This document shows, piece after piece, positions 1 through 64,000 of a stretch of DNA of 64,000 nucleotides; within the stretch, counting starts at the first letter, position 1; each line of letters begins with the position of its first letter. The stretch is from the NCBI RefSeq assembly GCF_037042905.1, contig NC_087245.1, positions 20,524,001 through 20,588,000 of the forward strand, read 5' to 3'. The notes below the pieces were generated by a model. It did not search any database. It saw only the letters and a program-made list of their open reading frames with translations, and had not been told where the DNA came from. The stretch comes from Lytechinus pictus. Taxonomy: Eukaryota. The position numbers and the translations under genes were made by a program.

Positions 1-1654
1 AGCAAAAATAAGGTCCACAGCACATAGTTATTCTGAAAATACCCTCTATATCCATAATAATCTTGACCCCTATAAGCTACTTCGAATCCATCCATCTAAT
101 TGGCAGAGCACAATATTTGTTTTGAAAATCACTGATACGCCAAACATTTCATCAAACGCTCCCCTGTGTACTTAACAGGTGAGGGTTTATTTCTTTCTTC
201 ATGTTTTTTGGGGGGTGAGGGGAGGGAGGGACACACTCTCCTCTTCTTATCTCCTTGACAGACTTTAACAAAGAGCCATCTTAATGACCTTTGCTGTTTC
301 TTATCCTCAAATGAGTAAATCTGGATTATCGAGTGATAGATCAAACACAGTTTGTGTCCATGTCCATACTTGCTAAATTTCACAATGCTCAACTTTAAAG
401 AGAGGAATGTTCGATGTAGTCTGATCTATGCATACCACATGCAGTCCTCCAATTCTGGATCGCAAATGGATTAAATCTAGGGAAATCAATACCTCTTTAA
501 AGACTTTGGAGTAAATGAAGCAATACTACAGACAAGGAGATAATGATCAAGTATCTGTTTCTCTCAATCTGACCAGTTTTTCTCAGCACCAATTCTGATG
601 ATATCAAGAACTATCATCCATGGTGGCAACCCCCCCTGTTTTGCAAAATCTATTTAAAAAAAATCCACATTCCTGCATGTGAACTTTTACGATGAAAATA
701 TTTCACAAATGGTGCAAAATACATGATCGGTAGTACATGCGTGGGAAAGTTCTGGTACAGATTTATATCTCTGGCTGCATTTATATGACACTGTTTTACC
801 CTAGAAACAGTTTACAAAGACCTTGTTTCAAACCATGATTGTGTTCAGATAATCTTACTTCATCTGTACTTAAATATCTCTCAAAATGCGAACATGAAAT
901 GCTGAAAAGGATGTGTTTTGGAAGGAGATTCCGTAGAACCAAAATTGCTGAACATCGCTTAAATGCAAGAGAGATTGCAATCTTGATTATGATCGATATG
1001 ATGGACCCAATAAGGAAATACATTTCCATTGGCAATTGCAGACACTTCAACTTGACCTATGCTACCTAGGTCAAGTGACGACATGTACATGTGTAGACTT
1101 GAAATGAGAATCAGTGTGGATGAAAAATCACTTGAATGCTATATCCAGCAATGGTCGTGTTTTGGTTTAAATAATCTTTAATTCATGCTTGTGATTCCAG
1201 CTTAATAGAATTGACTGAACACATCTTCTTCACCCTCAACTCAGAACCCATAATGACACCATTCAAATTCCCACAGTAATCTGTATCGATTCTAATCCCA
1301 GATGGGAATGTATCATTTCTTTATCTGTCTGGACATGATATCTCATTTGTTTGTATATTTGAAGACTTCAGATGCAAAAGGCAGTGCACACCATTTTTGC
1401 TAAAAACACCCTTTTAAACATATTTTGTAGTTTATACTGACTTACATGTGGGAAAATTTTCTCAGTTACTCCAAATTTCCTGTAATGGAGGTTAGAACTT
1501 TAATTTCAAGATGGGTCCCTGTCTAACCAATACTTTGACATTTTAGAATCGAGTGCATAAATGTTTACTCCTTTTTCAACATCTATATCTGTCAGTCTGG
1601 CTGCAAATATATTTCTAGATATCCTTTCAATCTTCCACATTGTTGATTTGTTTC

Positions 1655-3494
1655 TTCTCATTGCATTGACGCCCAACGGCGACAATGCATTGTTCTTGTT
1701 CCGTATTCCTATTCCGTCGTCTTCTTCTTCTTCTTCTTCTTCTTCTTCTTCTTCTTCTTCTTCTTCCACAAAATCCCATTTGTTTAACACATGGTGTTTG
1801 TTAGCTCTGCCCTGGCTCCGTCCCTCATCCAAATTCATCCAAACTTGGTAGACATGTTGTCCAGCATCCCTAGTTGTGCCCCTCGTCTTTCTTTTTTCAA
1901 AATCACTCATGCATGACCATCTAGGCGCCATTTTGTAAATTTCAAGTCCATTTGCATACCATTACTAATCTCGTCCTAACTCCCGCATCCTGCATTCTAC
2001 AGACTTCTAACAAATTGCTATAGATAGTCAAAGAGTTGCCCCATCATTTGCGACGTATAACCTGACCTTCAAAATGCCATCTTCATGCCCTAAATTCAAA
2101 TCCGAAATAGCCTTCCTTCAAAAACGTCATATTTATTGAAATGTAAAGTAAAAAAATCGTAAAATGGCCATAAGTTTCTTGTTTTTATTCGTTTTGAGCT
2201 CATATTTTCAGGAATTGATACTAGTACAATATCATACATAGGAATTAGTTTTCACGCATCACTTAATTTCCGTTACTGAAATAGCGCCCTCTAAAGTTTA
2301 AAAAACGCTTATCTTTGAATGCTCCTCATTGCGTCATGCATGGCCAAACCCGTACCCTTTTTTAGATTTAGGGTGTTCAAGATATGCCCTTTCATGCCAT
2401 TTAGAAAAAAATATACCTTACCACTGACGAAATATCTGAAAAATGCTCCCGAAAATCAGCAAAATACGCAAAAATGCACTATAATGCCAGCACAACTTCA
2501 ACTTGCTCTTATTTCCTTATTATTGAAGCTTATCCTTTCTAACTTGGCAGATATGAGTATTGATATATACTCTAACCGTTCGTCAACCTTTTGTAACAGA
2601 AACTGACAAAAATCTGACGTCAGCTTAAAATTATTGTGCAAAACCTTCATTTTTAATGTCTTTCTTTATATGGCATTTACTTCCGGTCTATTGCTTGAGC
2701 ACAAAAAAAGTGGTATTAATGTCACCGCATTGGAATGCTCTTTCCAGTGATACCAAATATGACATAGGTTACAACAGAAAATTTCAAGATAAGCCAATCT
2801 GAACAAATTGTATACTACTCAGAATGCACACATTATCAATAACATAATTGTATACAATGTCTATGGCATAACGTATTATGCATGCACATCGTTCTGATAC
2901 GTATACTTTACACTGAGTTACGTTAATGAACTGTCAGGGAAATTTGTAGCTTATTCATATCACTCTCTCTGTGTCTTTCTATCCCTTCTCTCTCTTTGTT
3001 GAGCGGCCATTTTGTCTAAAAATTGACGAAATCTGTTTGACTCGAGAATGTAACTTCCTATGGAGGGCACAATGTACCAAAATCCACTTTGATTAACATG
3101 TAATTTTTGTTAGTCCTCCCCTGCCTCCGCTCCTCATCCAAATTCATTCCGATTTGGTAGACATGTTGTCCATGATGCATTATTGTGTACCTCTTATTTC
3201 ATTTTCTAAAATCATTCATGCATGACAGTGCATGCGCCATTTTGAGTGAGTGACATCATCATCTTTCTCATTTGGATGTAACTGGCTCGTTCATATAACT
3301 ATTTTGTTAAAAATAAGCAAAACTTTGAAATGTCATAACTTTCTTATTTTACATCCGATTTTGATGAAATTTTCAGCATTATGCTTGTCAGATTTTCCCT
3401 ATTGATTCCAATCAAGATTTTTCTGAGGTGGACTTGACCTTTCAATCAGACGCGTCAATGCATGCACATCGTTCGGAAACGATTGCAGTTCTAG
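1655..3494 (+). mobile_element. Non-autonomous Helitron/Helentron-type element, copy 1
   Basis: Subterminal inverted repeat GCATTGACGC (~1663) / GCGTCAATGC (~3452), (TTC)n microsatellite near the 5' end, 3' hairpin ATCGTT-cgga-AACGAT then CTAG|T. Confidence 0.68.
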
Positions 3495-5569
3495 TCTTCT
3501 TCTTCTTCTTCTTCCACAAAATCCCATTTGTTTAACACATGGTGTTTGTTAGCTCTGCCCTGGCTCCGTCCCTCATCCAAATTCATCCAAACTTGGTAGA
3601 CATGTTGTCCAGCATCCCTAGTTGTGCCCCTCGTCTTCTTTTTTTCAAAATCACTCATGCATGACCATCTAGGCGCCATTTTGTAAATTTCAAGTCCATT
3701 TGCATACCATTACTAATCTCGTCCTAACTCCCGCATCCTGCATTCTACAGACTTCTAACAAATTGCTATAGATAGTCAAAGAGTTGCCCCATCATTTGCG
3801 ACGTATAACCTGACCTTCAAAATGCCATCTTCATGCCCTAAATTCAAATCCGAAATAGCCTTCCTTCAAAAACTTCATATTTATTGAAATGTAAAGTAAA
3901 AAAATCGTAAAATGGCCATAACTTTCTTGTTTTTATTCAATTCGAGCTCATATATTCAGAAAATGATATTGGCAACATATCATACTTACGACATAGTTTT
4001 CACGCATCATTGATCTTCCGGTATTGAAATACCGCCCTCTAAAGTTTCAAAAACGCTTACCTTTGAATGCTCCTCATTGCGTCATGCATGGCCAAACCCG
4101 TACCCTTTTTTAGATTTAGTGTGTTCAAGATATGCCCTTTCATGCCATTTAGAAAAATATATACCTTACCACTGACGAAATATCTGAAAAATGCTCCCGA
4201 AAATCAGCAAAATACGCAAAAATGCACTACAATGCCAGCACAACTTCAACTTGCTCTTATATCCTTATTATTGAAGCTTATTCTTTCTAACTTGGCAGAT
4301 ATGAGTATTGATATATTCTTCAACCGTTTATTAACCTTTTGTAACAGAAACTGACAAAAATCTGACGTCAGCTTAAATTTATTGTGAAAAACTGTCATTT
4401 TTAATGTCTTTCTTTATATGGCATTTACTTCCGGTCTATTGCTTGCGCTCAAATAAAAGTGGTATCAATGTCACCGCATTGGAATGCTCTTTCTAGTGAT
4501 ACCAAATACGTCTTAGGTTACAACAGAAAATTTCAAGATAAGTCAATCTGAACACATGGTATACTACTCACAATGCACACATTATCAACAATAGAATTGT
4601 ACACAATGTCTATAGCATAACGTATTATGCATGCACATCGTTCTGCTATGTACTTTACACTGAGTTACGTTTATAATGAACTGTCAGGGAAATTTGTATC
4701 CTAACTCCCGCATCCTGCATGCTACCAACTTTTAACAAATTGCAGTAGATTGTTTAAGAGTTGCTCTCTCATATAAGAATCACGACTTGGCCTTTAAAAT
4801 GCCGTCTTCTTGCCCTAAATTCAAATCCAAAATAGTCTACGTTCAAAATGTTCATATTTATTGAAATGCAAATTAGGAAAATCGTAAAATGGCCATAACT
4901 TTCTTGTTTTTATTCACTTCCGTCTTATATTTTTATGGTTTACTAATGGTATCTTCCTTTACAACTCAATAAATTTTTACGCATCAGTGACTGTTCAATT
5001 TTCAAATAGCGCCCTCTATTGCAAAGTCAACAAATAATAAAATGACAATAACTTTGTTGTTATCATTCATTTTGGTCTTTTATTTTCAGGGCTGGCTTAT
5101 GATATCATCCTTCATAATCCATATTCTTTTTACGCATCTGTGACAATTACATTTAGAAATAGCGCCCTCTATTGCAAACTAAAGAAATTTTAAAATGGTC
5201 ATAAGTTCCTTGTTCTCATTCATTTCGGTTTCATATTTTCAGGGTATGCTTATTATATCATTCCACATAATCCACATGTGTTGTACGCATCAGTGACCAT
5301 TACCTTTACAAAATAGTGAGTGAGTGACATCATCAACTCTCTCATTTGGATGTAACTGGCTCGTTCATATAACTATTTTGTTTAAAATAAGCGAAACTTT
5401 GAAATGTCATAACTTTCTTATTTTACATCCGATTTTGATGAAAATTTCAGCATTGTGCTTGTCCGATTTTTCCCTATTGATTCAAATCAACATTTTTCTG
5501 AGGTGGACTTGACCTTTAAATCAGACACGTCAATGCATGCACATCGTAATGAAACGATTGCAGTTCTAG
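3495..5569 (+). mobile_element. Non-autonomous Helitron/Helentron-type element, copy 2 (5'-truncated, directly abutting copy 1)
   Basis: 3495-~4700 is near-identical to ~1750-2950; same 3' end (cgtcaatgcatgcacatcgt...aacgattgcagttCTAG|T). Confidence 0.7.
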
Positions 5570-6652
5570 TCTATACTTATCTTTATTTCTAATATATTGT
5601 CCATCCCCACCCCAACCCAGCCATCTGTCTCTCTCTTTGTCTTTATCCCATTTCCCAAATTACACATCCCTCTGAAACTCCTTCTCTATTAAAGTCGTAA
5701 CTTTATCTCTCCTTCTTCGACTGTTTATTTCATTCCTTTTCCTTTCATTATTTTCCTATCCATTTTCTCCCGCTAACCCTCTTTCTTTTAATCCATCTAT
5801 CAACCATCTGAATTATAATTCGACCCTTCTATCTACCCCTCCCTCTTTTCTCACCCCCCCCCCCCCCCCCTCTCTTCTTCTTCTCTCCTTTCCCTCATTT
5901 CCTCACACACTCTCACTCTCTCCCACTCTCTCCCAACTTTAATGGAAATGAACTTGAGCAGTAGGCCACAAATGGGCTTATTGATTGATGAATGTCAACA
6001 TACCCAGGTAGTCTCTCTATAACGACACCCTATAACAGATGGCCCGGTCAACCGGAGTGTCTTTTTATGCATGCGTATCTCTCCGTCTTAAATCGTCCAG
6101 CCCTGGTGATCGTGCCTCATTAAATTGTAACTGGTTTCCCAATGCACAACTTGGCAGATCTTGAACTTCTCTCACTGATCACAAGCATCTTTCATTACCA
6201 ATTTTTTTGCCCTTGCCTTGTTCCAGTTGTTTTATGTTCTGTATTCAATCACCCTGCTATTTTCAAAATTGGCGTTTATTTTACTCCTTATAACCTTCGT
6301 CTAACATTTGTCCTCCTATTGCTGTAAAACTCAAAATCAACTACTCCCCATCAGCCTTCTTTCCACTCTCTCCCTCTCTTCCCATCTCTCTCTTTCTCTC
6401 TCCTTTATTTCTCCCCTATTTTAACCCGGGATTCACACCAGAAATTAGAGTATTGACTGATGACTATCATCATCATGCCGATAGTCTTTATATCCGTGCT
6501 ATGCGTGCACATAACACATAGCAATGCCAGGTATCACCCAATTTTTGCGTAAACCTAGTGTATTATGATTTCTTTTCCTTTTTTCTGAGAATATCTCCTC
6601 AACATTTCACGTTTATCTAATCATTTTTAATATACAAAAAAAAGTACATTAA

Positions 6653-7214
6653 AGGGGTGGTCCAGGGTGGAAATATTTATATCTCAATAAAATTTGATCA
6701 AAATCGGATAACAAATAACAAAGTTATTGAATTGTAAGGACTTGCATTATTCCGGTGAAACAGTTGTAGGCATGTCTTTATGAATATTCATTAGGTGGGC
6801 TGATGATGTCACATCCCCACTTGTTCTTTTGTATTTTATTATAGGAAATTAGGTTTATTCAAAGTTTTTCTACCAAGAACCAAAACAATTGGATTGACAA
6901 CTGATTAAGTGCATTAGTTATTTATTGCCGCAACTTATTTCATCATAATGGGGACACATCATTTACACATGTATGAAAAAATGAAAAATTTATGATTTCA
7001 TGTAATAACTTAAGAAAAAGGAAAGTAGAGATGTGACATCATCAGCCCACCTAATGAATATTCATGACAATGTGCATATAACCTTTTTCACAAAATATTG
7101 ATAGATTTTAACTTTGTTATTTGTTATCCGATTTTGATGAAATTTTCAGCAGCTTGCTTTGTGAATTTCACTCTATTTATTTAGATATAAATATTTTCAG
7201 CCTGGACCATCCCT
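6653..7214. mobile_element. Kolobok-type MITE, TTAA TSD
   Basis: TTAA|AGGGGTGGTCCAGG...CCTGGACCATCCCT|TTAA with long imperfect inverted arms. Confidence 0.88.
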
Positions 7215-8129
7215 TTAAAAGTAAATACTATGACGGTTTGGCACTACAAGCATAATCTTTAAGACAAAACATCGGACTGACCAAACAGCATATTCCTTTC
7301 CACCATTCAATGAAAATGAAATGCTTCATAATTGACAAATAAACCCCTCGCTCGCCCCGAGGCCCTCGTCATTAGCATGCATGTTGCGCACACCTGACAA
7401 TCAAGCTTTCTCTCACATTTTATTTTGCATCACTAGTTTATTCCCTTGGAACACATCATCCAATATGTTTTCTTCATTATCCTTTTCCCTGTTTTTTCCT
7501 ACCTCTATCTTTGTGGCAAATAGTACTTTCCGTTTGGGATCGATTAGAATAGGCATTATTAGATTGGTCTACATGTATTCCTTGTGTGGATAGTATCAAA
7601 AATTTAATTTGTCACCTATAAATGTATATCATTATCATAATAAAATGGAAATAAGTCAAAAGCTTTTGTTTTAATGACTTTTAACGATTTTTAGTGCTTC
7701 CTTGTATAAAATAACAGCAACATAGGCCTAGCCGTGTAGTTCAATTTCAAACATTACAAAGATTCAGAGTAACAAAATTAATTCAAGGCTGAACTTAACA
7801 TATACATGCTAATATACATAGAAAATATACTCTCCATTGCTTGCTTTCATGAAATTTCCCTTCATGATAAATCTACTGAAACTTATTGCATAGATAGTGA
7901 ATGCACATATACTGAAACTTCAAAACAAGGCTACTATGTACAATTACATGAAACAACAAATTATTCAAGTATCACCGTCTTTCACCGATAAAATAACAAG
8001 ACATCAATGTACACCTTGCCGCTCTAAGTCCAGGCATTAATTGGGTACCTGGTAGAATGTGAAAACCCAAGTAGATGTCTGCATTTAACAGTTTACAATG
8101 TAAGCTGTTGCTATTATGTAGAAAACTTT

Positions 8130-11100
8130 TAAGGAGCAGAGCCCAGAAGGCACATAATTCACAGGCCGAAATCTTCCAGCCAGAATCTACTTCTACTGCG
8201 CATTAAATATTTAATAAAAATATATAAAAATCTGACTGGGCGTGGCTGTTCACCTAAAGGGGCAAAGCCCAGTAGGCACATAATTCACAGGCCACCATCT
8301 CCTAGCCAGAATCTACTAAAACAAAGTAAACTATAAAAATATTACTGCATAATCTGAATGAGGATGGCTGTTTAACTACCATTTAAAGAGCAAGGCCAGG
8401 CAAGCTCATAATGTAAATTATTTTATAACAAAAATATTTAAATCTGACTGGGCATGGCCGTTTTGCTACATGTAGAATACTTAAGGAGCAAAGCCTGGCA
8501 GGCACATAATTCACGGGCAAAATCTCCCAGCCAGAATCTTCTTCAACTGTGCATTATTCTCTTTAATAAAAAATATATAAAAATCTGACTTGGCATGGCC
8601 GTTCACCTACAGTTTAAGGGGCAAAGCCCAGTAGGAACATAATTAACAGGCCACCATCTCCTAGCCAGAATCTACTAAAACAAAGTAAACTCTAAAAATA
8701 TAATTCTATAATCTGATTGAGCATGGCTGCTAACCGTTTATAAACGGCAAGGCCAGGCAAGCTCATAATTTATAGGCTACTATTTCCCAGCCAGAACCTA
8801 CTTTAGCTATGCATTATGTAAATTATTTTATAACAAAATTTTAAAATCTGACTGGGCATGGCTGTTCACCTACAGTTTAAGGGCAAAACCCGGTAGGCAC
8901 ACTATTCACAGGCAACCATCTCCTAGCCAGAAACTACTGAACTATGTATTATGTGAAATACAAAATTTATAAAAATCTGACCTGGGCCTTGCCATTCACC
9001 TACAGTTTAAGGGGCAAAGCCCGGTAGGCACATAATTCACAGGCCACCATCTCCCAGCCAGAATCTACTAAAACAAAGTAAACTCTAAAAATATAATTCT
9101 ATAATCTGATTGAGCATGGCTGCTAACCGTTTATAAACGGCAAGGCCAGGCAAGCTCATAATTTATAGGCCACTATTTCCCAGCCAGAATCTACTCCAAC
9201 TATGTATTCTAAATTAATTTTTAAAATGTACAAAAATCTGACTTGGCATGGCCGTTCACCTACAATTTAAGGGGCAAAGCCCGGTAGGCACATAATTCAC
9301 AGGCCACCATCTCCCAGCCAGAATCTACTCCAACTATGTATTCTAAATTAATTTTTTAAATGTACAAAAATCTGACTGGGCATGGCCGTTCACCTACAGT
9401 TTAAGGGGCAAAGCCCGGTAGGCACATAATTCACAGGCCACCATCTCCCAGCCAGAATCTACTCCAACTATGTATTCTAAATTAATTTTTAAAATGTAAG
9501 AGAATCTGACTGGGCATGGCCTTTTACCTACAATTTAAGGGGCAAAGCCCAGTAGGCACATAATTCACAGGCCACCATCTCCCATCCAGAATCTACTTCA
9601 ACTATGTACTATGTTATATAAGTATAAAAATCTGACTGGGCATGGCCGTTCACCTACAGTTTAAGGGGCAAAGCCCGGTAGGCACATAATTCACAGGCCA
9701 CCATCTCCCAGCCAGAATCGACTCCAACTATGTATTCTAAATTAATTTTTAAAATGTACAAAAATCTGACTGGGCATGGCCGTTCACCTACAGTTTAAGG
9801 GGCAAAGCCCAGTAGGCACATAATTAACAGGCCACCATCTCCTAGCCAGAATCTACTAAAACAAAGTAAACTCTAAAAATATAATTCTATAATCTGATTG
9901 AGCATGGCTGCTAACCGTTTATAAACGGCAAGGCCAGGCAAGCTCATAATTTATAGGCCACTATTTCCCAGCCAGAATCTACTCCAACTATGTATTCTAA
10001 ATTAATTTTTAAAATGTACAAAAATCTGACTGGGCATGGCCGTTCACCTACAGTTTAAGGGGCAAAGCCCGGTAGGCACATAATTCACAGGCCACCATCT
10101 CCCAGCCAGAATCTACTCCAACTATGTATCATAAATTAATTTTTTAAATGTACAAAAATCTGACTGGGCATGGCCGTTCACCTACAGTTTACGGGGCAAA
10201 GCCCGGTAGGCACATAATTCACAGGCCACCATCTCCCAGCCAGAATGTATGTAAACTATGTATTGTAAATTAATTTTTTAAATGTACAAAAATCTGACTG
10301 GGCATGGCCGTTCACCTACAATTTAAGGGGCAAAGCCCAGTAGGCACATAATTCACTGGCCACCATCTCCCATCCAGAATCTACTTCAACTATGTACTCT
10401 GTTATATAAGTATAAAAATCTGCCTGGGCATGGCCGTTCACCTACAGTTTAAGGGGCAAAGCACGGTAGGCACATAATTCACAGGCCACCATCTCCCAGC
10501 CAGAATCTACTCCAACTATGTATTCTAAATTAATTTTTAAAATGTACAAAAATCTGACTGGGCATGGCCGTTCACCTACAATTTAAGGGGCAAAGCCCAG
10601 TAGGGACATAATCACAGGCCACCATCTCCCATCCAGAATCTACTTCAACTATGTATTATGTTATATATGCAAAAAAATCTGATTGGGCATGGCCGTTCAC
10701 CTACAGTTTAAGGGGCAAAGCCCGGTAGGCACATAATTCACAGGCCACCATCTCCCAGCCAGAATCTTCTCCAACCATGTATTCTAAATTAATTTTTAAA
10801 ATGTATAAAAATCTGACTGGGCATGGCCGTTTACCTACAGTTTAAGGGGCATAGCCCAGTAGGCACATAATTCACAGGCCACCATCTCCCAGCCAGAATC
10901 TACTTCAACTAGTATGTATTATGTTATATATGCAAAAATATCTGATTGGGCATGGCCGTTCACCTACAATTTAAGGAGCAAAGCCCGGTAGGCACATAAT
11001 TCACAGGCCACCATCTCCCAGCCAGAATCTACTCCAACTATGTATTCTAAATTAATTTTTAAAATGTACAAAAATCTGACTGGGCATGGCCGTTCACCTA

Positions 11101-14100
11101 CAATTTAAGGAGCAAAGCCCGGTAGGCACATAATTCACAGGCCACCATCTCCCAGCCAGAATCTACTCCAACTATGTATTCTAAATTAATTTTTAAAATG
11201 TATAAAAATCTGACTGGGCATGGCCGTTCACCTACAGTTTAAGGGGCAAAGCCCGGTAGGCACATAATTCACAGGCCACCATCTCCAAGCCAGAATCTTC
11301 TCCAACCATGTATTCGAAATTAATTTTTAAAATGCATAAGAATCTGACTGGGCATGGCCGTTCACCTACAATTTAAGGGGCATAGCCCAGTAGGCACATA
11401 ATTCACAGGCCACCATCTCCCAGCCAGAATCTACTTCAACTAGTATGTATTATGTTATATATGCAAAAATATCTGATTGGGCATGGCCGCTCACCTACAA
11501 TTTAAGGAGCAAAGCCCGGTAGGCACATAATTCACAGGCCACCATCTCCCAGCCAGAATCTACTCCAACTATGTATTCTAAATTAATTTTTTAAATGTAC
11601 AAAAATCTGACTGGGCAAGGCCGTTCACCTACAGTTTAAGGGGCAAAGCCCGGTAGGCACATAATTCACAGGCCACTATCTCCCAGCCAGAATCTACTTC
11701 AACTATGTATTATGTTATATATGCAAAAAAATCTGATTGGGCATGGCCGCTCACCTACAATTTAAGGAGCAAAGCCCGGTAGCCACATAATTTACAGGCC
11801 ACCATCTCCCATCCAGAATCTACTTCAACTATGTATTCTAAATTAATTTTTAAAATGTACAAAAATCTGACTGGGCATGGCTGTTTACCTACAATTTTAT
11901 TTAAGGGGCAAAGCCTGGTAGGCACATAATTCACAGGCCACCATCTCCCATCCAGAATCTACTTCAACTATGTATTCTAAATTAATTTTTAAAATGTACA
12001 AAAATCTGACTGGGCATGGCCGTTCACCTACAATTTAAGGGGCAAAGCCCAGTAGGAACATAATCACAGGCCACCATCTCCCATCCAGAATCTACTTCAA
12101 CTATGTATTATGTTATATATGCAAAAAAATCTGATTGGGCATGGCCGCTCACCTACATTTTAAGGAGCAAAGCCCGGTAGGCACATAATTCACAGGCCAC
12201 CATCTCCCAGCCAGAATCTACTCCAACTATGTATTCTAAATTAATTTTTAAAATGTATAAAAATCTGACTGGGCATGGCCGTTCACCTACAGTTTAAGGG
12301 GCAAAGCCCGGTAGGCACATAATTCACAGGCCACCATCTCCCAGCCAGAATCTACTCCAACTATGTATTCTAAATTAATTTTTAAAATGTACAAAAATCT
12401 GACTGGGCAAGGCCGTTCACCTACAGTTTAAGGGGCAAAGCCCGGTAGGCACATAATTCACAGGCCACTATCTCCCAGCCAGAATCTACTTCAACTATGT
12501 ATTATGTTATATATGCAAAGAAATCTGATTGGGCATGGCCGTTCACCTACATTTTAAAGGGCAAAGCCCGGTAGGCACATAATTCACAGGCCACCATCTC
12601 CCAGCCAGAATCTACTCCAACTACGTATTCTAAATTAATTTTTTAAATGTACAAAAATCTGACTGGGCATGGCCGTTCACCTACAGTTTAAGGGGCAAAG
12701 CCCGGTAGGCACATAATTCACAGGCCACTATCTCTCAGCCAGAATCTACTTCAACTATGTATTATGTTATATATGCAAAAAAATCTGATTGGGCATGGCC
12801 GCTCACCTACAATTTAAGGAGCAAAGCCCGGTAGGCACATAATTTACAGGCCACCATCTCCCATCCAGAATCTACTTCAACTATGTATTCTAAATTAATT
12901 TTTAAAATGTACAAAAATCTGACTGGGCATGGCTGTTTACCTACAATTTAAGGGGCAAAGCCTGGTAGGCACATAATTCACAGGCCACCATCTTCCATCC
13001 AGAATCTACTCCAACTATGTATTCTAAATTAATTTTTTAAATGTATAAAAATCTGACTGGGCATGGCCGTTCACCTACAGTTTAAGGGGCAAAGCCCGGT
13101 AGGCACATAATTCACAGGCCACCATCTCCCAGCCAGAATCTTCTCCAACCATGTATTCTAAATTAATTTTTAAAATGCATAAGAATCTGACTGGGCATGG
13201 CCGTTCACCTACAATTTAAGGGGCATAGCCCAGTAGGCACATAATTCACAGGCCACCATCTCCCAGCCAGAATCTACTTCAACTAGTATGTATTATGTTA
13301 TATATGCAAAAATATCTGATTGGGCATGGCCGCTCACCTACAATTTAAGGAGCAAAGCCCGGTAGGCACATAATTCACAGGCCACCATCTCCCAGCCAGA
13401 ATCTACTCCAACTATGTATTCTAAATTAATTTTTAAAATGTACATAAAATCTGACTGGGCAAGGCCGTTCACCTACAGTTTAAGGGGCAAAGCCCGGTAG
13501 GCACATAATTCACAGGCCACTATCTCCCAGCCAGAATCTACTTCAACTATGTATTATGTTATATATATGCAAAAAAATCTGATTGGGCATGGCCGCTCAC
13601 CTACAATTTAAGGAGCAAAGCCCGGTAGGCACATAATTTACAGGCCACCATCTCCCATCCAGAATCTACTTCAACTATGTATTCTAAATTAATTTTTAAA
13701 ATGTACAAAAATCTGACTGGGCATGGCTGTTTACCTACAATTTAAGGGGCAAAGCCTGGTAGGCACATAATTTACAGGCCACCATCTCCCAACCAGAATC
13801 TACTCCAACTATGTATTCTAAATTAATTTTTAAAATGTACAAAAATCTGACTGGGCATGGCCGTTCACCTACAGTTTAAGGGGCAAAGCCCAGTAGGAAC
13901 ATAATCACAGGCCACCATCCCCCATCCAGAATCTACTTCAACTATGTACTATGTTATATAAGTATAAAAATCTGACTGGGCATGGCCGTTCACCTACAGT
14001 TTAAGGGGCAAAGCCCGGTAGGCACATAATTCACAGGCCACCATCTCCCATCCAGAATCTACTTCAACTATGTAATATGTTATATAAGTATAAAAATCTG

Positions 14101-14695
14101 ACTGGGCATGGCAGTTCACCTACAATTTTTGGGGCAAAGCCCAGTAGGCACATAATTCACAGGCCACCATCTCCCATCCAGAATCTACTTCAACTATGTA
14201 CTACAGTATGTTATATAAGTATAAAAATCTGACTGGGCATGGCCGTTCACCTACAGTTTAAGGGGCAAAGCCCGGTAGGCACATAATTCACAGGCCACCA
14301 TCTCCCATCCAGAATCTACTTCAACTATGTAATATGTTATATAAGTATAAAAATCTGACTGGGCATGGCAGTTCACCTACAATTTTTGGGGCAAAGCCCA
14401 GTAGGCACATAATTCACAGGCCACCATCTCCCATCCAGAATCTACTTCAACTATGTACTATGTTATATATGTATAAAAATCTGACTGGGCATGGCCGTTC
14501 ACCTACAGTTTAAGGGGCAAAGCCCGGTAGGCACATAATTCACAGGCCACCATCTCCCAGCCAGAATCAACTTCAACTACGAAACTATGTATGTAAAATA
14601 AAAATTTAATGTATAAAAATCTGACTGGGCCAGGCAGTTCACCTAAGGGGCAAAGCCCAGTAGGCACATAATTCACAGGCCATCATCTCCCATAA
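8130..14695. repeat. Tandem satellite, ~126-134-bp unit, ~50 copies
   Basis: Core AATCTGACTGGGCATGGCCGTTCACCTACAGTTTAAGGGGCAAAGCCCGGTAGGCACATAATTCACAGGCCACCATCTCCCAGCCAGAATCTAC plus a variable AT-rich linker; measured spacings 9245-9379-9513-9639. Confidence 0.97.
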
Positions 14696-15791
14696 ATTAT
14701 TAAATTATAAATGCTTCTTTTTCTGTAAAATTTAATCTTAGCAGGATGCATACATGTATGTTGTTTACTTTTTGCTTAGATTTTTTTACGATTTGTGTAG
14801 TTCTTATGAAATGCGGCCTTACAAAATTGCATACATCATAATAATGTTGGTATTTATTGATGCAATAATATCTCAAAAGCATTTAGAGAGATAATGTTGA
14901 AAGAAGTGCATGTACTATATGAAAGCAGATTATCATTTATTTCTACAATTTTCTTACAGGTGTACATGGAGAGGATGTATTCATTTTCAATGCCACATGT
15001 ACCTAACTCCCTTTCCTATTGTAAACCTGACTGTGAAAGCATGCTTGTATACAATAAATTGAATCAAATTGAATTAGAAGCTACTCGTTAGGTGGACACC
15101 TCCAACAATTGAATTAAGCAATTTATCAATCGCAAAAGGGCAATCGTTTCACGCTGCACTCACCCTAAACAAACTTGACAAACAAGCACTCTGATTCAAT
15201 TGATACTACCCAGTAGAACGACCTTGGATTCTGCTCAATGATCTTCCGATTGACATAAAGCTCTTATAGTTTCGTCTTTCTGATATGTATCTCGAGATCG
15301 GCATCAAAGAAGACATGCTTCCACCCAATTAAACATCTTTAAGAAGAAATCATGCACATGGACAATTTAGGTTAACATGTGATCAATTTGATTCCTACAC
15401 ATAGCACATATTAAATGGCTAACACATTCCCTCATCCATGATTCCGTACAGATTTACACTAATTTACAGTACAGATTTACACATGGCCATTTACAATAAT
15501 TATCATTAAAAAAACACAGAAATTGAAAATTCCTTTAGATATTAATGGTAACAATTAGAAAACAATTTTTAAAAAGTTTGCATGATTGCCCTCTACATGA
15601 ACATGGGATTCTCTCAAATCTGGACATTACATATTTCTATTTGTATTCAGGGGGAGTGTAAAAGCATAATTCATGAGCAGGTGTACGTACAGGGTATTTG
15701 TGTTTAGGGTACATACTTTAGTAGATGGTTTTATGATTTCATTGTTTTTAAGCAACAACATCGGAAATTCTGCTCTAGTTTGCCTTTATAA

Positions 15792-16377
15792 AGGGATGGT
15801 CCGGGCTGAAAATATTTATATCTTAATACATAGAGTAGAATTCTCTGAGCAAAATGCAGAAAATCTCATCAAAATCGGATAACAAATAATAAAGTTATTG
15901 AAGTTTAAAGTTTAGCAATATTTTGTGAAAACAGTCATCATGAATATTCATTAGGTGGGCTGATGATGTCACATCCCCACTTTCCGTTTTCTTATGTTAT
16001 TACATAAAATCATTATTTTTTTCATTATTTCATACTTGTGTGAATAATATGTCTCCCTTATAATGAAATAAGTTGCAGCAATAAATATCTAATGAACTAA
16101 ATCAGTTGTCAATCCAATTTTTCTAGTTCTTTGAGGAAAAAAATTGAATAAACCTTATTTCATATAATAAAATACAAAAGAACAAGTGGGGATGTGACAT
16201 CATCAGCCCACCTAATGAATATTCATGACAACTGTTTAAAAAAAATATTGCTAAACTGTAAAATTCAATAACTTTGTTATTTGTTATCCGATTTTGATGA
16301 CATTTTCAGCATTTTGCTCAGTGAATTCTACTCTATTTATTATTAAGCTATAATTACTTTCAGCCCGGACCATCCCT
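15792..16377. mobile_element. Kolobok-type MITE of the same family as 6653-7214, opposite orientation
   Basis: ATAA|AGGGATGGTCCGGGCTGAAA...TTTCAGCCCGGACCATCCCT|TTAA; ~250-bp inverted arms. Confidence 0.88.
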
Positions 16378-19112
16378 TTAAGCTTCCATGACCACTTTAT
16401 ACCACTATTGACAATTATCAATAACCAACCTTTTGGGACTGAGCCTGCATCAGCCTATGTGTGCAGGCCTGATTTAGAGGTATATTTGTGATCAGGCAGA
16501 CATTTGCCTATTGATTTTTCTTTCTTCCACAGCATGCTTCACATTCACTTCAAACCTATCAAAGTGTTTTTCAAATTAAGCACTTTAAAAACAAACATCA
16601 CACTCCTTTCATTTTTTCCCCCATTTCATTTTCCTCCAATCAGTCAGCTTTGCCAAAGTGGCTTTTATCTGAAGAAGCCACTCCCGTGTAGAGGACTTCA
16701 TGCAATTTCTTCAAATAACAGCAGCTCTCCATTTTCACTTTTCTCACCATCTCAAGTCCTTCCATTTTACATGATCCCAATCTCAAAATGCCTCTTACTA
16801 CATGAAAGTGGTCTCCATAGACATTCAAGACACACCATTATCTTGCTATCTCTTACAGTCCTGCTCTGCCTCAACCCCTCACGTGCTTTCTTCCCTCAAA
16901 AACATGTAAAATTTTGAAGCATCATGATGTTGTGGTTCTACCTCTCATCTTTTCAATCAGAGGGTCATGGATTTAAATTCCACCCTCAAGCATTAATATC
17001 CATCAAGACGAAATCTTAATGATATATGTGAGCAAATATTATATATAATCATTATCACAGAGATTACTTCATTTTCTTTGATAAAAGTCATTTAAATTAA
17101 AAATAAAGAAACATGCTTATCATCGAAATACACCTGAATACAATTACCAATCACTTCTCTTCTCATATGTTATGTTATTATTTAGTTAATATGTGGGTAT
17201 ACATGGAAAAGTTCAAACCCTGATGGCAGAGACCTTGTTGTGTTCCTAGCTTAACTGGTTTTTATATTTACCTCCGTAAAATAGATAGAAACTTTTGATT
17301 AATCTCCATCCATTCCTGCATCTGCAAGAACCATCAACAGTGAAGAGGTAATTCATCCAAAAGAAAAGGAAAAAGGTCCTGGAGCAAAAATTATTATTGG
17401 ATATAGGCCTACTCATCATCCGTTTTATTTCTTTTCCATTCCTTGATTAAATTGTTTCACTTCATTACTTTCATTGCATTTTCACTAAGCCCCACTCCCT
17501 TATTCCTCTTCCTTTCACTCTTTCTCTCATAATTTTTCTCCTTTCTTCATCTTCCTCCCTCCACCCTACTAAATTCTCTTATCAAAAACATAAGTTTGCT
17601 TCTGAATTCCTCTCTGTTTTAATACACACCTCACATTCTTTCCCTTTTCTCCCTCCCCTAACCTCTCCAAATCAACACTTTCCTTTCTTCCCTGAATCCT
17701 ACCCCCCCTCTCCCTCCCTATTTCCCCCCCACCTCAATCAACCCTCCTATATTTGAAGAGCCATCTCTCTGCGCCCTCAATGCATCTTCAATGATGTAAA
17801 TGACCGGAGCATGAACCAATCAACTACCTGTAAACTTACAGCTTCCCTGAAGGCTCGCATCCTTAAAACCCTCTTTTCCTCATCCTCCACCTTTCTTGCC
17901 TCTCATCCAACATCATCTTCTTGTTCATGATCCTTCTAATGGACCTTTTTTTTTTCAAAATAAAAAAAAATTCTGCCATTTTTATGAAAATAGTTCTATA
18001 AAAATTGCATTCATAAGTTCTTGAACCAAAATAAAGAACTTCCTGTTCTTTTTTCCATTTGCTATCAGTTTTGTTTTTCTTGCTTCCTGCATCATCACTT
18101 TGCAATAGGCAAACATGAACACCATTTCTGAAAGCATTCATTTAGGCTTTTATGCAGTTTGAATTCTAGAGATAGTAGGTAAACTGATATTTTTTACATG
18201 TGGATTACAATAATAAGGTTAGATGCATAAGAGTATTCATAAGAAGTATAGAAGTACTCCTTTAAATTCCTGTGACAAACTTCATTTTCAACCAATCAAA
18301 TCTCATTATTTTTATTTAAGTAGCAACAAAGAGAAAACTGAATTACAATACTTTATATTATTTTTTTTCTTTTTACATATAAACAGACCCACGCGCACAA
18401 GACTCCAATCAAACCCAGACAGGAAACATTCCATCTCTAAAAATATTGAACTGCTGTGTGCAGTATAATCTAGCAAGTACACAGAGCTTTACTTCTTTCC
18501 CTCATCAGCATCTTTCATCCCTTTCTCCTCCTCCATCTTTTTAGGGGAGTGCGACTTAACACGCTGGTGTTCCCAGCATGACCTGTTTACAGGCAAACTT
18601 TACCACAGCGCCTACTCGCTAATGGGATGACAAATGGAAATCCTCCCAGAAAATGTCACCCAACAATGGTGGGCATCAGACACCGGAGCCCTTCTAAATC
18701 CCGGCTTTTCATGCCATACCGTTTCTGATCAAGCAGGGAGCTGCCAGCCATCCTCCAGAGAAAACCCTACCTACCTGAGGATCTGACGATAATTCTGCAG
18801 CAGCTTTAGCAAGAGGGAAACAGAAGGAGGTTTGGGAGATAGGGGCGTGGGGGAGGGGAGAGGGATCTGAGATTTGCTTTCATCAGTTATAGCAGGGACG
18901 TGAGAGGGTTCTAGTAAGATTCACGATCAGAAGTGAGTAACTAGAGCATGCAAAAAAAACAAAAAACAGACCTGATGCATCTTTCTTGGCTTTCTGTTGA
19001 GGATGGTATCCATTATGAGAGAACTTTAGCATTATATGTGCATACATGGTGTTACTGCAAAAAAGAAAAATAACTAATACATACATGTACAACCCGAGAC
19101 CCCCCCCCCCCT

Positions 19113-19817
19113 AAACAGTTATATGCACAACTCAGTGACATGCAAATGAGAGTCGATGATGTCCCTCACTCACTATTTCTTTTGTTTTTCATTGTTTGAA
19201 TTATACAATATTTACTTTTTTACAGACTTGACAATAAGGAACAACTTGACCGAACCAAATAAATCAATGCTAATTCTACTGTTCAGGGAGGAATTAATCT
19301 GTTTCACTTAACAATAAGGACCAATTGAAACTATCTTGGTGATCATGAATATTTCTAAACTTCATATGTATTCAATTGGGAGCCTGAAAATTATCATTTT
19401 GGTCATCTATATCATGTTTATTTACCATTTACATGGGAATGTATGTTATTTTGGAGAAATTAATCTGTTGCCATGGCAACGGCCGAAAATGGCATTTATA
19501 AATTTACCTCCCATCTTTAAAATAAATCTTATGGCATATACTAATACTTGTGAAAGTTTCATGCTTTAGTCAAAATTTGCACAATTGTTGTGATTTTTTG
19601 AGCTTATCCGCTCTACTAATAATAAAATACAAAAGAAATAGTGAGTGGATGACTTCATCAGTCTCCTCATTACATATCAACCAGGATGTGCATATGACTG
19701 TTTTGTGAAATTAAGTAAAATTTAAAATGTCATGACTTTCTTATTTTACATCCGATTTAATAAAATTTCCAGTGTTATTCAAATCAACTTTTTGTTGGGG
19801 TGGACTTGTCCTTTAAA
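19113..19817. mobile_element. Truncated Kolobok-type MITE with a nested fragment (~19335-19618) ending in a TAG-type (Academ-like) terminus
   Basis: Right end GGGGTGGACTTGTCCT|TTAA; similar to 63600-64000; the insert ends ...TATCCGCTCTACTA. Confidence 0.6.
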
Positions 19818-22800
19818 GAGGACATTAGATTTGAAATAAGCCAAAAAATTTGCGAGGGGAAAACATGGCATATGAGAGTATAATTTCTAAAAATTTGGAG
19901 AATAAATATTTTGGGTTTTTTAATGATATTCAACAAATGATATATTCTGTTCCTTTCTCTTTCTATTTGTTTTTCATCTCAAAACAAATTTGATACTTTT
20001 CAAATGTGCAGATTTATTTATTGGAAGTTCTGGCCTACATGTACTTCAAAGTAGGAAAATTGTCAAAAAAAGAAGACTATTGCCCAATGTCATGAACTCT
20101 ATCTGTCATTTATCAAAAGCGGTGGTACTGCCATGGCAATTTCTGAATATGCCTGAAACTGATCTCCTAATTCCTTGGGCAGAATAGCACAAATCTGGTA
20201 ATTTCATATAATGGCGCTGCAAAAATCCAATCTCATTTCAAGACTGCGGCAATGTATAATGTTCTATGGCCGCTGAAAATGAAAACCACCACAAATGCCC
20301 TCCTCCCCCCCCCCCTCCCGGGCCCAGCAAAAGAAAAAATAAACAGGAGCATAGAAAAAGTTGCCCATCCCCCCCAAAAAAAAAAGTCCAAAATAGCCCT
20401 TAAAAAGCAGCCTCTTTCAATTGCTCCAGGTTTCAATACAAAATGTTACTTGTTTATGTTTATAGGTATGGAAACTAACCTCTCATTTTAATTTCCCATT
20501 TTTTCATGATTAATCAGAATTTGGTACATGCAATGTATTTTGAACATGGTAAAATAAGAATGGACCTGAAATTGTGCACGTGTTAACATTTTTTTTTGGG
20601 GGGGGGAATGGGCGACTGCTTGTCACAAATATTTTCGGAATAAAATATAAATGAGTGATAGTGACATGATGCCATGTCGATTGATGCTCTATAAAAAGCA
20701 CAATTCATATGATTCATTATCATTTTCACTGATCGATTTCAAAGAAATCTTCAAGAAAGAGATGTCACGAGTTGAAAAGAATTACTTTGCCTCATAACTG
20801 AAGCTGGGATTCAAGCAGTAGAGAGGTTGGCAGTGCTCAAGATGAAGAAAGGAAGTGCTCAAAGATTGTAATTATGAACCAAAATAACTTCTATTTCACA
20901 GCAAAAATTAGATGGAGAATGTCAAGGGCAAAAATCATTTCACAAGGCCCAATCTTGATGAAAACAACAACCATTATCTGACACTTTTACCGATTCGCAC
21001 CTAGCAATGTGGAAAATTGTCAAATGCAGATTATCGATTGGTGTAAACAAAGTTCAAAGACACAGTATCTGGCCCCAATTTCTGCTGAATGTAGTTAAAC
21101 TAATAAAAGCGAATTTCCGAATATCAGATGACAATCCGTCAGGCTTTTCTCCTCGTCTGCGGTCACAAACATCATCTCAAAAGTTCGCTCGCACTTTGCT
21201 CCCTGTGTGACATTTTGAGGAGTGAAGGACCTGGGTAACGGTTGAAGAATGGACACATTAGGGAACGACGCCCACAGTTTGCTACCAGAATCCGTGGTTT
21301 GGGTGTATCACATTTCAACAGCACAATTATACTCTTTTCAGTCTTGGCTAGCTATGTCCTGAAAAAAAAAGGTCCTCTGCCTATATTAAATCATAGGTCC
21401 ATGATAAAAGTTTGAGGGATTCTAATGTTTCATGAATCAAATATGATTAAATTTATGAACCTTTTGTTCTAGTGTATGTATTCCTGATAAAAGCAAAAAT
21501 GCATACTACATGTAGTACATGTAAATTGCAAATCCTTGCTCAATTTCTTTCTCTTTTAAGCTGTGCATCATATCATATACCATTTTGAACATTAATATTT
21601 GAGAAAAGTTATTCACTTTAAATAAAGAGTTGATTTAATCTTTTTTTAATCCCACTCAAATTGTGAAGAAAAACAAAAGATGGATTTCATGCAAAGGCAT
21701 CAAAATGTGTGTTCCTTATTATAAACAATTCCTCAAAGATGAGCTCACAGACACACATGTAGAGCACCATTTGTTTTTCCATTTAAAATTGACATTACCT
21801 CTTTTTCTCACAAAAATTTGTCTCTTTCTTTCAAAATTTCAAGTCAGATATTTTGCCAGTTGATCTTTGGAATATTAGGAATGATACAGACTTACAGAGC
21901 AATTTTTTTTAAAGGAATATCCTGAAAATTGTGCAAGATTTGGTGTGCAGACATAAGGCCCCCTTCATAGTTATAATAGACCCTAGGCTAGCCCGATTTA
22001 ACCCAGGTAAAGGGCCCAACTTGGACAGGCCTGATAACTCAATTGCAAAAATCTTGTCATGAATATCATTCTGAAATTATTTTTCTAAAGTGTAGAGTAT
22101 ACACTGACTGATATACCGGTAAAAATACTGTACATGTACTAATGTGTAATCTCTCAGTTGAAGGAATGCACAGTTGCACACTGTACAGAGATGGGGTTTT
22201 TTAACAAATAAATGAATATATGAGTAAGTACACGTACATGTATAGGCCTACATTATTCTGGAAGTGTACATGTAATTCTCGGTTGTAATCTGTTTCAGGT
22301 ACTTGCAAATTATGTACACATGTAATGGGCCTTTTTAATCATATATGCCGAATTTTATTTAAGGGCCTGCACTTACATAATTTATAAGACACTGTACATG
22401 TAACTCCATTAAGTAGCTGCATGTCAGATCAGCCTACTCGTTCATTTTATACAGGGGTACAGTAAAATAACATACAAATAACAGCTCCAACATTTTCCAA
22501 TCTGATGCAAAGGTCAAGAATAACATACAGTATGCACATTTTGGATTAACTCAATGGATGGAACACACTTGTTTGTTTGCTACTACCCATCAGTTTTTCA
22601 AATGAATATCTGCCATCATGATATTTCATCTATTACTCCCGTCTATATGATGAGTAAGCATGCAGGCATCGGTCCTGTCTTAACATATTGCTGCGTAAGT
22701 GAAAAACATGTCAGAGAGGAAGAGATGAGCTGTGTGGAGAATCAGGTCTCCTTCAAACGTAATATATCCCAGTCAGGAGCAGCCACAGAAAATCCAATAT

Positions 22801-24766
22801 TTTCATATATTTATGCTAGTCTCTACACCAGACCCAGTACTGCTCTGCATTAAAGGAAAATGGTTTTTTAGATGTTGTGTTTGAGAGTGCTTTAACAAAT
22901 TCAAACAGTATATTTTTCTTTTTAAAATGCAAAGAAACAACTTGTAGGCATTATATTTACTTCAATACAACATGTACATGTAAAGCAGCTACACATACTT
23001 TACATGTTTCTTTCAGGTTTCATGACTGTAAAGATCTTTGCAGAATGTTATGCATTGCTTCTGATGCAAAATCAATGCTTAGAAGTACATACAGATTCTA
23101 ATGCATTTTAATACATGTCATGTAGACTATAGATCAATCTATCTATAAAACTATAAATATAAAAAAAAAACATTCCAAACTGAGTCAGCCTAAGCATGGG
23201 TCTACATGTACAATACTTGGCAAAGGTCATGAAGTTGTCTTGATAATGAGTTAGTTATATAACAAGTTTTAACAGGTTTATATATTCATTATGAATTGAT
23301 TAGTCACAGGTACATGTACATGTAATAACTGTCTGTGGTGAAAGTCATGAGGTATTGAACTTGTACACATTCAAAACCGGCATTGTACACCCAGGTCAGG
23401 ATTACAGGAAGGCTATTTAATACTTAAGTTTGATTTTTAAAGATAAATTAGAAGAAAAGCAAAACTTTGTACTGTGCTTGTAATTCTGCATTGTACATGT
23501 ACATGTACTTATATTTTTAATGAACAGAAACTTTTTATTTCTTATTCAAACATATCACAGGATATTTGATAACTTTTACTGTATGCATATTGGTCTGGAC
23601 AAAAACCATTATCTGCATGTACATGTAAATCTCATTTTTTCTTCAAAAGAAGAAACATGTACATGTATACAGTCCATAATCATTAAATGCACAAAAAAAT
23701 TTTAATGAATGCACACCACAAAAAGGTATGTACATCTTCTGCATCTCCTCACCTATTTGTACAGTACAGTAAAGGACTTGGTTTAAACAGAGTATTTGTA
23801 TCAGTTTTATTTTTTTTAATTCACAAATACCTGCATCAATTTACCAATGCTATGGATTAGAACTGTATCTCAACATATCATTACCCCCCCCCCCCCCATC
23901 TTGGAATGCTCAATTGCCTAGCGGCAACAAATATTTGCTGTCAACTTCATTGTGTGAATATTTGTTATTCAGCACTCTAATCACATCTTACTTGAATTTG
24001 CCAAGGGTTTGAGATCAAGGTTTGGGGTATCTTTGACTGGCTGATTGATCATTTCACAGCCCAGTTAAAACTGACTCTGCGTTCATTCAGCTCTTTTTAA
24101 GGCAAAATTTTTTTTAAAAGATGTTGAGTTTGATTTTGTTCAAGTGGTTTCACGTTGGTCGTAAAAATATGTCAATCTAAAATGCAAAAAATGAAAAGCT
24201 GAAAATTGTACATTTTGACATGCAATTATGCTGAAACGTGGTTGTTCTAAATCGCTTGAATGTACCAGGGGCACCAATCTTATATGAAAAACCTTCTTCA
24301 GAAATGGGAATGCATTGCATACATCCAAGTTGACTAAGACTTCCTGGGTCAAGCTCGGTTTGAAATGAGAATCGGTGTCAATTAAAATTTGTTTGAACAC
24401 TACCACGTTGTGACCGACCTTTGAGTTTTCATTTTGATTTGATTCACATTATAATTCTAGCTACATGTATAATAAAATTGACTGAATGGGTCGTGAATAA
24501 AGACTCTTGACTAAATATTTAACTGAATAACTTTCTTCTTGGGACCTCGAGAGAGATTTCATGTACATCGCCGGATTACGGGTTGTGTTACTAATATTCT
24601 CTTTCCAAATTACTGAGCAGAACAATGAATAAAGTGAATTTAAAAACTTATCACCCTGTAGACATCAGATTTTTTCCTATAAGTTAATTCTGAGAAATGG
24701 TTTTTCAGCAGAAATCCTGCAAACTTGTTTGCATGTAAATGTAGGCCAACATGCATACATGTACTG

Positions 24767-25820
24767 CAACCAAAAAATTACACGGGGGCGGCGGGCGAAT
24801 TCGCCCCGGAAAGTCCAAAAAGAGCCCCGGAAAAGGGCTAAAAACATTCACACGAGGGCGACTGCAAAACTCATAATCGCCCCCGTCAACACTGTATATT
24901 TCACAGTGGCAAATTGTCCATTGACTGTGTACAACGAATAGACCGTCTCGGCTCAGCGAATCGGAGACCGCTGATTGGCCAATCGCGCAGATCACGTCAT
25001 GACTACGTGGTCGCCAAAATAATTCCTTCGGACTGCGTGCGAAAGTATCGATAGCGATAACAATATCCGGTCACATTGTCAACGCGGGAAATGGTCTTGG
25101 TTCGTGATCGGATCGCTTCAGTATCGATCGAAAATTATCGAGACTCGGCAATTTCATGCATATTCACGCGACGCTCCGAAACCCGGAAATCAATTGACTT
25201 TGTACACGTTGCGATAGACTCTACAAACTCCAACGAACACGATGCTATATCAACGCTAATTCGTAAGATTTTGACCGAAAATCAAGAAGTAATCGAAATT
25301 CGCTTACCTGTTCGGTATCGGTGAGAAAATAGATCCTCCGAGAATACCTTTCATAATTCATATAAATTATAGGAAAGTGAAATTCTAGGTCGATTTTGGT
25401 ACGAGGTGATAGAGTATTGCACACTTGTTTTGGTGGAATACTGTGTGGGGCTATGGAAGGCTTGCACTGCGCATGCTTACTATATTTTCATTCATAAATT
25501 GGCTCTCGGCAGTGGCTGGATGACGTCATGTAATAAGCAAAATATACACGCCCGCTAGCGTTGAACGCACCGCATGTACAGTACATCTTGTTAAAGCAGA
25601 GCCTGCCCTGCACTGCTGACCAGCATCCCTTCAATGTGGCACACACACACACACCCTCACACACACACACACACACACGCAAAAAAGCCGCGAAATAGCT
25701 CCAGAAATTGTAGCCCTGGAAAGTGGAAAAAGAGCCCTGAAAAATGAAAAAGTAGCCCTGGAAAATTTTTAAGTTTCTCCAAAAAGAGCCCTGGAAAGAA
25801 AAAAAGTAATTTTTTGGTTG
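24767..25820. mobile_element. Non-autonomous DNA transposon with CA...TG ends and 8-bp TSD (hAT- or P-superfamily)
   Basis: ATGTACTG|CAACCAAAAAATTAC...GTAATTTTTTTGGTTG|ATGTACTG; subterminal (A)GCCC(C/T)GGAAA repeats at both ends; CpG-rich interior. Confidence 0.9.
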
Positions 25821-26035
25821 ATGTACTGATCATCACATCATTTCATCAAAGACAAGATAGGAAATGTGTAGAGGAACAGTGAAAGTTGTAATAGCTGTAC
25901 AGCTCTGGATTTTGTAAGACAATTTCACCACTAACATTGGATACAAAAGAAAGTTATTATCAGCCAGAATACCATATAAGTCTTTGTTGACCTGCCCCCC
26001 CCCACCCTCTTTAAAAAAAATCTGCTCCCCACATA

Positions 26036-26435
26036 AGGCGGTGCTGCACCATCCCGAGTTTGCTCAATCTCGAGATTTTAGCCCAATCGGCCCTCTTCGC
26101 GATTAATCTCGAGATTCAAGAAACCCCATCTCCACCATCGCAAGAAGAGCGATTCCTGCTCGAGCGAGGCATCAATGCATTATGGTCTGACGCCGTGAAT
26201 AAATAATTCTCAGTGCGTTTGCACCTGCGAATTAGCGCGATAATTCGCAAAATAGCACGCTATTTTGCAAATAATCCCAAGTTGACTTGGGATTGCAATC
26301 TCGAGATTAATCCTACGAACTAGCGCGATAATTGCGTCTCCATTGCAAATAATCTCGAGATTGATCAGATCGGGATAATTTGCCGGATCAGAAATAGCGC
26401 GCTAATTTGAAAACTCGGGATGGTGCAGACGGCCC
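26036..26435. mobile_element. MITE, probably PIF/Harbinger-like
   Basis: CTGCACCATCCCGAGTTT...AAACTCGGGATGGTGCAG inverted termini, GGCCC right end, repeated AATCTCGAGATT palindromes. Confidence 0.78.
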
Positions 26436-29016
26436 TATTGTGATATGATGCAAAGCCAGATTTTGATTAGCTGCTGAACCATTGTTGGTTTTACCACAAA
26501 GTTCTATATGAAACCAGGCCCCTGAAAAGACCAAAATATTGGCAATTTCTGTCATCATGAACTACCCCCTGCTATGATCCAGGCCAGGAGCTGTCTGCTT
26601 ATCACAGCAATAGCCCATCTGTTCTCAACTTTTTTGACAGTCTATTGCCACCACAAGTACAGCCTTGTGTACATGGTCATGCTACTAGTCTTCTTTACCT
26701 GACACAAATACATGAAATTTGAACAGCTTTTTAAGGCCTGAACATGATTCAAATCAATTTGGTAAAATTAAACAGGAGAAACAATGAACATTTCAATCAA
26801 AATATGAAAAGTGAGTAATTAAATTTTAAATTTATACAGGAGTTTAGTGAAACAGTTTAGTTTAGTTTACAAATTTTACAAAATACTAAATGGGTGAGAT
26901 AATCGTATCACATCTCTACAAATCTCCTTTTCAATTTTCTTGACAAGAAATCATTCTATTATTTCTTTTTTAATGACAAAAGTGTGTACTGTACACATGG
27001 AGTAATACACTCAAAATAAGTTACTGTACATCAATATGGATCTTGATTCTTAAACATTAAATGATCAGTAGACGATTTAAATAACATTTTGTGGTTTCTT
27101 TTTAATGATGAAGAATACAAAAGGAAAAGTGGGATTACATCATGAGGTGGCTCATCGCATGTACATGTATATGAAGACATGCTTACAATGTAAATCTAGG
27201 GGTAAGGTGGTCACCTTTTTAAATAGTTAAGATTCCCAAATGGATGCCCTACCAAATACTTGAATTTGAATAGGAAATTTCAACTTCAATAAAAACCAAA
27301 CTCTTTTCTACACCATACATGTACACAATCCCCAATACTGATGAATCACTGTAAAATCAGTGTTGGATCCCCTTTTCAAGATTACATGTACAAGCAAGTT
27401 TATAATGTAACTTTAGTTACCATATGATAAGTGTGAAAAATATTTGAACAAAGAAATCTGTAATGAATAAACCAAATACATTAATCACTATACTAATGAT
27501 AATTAATATTGAACTCTCACACAATATCTGAAAAAACCAAGTAATAAATGCGTAACAGTAATAGTTTTGCTCAAAAAGAAACAAATTTATACTTGTTCAA
27601 TGCACCCTTATTCTAATTCTGTATAATGAATGTGCTCAATTTTATATCAGTGTTGTTCATGTACATTTGCGATACCTGGTAGAATATTTAAAGAGATTTG
27701 CGTTTGTGTGTGGACTTTGCCTTGGCTGCCTTCAGTGTATCTACCCTGGATACTCGTTTATCATTGCAAACAATGATTTATTACCTGAATGGCCTTATCT
27801 GGAAAGTAAAATAGAGTCCTGGGAAAACAAGATTTTACTACTTTATTAGTCTAGTTAATCTACATTAAAAAGGAATAATAACAATACTAGTATTGTTGTC
27901 AGAGCCATTGTTGTCCACATTTTACTTTTTCATGTTCACATTTACTATTACCTTGTATGGGCTTGTATGCACCACTTTGTTTGAATTACCCAATAGATAT
28001 TTCATTTTGTATATTATTGATGATTTCTTTGTCTTCTTATTATTATCATTATTTTTTTTTTCTTCTTCTGTTTTTTTTCTTCTCCTTTTTCCCTTCTTTT
28101 TCTTCCTCTCCTCCCCTCCTGTCCACCTTTCTATGATTCCTTTGTAATATTTTATTGATGCTTTTTAATGTTACCGGTAACATATATTTTCATGCATATT
28201 GTCCATTAAACACTGGTTTTCAAATGTTTACTATGTCAACTGTATATTATGTTCCACATTGCCCAAATGGAAATCAGTCAGTGAACTGTTTGGGCTTTTT
28301 AACCGTGTATGAATAAAATCAATCTAATCTTATCTAATATACTCTTCAAAGGCAACACTTGTAATCTTCAGAAATTCAATTTAGGTGAATAAGCTAAAAA
28401 GCTCACTGGAAACAAAGGTATTCTTAATAACAAAAACATGAATTTACAAATTTTTGGGAAAGGGGTTTGGAAGACAGCAGCCAATCTTGCAACCACCCCC
28501 CCCCCCCCTCCATACATGTAAGTGGGATATTCAAGGAACATGGATGCAAATAAACAGGCTCTATACGGTCCGGGTGGGGGGGGGGAGCAGCCACAACCTC
28601 ACACTTACCTCCATGCCAAAACATGAACATAATATATCAAAGAAACATCTTAATAATGCCTCCTTTTCACTTCCCTTCTAGCACATATTTCATATTTTAG
28701 GACAGAGTCTCACACGCGAGATTCATAAATTCAATTCAAAGGGGTTGTGTCATAATTAGTGCCACAAGTGGTGAATGATATTCGATTGCATGGGTGATTA
28801 TTCAGTACTGCATCACTTTATTATGTTAAGGAAAACAAGACACAAGACTTCAAGTCAAATCCATATGATGAGTCAGGGTTTGCTAAATGATTTTAAGAGA
28901 GGGGTAAGTTGAATTACAATATAAAGAACTGTGTTCTAGTTGATTGATGACCTGCACTGCCATGAATTATATTTACTGTGTTTTTTTTAATTAGTTTAAA
29001 ATGAGCTTTAGAGGTG

Positions 29017-29235
29017 GAGGAGCCATGGTGTATTGGTTCTGACTCTCGCCTTGTATAAAACAGATGGTCGTGTGTTCGAATCCCATCGCGGTCTGGCATC
29101 CTTTGGCAAGGCGTTAATCCACCTTTGCCACTCTCGACCCAGGTGCTAAATGGGTACCCAGTAGGATACAAAAGTCATTGCAGCTTGTCCAGTACTGTGT
29201 GCGCCTCACCGGCGACTGACTGGAATACTCCCCAT
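29017..29235 (+). mobile_element. tRNA-derived SINE
   Basis: A box TGGTGTATTGG, B box GTTCGAATCCC, followed by a conserved body CTCTCGACCCAGGTGCTAAATGGGTACC. Decayed relatives at ~8010-8060 (+), ~16920-17020 (+), ~34530-34780 (-). Confidence 0.8.
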
Positions 29236-30848
29236 AGGCATAGAATAAAAAACATCACAGAAATAATCAAATCAAACAACCGTACATGGAATTCTTGTGC
29301 ACTCCCCCCAGCTATTAAAAGTACATGCACATAGCATTTTACAGAAATATTTGTGATAGACATAGGCTTATATAGCTATCATGGCAGGAGATAGGTCATC
29401 ATATTTCTGTATAAATATAGAAACAGATTATCATCTGTAGGTGATAACGATTAATATGCTGTGATCTTCACATTAATCAGGAAGTACCGGTAGTCAATTA
29501 ATGCTATTGCACAGTCACAGTGTATTCAAATAGTCAAGTCCCACTTCCTATAAAAATGCCAGCAACGCAATGATACTCAAAACTATACTATAGTAATAAA
29601 AACAAATGGCAATATAAAAGTCAAGCACCTCATGGAAGACTTTCAACTCATTAGCACATGCTTATAATTTATAATACCTTTTAATACTTGGTCATGGGTT
29701 AAATTTATACTGTAATTATCAATCCTCAAGCAACTGCTGGTTAATACCTGGCTTGTCAAATTATTGATCCTGGACCAAATTGCTTTTTAACACCAAAATG
29801 TTAATGATGTTTAATTGTGCTGTATTATAGGGTGTTTTAATGTTGTTGTTTTTCAACAAAGATATTGAGAGAGAAATCTACAAAATAAGAAAAAGACAGT
29901 GGAAAAGTTTTGAATGATATCAGACAAGACTTATTTCAAACTTAACCAATGTTAACAAAGAAATTGGAAGGAGGAGAGGGGCAAACAAGTTTTTTAGGTA
30001 AAACTTTACGCCCACAACAAGGTATGTTACAAGGTATGTAATGTTTTTTATATATATTTCCTTCTTTCATTCAATGATTCACACAAATCTGTCACACACT
30101 AAAACAAATATTCCCTGACTGCCTTTTGGCCAAGCCATTGTACTCGAAGACCAAAGAGTGGACTTGTAATACATGTATACCTAAATAACAATTAGAACAG
30201 AAATTCAGAAAAACACCGACATTCTTTGATTTCTTCACTTTCTTGTACAAGAGTAGATAGACCTCAGTCTACAGACTTTCAAAAAAATAGATAGCCTACA
30301 TACATGTGTAACTCTATCTAATCTAAAAAAATTCTATCTACAGTTTTGCCGACCAATCAATCACAATACATTATTCATCTCACCTTACATTTAATGGTAT
30401 TAATTAGATCTATTTGAATCACACTGTACTGTCTAACGTTAGTTTTAGTGGACTAGATCTAGACCTTTATATGTCTAGCATGATTTTTACTTTGGCAAAC
30501 TTTTATTACCCATAATTTTTGTAAAACTAAAAATGGAGAATAAATTTTCTAATTTTATGATTATGACACTTGTGTCAGCAAACAGTCAACTAAAAAAAAT
30601 CATACACAACAAACAAGAATAATACATTCTTCTCTTTTCATCTCATCCTCCCAATGAATGTAACAACTAACATGCAACATTCACGAAAACAATATAGTCA
30701 CGCGCTGAACATGGGCCCTGGGCCTGGCTGGGGAAGGAAACTGAGGCGAGTCAGGCCCATCGGCATCGCGCCCAGGCCCAGCAGTCAGCACATATAAATT
30801 TGTATGGAGAAAGACCGCGACCGACAATGAAATGCAAAACCGACTTAC

Positions 30849-30974
30849 CTGAGTGACAAGTGGAACGAGGGTTTGCTCAATGGATTTCGTCTTTATTTCC
30901 AAGGTCTTGGAATCCAACTTCAAAGACACATTCTCGTCATCAGCTACAGCACTATAGACGCCTGCAGACGCCAT
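30849..30974 (-). CDS. CTNNAL1: First coding exon of an alpha-catulin-like (vinculin/alpha-catenin family) gene; 42 aa MASAGVYSAVADDENVSLKLDSKTLEIKTKSIEQTLVPLVTQ
   Basis: Good start context (aaaATGGcg), CpG-rich surroundings, perfect phase-0 donor CAG|GTAAGT at 30849/30848. LEIKTKSIEQTLVPLVTQ resembles the alpha-catulin N-terminus (LEIKTRSVEQTLLPLVSQ, recalled) better than alpha-catenin. No further exons recognised in 1-30848. Confidence 0.78.
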
Positions 30975-31150
30975 TTTGCGCATAATGTTGCCCTTTTTTC
31001 ACCGCTACAACAGGATGAGTGGCACCGATGAGTGATTTCAATTACCATCCAGAAATTTTCGAGCAAGCGCGCGTGTCGCTCTATCATACAGTATGGTATA
31101 TACAGCGTGCGCGAATTTTTCGTACCGTTAGTCTCTTTCCTACCGAGAAG
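30975..31150 (-). promoter_or_regulatory. CpG-rich 5'UTR/promoter of the alpha-catulin-like gene
   Basis: CpG enrichment (gcgcgcgtgtcgc, gcgtgcgcga) immediately upstream of the ATG. Confidence 0.45.
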
Positions 31151-34100
31151 TATCAAAGTTGTCTCAAGATGATAAAACAAATGACTGACGAGGGATATTT
31201 CAGTTTAATTGGAAAGTCATGATCTTTTTACTTATATCTCCATTAATTATTAAATGGTTATGATCTGTCTGCATTCTGATTATTGCAATTAATATTATAT
31301 TCCCTCACTTCATAATTCCTTCATGCTCCTTGCAAGTGAACTAATTTGGATGACGCACACGTACGCGCTCGTAATAACTCCAAATAGAAAGTTAATGAGG
31401 GGATTTCCCCTCCCAAAAATATCTAGCGGTGGGCGTGGCCAGGTGGGGTGGTACTGGTAGAAGTCTTGGGGAGGTGAGAGGAGAGGAGGGGAGAGGAGAG
31501 CAACGAAAAGAAACAAAAAGGAAAGAAAAGAATAAAAGAAAAGAAGAAAAAAAGGGGAAGTTCAGGGAATGGAAGAATATAATAAGGAGAGGTTGGGTTT
31601 ATAATACCCCTATAACTCAATCGAGAAGAAATATAACGTCATCCCCAGGTCATCTTACCCCCCCCCCCCCTCCCAATCAAAACATCCTGGAACAGCTTCT
31701 GGTTCTAACCTCGAGCTTTCGGATTATAACTCATAACTGCATATTAAAAACATAAAAGCACCCAGTTTAGTCCACAGGGTTCAATATTTGACGCCCCCTT
31801 GCGACGAATACATCAGAATTCTAAACATGATCATTTCAGTATTCTGCTTGGCAGAGAGAGATGGAAAGGGGAGATTTTAATGTATACTCAACTTGCATAT
31901 AAAGCACAATTCGGTGTGGATTTTAAATGAATATCATTCTTTGGCAAGTCTCACAAATAATATTTCTACACAATCGAGAGTTATTCAACATTCCTGAATA
32001 ATATCCTTTATTTTGTTTTCATTTTCCAGTGTCCTTCCCCTTTCAGAAATGTCAGTTTCATTTTGTGGGCAGTTTGGTAAAATAGGTTTTTGAGAAAAAG
32101 CAATAAGTGAACTGATTTTTAATTTCAAAGGATTTCAAGCAAGATTCACTAAATCAATAAAAAATAAAAGAATAATGGACTTGCAGGAGTTTATATTTTT
32201 TACCTAAAGAAAGTTTGGATGCTGAAAATGCTACCTAAAACCGCCTTCAGGAACTTCATAATCCTGGAAACAATTTTCAGTGTAATGAACTAGTGCACAC
32301 TAAGGAACCACCCCAGCAGTTTTTCAATTAGAAGAGTAAGAGGAAGCAGAAATCTACACCAGCCCCCTTTCAACGATTCTGCATACAGGTACAGCTATGC
32401 AATATTAACTTACTTCACATCAAAACAAGATTGAAATCTGAAACCATGAATTTTGGTTCTTAGTTCAAGGAAATTTCAGAGGAGGGGCGGATCCAGGATT
32501 TTTCCAAAAAAAGAGGCCTTCACTTTCAAAAGGAGGGGCACACTTTTGTTTTAACAGCATTTTTACATTACAAATTTTAATTTTGCTTCTCAAAAAGGGG
32601 GGGGGGGCACAGGCCGGCAGTGTTTTGGAGTATATCCTTTAACTGCAAATGATGAAATCTACAAACATAAAAAATCAGGAATGGATGAGGGATGAGCAGG
32701 GTTTTTTTAATGAAATCTTAATGGCTTGATCCTTTGGAATAGAATGTCCAGTATAGTCATTCCCATAACATGAGCCGCAGAATCACAGGGGCTGAGGAGG
32801 ATTCACACTTCCCTACTTTTTCAATATATATATTTTTAAAGAACACCTAATTGTGATTTTTTTTTCACGCCCCCTCCCCACTTTTCAAGGCCATTCCATG
32901 GACCCTGCATAATCATATAATTTCAGATGCTTTCTAAATTTTCCTGTATGACTTTGTTTACTGTAAAAGTTCATCATCATGGCAAAATGTATAATTTCTG
33001 ATACTGTAAAGTGTTTCTTTTTTTCTCCTCATAAGTAATAATCAGAGAAATGCATATTTCATGAAAAAACAAGTCAATGAAAATTAAGTTGTTAAACTGA
33101 GGTTTATTGAAAATAGTACATATAAATGTTTACTATGTATTTCATGATTAAGATTTAACCTTGGCTCCCTTTCTCACAACTGTTGTTTTATTGCTCATAT
33201 AATTTACAGTTATCTTCATCAACATGATGCAATAAAAAACACCTGAAGAATTATTCACTGATCTTCCATCGATCCCTCAGTTAACCCATACTGGCAAATT
33301 AATTCATTGATTCCTATAGCTTTGTAATAGGGACTGCCCAGTTCAAGTAGGCAAAACAATACACAACCCCTAAAATTTTTCTAAAATTAAGCTATAAGTT
33401 TTCTATTCTTTTGTTTCATCTGTATTATTATCTAAAGGATCTTGTATATAAATTAGTTTAAAAATTGTCTTTGTTCTGATTTCAATACACAGGATACTAT
33501 TGTCATTGCTTGACAAATGGATCAAGGTAGTAGTCAAAGACCAACACTCATCTACTATCAACATGCTCAATTATGATATCATTGTAAGACCTACTGCATA
33601 ACCTTAATATTTTTTGGTGGTTTCATTGTCTGTGTTCCACAACTAGACAACTGCAAAATTTGACAAGCTATACGTGCACAACATGGATGGAAAAGCAATA
33701 AAATCATGTTCATGAAATAGCATATTATGCAGTATTGAAAATTATGATTTGAGTCTATTCAATAACAAAGAACAATCCTGCAGGATCAAGGAATTATAAG
33801 ACTTGTGCTGGAGATTGCATCTGCATATCTTACCAAATTACTTGCACACAAAATTATGAAATAAAGGGGTTGCTTTTAACAGCCTGACAATGTACACACT
33901 TACAGTGTTAAGGGTATCAAAACTGCCAAAATCAGGACAGAGGGGTACTTTTCAAACCCGGATAAGGATAGGTAAATTTAAACCTATAAGGCAAATAGAA
34001 TAATTGAGGCATTATTTCTGGTGGGGTAAACTTGAAAAACATTTGTTAAAGGTCTCCGAGATGGAGGGATGTTTTACTTGATATGGGTTCATTTTTAAAA

Positions 34101-35348
34101 AGTCTGTGTATGAGCATGGTTTCTTCCTTGTAATGGTCATGCCCATCCCCAATCAAAATGTTCGCAAATCAATGAAGTTTTAAAACTGGTATGTATGATA
34201 TAATTCTTGCTTTGATCTGTCAACATGATTTTAGATTTCCCTTGATGATGAACCCTTATAATTATTCACCAATGTTACTTCAGTGCCGACCTCACAGACA
34301 CGTTGTTAGCCTAACAGAGCGCTAAGAGTAGGAACAGTCACATCATGTCACATATTTCATATTGTGATGTCAATCGTTGATCCAAGATGTAAATAACCGG
34401 TTGTTGTGACCCAAGTTGCAACATTACTGATTTAAATAGGGCCTCTGTTAGTGCACTGTTTGCGTTAACAACATTTCTGTGCAGCTAGTACAGGTGAACA
34501 GTACAACATTCACACTTATGCTCTTTTATATAGCGCCCAACAAGTCTGTAAGCGCTCTAAAATAATGCAGCATAATTACTCAGGATTTAGCAGAGAAGCT
34601 TTTACATGATCTGCATTTACAAAATAAATCCTGCCATTTTGAATTTACCACATGTAGATTGTCTGCAGGAAGCACAGAGTATTGAAGAATTTCTTACTGA
34701 ATATCATCAACACATGGAGTAAGATTCAAACCTATGATCCTCTGATTGAAAGAGAGCCACAACCACTACACCATGGGGCTTCCACATAATATCATCGAAC
34801 ATATCATAATCACATTTATATGCACATGTTGGAGCCATCCTTCAACAATCTGTGCATATTTCTTCACTGATCTTCTCAGAGAGAAGAAAAACAATGATTT
34901 GACATTGTTATATGTTACGATGCGCGCTACATTTTATGCACATTTATATCAACACACATACTATGAATGTACGTATGCATGCACATATTAATCTGCACCG
35001 CTACGAAGACGATAGAATAAATCCAAAGAACAATCAAATAATTACTGTATCGACCATATTTTTGTATACCAGGCGTAACATGGTGGCATCGGTGAATGAA
35101 ATCGAATCTAACGGACATTGAACAATGATTTGTCAAAGGAAAAGGATTGGAATGCAAAGTTTTGCGATCTACCAGTGGAAAACTGTGAGTACAACCCTAC
35201 CGTAGACTTACGTCGTACGATACATGCTGAGAATGAGAGAGGGTGAAACCGGTCATGGCTGCTGCAATTAATACATTATCATCGGCACTGACTATGGCCT
35301 GGGAAGCGGAAGACGTAGTAACAGCTTTCGCCAGGTTCAAGCAATGGC

Positions 35349-36015
35349 GTGAACTCATGTTTAAAAGTGTATGGAAAAATTGAAATGAGAGCGAAAAAGG
35401 CAGTTACCTCCTGCTCTGGGTGGGCGAGAAAGGGCTTGAGATATACAACAGCTGGACCTTTCGACAATGAGCAGGATAAGCTAGTGACAAAAGTAATCCT
35501 CACCAAATTTAAGCAGCACACAGAGCCCAAAACAAATCATAAAATACACCGATACCATATGACACAATCCCACGACGAAACTGACGATGACTTCCTGACT
35601 AAGTTGACAAATATAGCAGCCAAACGTAGATTCAGAGATGCAGTAGAGCGAGACAACAGTGTTCTTGACCAGTTCATTTGGGGTACCTCATTGAAGGATG
35701 TACAAAAAGCTCTCATCGGGAATGATGAAAGGCTTTCACTCCAGAAAGCTGTAGACATAGCAACAGGTCATGAAGCTACTAATTGGCAGATGTCGCTGAT
35801 GTCTCAAACTACAGGTCGGAAAGTAGATGCTGTGAAAACCTCTCGACCCAAACCTGCCTATCTTCTTCAGGAGAGAGGGCAACAGAAGGAGCAGTCCAAA
35901 ATGCAGAAATTGTGGGAGACAACATGATTTCTCAAGGAGAGAGAACTGCCCAGCATTTCACACTGAATGCAAAGCATGTGGGAAACAAAATCACTGGGAA
36001 TCTGTATGCATATCA
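35349..36015 (+). pseudogene. gag: Gypsy gag remnant with two zinc knuckles (frameshifted)
   Basis: Q..DET.DDFLTKL..IA...F, LDQFIWG, LSLQKAVDIA..HE motifs; another frame at ~35898-36010 reads KCRNCGRQH...NCPAFHTECKACGKQNHWESVC. Confidence 0.85.
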
Positions 36016-36189
36016 GCAAAGCAAAATACACCCAGAAATGAATAGAGTCCCAACAAGAAAGTCTACTTACAGACAGAGGAAAGTGCACAATATTAGCAAG
36101 AATACCTAGATATTGGTGCGATCCAAATACACAGCGTAGACGAAGCAAACAAATCAAGATGTCTATGCCTTCATCCAGATCCAGAAATA

Positions 36190-37390
36190 CATCAGGGATC
36201 GGCCAACTACGGTAAAGCTCAAAGTGAAGGGAGCCGAAAGCAATGTGCTACCTATGCGTATCTACAAGCAGATTTTTCCAGAACACATCGAAGATGGATA
36301 TCCAAAGAAAGGTGTGCTAGAGCCGAGCAACACTACTCTCCTGGCATATGGAGAGATTCGAGTCTGCCAGCCAGGTGTATCCAGAATAACGGGTCATCTT
36401 AAAGGGACCAACAAGAGTGTTGATGAGCATTTCCTTGTGACTGATGCAAAGGGAGAAGCAATATTCGGACTAGACAGCTGTTTGGATCTTGGTCTAATCA
36501 CCATACATAACGTGAACAAGAAGGAACCAGGCGTAGCACGCATTGACCCTGACACACCCATAGACAAACGGCCTCCAGTCAGGAATAAAGCAGATATATT
36601 GGCAATGTATCCAGAGTGCTTTGATGAGTGTAGGGTGTTTTGATGATATCCAATACCACATTACTGTGGACAACAGCATTCAGCCAGTCATACACCCACC
36701 ACGTCGGGTAGCATTTGAATTGAGGGAGAGGCTGCAACAAGAGCAGACCAACATGGAAGAGAAAGGAGTTATTACCAAGGTTGAGACTCCTACTGACTGG
36801 GTCAACTCTATCGTAGTGAAGGAAAAGCCCAATGGTAAACTACGAATATGTTTGGACCCTCGAGATCTCAAAACAGCATTAAAGCGGGACCATTACCCAA
36901 TGCCCACACTGGAAGAGATCACCCCACATCTCGATGGGGCACAAGTCTTCAGTAAACTGGATGCCAGTAATGGATACTGGAATACGCCTTTTGGGCGATG
37001 CTGTTTAAACAGACTTCCATTTGGACTAGGAGTAAGTCAAGACGTGTTTCAAATGAAGATAGATGAGACATACAAGAACTGCAAAGGTGCTGTAGGCATA
37101 GCAGATGACATACAGATCTATGGAAAGGACAATCAGAGTCATGATTACAACCTGCATGAGGCCATGGAAAACACAAGGTGAGCTGGGATCAAGTTAAATG
37201 CAGAGAAATGCATTATCAAAGTCCAAGAATGCAGCTTCTTTGGGTTGGTCTATTCTGCTGATGGTGTAAAACCGGAAATGAAAAAGATAGAAGCTATCAA
37301 TCAGATAGAGCCACCATCCAAAAAGAAGGAACTACGAAGCTTCTTGGGGCTGATCCAGTACCTTGGTTCATTCATACCAAACCTAGCTGC
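36190..37390 (+). pseudogene. pol: Gypsy pol remnant: decayed aspartic protease and reverse transcriptase; RNase H and integrase absent
   Basis: VKLKVKGAESNVLP (damaged DTGA region); RT motifs LRICLDPRDL, HYPMPTLEEI, FSKLDASNGYW, TPFGR, RLPFGL, IADDIQIYG, LRSFLGLIQYL..FIPNLA; contains frameshifts, a deletion and a stop. Confidence 0.93.
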
Positions 37391-37504
37391 CACCATGTTA
37401 CGCCTGGTATATAAAAACATGGTCAATTGAAACGATAATTATTTTATTGTTCTTTTGTTTTATTCTATCATCTTCATAGCAGTGCGGATTAATGAGTGCA
37501 TGCA

Positions 37505-37923
37505 GGTTTATTTCCAATTCGTCTCATGCCAATCCGTCCAATTGCCAGCTTGTCTACTATCATTTGGTCTATTATCAGTTCGTCGACCCGCCACATGGTC
37601 TATTTTCATTTAGTCTAATGCTGTTCCATCCAATAACCAGTTGGTCCAAATAACCAATTAGTCCATATACCATTTGGTCTAATTGGATTAAGTATTGAAT
37701 TGTGCAAAATGAATGAGAATAAAATGGATATTAGACCAACTGGTTATGAGACGAAATGGTCATAGACGAAATGATAATTAGACAAAGTGATGATTGGAAC
37801 AAATGGTTAATGGACCAAATGATTGTTAAACGAAATATAGATGGACGTAATGGCATTAGACTAAATGAAAGTAGACCATGTGGTGAGTGGACGAGTTGGC
37901 AGTAGACGTATTGGCAATTTACC
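37505..37923. mobile_element. MITE with 9-bp TSD (Merlin- or MULE-like) nested in the inverted LTR
   Basis: Ends GGTTTATTTCCAA / TTGGCAATTTACC, internal ~20-bp inverted subrepeats (gtctact / agtagac), TSD gtgcatgca / gtgcataca; absent from the left LTR. Confidence 0.75.
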
Positions 37924-38333
37924 GTGCATACATACGTGTACATTCATAGTATATGTATGTGTGATGATCAAAATGTGCATAAATTCTAGTGCGCATCGCA
38001 ACATATAACAGACATTATCAATAAACTGTACTTTCCATCAAGAGAATAAATTTATGTGCAAAAGCTGAATCCAATAAATGAAACTGAGGTAATAATATAT
38101 AGGGCCTATCTGTAAATCGTTTTGCATGCTTACAATCTATTTATGAAGCTCTACATAAAAGTAATTAGAATTATCATTTATGTTAAGAAACCTTTCTATG
38201 AGGCACACAATACCCAAGAAATGAGCACCCATCAACGTAAGCATCCAATTTAACATACAGATTCGTTCAGCTAGAAGTCCTCTCTTCTCTGCTTCCACTG
38301 TAGACTTAATAGTTAATTTCATTCCTTCTTTCA

Positions 38334-38460
38334 TCACGTTTCTTCTTGTTGTTGCTCTTGTTTGAGTTTGTTTTTAAGATGTTCATTGATGGTGGCAAAT
38401 GGGTTTTTCTTGAATGCAGAATGCTTCAGAACTTCATGGAATCTTGCACTCTCTTCTAGC
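38334..38460 (-). CDS. SLX9: SLX9/FAM207A-like, last coding exon (LEESARFHEVLKHSAFKKNPFATINEHLKNKLKQEQQQEET*)
   Basis: Acceptor tttag|, TGA at 38336-38334; E..RF..VL..SAF..NP..AI..HL C-terminal motif. Spliced CDS 627 nt = 208 aa + stop. Confidence 0.9.
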
Positions 38461-39509
38461 CTAAACCAGATGGGAGAAGTAAAATCGAAGATTAAAAACA
38501 ACAAATAAGTGGACTTCCACCATAATCTATGCCTGAGAGCGAATCAAATTGCCCTGCTCTATTGACTCAGTTGTATCAGTTGGTACTTATAAGGGTCGAT
38601 GTAACATCCTGAACAAAGTTACTTTATTCAAAGTCTTAAATCAATGCTTTTATAGTTGATGAATAGAAGCAGGAAGTGGATCAATAGACACTAGTCAACA
38701 GCACTAATCTCCTTTGAATAGAATTCTACCAAGTATTGTCTTGGCTCTTTTCTTCTATCAATCTTTTCATCATTGAAATGTAAGAGCTCAACATTAACTG
38801 CAAAGGTCATGGGAGAACTAAACTCAATGACCTCTGCCATAGGCAAAATTACATTATGATAGTCTTGATACATAGTGCTTAACTTTTGAAAAAGCGCTAA
38901 ATAAGAAGTAATTATTATTATTATTTATTATACATATACCCTTTTCATAAAATCATTGCAAATATATCGTGAATTGGGTTTTAGACATTTTGATGACCAT
39001 TTGATCTTTATTGCCACCCGTTCACACAGTAAAAAAATTGAAATTTGAGTGATGATTCCAGTGAAAAATAAGGCTAATGACAAATTTTTAGCACATGTGA
39101 AACCAAACTAGAATCACGAACGCTAATCACAATCACAAATTCAAATTCTACTCCGAAGGTGAATTCCAATTAAGTTTCACACAAATTAGGGTACAAATTT
39201 TCTGGGTGAACGGTCCAATGATTCTAAAGACATCATCATTACAACGATGATTCAATGCAAGTGTTTTGTTTCTGCATATATTGTGGTATGAATGTTTTAA
39301 AGAGTAGCAGAAAATGGTTCATAATTATACATCATAAGACTAAATGATTAAAATGTTACATTTTGGGTGAGAATCCAGGAACTACACCATAGTTTTGGTC
39401 TTGTGCTGGCTCTTGCTCAAATTTGGTGTGGTATATTGGCTTTAAATAAAAAGAACAAGAGCAAAAACTATATTCATGTATGCCTGATTGCCATACATGC
39501 CATACTTAC

Positions 39510-39572
39510 ATCATCTTCTGCTTGTCCTTCATATTCAGAGTGGATCTTGGTTTCTTTGTTGGTTGTTTGTTC
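39510..39572 (-). CDS. SLX9: SLX9/FAM207A-like, exon 4 (RNKQPTKKPRSTLNMKDKQKMM)
   Basis: Acceptor ttcatag|, 63 nt, phase 2 to 2, donor AT|GTAAGT; keeps the frame between exons 3 and 5. Confidence 0.85.
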
Positions 39573-40184
39573 CTATGAAGAAACAGAAAGCATTAAAAAA
39601 GAATCTTATACTGTACATCCTGGTGGAATGAACTTTATGGCCACCCACCGGAAACACAAAATGTGAACTTTATAGATAGACGACTGCTATAGACAGATTC
39701 TAATACATACAATCTACCTCTGTTGGGATTGGTTTTAATGTTTTCATTATCGACAATTTGCTGCAATAAAGAGAAGGCCGCCGACACAGGTTTGATTTCA
39801 TGATTTAATGATTATTCCAGATAAAAGGTAAAAGAATAGCTTATATCCCCTTGAATATGAAGGTTATTTTATTTTGACAAATATGAATTTACCTATAAAT
39901 TATTACATTCATGCCCTATCATTGAAATGTCTTAATGTACACGACTGATATACACACAAAATCTGAAATCGCTCCTTTTTTGTCGTGCTCTGAGAATATT
40001 AACTGTACACAAGTTTGTTTTAAATTACATTGTATATCCATGTGATATTCAGTACGGTACTTGTAACTGTGATACATGATCCAATAAATACCACACCATA
40101 CCAATATGATCTGAAAACAATTCCTTTTTTTAAAACAATTTTGTTTTACTACAATTAGATAGTTTGGGATAGGTTTAGCAGGTG

Positions 40185-43100
40185 TAGACGGGTCAATATA
40201 CGACCAAAAATAGCCTTACCCGGAACAAATTGCAACAAATGATTTTTCAACGGTATTTTGTACTACTAGTATTTGACCTCAGGAATAACATACTAAAAAT
40301 CTACCAAAATCCGCATCCGGGAAAGGGGTTATTTTCAAGATGGCGTCCAAGATGGCCGCCATTCACTGAAAATGGATACAACTGACGCATCATCCACCCT
40401 AGAATCCTATTTCGGTCCATATTCCATGGTCTGGGGTACAAAAATTGATTTAGGCTAGAAAGAATTATAAGCCCTCCAATGTACCAGGCAAATCCAAGAT
40501 GGCGCCCAAAATGGCTGCCGTTGGCTAAAAATCCACAATTCATCTAAATTTGTTTTTTATTCAATGGTTTTAAGGGTGAAATAGTACATTGAAACAAGTT
40601 ACAAGGACAGCCAGTGGTCTGGTGTGTCCAAAAATCCAAGATGGCTTCCAAAAATGGAGTTTAAAATGGCTGTTGCTACTTAAAAAACCGACATAGTTTG
40701 CTCAATGTCCAGAAATATGATTTTTTTTTTCTATACCATGGTTAAATGGGTCAAATAATACATTGGGACAAGTTACAAGAAAAAAACAGTTGGCTGGTAT
40801 GTGCAAAAATCCTCGATGGATTCTAAAAATTGATTCTGAAATGGCTGCTTATACTTAAAGCGGACATAGCTCATTTCATTTTGGACTGGGAAATGTGCTT
40901 TTGATGTCTAAACCACTGGTTTCAAGGGTCGATTAATATATTAATATAAGTTACAAGGACAGTCAATGGTCTGGTATGTCCAAGAATCGAAAATGGTGTC
41001 CAAAAATTGGTCTTTAAAATATGCTGCTGATACTTAAAGCGGACAAAGTTCATTTCAAATCGGCCTGGAAAGGTGATTTTGGTGTCTTAACCACTAGTTT
41101 CAAGGATCAATTAATACATTAGGGCAAGTTACAAGGACAGTCAGTGGCCTGGTCGGTCATAAAACCTAAGTTGGCTTCCAAAAATTGATTCTAAATTGAC
41201 TGCTGCTACTTAAAACGGACATAGCTTATGTCATATCGACATGGGAGATGCGATTTTGGTGTCTAAACCACTGGTTTAAGGGCCAATATAATACATTAGG
41301 ACAGGTTTTAAGGCCAGTCAGTGGTCTGGTATGAACAAAAATCCAATATTTTCATTTCATTTTCATTTATTTATTCCAAATTCTCATTAAAAAACATACA
41401 ACATACTTTCTGATCAATAGTGGCTTCCAAAACTTGATTCTAAAATGGCTGTTGATACTTAAAAGTGGCATAGCTCGTTTTAAATCTGCCTGTGAGATAT
41501 GATTTCGGTGTCTAAACTATGGTTTCAAGGGTCAAATGATATATTAGGACAAGACAATGGCAGTCAGTTGCTTAGTATGTCCAAAATTACAAGATGGCTT
41601 CCAAAAATGGAGTAAAAAAATGTCTGATGTTACTTACATAAGGACATAGTTTGTTTAATATCTGTCTGGGGAATATGAGTTTGGTGTTAAAAGCATGGTT
41701 TAAAAGGGTCAAGTAACACACTAGGGTAAGTTACAAGACCAGTCAGTTGTCTGTATGTTAAAAAATCCAAGATTACTTCAAAAAAATGGGGTGTAAATTG
41801 ACTGTTGCTGTTTAAAAGTATGCATAGTTTATTATAAATACACCTTGGAGGTATGATTTTGCTGTCTATACTAGAGTTTACAGGGTCAAGCAATACATTG
41901 GGTTAAGTTGAAAGGACAGTCAGGTGTCAGGTATGTCCAAAAATCAAAGATGGCTTTAAAAATGGGGGTCTTAATGACTGCTGTTACTTAAAAGTGGATG
42001 TACAACATTATAAATACACCTTGGGGATATTATTTTGGTGTCTACACTAGGGTTTCAAGGGCCAAACAATACTTTGGGACTGGTAACCATGATATGCAGC
42101 AATCCATTTCGCCTTAAAATCCAAGTTGGCTTAAAAATGGGTTCTAAAGTGACTACTGTTACATAAAATATCTACCTGTTAGAAATAATCTTGGTGCCTA
42201 CACTTAAATGAATGGGGACAAGTTATCATATTGATGAGTTGGTAACAGCACCCATTTTGATGAAATTTTAGAATCCATCATGGATTCTTTGACAAAATGG
42301 GGTACTAACCATCCTTGTTACTTGTCCGAATGTATTATTTGACCCTTCAAACCACAATTTGGATACCAACATTATTTCTTGCAGATGAATATTGTAGAAC
42401 TCTGACCACTATTGAATGATATGAGTCGTTTTAGATTCCTTTTTGTAAAACCCTCGTGTGTTTTAGGCAAACCGGACAACTGCATATCAATGTAACCAGT
42501 CCAAACGTATTGTTTTAATCATGAAACCATAGTGTGGACACCGAAATCATCTCCTAGGTGGATTTTAAATGAACTATGTCCATTTTTGAAATGTAACAAC
42601 AGCAGTCATTTTAGACTCCGATTTTTGGAAGCTTTATTAGAATTTCCACATACTGGACCACTGACTGTCCTTGTAACTAATTTTCTGCCTTTTGAAACCA
42701 TGATATAGGCAACAAAATCATATGCCCTTGACGAATAAAACATAACTATGTCCATTTTTAAATACCATCGCGGCTAATTGATACTATTTTTTAAGCCAAC
42801 GTGGACTTTTGGACATACTTGACCACCAAACGTCCTTGTAACCTATCCCAATTTATTATTTGACCCATTTAACCATGGTATAGGCACAAAAAAATCATAT
42901 TCCCGGATATTGAACAAATTATGTTGGGTTTTTTTTAAGTAGCAACAGCACTTTTTACTCCATTTTTGAAAGCCATCTTGGATTTTTAACATACCGGACC
43001 ACTGACTGTCCTTGTAACTTGTCCCAATGTCTTATTTGACCATTGAAACCATGGTCTAGACACCAAAATCATATCTCTCAGGTGGATGTGATATGAGCTA

Positions 43101-43618
43101 TGTCGATTTTAAGGATTAACAGCCATTTTAAACTCAATTTTTGGAAGCCATCTTGTATTTTTCGACACACCAGACCACTGGCTGTCCTTGTAACTTGTCC
43201 CTACGAACCACTTCATCTTTAAAACAATCGAATGGAAACCAAATTAAAGCCACTTAAGTAAGTAATAGATGAATTGGGGATTTTTTAAGACTACGGCAGC
43301 CATTTTGGGCGCCATCTTGGATTTTCCTGGTACCCTGGAGTGCTAATATTCACTCTAACTTGTATAAATAAATTATTTTACCCATTGGATCATGTAATAT
43401 GAATCCAAATAGGATTCTAGGGTGGATAATGAGTGAGTTATATCCATTTTTAGCGAATGACGGCCATCTTGGACGCCATCTTGAAAATAACCACTTTCCC
43501 GGATGCGGATTTTGGTAGATTTTTAGTATGTGATTCCTGAGGTCGAATAGTACAAAATAACGTTGAAAAATCATTTGTTGCAATTTGTTCCGGGTCAAAC
43601 CATATATTGACCCGTCTA
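40185..43618. mobile_element. 3.4-kb foldback non-autonomous transposon (Academ-like) in SLX9 intron 3
   Basis: GTG|TAGACGGGTCAATATA...TATATTGACCCGTCTA|GTG; >400-bp inverted arms continuing into oppositely oriented ~120-bp tandem subrepeats; no ORF. Confidence 0.88.
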
Positions 43619-43719
43619 GTGGGGTTTTATGGTAATAAATTGCTTTGGCTTAATGTTCATCTCAGTGAGGGAGATCTAGGACAGGCAGAGGCTAGGAGTT
43701 CAAGAATGGAAAACCATAC

Positions 43720-43876
43720 CTGGTATTGGTTGGTGTATAGTGAGGTCCAATTTGTAGTATTTCTGAAAGCTCAGGAAGAGCTTCATTAAGAGGGTGCATG
43801 TCACCCACAACAGGTATACCAGCTCGCTTCTTGGCATCCATCGCTTTCTTCTTGGCAGAGCTGATGGTGTCCATTT
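43720..43876 (-). CDS. SLX9: SLX9/FAM207A-like, exon 3 (KMDTISSAKKKAMDAKKRAGIPVVGDMHPLNEALPELSE...)
   Basis: Acceptor catag|, 157 nt, phase 1 to 2, donor AG|GTATGG; hallmark VVGD(M/L)HPL..ALPEL motif. Confidence 0.92.
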
Positions 43877-44437
43877 CTATGTAAAATTGAACGTGTACAG
43901 TATTGTTGTATCCGCATTGTGATAATGAAATAGAGGCCTAACAGTGCAACACACCCTGTCTGTTAAATACATTTATATTCAATATATACTATATATTGTG
44001 GAGAAATATTCATGACCAATCTCTTAACTTAAATAGATTTTTTGGTACATCATCAGCACATTCAAATTAATTGTCTGTACAACATTCGTAAATATTGTAT
44101 TGTTTGGGTAAAGCAATTTCATAATGGTTCAAGATTTTGATGCTACCTCATTCAGTAAGGAGGCACCTAGTAACCTGTGTCTCATATCCTTGATGCAGGT
44201 AAGACTAAAATAATAAATATGAAAATGGACGTTTCTCTTCTGTTTGGGCTCTTTGTACTATGACTACCACGCAACTAAATGTGGTTGTTTGGTTGAATGC
44301 CAGTATTGCATGCATCCCTTCAAGAGCACAATACTCTTAATGTAAGATATCTTTTTCCTGACATACACTGTATCATGGCCTCACCGGCTTTTTCATTTGA
44401 GATTTGAGGCAATTACAACTCTTCAATATAAACTCAC

Positions 44438-44630
44438 TTTCTAACCACTTGTCATGTCGAAGCTTTCTTTTCTCCACTTTGGAGAGCTGTTTGCTTCCTT
44501 TGATACTTTTCTTGGACACAAAGGTCATTCGGTCATCCTCCTCTGTCCTGCATGTTGGCAATGTATCTTTGGCTGAAGAGCTGGGAAAGATGCCCTTTGA
44601 TGGAAACAAGACACTTGGCTGCAACTGTCC
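44438..44630 (-). CDS. SLX9: SLX9/FAM207A-like, exon 2 (GQLQPSVLFP...SKVEKRKLRHDKWLE)
   Basis: Acceptor tacag|, 193 nt, phase 0 to 1, donor A|GTGAGT; K.EKRKLR..KWL motif of the SLX9 family. Confidence 0.9.
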
Positions 44631-44696
44631 CTGTATGCGAAAGTATGCCAATGATATGAAGAACAATTAAAGGATTACTCCGGGCTGAAAAAAAAA

Positions 44697-45495
44697 ACAA
44701 GTGGAATGCCTCTGGCGGTCTCACCTGCATCACGCGATTCAATATAGCAGCAGTGCTGACGAAAAAAACTACAAAATAATCATTCACAAAAAACACCATT
44801 CATATAATGATACAATACTACGTTCATTGACATTTGACCTTGATACTTGATTACCCCTATATCCACATTTTATACACTATATCTATAAACTTTGAAAGTT
44901 ATAACAGTAATCTAATAATAACCTCTAAAATGGCCAAAGTTCAATGACCTTAAATGACCTTTGACTTTGGTCATGTGACCTGAAACTCACATGAGGTGTT
45001 CAGTGATACTTGATTTCTCTCATGTCCACATTTTATGAACTAGACCAATATACTTTCAACGTTATGATGGTAATTCAACAAATACCCCCAATTTGGCCAA
45101 AGTTCATTGACCCTAAATGACCTTTGACCTTAATCACGTGACCTGAAACTTGCACAGGATTTTCAGTGATACTTGATTACTATTATGTCTAAGTTTCATG
45201 AATCAGATCCATAAACTTTCAAAGTTATGATGGGAATTCAACAGATACCCCCAATTTGGCCAAAGTTCATTGACCCTAAATGACCTTTGACCTTGGTCAT
45301 TTGATGTGAAACTCATGCAGGATGTTCAGTAATACTTGATCAACCTTATGTACAAGTTTCATGAACTAGGTCCATATATTTTCTATATTATGCTGTCATT
45401 TCAAAAACTTAAACTTCGGTTAAGATTTGGTGTTGACGCCGCCGTCGTCGGAAAAGCGGCGCCTATAGTCTCACTCTGCTTCGCAGGTGAGACAA
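44697..45495 (-). mobile_element. Helentron-associated interspersed element (HINE/DINE-1-like) with internal tandem repeats; extra 5' fragment at ~45640-45750
   Basis: Subterminal IR GTCTCACCTGC/GCAGGTGAGAC, terminal hairpin GCC-tct-GGC next to ACAAG, ~165-bp TGACCTTTGACCTT repeats; inserted in an A/T run. Confidence 0.78.
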
Positions 45496-46019
45496 AAAGT
45501 AAAACAGAATAGAACAGCAAGTTTAAGATTGCATACATTTGTAAAGCAAATACTGCCTACACCTGTACATACATCACTCATTTGATTAATTCAATTTTAC
45601 AAAGCACATACGGTAAACTATTAAATAATATCAAAGTCAATATGCTGTAATTTCAAAAACTTAACCTTCGGTTAAGATTTGGTGTTGACGCTGCCGCCGC
45701 CATCGGAAAAGCGGCGCCTATAGTCTAAATCTGCTATGCAGGTGAGACAATAACCAAATACATAAAGTAATATTCACTGAGCTAAATGCTGAAAATTTCA
45801 TCAAAATATAATAACAAATAACAAAGTTATTAAATTGTTAATTAAAGTTTTGCAATACTTTGTAAAAACTATTTTTTTAAACAGTTGTATGCACGTTGTC
45901 ATGGATATCAATTAATTGAAATGATGATGCCATGTCCCTACTTTCCCTTTTTTTTTGTTATTACATATTTCTTTATCTTTCACCCATAACAGGAGCATTT
46001 ATTTTCAAAAAAATAAATT

Positions 46020-46765
46020 TCACATACAAGACTCAGAAATACAATTGCAAAATAACTGGCAAAATATACATTTCTTTCTTTCCCTTTTTCTTTAGATCTT
46101 TATTAATGTGTAATCTAATTTTAAATTCCTTCTTATGTACGTTTCTTAAATTTATCAATTTATAAATACTCCAAAGTGCTATAGTAATGATATCATCGAT
46201 CTTGTTTTCTTGGTAATTTTTTAACAAACAGCAATATCAAAAGAAAGATCTACTTCATACATGTACCATCTATTAATCAAAATGAGTAATTTGTGAAAGA
46301 AAGGCCTAATCTTCCTTGATATTACAAACTTCACCTATATCCAAGTTATCCAATTGCCACAAAAATAACATCTTCCTCATGGGAATTAAGTTATAAAAGA
46401 GTTTTAGATTAAATTTTTTCAATTTGTCTCTTTCATATTTGCCAAATTTCTCTCAAAGACATTTCTCTGATTTATCACCTACGTGATAACAAAGTGTGGT
46501 CAAATAACTTGCTGGAGCAAAACTGAAGTTCTCCTTTCCCTTCAATGTTTTTTTTTAAATGTCAAACGTGAATATGTGATATCATCTTTTAAGTTATTCA
46601 ACCACACTTTTGGTATCGCCCTTTGTAGTTTAGAATAATCAAACATGGCTCTTGCTTTTGTTTTCTTCAATTTGAAATCTTCTTTCAGTTTTGTGAGAGA
46701 AACAAATTTTCTTTCAATGCAAATGTCTTTCAAAAAAATTATTGTACTGACATACCAGTCATTGT
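46020..46765 (-). pseudogene. 3' remnant of an L1/Tx1-like LINE ORF2
   Basis: Broken frames reading ..DYSKLQRAIPKVW.., ..KNFNLKLFYNLIP.., ..ITIALWSIYK..RN.., resembling the Tx1 C-terminal region. Confidence 0.6.
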
Positions 46766-46767
46766 AA

Positions 46768-49400
46768 ACAAGAGTGTCGCTAAGGCGAGCACATAATACA
46801 CCCGCCTGTAAAGCGGAATATGGAGTTATTGGTCAGGCAAGAAAAGTGGAAGGTGGCGACTTCACCTTTGACTGTCTGACCTCAAAATCAATAGAATTCC
46901 TGGGATCTATATTAGTATCATACACACCAAACTACATTGTATATGAGCCTATAGGTTAAGTTAAACTAAAGTTATCACGTTATCAAGGATTTCAGAAGGG
47001 TAAGATGAAAACATGTCACTGTGACCTTGACCGTTGAGCTCAAAATCAGTAGGCTTTCTGGGGCCTGTTGCATGACGAGATGAGCGATACGTAGGAACGT
47101 CCTAGGACCATTCTTCCGAGAGAGGAAGATTGGCGACAAATCAGCGCTTTCCGTTTCACGAAGGCAATTTTGTCTTCCAAGTCCGAGACATTGTTTGATA
47201 TCGATAGTATCAGAAAAATATTTAGTCTTTATCATCACCTGAACCTTTTATTTTGGAATGACGACTTTTCATAAAATCATATATTTCAATAAATGGAGAT
47301 CAAATAATTTTTTATGTATTACTGATTGTAGAATTGATGTATGGAGCTTACTTTATGAGGTAAAAAAAGAAAAAAAATTCAAAGATTCACAAACATAACT
47401 GGATAAAATCGAATTTTTAATTATTTCCCTTATCTAGAACACGATGCCCTCTTAGAGACACCTTTCATTGATATTTCAATGAAAGAGACCCTTGTCCGAC
47501 ATAAAAATTGATGTAAATAAGTAAATTCGACATTGTATAATATTCTGATTTTTTATAGAATACTTATTTATATTGATAATTTTGCAAATTATGCTTTAAA
47601 TGTTATTTGTTGAGGTAAAAATATGGTTTGAATGAAGTAAACAAAACCAACGTGTCTGATTGTATGAGACTAAAAAGGAAAATATGAGAGGCTGCGTGTG
47701 AAAAATTGAATTTATTTATTTTATTTGTCAGATATAATGCAAAAAATACAAATGTGAGTGTTTAGGGTATAACTTTGCATGAAAATTATCCGAAGACAAG
47801 CAAAATATGAAAATTGCTGCAACAAACATGTCAAGTGGTTAAATTGTGCTTTGCAATATTAATAAAACATAGAAAAATGTGTGAAATAAATCCGCAAAGG
47901 AAAAAGAAAATACTATTTATAGAAAAAATGCTAAGAATGACGATGATCATAAACGTTGGTCATATCTCATTACTTTATGGAAGTTTATATATAAGAACAT
48001 AAGATTCAAGAATATAAAAAAATATATATGTTGAGTCGAGACGTATATTTATTGCTTTGACATGACATAGGGCCTACCCAGCTATTTAAAATGTGCCTTT
48101 TCGTATGGACTTTCCAACTTATCTTCATTGTGATGGATTCGTAAGCTATATAGACCTAATGTATATTTTAATTAGCGTTTTTGTTATCGCAGATGTTTTT
48201 TGTTTCATTCATCATCTCAATTAAATTAGCACAAATCCAACAATTTTCATTGATTAAAATTAATCTCAGCAAAAAAAAATAATATATGATTAAAGTGAAA
48301 ATGAAATAAAAATAGATAAATGATCTTAGTTTTGCATCGATATCGCCTTTTTTTTTTTTGCTGAACGTTATAAACATGTTTTCTTTACTATACATAATTT
48401 CTTTTTGAAAAATTTGTTTTCATGTTGTTTATCTAATTAAAGCATGAGGGGTCAGAGAGATTATCGCCCATTTCGATAATTCAAGTTTGGTAGAAAAAAC
48501 AACTGGAAAAGGGTGGTGAAAAGAGGGAGAAAATGTGAGAAAATAAAAAAAAACATATCTTTAAACAAATTATATGGGCATATAGATTACCCCAAAGAAG
48601 TTAAAATGACATCCGTTTTGCCGTGAAATTGATGACAGTCCCAATATTAAAATAACTTGGCGCCACCCCAGATAAAATGCATCAGAGTGCAATCGAATGA
48701 CGCCCAAAAATGTTTAAAGGTGATATGTCAGTGTGGCTTGCCGTAAACGCATTTTCTCTCAATGCCGACGGTGGCGGGCGGTGTGCAAAGATCATGCCTA
48801 CGGAGGACATGTCTGGAGGTGTCTTTCCAAGGGCCATTCTTCGTATCGCCCAAATCGGCTTTGTGAAACAGTTGAGAGATATCTTGTTCTTACGTAGAAC
48901 GGTTCTACGAAAGACCCTTTCATGCAACAGGCCCCTGGGATCCATGCTAGTATCATACACACCAAATTATATGAGCCTAGGTTAAGTTAAACTGAAGTTA
49001 TTGCGTTTACAAAGACTTCAGAAGGGTAAGATAAAAAAATTCAGTGTGACCTTGACCTTTGGACCCCGACAATCAATAGGCTTCTTGGGATCCATGCTAG
49101 TATCATACACACCAAATTATATGAGCCTAGGTTAAGTTAAACTGAAGTTATTGCGTTTACAAGGACTGCAGCAGGGTAAGGTGAAAACATGTCACTGTGA
49201 CCTTAACCTTAGACCTTTTGACCTCAAAATCTATAGGCTTCCTTGGATGCATGCTAGTACACACCAATTTAATGAGCCTAGGTTAAGTTCAACTGAAGTT
49301 ATCACATTTACAAGGACTGCAGAAGGGTATATGAAAACATGTCACTGTGACCTTGACCTTTTGCTCAAAATCAATAGGCTTCCTGAGATCTATGCTATTG
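46768..49400 (-). mobile_element. Second HINE-like element, split by a Harbinger-like insertion
   Basis: ACAAG terminus with hairpin TCGC-taag-GCGA; ~150-bp repeats (tatcatacacaccaaattatatgagcctaggttaagttaaact...gtgaccttgacc) on both sides of the insert. Confidence 0.65.
47061..48934. mobile_element. PIF/Harbinger-like non-autonomous element, 3-bp TSD CTG
   Basis: CTG|GGGCCTGTTGCATGA...TCATGCAACAGGCCC|CTG (perfect 15-bp TIR); an uninterrupted host repeat is visible at ~49078-49095. Confidence 0.9.
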
Positions 49401-50762
49401 CTAGTATTGTAGAGCCTTATTTTCATAGTTCAGAGAACTTTGTATTTACATGTACAGGTTAGATGCAGTTCAGTATTCTATAGGTCAGAGAACTTTCTAT
49501 AATCAAGTTGGAATGTTTGATGCAATTCAGTTCATCTGTTCAGTCATTGTAAATTTCACTTCTTTTAGACATGGAGTTGACCTGCATTAGATGCTTCATT
49601 GATTCTCTGTGCAGTCATGTTCTCTGTTACACACACTGATACACAGCCCTGTCTTATGAATCTAACACACTCATTAATGCACTGTGTATTATGTAATGTG
49701 GATACAGGGTACATGCATACACTCAGATGATACACTACACACTCTTTGCTGATTGGTCATTGATTTATTCTATGTTTCATGTAATGTGGATAGAGTGTAT
49801 GTCCACCCAGAGGATACACTATTTCCTGATTGGTCAATGATTATGTTATTAATTAATGATTATGTTAATTGTGAGATGATTTTGGAAAGGGAGAGAGGAT
49901 TAAAGTGGGCCATGTGCTCTTGGGCAGTTCCACCCTAACCTTGAACTAAGAGACTTCTGTGCCAATTTTTTAGATAACACCTGTGTAGTTGAACCCTAAA
50001 CGTAGCCATTTTTATAAATTCTTTTGTTAGCGATCAACAACGAGAAACAAGAAGTTGACAAGATTGTTGATCGCTAACGGTAACGGCAAACGTTAGTCGT
50101 TACGGACGCCGCGTCCGTATAACGTTAGCGATCAACAATGAGAAACAAGATGGCGGCGTAAACATTCCGGCAAGTCTCCCCCGTCTTTTCATAATATTCT
50201 TGTTTAAAAATGAAATCAATAGCGTAGAAATGTCGGAAATTAAGTTTTTTACATGATTTACTTTTTTTAGGGCTACGTTACATCTTTAACTTGTTAAGAT
50301 TTACGGAAATCTTGGGGGAGAAAGTTTGAGGTTTTTTGGCGGTACTTGAACTCAGTAGTACTAGTACCGTAGTACATGCATGTACTTGTATTTGTAATAG
50401 TACTAATTCTAATAGGCTTGAATGCAATGGAATCCCTACTCTAGTTTCGTAGAGAGTAAGCATACGTTAGTATTAGTAAATACAGTACGACAATACGCCA
50501 GACGGTGGCCTGTACTTATAGAGAAGAAGAAGAAGAAAATGATTTTTACTCTCTAGAAGCCTCCTGGCACTTAGTCTATCCCTGAGACTGAGTGATCATG
50601 CTGATTCACTTACACAAAAAGTAGCACGTGGGACAACACCAACACGCTACTTGCTGTCTTCTCCCCGGCCGCGGCCCGAGCTCTGGGCGGCTCTTTTTGA
50701 GTAGATCAAGGAAGACAAGAGGGGAAAAAACAGCCTAGAATCCTACTGATATGAATGCTTAC

Positions 50763-50849
50763 CGTATCCATTTCATTCGTATTAACTTCATCTTTGGCTT
50801 TGACTGCTGGTGGATGCAATTTTCTTCTTTGTCGCTTGATTTTCCCCAT
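50763..50849 (-). CDS. SLX9: SLX9/FAM207A-like ribosome biogenesis factor, exon 1 (MGKIKRQRRKLHPPAVKAKDEVNTNEMDT)
   Basis: aaaATGG start, phase-0 donor ACG|GTAAGC; the MGK.....R.KLH..AV N-terminus is typical of FAM207A/SLX9. Confidence 0.88.
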
Positions 50850-51136
50850 TTTCGTGAGTCTGTGATAGATTACCCCTTTAAATTTTCGCTGCAACCACCA
50901 CATGTGCTAGCTGTTTTGTAGCTCGATCATATCGCGATCGGCTCAAGAATGCTTGCTGCATCAGCGAAGAGGAATCGCGGCGAAGTCAAGCCAGGTTTGA
51001 ACTTTGTTTGAAGCTGAAGTTTGAAACTTTGATATAATTAAAAGCTGCTGTTAGCTGTACAAGTTTCATTGCCTTCTTGAATGTACGAAACTAAGGTAAC
51101 GACACTTTGTTGTGACAATTCGTGTCCCTACTCAGA
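50850..51136. promoter_or_regulatory. CpG-rich, probably bidirectional promoter / 5'UTR region
   Basis: Lies between divergent ATGs; contains the palindromic gatcatatcgcgatcg and a high CpG density relative to the flanks. Confidence 0.5.
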
Positions 51137-51376
51137 ATGGCAGCTAAGAAAGTGAATCCTAGCTCGAGAAAAAGAAGCAGGAAAGGAAATGATCGATCCG
51201 GATCCAGCAGCGACATGCAGCAGCGAAACGCTGAGACCGTAGACCCCGTGTCTGCAGGACTGGGAAAGAGTGGGTCGAGCCTCCGCCCGCTGTCGACTGA
51301 GCAATTGACCGTCGATTATAAAGCTGGAATCATCATGGCCATAACTTTCCCTCTTGCCCTCTTGATATTCTGGAAG
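51137..51376 (+). CDS. Probable first exon of an unidentified gene: basic N-terminus followed by a hydrophobic, TM-like segment (AGIIMAITFPLALLIFWK); 3' boundary uncertain
   Basis: agaATGG context, GC/CpG-rich open frame 287 bp from the SLX9 ATG. Candidate donors AAG|GTTACA (51376) or CAA|GTAAAT (~51481). No family recognised and no downstream exon found. Confidence 0.42.
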
Positions 51377-52243
51377 GTTACACTCCCTGTGACCTGGTTC
51401 GTAATTAAAACTGCTCTTGGGGAAAATCTTGTGCTGAAACTTCATTATTTCAAGCAAGGCAAGTTCCAAATCCAAGACCAAGTAAATTGCATGCCGCATG
51501 TCTCATGAGACATGACTCATGACATGTCATGAGACATGACTTTGACAAATTCACAGTTGGGGAAGAGTTCTTTTTTTGAGACATGACTCATGACATGAGA
51601 CATGACATTGACCATGTTGACAAATTCACAGTTGGGAAGAGTTCCTTTTGCAAGTACAGCCACCCAAAATTGAAAGTAAAAGTAATGTTGTAACCGATTT
51701 TTATTCGAATTCCTGATCTGATCCGATTTTCCCCTTTTTTCTACATTTTTCCAAACCCCGATATTTGACGAGTGGGAAAAAAATCGGATCAGAAAAACCA
51801 AAACATAAGACAAAAAACATGTGGTGACATGTTTGCCGTCAAAATGCGCTAATTTGTTTTGATCTCGGACAAAAGCGGTGGAAGGAAATGAAGATAAAGG
51901 AGAAGAAAATTATGATTTGATTTGATCGCCGATGTAATCGGAGAAAGATGATAATGAATTGTTTTGATCTCCCACATATCCGGAGGAAGAAGAAAAAGAT
52001 GATGATGATGATGATTGGTGATAATTTTTTTTGATCTCCGACAAAAACGGAGGAAGAAGAAAAACAACAAGCTAATATATGCCCAGCCGCCATTAATACC
52101 GCTCATCTAAGTAAAAAATCCGGGACGGGCACAAAACGCACACATATGAACACACGTGTACAGTGCTTCGCGAAGGATTTTTTTTTGTTGGTAAAACTTT
52201 ACGCGGTATATATAAATCTTAATTTCACCAGCACGAGTGAATA

Positions 52244-52325
52244 GGTGAGCGTGGCGCAGTGCATAATACGTAGTCGTAGATATATAAACGTTCGTGGTTC
52301 GAATCTTAACAAGGTCCGTTTTTTT
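52244..52325 (+). pseudogene. tRNA-like Pol III module (A box, B box, oligo-T)
   Basis: GTGGCGCAGTG, GGTTCGAATC at 52296-52305, T7 at 52319-52325; the cloverleaf does not close. Confidence 0.55.
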
Positions 52326-52439
52326 AAAGGGGATCGGGGATGTGAAGTATTTCGGTGCTATTTCTAAAGGTCGACATTCGTTTTTATTGCGTATTTCATG
52401 AACTTCAACAACTTTTCTATATTGCTTAAATCCGTATTT

Positions 52440-55400
52440 TCTTGAAATTTGTCACTCTATACTACTTTTCTATTTTCGCTCTATCCCCCCTCAGACATTT
52501 CAATCCCCCTGTCCGCTGCTTATATACCCCCAAAAGAAAACCCCTTTTCTCGCCCTCCGGGCCAACACGAATTATTAGAATCTTGGCTTGTTCATCACTC
52601 TATACTAGCACCTTAATATGCCCAACAACTCTTCAATATTGCTTTATTCCGTATTTTCATGTAGCTTGTCACTCTATACTAGCACCTTAATATGCCCAAA
52701 AGAATTTTGAATAAAATTTGCTTTTCCTACTTTTCTCTTTCGCTCTATCCCCCCTCAGACATTTCAATCCCCCTGTCCGCTGCTTATATACCCCCAAAAG
52801 AAAACCCCTTTTCTCGCCCTCCGGGCCAACACGAATTATTAGAATCTTGGCTTGTTCATCACTCTATACTAGCACCTTAATATGCCCCCCAACTTTTCAA
52901 TATTGCTTTATTCCGTATTTTCATGAAGCTTGTCACTCTATACTAGCACCTTAATATGCCCAAAAGAATTTTGAATAAAATTTGCTTTTCCTACTTTTCT
53001 CTTTTCGCTCTATCCCCCCTCAGACATTTCAATCCCCCTGTCCGCTGCTTATATACCCCCAAAAGAAAACCCCTTTTCTCGCCCTCTGGGCCAACACGAA
53101 TTATTAGAATCTTGGCTTGTTCATCACTCTATACTAGCACCTTAATATGCCCCCCAACTTTTCAATATTGCTTTATTCCGTATTTTCATGAAGCTTGTCA
53201 CTCTATACTAGCACCTTAATATGCCCAAAAGAATTTTGAATAAAATTTGCTTTTCCTACTTTTCTCTTTTCGCTCTATCCCCCCTCAGACATTTCAATCC
53301 CCCTGTCCGCTGCTTATATACCCCCAAAAGAAAACCCCTTTTCTCGCCCTCTGGGCCAACACGAATTATTAGAATCTTGGCTTGTTCATCACTCTATACT
53401 AGCACCTTAATATGCCCCCCAACTTTTCAATATTGCTTTATTCCGTATTTTCATGAAGCTTGTCACTCTATACTAGCACCTTAATATGCCCAAAAGAATT
53501 TTGAATAAAATTTGCTTTTCCTACTTTTCTCTTTCGCTCTATCCCCCCTCAGACATTTCAATCCCCCTGTCCGCTGCTTATATACCCCCAAAAGAAAACC
53601 CCTTTTCTCGCCCTCCGGGCCAACACGAATTATTAGAATCTTGGCTTGTTCTTCACTCTATACTAGCACCTTAATATGCCCAACAACTTTTCAATATTGC
53701 TTTATTCCGTATTTTCATGAAGCTTGTCACTCTATACTAGCACCTTAAAATGCCCAACAACTTTTATATATTGCTTTATTCCGTATTTTCATGAAGCTTG
53801 TCACTCTATACTAGCACCTTAATATGCCCAAAAGAATTTTGATTAAAATATGCTTTTCCTACTTTTCTCTTTTCGCTCTACCCCCCCTCAGACATTTCAA
53901 TCCCCCTGTCCGCTGCTTATATACCCCCAAAAGAAAACCCCTTTTCTCGCCCTCTGGGCCAACACGAATTATTAGAATCTTGGCTTGTTCATCACTCTAT
54001 ACTAGCACCTTAATATGCCCCCCAACTTTTCAATATTGCTTTATTCCGTATTTTCATGAAGCTTGTCACTCTATACTAGCACCTTAATATGCCCAACAAC
54101 TTTTATATATTGCTTTACTCCGTATTTTCATGAAGCTTGTCACTCTATACTAGCACCTTAATATGCCCAAAAGAGTTTTGATTAAAATATGCTTTCCTAC
54201 TTTTCTATTTTCGCTCTATCCCCCCTCAGACATTTCAATCCCCCTGTCCGCTGCTTATATACCCCGAAAAAGAAAACCCCTTTTCTCGCCCTCCGGGCCA
54301 ACACGAATTATTAGAATCTTGGCTTGTTCATCACTCTATACTAGCACCTTAATATGCCCAACAACTCTTCAATATTGCTTTATTCCGTATTTTCATGAAG
54401 CTTGTCACTCTATACTAGCACCTTAATATGCCCAACAATTTTTATATATTGCTTTTTTCCATATTTTCATGAAGCTTGTCACTCTATACTAGCACCTTAA
54501 TATGCCCAAAAGAGTTTTGACTAGAATATGCTTTCCTACTTTTCTCTTTTCGCTCTATCCCCCCTCAGACATTTCAATCCCCCTGTCCGCTGCTTATATA
54601 CCCCCAAAAGAAAACCCCTTTTCTCGCCCTCCGGGCCAACACGAATTATTAGAATCTTGGCTTGTTCATCACTCTATACTAGCACCTTAATATGCCCAAC
54701 AACTCTTCAATATTGCTTTATTCCGTATTTTCATGAAGCTTGTCACTCTATACTAGCACCTTAATATGCCCAACAACTTTTATATATTGCTTTTTTCCGT
54801 ATTTTCATGAAATTTGTCACTCTATACTAGCACCTTAATATGCCCAAAAGAATTTTGATTAAAATATGCTTTCCTACTTTTCTATTTTTGCTCTATCCCC
54901 CCTCAGACATTTCAATCCCCCTGTCCGCAGCTTATATACCCCCAAAAGAAAACCCCTTTTCTCGCCCTCCGGGCCAACACGAATTATTAGAATCTTGGCT
55001 TGTTCATCACTCTATACTAGCACCTTAATATGCCCAACAACTCTTCAATATTGCTTTATTCCGTATTTTCATGAAGCTTGTCACTCTATACTAGCACCTT
55101 AATATGCCCAAAAGAATTTTGAATAAAATTTGCTTTTCCTACTTTTCTCTTTCGCTCTATCCCCCCTCAGACATTTCAATCCCCCTGTCCGCTGCTTATA
55201 TACCCCCAAAAGAAAACCCCTTTTCTCGCCTTCCGGGCCAACACGAATTATTAGAATCTTGGCTTGTTCTTCACTCTATACTAGCACCTTAATATGCCCA
55301 ACAACTTTTCAATATTGCTTTATTCCGTATTTTCATGAAGCTTGTCACTCTATACTAGCACCTTAATATGCCCAACAACTTTTATATATTGCTTTATTCC

Positions 55401-56995
55401 GTATTTTCATGAAGCTTGTCACTCTATACTAGCACCTTAATATGCCCAAAAGAGTTTTGACTAGAATATGCTTTCCTACTTTTCTCTTTTCGCTCTATCC
55501 CCCCTCAGACATTTCAATCCCCCTGTTCGCTGCTTATATACCCCCAAAAGAAAACCCCTTTTCTCGCCCTCCGGGCCAACACGAATTATTAGAATCTTGG
55601 CTTGTTCATCACTCTATACTAGCACCTTAATATGCCCAACAACTCTTCAATATTGCTTTATTCCGTATTTTCATGAAGCTTGTCACTCTATACTAGCACC
55701 TTAATATGCCCAACAACTTTTATATATTGCTTTTTTCCGTATTTTCATGAAATTTGTCACTCTATACTAGCACCTTAATATGCCCAAAAGAATTTTGATT
55801 AAAATATGCTTTCCTACTTTTCTATTTTCGCTCTATCCCCCCTCAGACATTTCAATCCCCCTGTCCGCAGCTTATATACCCCCAAAAGAAAACCCCTTTT
55901 CTCGCCCTCCGGGCCAACACGAATTATTAGAATCTTGGCTTGTTCATCACTCTATACTAGCACCTTAATATGCCCAACAACTCTTCAATATTGCTTTATT
56001 CCGTATTTTCATGAAGCTTGTCACTCTATACTAGCACCTTGATATGCCCAAAAGAATTTTGAATAAAATTTGCTTTTCCTACTTTTCTCTTTCGCTCTAT
56101 CCCCCCTCAGACATTTCAATCCCCCTGTCCGCTGCTTATATACCCCCAAAAGAAAACCCCTTTTCTCGCCCTCCGGGCCAACACGAATTATTAGAATCTT
56201 GGCTTGTTCTTCACTCTATACTAGCACCTTAATATGCCCAACAACTTTTCAATATTGCTTTATTCCGTATTTTCATGAAGCTTGTCACTCTATACTAGCA
56301 CCTTAATATGCCCAACAACTTTTATATATTGCTTTATTCCGTATTTTCATGAAGCTTGTCACTCTATACTAGCACCTTAATATGCCCAAAAGAGTTTTGA
56401 TTAAAATATGCTTTCCTACTTTTCTCTTTTCGCTCTATCCCCCCTCAGACATTTCAATCCCCCTGTCCGCTGCTTATATACCCCCAAAAGAAAACCCCTT
56501 TTCTCGCCCTCCGGGCCAACACGAATTATTAGAATCTTGGCTTGTTCATCACTCTATACTAGCACCTTAATATGCCCAACAACTCTTCAATATTGCTTTA
56601 TTCCGTATTTTCATGAAGCTTGTCACTCTATACTAGCACCTTAATATGCCCAACAACTTTTATATATTGCTTTTTTCCGTATTTTCATGAAATTTGTCAC
56701 TCTATACTAGCACCTTAATATGCCCAAAAGAATTTTGATTAAAATATGCTTTCCTACTTTTCTATTTTCGCTCTATCCCCCCTCAGACATTTCAATCCCC
56801 CTGTCCGCAGCTTATATACCCCCAAAAGAAAACCCCTTTTCTCGCCCTCCGGGCCAACACGAATTATTAGAATCTTGGCTTGTTCATCACTCTATACTAG
56901 CACCTTAATATGCCCAACAACTTTTCTATATTGCTTTATTCCGTATATTTATGAAGTTTGTCACTCTATACTAGCACCTTAATATACCCACAGAA
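52440..56995. repeat. Composite tandem array of 264/338-bp units built from a ~190-bp module plus one or two 74-bp modules
   Basis: Every module ends in CACTCTATACTAGCACCTTAATATGCCC; repeated ORF starts give spacings 264,265,265,338,339,339,338,264,338,338,264,338,338. Confidence 0.97.
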
Positions 56996-59932
56996 TATTA
57001 AATTGTGTTCAAAATTTTCTATATCGCTTTATTCTGTATTTTGATAAGTTTGTCACTTTATACCAGCACCTTAAAGGGGAATCCAACCCAAATAAAAAAT
57101 TGTTTTTATAAGGAAAAGAAAAATCAGACAAGTTGATAGGTGAAAGTTTGAACAATATTGGACAAACAACAAGAAAGTTATGAATTTTTAAAAGTTGTAA
57201 ATATTGGTAATCACTGTACCCATGGAGACTTCAAATTGGCTGCATATGGGATGTCATAGTGATGTAAGGCAAGGACTACTCTTCCATGTACTCCAATTCA
57301 TATTATGGCAAAAATGTGATTTTTTTTCCCAAAAGTTTTATTTCAAATTAATATTTTTCTTTCATGAGGACATAAAACAATATACTACCTGGGTTATATT
57401 TAGATTACTGCCCCAGGGGAATGGGTACTTAGGAGAAAACCACTAATCCCTGATAATAAAGTACATGGCCTATGGGAAAGTTGTCCTTGCCCCTTGTCAT
57501 AATTTACTTATCCAGTTGCCAATTTGAAATCTACATAGTATTAGTGATCTCAATTTTAAAGCAGCTATAACTTTCTTATTGCTTGTCCAATTTCTTTCAA
57601 ACTTTCACCATTCTGTTTAATTTATTTTTCTCCTTCCCAACACAACATTTAATGGCCAAGGCTGGATTCCCCTTTAATATGCCAACATTTCTGTTTTGCT
57701 TTATTCTGTATATTTTGTATGCAGTCACTCTATACTGCATCAAATTAATACGGACTAAAGCAATAGAGAATTAAGAATCTTGGCTCGATCATCACTTAGT
57801 ACTTTATGCCCACAAACTTTTCTTTATTCCGTATTTTGGTAAAGCTTGTCACTCTTTATTAGCACCTTAATAATTATGCCCCCCCCCCCAAAAAAAAAAA
57901 AAAATCTATTATTGCGTTTCAACTTTACTATATCGGTTTTTACGTATTTTGTTGAAGTTTTTATACTAACACTCTAATATGCCTCCCATTTGTGTTGCCT
58001 TACTTTTCCTTCGCTCTTCGCCCAGCCAAACATTTCAAACCCAGAACACCACTTTTCCCGCCCTCCGGTCAATAGTAATTATTAGAATCTCGGTTGATTT
58101 GTCCCTATATATACTCACCAAGTTTTCTCTATAAGCTTTATCCCGTATTTAGTGAAGTTTGTCACTATACTAGCACCTTAATCAATTTGCCCATCAAAAA
58201 ATTCAAATTGCGTTTTAACATATGTTTTTCCTTTATTCCGTATTTGTAGCTAATCACCTTTGGAATATACATCTGTACCATTAAAAGTTCGTCTTGCTCT
58301 TTCTTGAGGAAAATAAAAATAAGCTAACATTGACAAAATCCATTTATGATAGAGTGACGATGGAAGAGTAGAAAAGATACGCAAAAATGTTGGACATAAT
58401 AAGATGCCCTATATAGAGTTTAACAATTACGGAATAAAGCAATATTGCGAAGGAGGAAAATTGAGAAACAACATAAAAATACAGCATAAAGTGAAAGTTC
58501 ATGAATAAATAAAATCATGAACAGATGAAAAAAAGAAAAAAAAAACAGAGACACGTAATAAAGCAATATACACCATAAAGAATGAAGACTATAAACAAAC
58601 ATAACAAATTTATTTATTTATTTAAATATCTTTATACAGGATAACAAGCTCAGATTCACTGTTTTTAAACATGGTCCTGTTAAAATGAAATAACAATATA
58701 TACAAAAAGATAAAAGTGTAACTTAGGTTCTATACAAATAGTGAATGAATTCGATATCAATAACATTAAAATCAGAATCATCACTAGTAAAACAATTGTA
58801 TAAAAATAACATATTCAATTTTTGAGGAATCAATTAAATGAGAACATTTCTCTCTTGCTTTATTCCATATTTCAAGAAATTTGGGCCTGTATACTAGCAA
58901 CTTAATATGCCCACCAACTTTTCTATATTGCTTTATTCCGTATATTTATGAAGTTTGTCACTCTATACTAGCACCTTAATATACCCACAGAAAATTAAAT
59001 TGTGTTCAAAATTTTCTATATCGCTTTATTCCGTATTTTGATAAGTTTGTCACTTTATACTAGCACCTTAATATGCCAACATTTCTGTATTGCTTTATTC
59101 TGTATATTTTGTATGCAGTCACTCTATACTGCATCAAATTGATACGGACTAAAGCAATAGAGAATTAAGAATCTTGGCTCGATCATCACTTAGTACTTTA
59201 TGCCCACAAACTTTTCTTTATTACTTTATTCCGTATTTTGGTGAAGCTTAAATGTCACTCTTTATTAGCACCTAAATAATTATGCCCCCCCCAAAAAAAA
59301 AAAATAATAATCTATTATTGCGTTTCAACTTTACTATATCGGTTTTTACGTATTTTGTTGAAGATTTTATACTAACACCCGAATATGCCTCCCATTTTTG
59401 TTGCCTTATATACTTTTCCTTCGCTCTACCCCCCGCCCAGCCAGACATTTCAAACCCAGAACACCACTTTTCCCGCCCTCCGGTCAATAGTAATTATTAG
59501 AATCTCGGTTGATTAGTCCCTATGCTCACCAAGTTTTCTCTCTAAGCTTTATCCCGTATTTAGTGAAGTTTGTCACTATACTAGCACCTTAATCAATTTG
59601 CCCATCAAAAAATTCAAATTGCGTTTTAACATATGTTTTTCCTTTATTCCGTATATTTGCAGCTAATCACCTTTGAAATATACATCTGTACCATTAAAAG
59701 TTCGTCTTGCTCTTTCTTGAGGAAAATAAAAATAAGCTAACATTGACAAAATCCATTTATGATAGGGTGACGATGGAAGAGTAGAAAAGATACGCAAAAA
59801 TGTTGGACATAATAAAATGCCCTATATAGAGTTTAACAATTACGGAATAAAGCAATATTGCGAAGGAGGAAAATTGAGAAACAACATAAAAATACAGCAT
59901 AAAGTGAAAGTTCATGAATATATAAAATCATG
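56900..59932 (+). repeat. ~1-kb direct duplication (copy 1 ~56900-58518 including a MITE; copy 2 ~58890-59932)
   Basis: Near-identical text in both copies, e.g. gcatcaaatt.atacggactaaagcaatagagaattaagaatc and tacatctgtaccattaaaagttcgtcttgctc. Confidence 0.92.
57075..57673. mobile_element. Kolobok-type MITE, TTAA TSD
   Basis: TTAA|AGGGGAATCCA...TGGATTCCCCT|TTAA; the empty site (agcaccTTAAtatgccaac) is visible in the paralogous copy at ~59062-59080. Confidence 0.9.
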
Positions 59933-60785
59933 CATAAAAGTTTATGCATTATGTGCGAGATGCGGCAAGACACATCTTGATGTCAGTGGGGCACGATTGA
60001 CATGGAGGGCGCAACTTTTCGCAGAGGATTAGAGTGAGGATTGTTTGAGAGGATTAGAGTGAAGAAAGAAAGGTTTGAGAGAGATGATTGATGAGCTTGC
60101 CGGGCGAAAAAAAAAATGAGGAAATTTGTTGACTTGGAATATTTTGGCGGAAGGAGTGAAGGAGGTTAAAATTCAATATAACGGGGCATTTATATATAAC
60201 CAAGAAGGATAACGCAAAAGTGAGTATATGAAATTATTTACAATTTCTTGTGCATACTTTTTTTTTCAATTTTGCCGTGCCTACCAAAATGCCACATTTA
60301 TTTGAAAATATCTGAGAAGATCGTATATTGGCGGACCGATAGCGACATGAGGTTTGCTGTAGAGGGGATAACTTGGGAGTTTGAATGAAAAAAAGGAAGC
60401 TATATATATGTTAAAATAAAGTTTTAGGCCTACACGCCGACTACGAACATCAAGTGCAAACTAGTTGCGTGAGTTTTTTGTTCAATGTTTAGGCCCCCTG
60501 TTGCCTAAACAGAGAAATGTTTCGGGTGTTATTTCAGGTGACTCAATATACTCAATAGTAAACGCACATCGTGTTAAAATACATAGCGATAATATAAACG
60601 AAGTGAAAAAAATAACAAAATCCTGTTTGGAATTATTGGTACCATTATCTATAGCCCCTGGATCCTTAAATATATATATTTTCTAATGAATTAAATCACT
60701 GATCGTTGATTCCCTGGCCTGCTATAACTGCCGCCGGGGAAACCTCCGTACGACTTGAGCGCTAAACCAGTTTCGGCTGTCAGCT

Positions 60786-60858
60786 CATCTCATGTGGCAT
60801 GCTGACTACGATGCTGGACTGCAGATCAGAAGGTTCGAGTTCGATCCCCATCAAGGAC
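60786..60858 (+). pseudogene. Degenerate tRNA-Cys(GCA)-like sequence
   Basis: TGGACT-GCA-GATCAGAAGGT..GAGTTCGATCCC resembles the tRNA-Cys anticodon and T arms; D arm and acceptor stem are decayed. Confidence 0.5.
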
Positions 60859-61360
60859 AGAAAAAATAAGGTTAGTAAAACAATGTTATGTAATATAATA
60901 TGAAATGAAATGCACAGTATGATGAATAAATTGGATGGAATGAATGAATGAGGAATAAATCTACCCACCATATATCATACAGAAAACACAAAAAGAAAAC
61001 GAAAATACAATGCACATAGTATTTTATTGAAAACCCGCCGATTTCATATATTTTAGTGCCCCTTCACCCCCCCCCCCATCCCTAATCCCCGCCCCTCTCT
61101 CGCATTCAGCTGAAATACCCATTAACACGCCACTTCACTGAACGCCGATATCCCGCTGACTGAGCTTTGTTATTGTGCGGTCATGTGTGACACCGGTCGC
61201 ACATTCTCTTATGCACGTCTAGCGATAAGAATTTTCACTGGGCTGAGCAGTTTTAATGGCGCTTGGGCACAATAGCGAATTTGGCCATATGTTTTGATCT
61301 TAAGCGGAGGCAAATAAAATTTAGTTGAACACGCTGACATGCGCGGTAATGTTTACGACT

Positions 61361-62075
61361 ATGCGTCCTCTATGAGTTTGGGATTACCTCCGCCATCACT
61401 ACGATGTAGAAAAGGTGAATATCATCGGAAACAACTTCAGATTGTAGTGCGTCTATTTCGGTAGGTCATGCGTCCTTTAAGAGTTTACGATTGCCTCCGC
61501 CATCACTACGATGTTGTAGAGAAGGTGAATATCATCGGAAACAACTTCAGATTGTAGTGCGTCTATTTTGGCAGGTCATGCGTCCTCTAAGAGTTTACGA
61601 TTACCTCCGCCATCACTACGAAGTTGTAGAGAATGTGAATATCATTGGAAACAACTTCAGATTGTAGTGCGTCTATTTCGGTAGGTCATGCGTCCTCTAA
61701 GAGTTTACGATTACCTCCGCCATCACTACTATGATGCTGTAGAGAAGGTGAATATCATCGTAATCAACTATGGATAATAGTGCGTCTATTTCGGTAGGTC
61801 ATGCGTCCTCTAAGAGTGTACGACTGCCTCTGCCATCACCACGATGTTGTAGAGAAGGTGAATATCATCGTAATCAACTTTGGATAATAGTGCGTCTATT
61901 TCGGTAGGTCATGCGTCCTCTAAGAGTTTACGATTACCTCCGCCATCACTACGATGTTGTAGAGAAGGTGAATATCATCGTAATCAACTTTGGATAATAG
62001 TGCGTCTATTTCGGTAGATCATGCGTCCTCTAAGAGTTTACGATTGCCTCCGCCATCACGATGTTGTAGAGAAGA
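61361..62075. repeat. 110-bp tandem repeat, ~6.5 copies
   Basis: ATGCGTCCTCTAAGAGTTTACGATTACCTCCGCCATCACTACGATGTTGTAGAGAAGGTGAATATCATCG... recurring at ~61363, 61470, 61580, 61690, 61803, 61913, 62023. Confidence 0.95.
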
Positions 62076-63391
62076 GGACTATCATTGATCGGCGGTAGTG
62101 TCGCGCGCTGCATCATCATTATCTTCTTTTCCTTCCTCCAATTATGTCGGAGATCAAAACAAATCATCTTCTTCCTCCGCTTTTGTCGGAGATCAAAACA
62201 AATCCTGTCATCAGTGTAGCTTGCAGCATTTGTCCACGTGCCGGCCACCCACAAATTTTAATGTATTTTTTTGTTTTTTAATATCTGCCGATCCGATATC
62301 CGAACCGATTTCGATTTTAGGAGCAAATCTTCCGAACCGAACTCCGATCCCGTTATTGCTCTAACTTACAACGTATGGACTCTTGGAGAGAGTTCAAAAT
62401 AATATATAGCCCTAAATAATGTATGATGGGAGAGTGGAAATATATACCAAAATATGGCTTTATTCCATCAAATTTATAAGCAGAATTGAGTGCATGTAAT
62501 AGACATCGGTTTAAGTAGTCAGTAAACATGATAAAGGGTCTGAAAGCCTTAGTTGAGGAATCGGCGTATGATCCCTAGAAAACCGCATCCAGTATAAGCG
62601 CTTCTCGCTGGCATAGGGCGATAGCGGGAAGAATCTTGACTGCAGATACAGCGATTTGGGTCATGTGGGTTTGAGTCCAAGATAAGGTACAGTATATGTA
62701 AGAAACACACACACAAAAAAAAACGATAGAGAAACAGGAAGTGAATGAACCGGAAGTCTTGACAATCTTTTGTTATTTTTGGTGGCTGTTGCAATAGGAT
62801 AGACTCTTGGAGAAGGATATGACGGACAGCAGTTGGGAACATGAATGTAGACAGATTACCGGCATGAATAACAGACCCTGTATACTAACAATATAGAACC
62901 TCTACTGGGCAAGATCCTGGTGGATACAATGATAAAGGATGTGACTATAGTGTTTGGGCAAAAGCTACTAATCAACCCTGTCTAAAGCGCCACTAATCCA
63001 CACTAAAATCTATCACCGTTCTCTATCTTCTATACTGCCATTTATACACATAAAGGACAGCTGGATCACCGCAAACTGCCAAAAGCATGAAAAGATTACT
63101 TGACCTCAAAACCACTACTTTTTCCATCTTTCAGGAACAGTTTAGTCCACCATTTGGTGTATTGAATTGGTCTTACGTGTATACCACTCAAAGCTCAGAT
63201 TTTTTTTTTTTATAGATGTACCAAATCAACACTTCTCAAACAATAAAACCACTATGGATAAGTTAATTAAGGTTGGTAGTGATAAATGTGATCCAAGGAA
63301 ATCTGGAGGGATTTTAGCAAGTTTCTGGCTACAATTCACAATGTTAATTGCGAACTCCTTGTGCTTGTCCAGCATTGTGAATACCCATGAG

Positions 63392-63516
63392 CAGGGGCCG
63401 CGGAACGGTTTTCAAAGTGGGGGGGCTGACCATGCTAAAAATCTAAAACAAAAGTTTTTGTACACGGTTTTGGAAAAAAGTGGGGGGCTCCAGCCCCCCC
63501 GCTTCCGCGGCCCCTG
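63392..63516. mobile_element. 125-bp MITE with 5-bp TSD
   Basis: ATGAG|CAGGGGCCGCGGAA...TTCCGCGGCCCCTG|ATGAG. Confidence 0.85.
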
Positions 63517-63599
63517 ATGAGTATGTACTCTGCATTGCCCCTAACACTCAACTATGCATCATTTTGTCTAAGAAACATGACAGGGGGATAGGGGAAGGT

Positions 63600-64000
63600 T
63601 TAAAATTTCATATTCATATCCACCCCAGGAAAATGCTGAGTTGAATAAATAGAGAAAAATCAAACTAGCATAATGCTGAAAACTTCATCAAAATCGGATG
63701 TAAAAAATAAGAAAGTTACGATAATGACATTTTAAATTTTGCTTATTTTTCACAAAACAGTGATATGCACAACTAGGTGAGTCAGTCGATGATGTCCATC
63801 ACTCACTATTTCTTTCGTTTTTTATTGCTTGAATAATACAATATTTAATTTTTTATAGATTTGACAATAAAGACCAACTTGACTGAACCATATAATATTA
63901 AACAATGCTAATTCCACATGTTCAGGGAGGAATTAATTGTTGTTTCACTTGACAATGAGGAGAAAATTAGAATATTTTATATTTCATATAATAAAATACA
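63600..64000. mobile_element. Kolobok-type MITE, left part, running off the window
   Basis: Shares aaaatcggatgtaaaa..taagaaagtt and gtcgatgatgtcc.tcactcactatttc with 19113-19817. Confidence 0.65.

Follow-up and report, generated by a model that had tools for sequence, protein, structure and literature searches.

A decayed Ty3/Gypsy-type copy that ends in its own inverted 5' LTR and primer-binding site: a probable product of aberrant reverse transcription

How does an LTR retrotransposon come to finish with its own beginning? The question is raised by the unit at 34901-38015 of the window (the whole 64-kb stretch of DNA that was analysed), an old and dead Gypsy-type copy whose pol is broken off inside reverse transcriptase (RT) and capped by the element's own 5' end placed back to front. 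The preliminary description had claimed this inverted-LTR layout, and it is real, both by direct reading and by repeat search. The order read off the sequence is LTR, primer-binding site (PBS), gag, protease (PR) and partial RT, followed by 10 nt of PBS complement and an inverted LTR, the whole lying between direct GACAT repeats.

Layout of the unit

The repeat search returns three inverted pairs that tie the two ends together (34906-34961/37955-38010 at 88%, 34976-35051/37429-37504 at 84% and 35049-35088/37388-37427 at 93%, pairs I3, I1 and I4, respectively), and the features are as follows.

34901-34905, no strand: target-site duplication, left copy, GACAT (direct reading; identical to 38011-38015)
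34906-35080, plus: left LTR, 175 nt, with TGTTA...TAACA termini (direct reading, repeat search, LTR alignment)
35081-35094, plus: primer-binding site TGGTGGCATCGGTG (complementary to the tRNA-Leu(AAG) 3' end plus CCA)
35255-36050, plus: degraded gag in three frames (nearest same-genome gag 41% identical)
36161-36631, plus: protease-like region (44% identity to relative P0003)
36594-37388, plus: reverse transcriptase up to the connection region (70% identity to P0003)
37386-37395, minus: reverse complement of the first 10 PBS bases, TGGTGGCAGC (10/10 to tRNA-Leu)
37396-37504, minus: inverted LTR, inner (U5-side) part (repeat search, LTR alignment)
37505-37923, no strand: 419-nt TIR element, a later insertion (inverted-identical ends; contig depth)
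37924-37932, no strand: second copy of the TIR element's 9-nt target duplication (direct reading)
37933-38010, minus: inverted LTR, outer (U3-side) part, ending ...CATATAACA (repeat search, LTR alignment)
38011-38015, no strand: target-site duplication, right copy, GACAT (direct reading)

An Rfam search of 34000-39000 gave no matches, and there are no tRNA genes within the 64-kb window.

The left LTR reads TGTTAT...GTAACA, and the right one occupies 37396-38010 in inverted orientation, split at 37505-37932. Aligning the two with the interruption left out, a check proposed in the preliminary description, gives 154 matches, 21 mismatches and three indels covering 12 columns, which amounts to a complete inverted LTR with 21/175 substitutions (12%). 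Both LTR termini start with TGTTA, and there are U3 ends on both outer sides. The inverted LTR extends precisely to its first base, beyond which come GACAT and then unrelated unique sequence. The two GACAT copies had been claimed to be in direct orientation, as they indeed are. What follows the right LTR is not the left flank in reverse complement (ATGTCAAATC...), and GACAT is thus a direct repeat that lies outside the inverted repeat. Its 5 bp are the usual target-duplication length in the Ty3/Gypsy lineage, for which 4-6 bp would be expected, and a 5/5 match by chance at the local base composition (0.0016) is rare, possible nonetheless. The two direct LTRs and the polypurine tract before the 3' LTR that are required of a Ty3/Gypsy element are absent, the 15 nt just inside the second LTR (ACCTAGCTGCCACCA) being devoid of such a tract. 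The unit is therefore a derivative of a Ty3/Gypsy member, not a normal copy.

The interruption of the right LTR, previously described as a single block, is present and consists of two parts, that is, a TIR element, of whose terminal bases 28/36 are inverted-identical, and a 9-nt target duplication (GTGCATACA, matched by GTGCATGCA at 37496-37504). The copy number of the TIR element is very high, with a summed contig depth of 10^4-10^5 compared with about 40-90 alongside, and contigs have loose ends at its borders, 37505 and 37923. A second organism's copy of the unit is free of it (in a contig, X1 record 4, 224 nt correspond to 688 nt of the window).

At the left end, a host-tRNA PBS directly follows the LTR, as expected of Ty3/Gypsy, and 13/14 of its bases (13/18) are complementary to the 3' end of tRNA-Leu(AAG) plus CCA. 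The tRNA-Leu complementarity put forward earlier thus holds against the genome's own tRNA-Leu(AAG) genes. Both of the PBSs described are present, with one correction: the left copy has T, not G, at position 9, and only the right copy has the tRNA-matching G there. In the right copy, which adjoins the inverted LTR, 10/10 bases match tRNA-Leu(AAG). As the inverted LTR is preceded by these bases, the right end corresponds to a 5' LTR plus PBS, as in strong-stop plus DNA.

The RT reading meets the PBS complement at 37386-37395, and the junction (AACCTA / GCTGCCACCA / TGTTACGCC) has the sequence originally given. The 10 PBS-complement bases are there, but the first three or four of them (GCT, perhaps G) are equally attributable to pol. 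In 9/9 relatives from other animals, the motif FIP[K/R]LA is followed by [D/N][H/R/L]T, while here homology to the relatives ends after the Ala codon GCT (37386-37388), where the PBS complement starts. The search for pol/PBS microhomology suggested by the preliminary description therefore points to a possible 3-4 nt, deduced from amino acids only, the nearest relatives being just 59-70% identical in protein.

The Gypsy assignment stands, the RT relatives and best PDB matches (Ty3 RT 4ol8 and Ty3 Gag-Pol 7q5b) being Ty3/Gypsy. In gag, split over three frames, a CX2CX4HX4C knuckle can be read by eye in the piece at 35836-36045; the nearest gag in the same genome is 41% identical, and a Pfam search with gag gave no match. 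RVT_1 was the sole Pfam hit among five ORF pieces, and its 26.9 bits fall short of the 29.6-bit cut-off. The protease-like region is on the 5' side of RT (PR before RT) and has a 3-residue gap where the relative holds the D-T of the catalytic D-T-G. RT has a 14-residue gap after NGYW and an in-frame TGA at 37179-37181, and it keeps the ADD motif. It is 66-70% identical to polyproteins with RVT_1, RT_RNaseH_2, RT_RNaseH, Integrase_H2C2 and rve domains (PF00078, PF17919, PF17917, PF17921 and PF00665). The Ty3/Gypsy RT lineage and the PR-RT-RH-IN order with a DDE integrase are thus found via these relatives, RH and IN being missing from this copy through truncation. When the full-length relative P0003 (1330 aa) was compared with the whole 64-kb window by tblastn, the only match was at 36161-37388, and the window contains neither RNase H nor integrase remnants, be it from a first or a second element.

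Copy number and a second organism

The element is single-copy in the assembly. Against its 812 Mb, in searches whose counts are all lower bounds, the RT DNA matches once (itself) and the 2315-nt interior once, and a 24-nt word spanning the LTR end and PBS matches twice with up to three mismatches, both times in this element and on opposite strands. Other copies with the same junction, which the preliminary description had proposed to look for, did not turn up: a 28-nt junction word with up to three mismatches has one match in 812 Mb. A multi-copy, TIR-like non-autonomous family, the alternative raised at the outset, is rejected on these single junction and interior matches (again lower bounds). 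The LTR as query does find 10 other places in the same assembly at 77-82% identity. They are 110-140-nt segments of a non-coding repeat that is 1.65 kb long or longer; their flanks are shared, they have neither a Gypsy coding match nor a PBS, and they are not copies of this element.

Contigs from the second organism contain the same junction and the same flanks. X1 record 4 (954 nt, from one study) covers 37130-37504 and then 38193-38468, and X3 record 16 (from another study) covers 34535-34960. The between-organism divergence inside the element is 47/482 and 40/375, about 10%. Because the 12% between the two LTRs is barely greater than this, the LTRs would have been almost the same in sequence around the time of insertion. 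Instead of an orthologue, the copy in the second organism could be a diverged haplotype or a paralogue; low-depth contigs with the second organism's variants are present in runs that contain the window allele. The X1 and X3 contigs have zero depth over 35918-37021, a hole in contigs that is no proof of absence.

For the window's own organism, no contig among those listed bridges 37394-37423. X7 record 30 and X10 record 14 both stop at 37393 and contigs restart at 37424, a break that may reflect a bubble in the assembly graph. According to the depth tables, X7 and X10 have cover in the junction bin. As for an empty site, there is no paralogous one in the same assembly, where the only matches to the left flank's last 118 nt and to the entire right flank are these sequences themselves, and no joint skipping 34906-38010 is among the joints listed for contigs of four runs, which we do not count as evidence. 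With no empty site found, insertion as a single unit is something that we infer rather than observe.

How the unit may have arisen

We consider it probable (roughly 0.7) that the unit is one aberrant Ty3/Gypsy reverse-transcription product, inserted in a single event by the element's integrase. Insertion as one unit and the strong-stop mechanism are both well-supported readings of the evidence, short of demonstration. The arrangement would fit strong-stop mispriming, from which a complete U3-R-U5 and a tRNA-templated PBS copy inverted onto plus-sense pol are expected, and the 3-4 nt overlap is compatible with it.

The proposed series of events would run as follows: (i) plus-strand strong-stop DNA, consisting of U3-R-U5 and the first 10 nt copied from the tRNA-Leu primer, with a 3' end ...CAGC, would pair via 3-4 nt with plus-sense pol DNA ending in or reading ...CTAGCTG; (ii) in the simplest version, two nascent plus strands would anneal 3' end to 3' end and each would be extended on the other, so that a single step would produce a blunt duplex terminating in U3 on both sides; (iii) integrase, which could handle two U3 ends since both LTR termini begin with TGTTA, would process them and make its usual 5-bp staggered cut; and (iv) frameshifts, the in-frame stop, the PR and RT gaps and the 12% LTR divergence, which indicates that the event is old, would have accumulated afterwards, with the TIR element entering the right LTR later. 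Normal strong-stop plus DNA carries 18 PBS bases, so the 10 seen here need the extra assumption of an early stop or a switch during tRNA copying.

Of the rival explanations, the one that survives best, improbable as it is, has integrase joining the U3 ends of two separate broken cDNAs to one staggered cut, with host end joining then sealing the inner ends, so that the junction would be a repair joint. This would account equally well for the target duplication and the two U3 ends, and the short microhomology fits end joining too. Concerted integration in vitro commonly uses two separate donor ends, with which such an event would be in line. However, both molecules would have to be in one integration complex, and the inner break of the second would have to land by chance within the PBS, 10 nt past the LTR, whereas reverse transcription naturally ends a DNA species at the PBS.

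Somewhat less credible are two independent insertions of the same family, tail to tail, and a subsequent deletion that took out the first element's 3' part and the intervening DNA and left of the second only the 5' LTR and 10 PBS bases, GACAT being coincidental. Neighbouring repeats commonly undergo deletion between them, the overlap of 3-4 nt is also what microhomology-mediated end joining might leave, and the LTRs do differ by 12%, but this divergence is almost wholly accounted for by that between organisms. This history would also demand the 0.0016 coincidence for the 5-bp repeat, a deletion end falling inside the 18-nt PBS of a several-kb element, and the only two LTR-end/PBS words in 812 Mb lying 2.3 kb apart, and there is no remnant of a second element's pol. 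With the family otherwise absent, two independent insertions that close to each other are very unlikely.

It is less plausible again that a normal insertion was rearranged later, through a fold-back or replication template switch in which a reversed copy of the 5' LTR and PBS took the place of the 3' half. Replication-based switches do use microhomology of a few bases, like the GCTG overlap, but the copying would have continued past the LTR into the left flank, in reverse complement; the inverted LTR instead stops base-exactly, so that a second, base-exact switch would be required. Finally, a mis-assembly that put the inverted LTR onto RT, suggested by the stretch that own-organism contigs among those listed leave unspanned, can hardly be maintained when X1 record 4, from the other organism and another study, spans the junction into the right flank and the X7 and X10 depth tables show cover in the junction bin.

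If the aberrant-cDNA reading is right, it would have several implications: (i) inside a Ty3/Gypsy particle, reverse transcription can link strong-stop plus DNA with plus-sense pol DNA via a few bases of homology, (ii) concerted integration in vivo still accepts a molecule that has U3 at both ends and lacks a U5 end and (iii) such products can be long-lived, this one being common to two diverged organisms. For annotation, there is a warning that LTR finders demanding direct repeats will miss or split such copies. A systematic search for LTR pairs in inverted orientation, each LTR with a PBS word on its inner side, would give the frequency of this side-pathway. As one decayed copy with no sign of function, the unit is relevant to mechanism, not to host biology. 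From its arrangement, a transcript across the locus would be predicted to form a long double-stranded RNA by pairing of the LTR with its inverted copy (about 175 nt, the two being identical at first), and it is a distant speculation that such a hairpin locus triggered small-RNA silencing of the family's LTR. Were this true, it would explain why no other family copy survives here while close relatives thrive in other animal phyla.

Comparison with known systems

With ordinary Ty3/Gypsy elements, the unit shares TG...CA LTRs, a tRNA-complementary PBS after the LTR, a CCHC gag knuckle, PR, RT and a 5-bp target duplication. It differs from them in that the second LTR is inverted, a PBS complement replaces the polypurine tract, pol ends in the RT connection region and both termini are U3. 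A likeness in arrangement is in an avian retrovirus, in which a 1985 paper reportedly described an inverted LTR joined via PBS sequence to internal viral sequence and ascribed it to plus strong-stop mispriming. Those molecules are said to have been unintegrated, in infected cells, whereas here we deal with a Gypsy element that is integrated in the germ line and flanked by a target duplication. A literature search, in which subscription journals and older papers were thinly covered, found no case of an integrated LTR element in which one LTR is inverted and a second PBS is present, and a paper on Ty1 integrase contained nothing on donors with two like ends.

In HIV-1, according to the available excerpts of the reports, defective proviruses arise through aberrant plus-strand transfers, either premature or deferred with tRNA sequence copied in (PMC12657518), and inversions affect 2/78 proviruses (PMC9278108). 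Errors at the plus-strand transfer step (PMC12657518) would be common to those defective proviruses and the present unit. However, the HIV-1 transfers land on the minus strand and lead to deletions or tRNA inserts with direct LTRs; an inverted LTR with a second PBS is not described in these excerpts.

Membership of DIRS was considered and rejected, since the relatives carry rve/Integrase_H2C2 and there is a 5-bp direct duplication (the copy being truncated, the recombinase was judged from the relatives). DIRS elements have a tyrosine recombinase, an internal complementary region and no target duplication. Their ends are inverted and LTR-like and their RT is related to that of Gypsy (PMC7192593, PMC3950715). 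In contrast, the relatives of the present unit have a DDE integrase, its 5-bp duplication is present and its inverted end duplicates the 5' LTR plus PBS of the element itself.

A last parallel is twin priming, in which a second priming at a short microhomology leaves an inverted segment inside a single target duplication. In 5'-inverted LINE-1 insertions, the inverted segment arises within one insertion event (PMC2912911). Twin-primed LINE-1 is a non-LTR element, target-primed on the chromosome, whereas what we propose here is a cytoplasmic cDNA inserted by integrase. Set beside these systems, this single fossil is a new variation on already known aberrant reverse transcription.

Anatomy of the inverted-LTR insertion

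Direct reading of 34700-38300, together with a repeat search, bears out the structure claimed in the preliminary description, that is, a Gypsy copy with inverted LTRs and a perfect 5-bp direct repeat at both ends.

Features of the insertion (window positions)
34901-34905, GACAT, left copy of the direct repeat
34906-35080, + strand, left LTR, 175 nt, TGTTAT...GTAACA (direct reading and repeat search)
Immediately 3' of the left LTR, + strand, left PBS, TGGTGGCATCGGTG
After the left PBS, about 2.3 kb, + strand, coding remnants (direct reading)
37396-38010, - strand, right LTR, inverted copy of the left, ending ...CATATAACA, interrupted at 37505-37932
37505-37923, TIR element in the right LTR, 419 nt, 28/36 terminal bases inverted-identical
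37496-37504 and 37924-37932, 9-nt target duplication of the TIR element, GTGCATGCA and GTGCATACA
38011-38015, GACAT, right copy of the direct repeat

The repeat search returned inverted pairs I3 (56 nt, 88%), I1 (76 nt, 84%) and I4 (40 nt, 93%), and the LTRs, aligned with 37505-37932 excluded, show 154 matches, 21 mismatches (12 transitions and 9 transversions) and three indels spanning 12 columns. The 24 nt spanning the LTR end and PBS start (35065-35088 and 37388-37411) are identical in the two inverted copies; about three differences would be expected with LTRs 12% apart overall, and complete identity has a probability of about 0.05. The reverse complement of the left flank (ATGTCAAATC...) was sought 3' of the right LTR and is not there, so GACAT is no extension of the inverted repeat. 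The element (43-47% G+C) lies in AT-rich surroundings (33-37%) devoid of long ORFs, with no Rfam match over 34000-39000 and no tRNA genes within the 64-kb window. Its right flank is unique, as are the 118 nt adjoining it on the left, beyond which 34417-34787 consists of other repeats. The summed contig depth of the TIR element (10^4 to 6x10^5 in four runs, versus ~40-90 alongside) points to a very abundant MITE-like family.

A tRNA 3'-end pattern complementary to the PBS matched 59 places in the 812-Mb assembly (reversed control, 0), and ARAGORN called tRNA-Leu(AAG) at 2/2 loci taken from these, both genes ending ...GGTTCGAATCCCACCGCTGCCA. Against an expected PBS built from this 3' end plus the added CCA, the left PBS fits 13/14 (13/18), with T instead of G at position 9, and the reverse complement of 37386-37395 fits 10/10, with pol sequence next; the tRNA-Leu complementarity proposed earlier thus holds. 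There is no polypurine tract at the inner side of the right LTR, and the 10/10 complement beside it identifies the right end as a 5' LTR plus PBS start, not a 3' LTR. The single G/T difference between the PBS copies is what 12% divergence would give over 10 bases, or it may come from templating of the right copy by the tRNA itself. On contig C12 (G000), 22 pattern matches within 32 kb (3034630-3066477) form a tandem tRNA-Leu gene array, one member of which (L087) was confirmed by ARAGORN.

Family membership and copy number

The coding pieces are spread over all three frames. A gag-like part begins at ATG 35255, and the piece 35836-36045 contains a CX2CX4HX4C knuckle, identified by eye. Compared with P0003 (a full-length relative polyprotein), the protease-like part shows 44% identity and a three-residue gap where P0003 has the D-T of the catalytic motif D-T-G; the RT shows 70% identity and keeps its ADD motif, with a 14-residue gap after NGYW and an in-frame TGA (37179-37181). 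Pfam returned a sub-threshold RVT_1 in 1/5 pieces and nothing else. The best relatives in a large protein collection are polyproteins of sea urchin, lancelets and octopus (66-70% identical) carrying RVT_1, RT_RNaseH_2, RT_RNaseH, Integrase_H2C2 and rve, and the best solved-structure matches are Ty3 RT and Ty3 Gag-Pol, which by sequence place the element in Ty3/Gypsy; the DIRS identity suggested by the inverted ends was rejected on the same grounds. The RT (36564-37388) is 62-70% identical to sea urchin, lancelet and octopus elements (P0001-P0017), and no other copy within its genome exceeds 55%. Judged by these identities, the family has a patchy distribution, owing either to loss or to horizontal transfer.

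In the 812-Mb assembly, where match counts are lower bounds, the RT DNA (496 nt) and whole interior (2315 nt) each matched only themselves, the latter query revealing no second haplotype or paralogue. The search for other copies with the same junction (28-nt word, up to three mismatches) found one place, and the 24-nt LTR-end/PBS word (same tolerance) two, both within the element on opposite strands. Elsewhere in the genome, the closest gag and RT reach 41% and 55% identity, respectively. P0003 has no match in the 64-kb window outside the element's own, hence no RNase H or integrase remnant there. The LTR query hit 10 other places (77-82% identity), which were rejected as family copies: they are a 110-140-nt segment of a non-coding repeat 1.65 kb or more in length, with flanks common to each other and neither PBS nor Gypsy coding match. 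This segment lies at ~1500-1640 in loci L002, L004-L009 and L011-L013 and is ~80% identical to the LTR's first 140 nt; copies of the repeat are 73-97% alike, with both flanks in common. The element is a single decayed copy without evident function.

The locus in a second organism

Four runs, each in the form of contigs, were compared. X7 and X10, which come from a single study and may be the source of the window, carry its allele and extend across the left border (X7 record 24, 34400-34983); among the contigs listed, theirs stop at 37393 and resume at 37424. The runs of a second organism, X1 and X3, are ~90% alike to the window. X3 record 16 (34535-34960) spans the left border, and X1 record 4, a 954-nt contig from a different study, covers 37130-37504 (RT, junction and inner LTR), so the junction is no assembly artefact. 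This contig resumes in the right flank (38193-38468) after 224 nt, versus 688 nt in the window, which fits a missing 419-nt TIR element plus 9-nt duplication. The second organism's copy thus seems to lack the TIR element; the insertion predates the divergence of these lineages, and the TIR element arrived later.

Differences between the organisms amount to 47/482 and 40/375 positions in the element, and LTR-LTR differences (21/175) are only slightly above this, which implies that the LTRs were near-identical when the copy arose. Over 34400-38468, X1 and X3 diverge from the window by ~10% in the element and 3.6-6% in the flanks (10/276 to 14/237), reflecting either faster decay of the element or constraint on the flanks. 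Low-depth X7/X10 contigs over 35426-36430 (depth 12-21 versus ~50) are ~85-90% like the window. They have variants in common with the second organism (e.g. 35625, 35690, 35708, 35736 and 35764), so that its copy may be a diverged haplotype or paralogue instead of a clean orthologue.

Origin of the inverted structure

How this observed anatomy arose we infer from the textbook retroviral reverse-transcription scheme. Among normal intermediates, a complete U3-R-U5 followed by copied tRNA 3'-end sequence is found only in plus-strand strong-stop DNA. If such a strand ended or switched once 10 bases of the tRNA had been copied, its 3' end (...CAGC) could anneal to plus-sense pol DNA that reads or ends ...GCTG. 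Mutual extension of the two 3' ends would produce, in a single step, a blunt duplex, LTR-PBS-gag-PR-RT/PBS'-LTR', with a U3 terminus at each end. Since TGTTA begins both LTR termini, the two ends presented to integrase would be nearly the same; in vitro, intasomes are routinely assembled on pairs of identical ends. This is essentially the strong-stop mis-priming put forward in the preliminary description, and we consider an aberrant reverse-transcription product, inserted as one unit, probable (about 0.7).

The pol junction is compatible with the microhomology that the same description expected there. In 9/9 relatives from other animals, FIP(K/R)LA is followed by (D/N)(H/R/L)T; the window has FIPNLA, then ATM. 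In the genome's own more distant Gypsy copies (43-52% identity), F(I/L)PNL is followed by S, A or T in 28/29. The tblastn match of P0003 ends at 37388 with the Ala codon GCT, which doubles as the start of the PBS complement GCTGCCACCA, and the next G would be shared too if the ancestor had Asp, as in 8/9 relatives. This overlap allows 3-4 nt of microhomology, a figure deduced from amino acids alone.

Two broken cDNAs joined after integration of two U3 ends would explain the target duplication but make the joint's position at the PBS a coincidence, and we regard this as improbable. Slightly less credible are two independent insertions followed by a deletion, which need a 0.0016 coincidence for the 5/5 GACAT match (at flank base composition), a deletion with one end within the PBS, and a spacing of 2.3 kb between the family's only two LTR/PBS words in 812 Mb. 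A later fold-back rearrangement of a normal insertion ranks just below, since copying should run on into the left flank and no such sequence is seen. Mis-assembly, contradicted by X1 record 4, is the least plausible of all.

No description of an integrated LTR retrotransposon with such anatomy was found in the literature searched, which included few older or subscription papers; aberrant reverse-transcription products are already known. A 1985 J Virol paper reportedly described retroviral DNA that was unintegrated, carried an inverted LTR and had arisen by strong-stop mispriming. Plus-strand transfer errors are documented for HIV-1 proviruses (PMC12657518), and inversions are found in a few percent of proviruses (2/78; PMC9278108).
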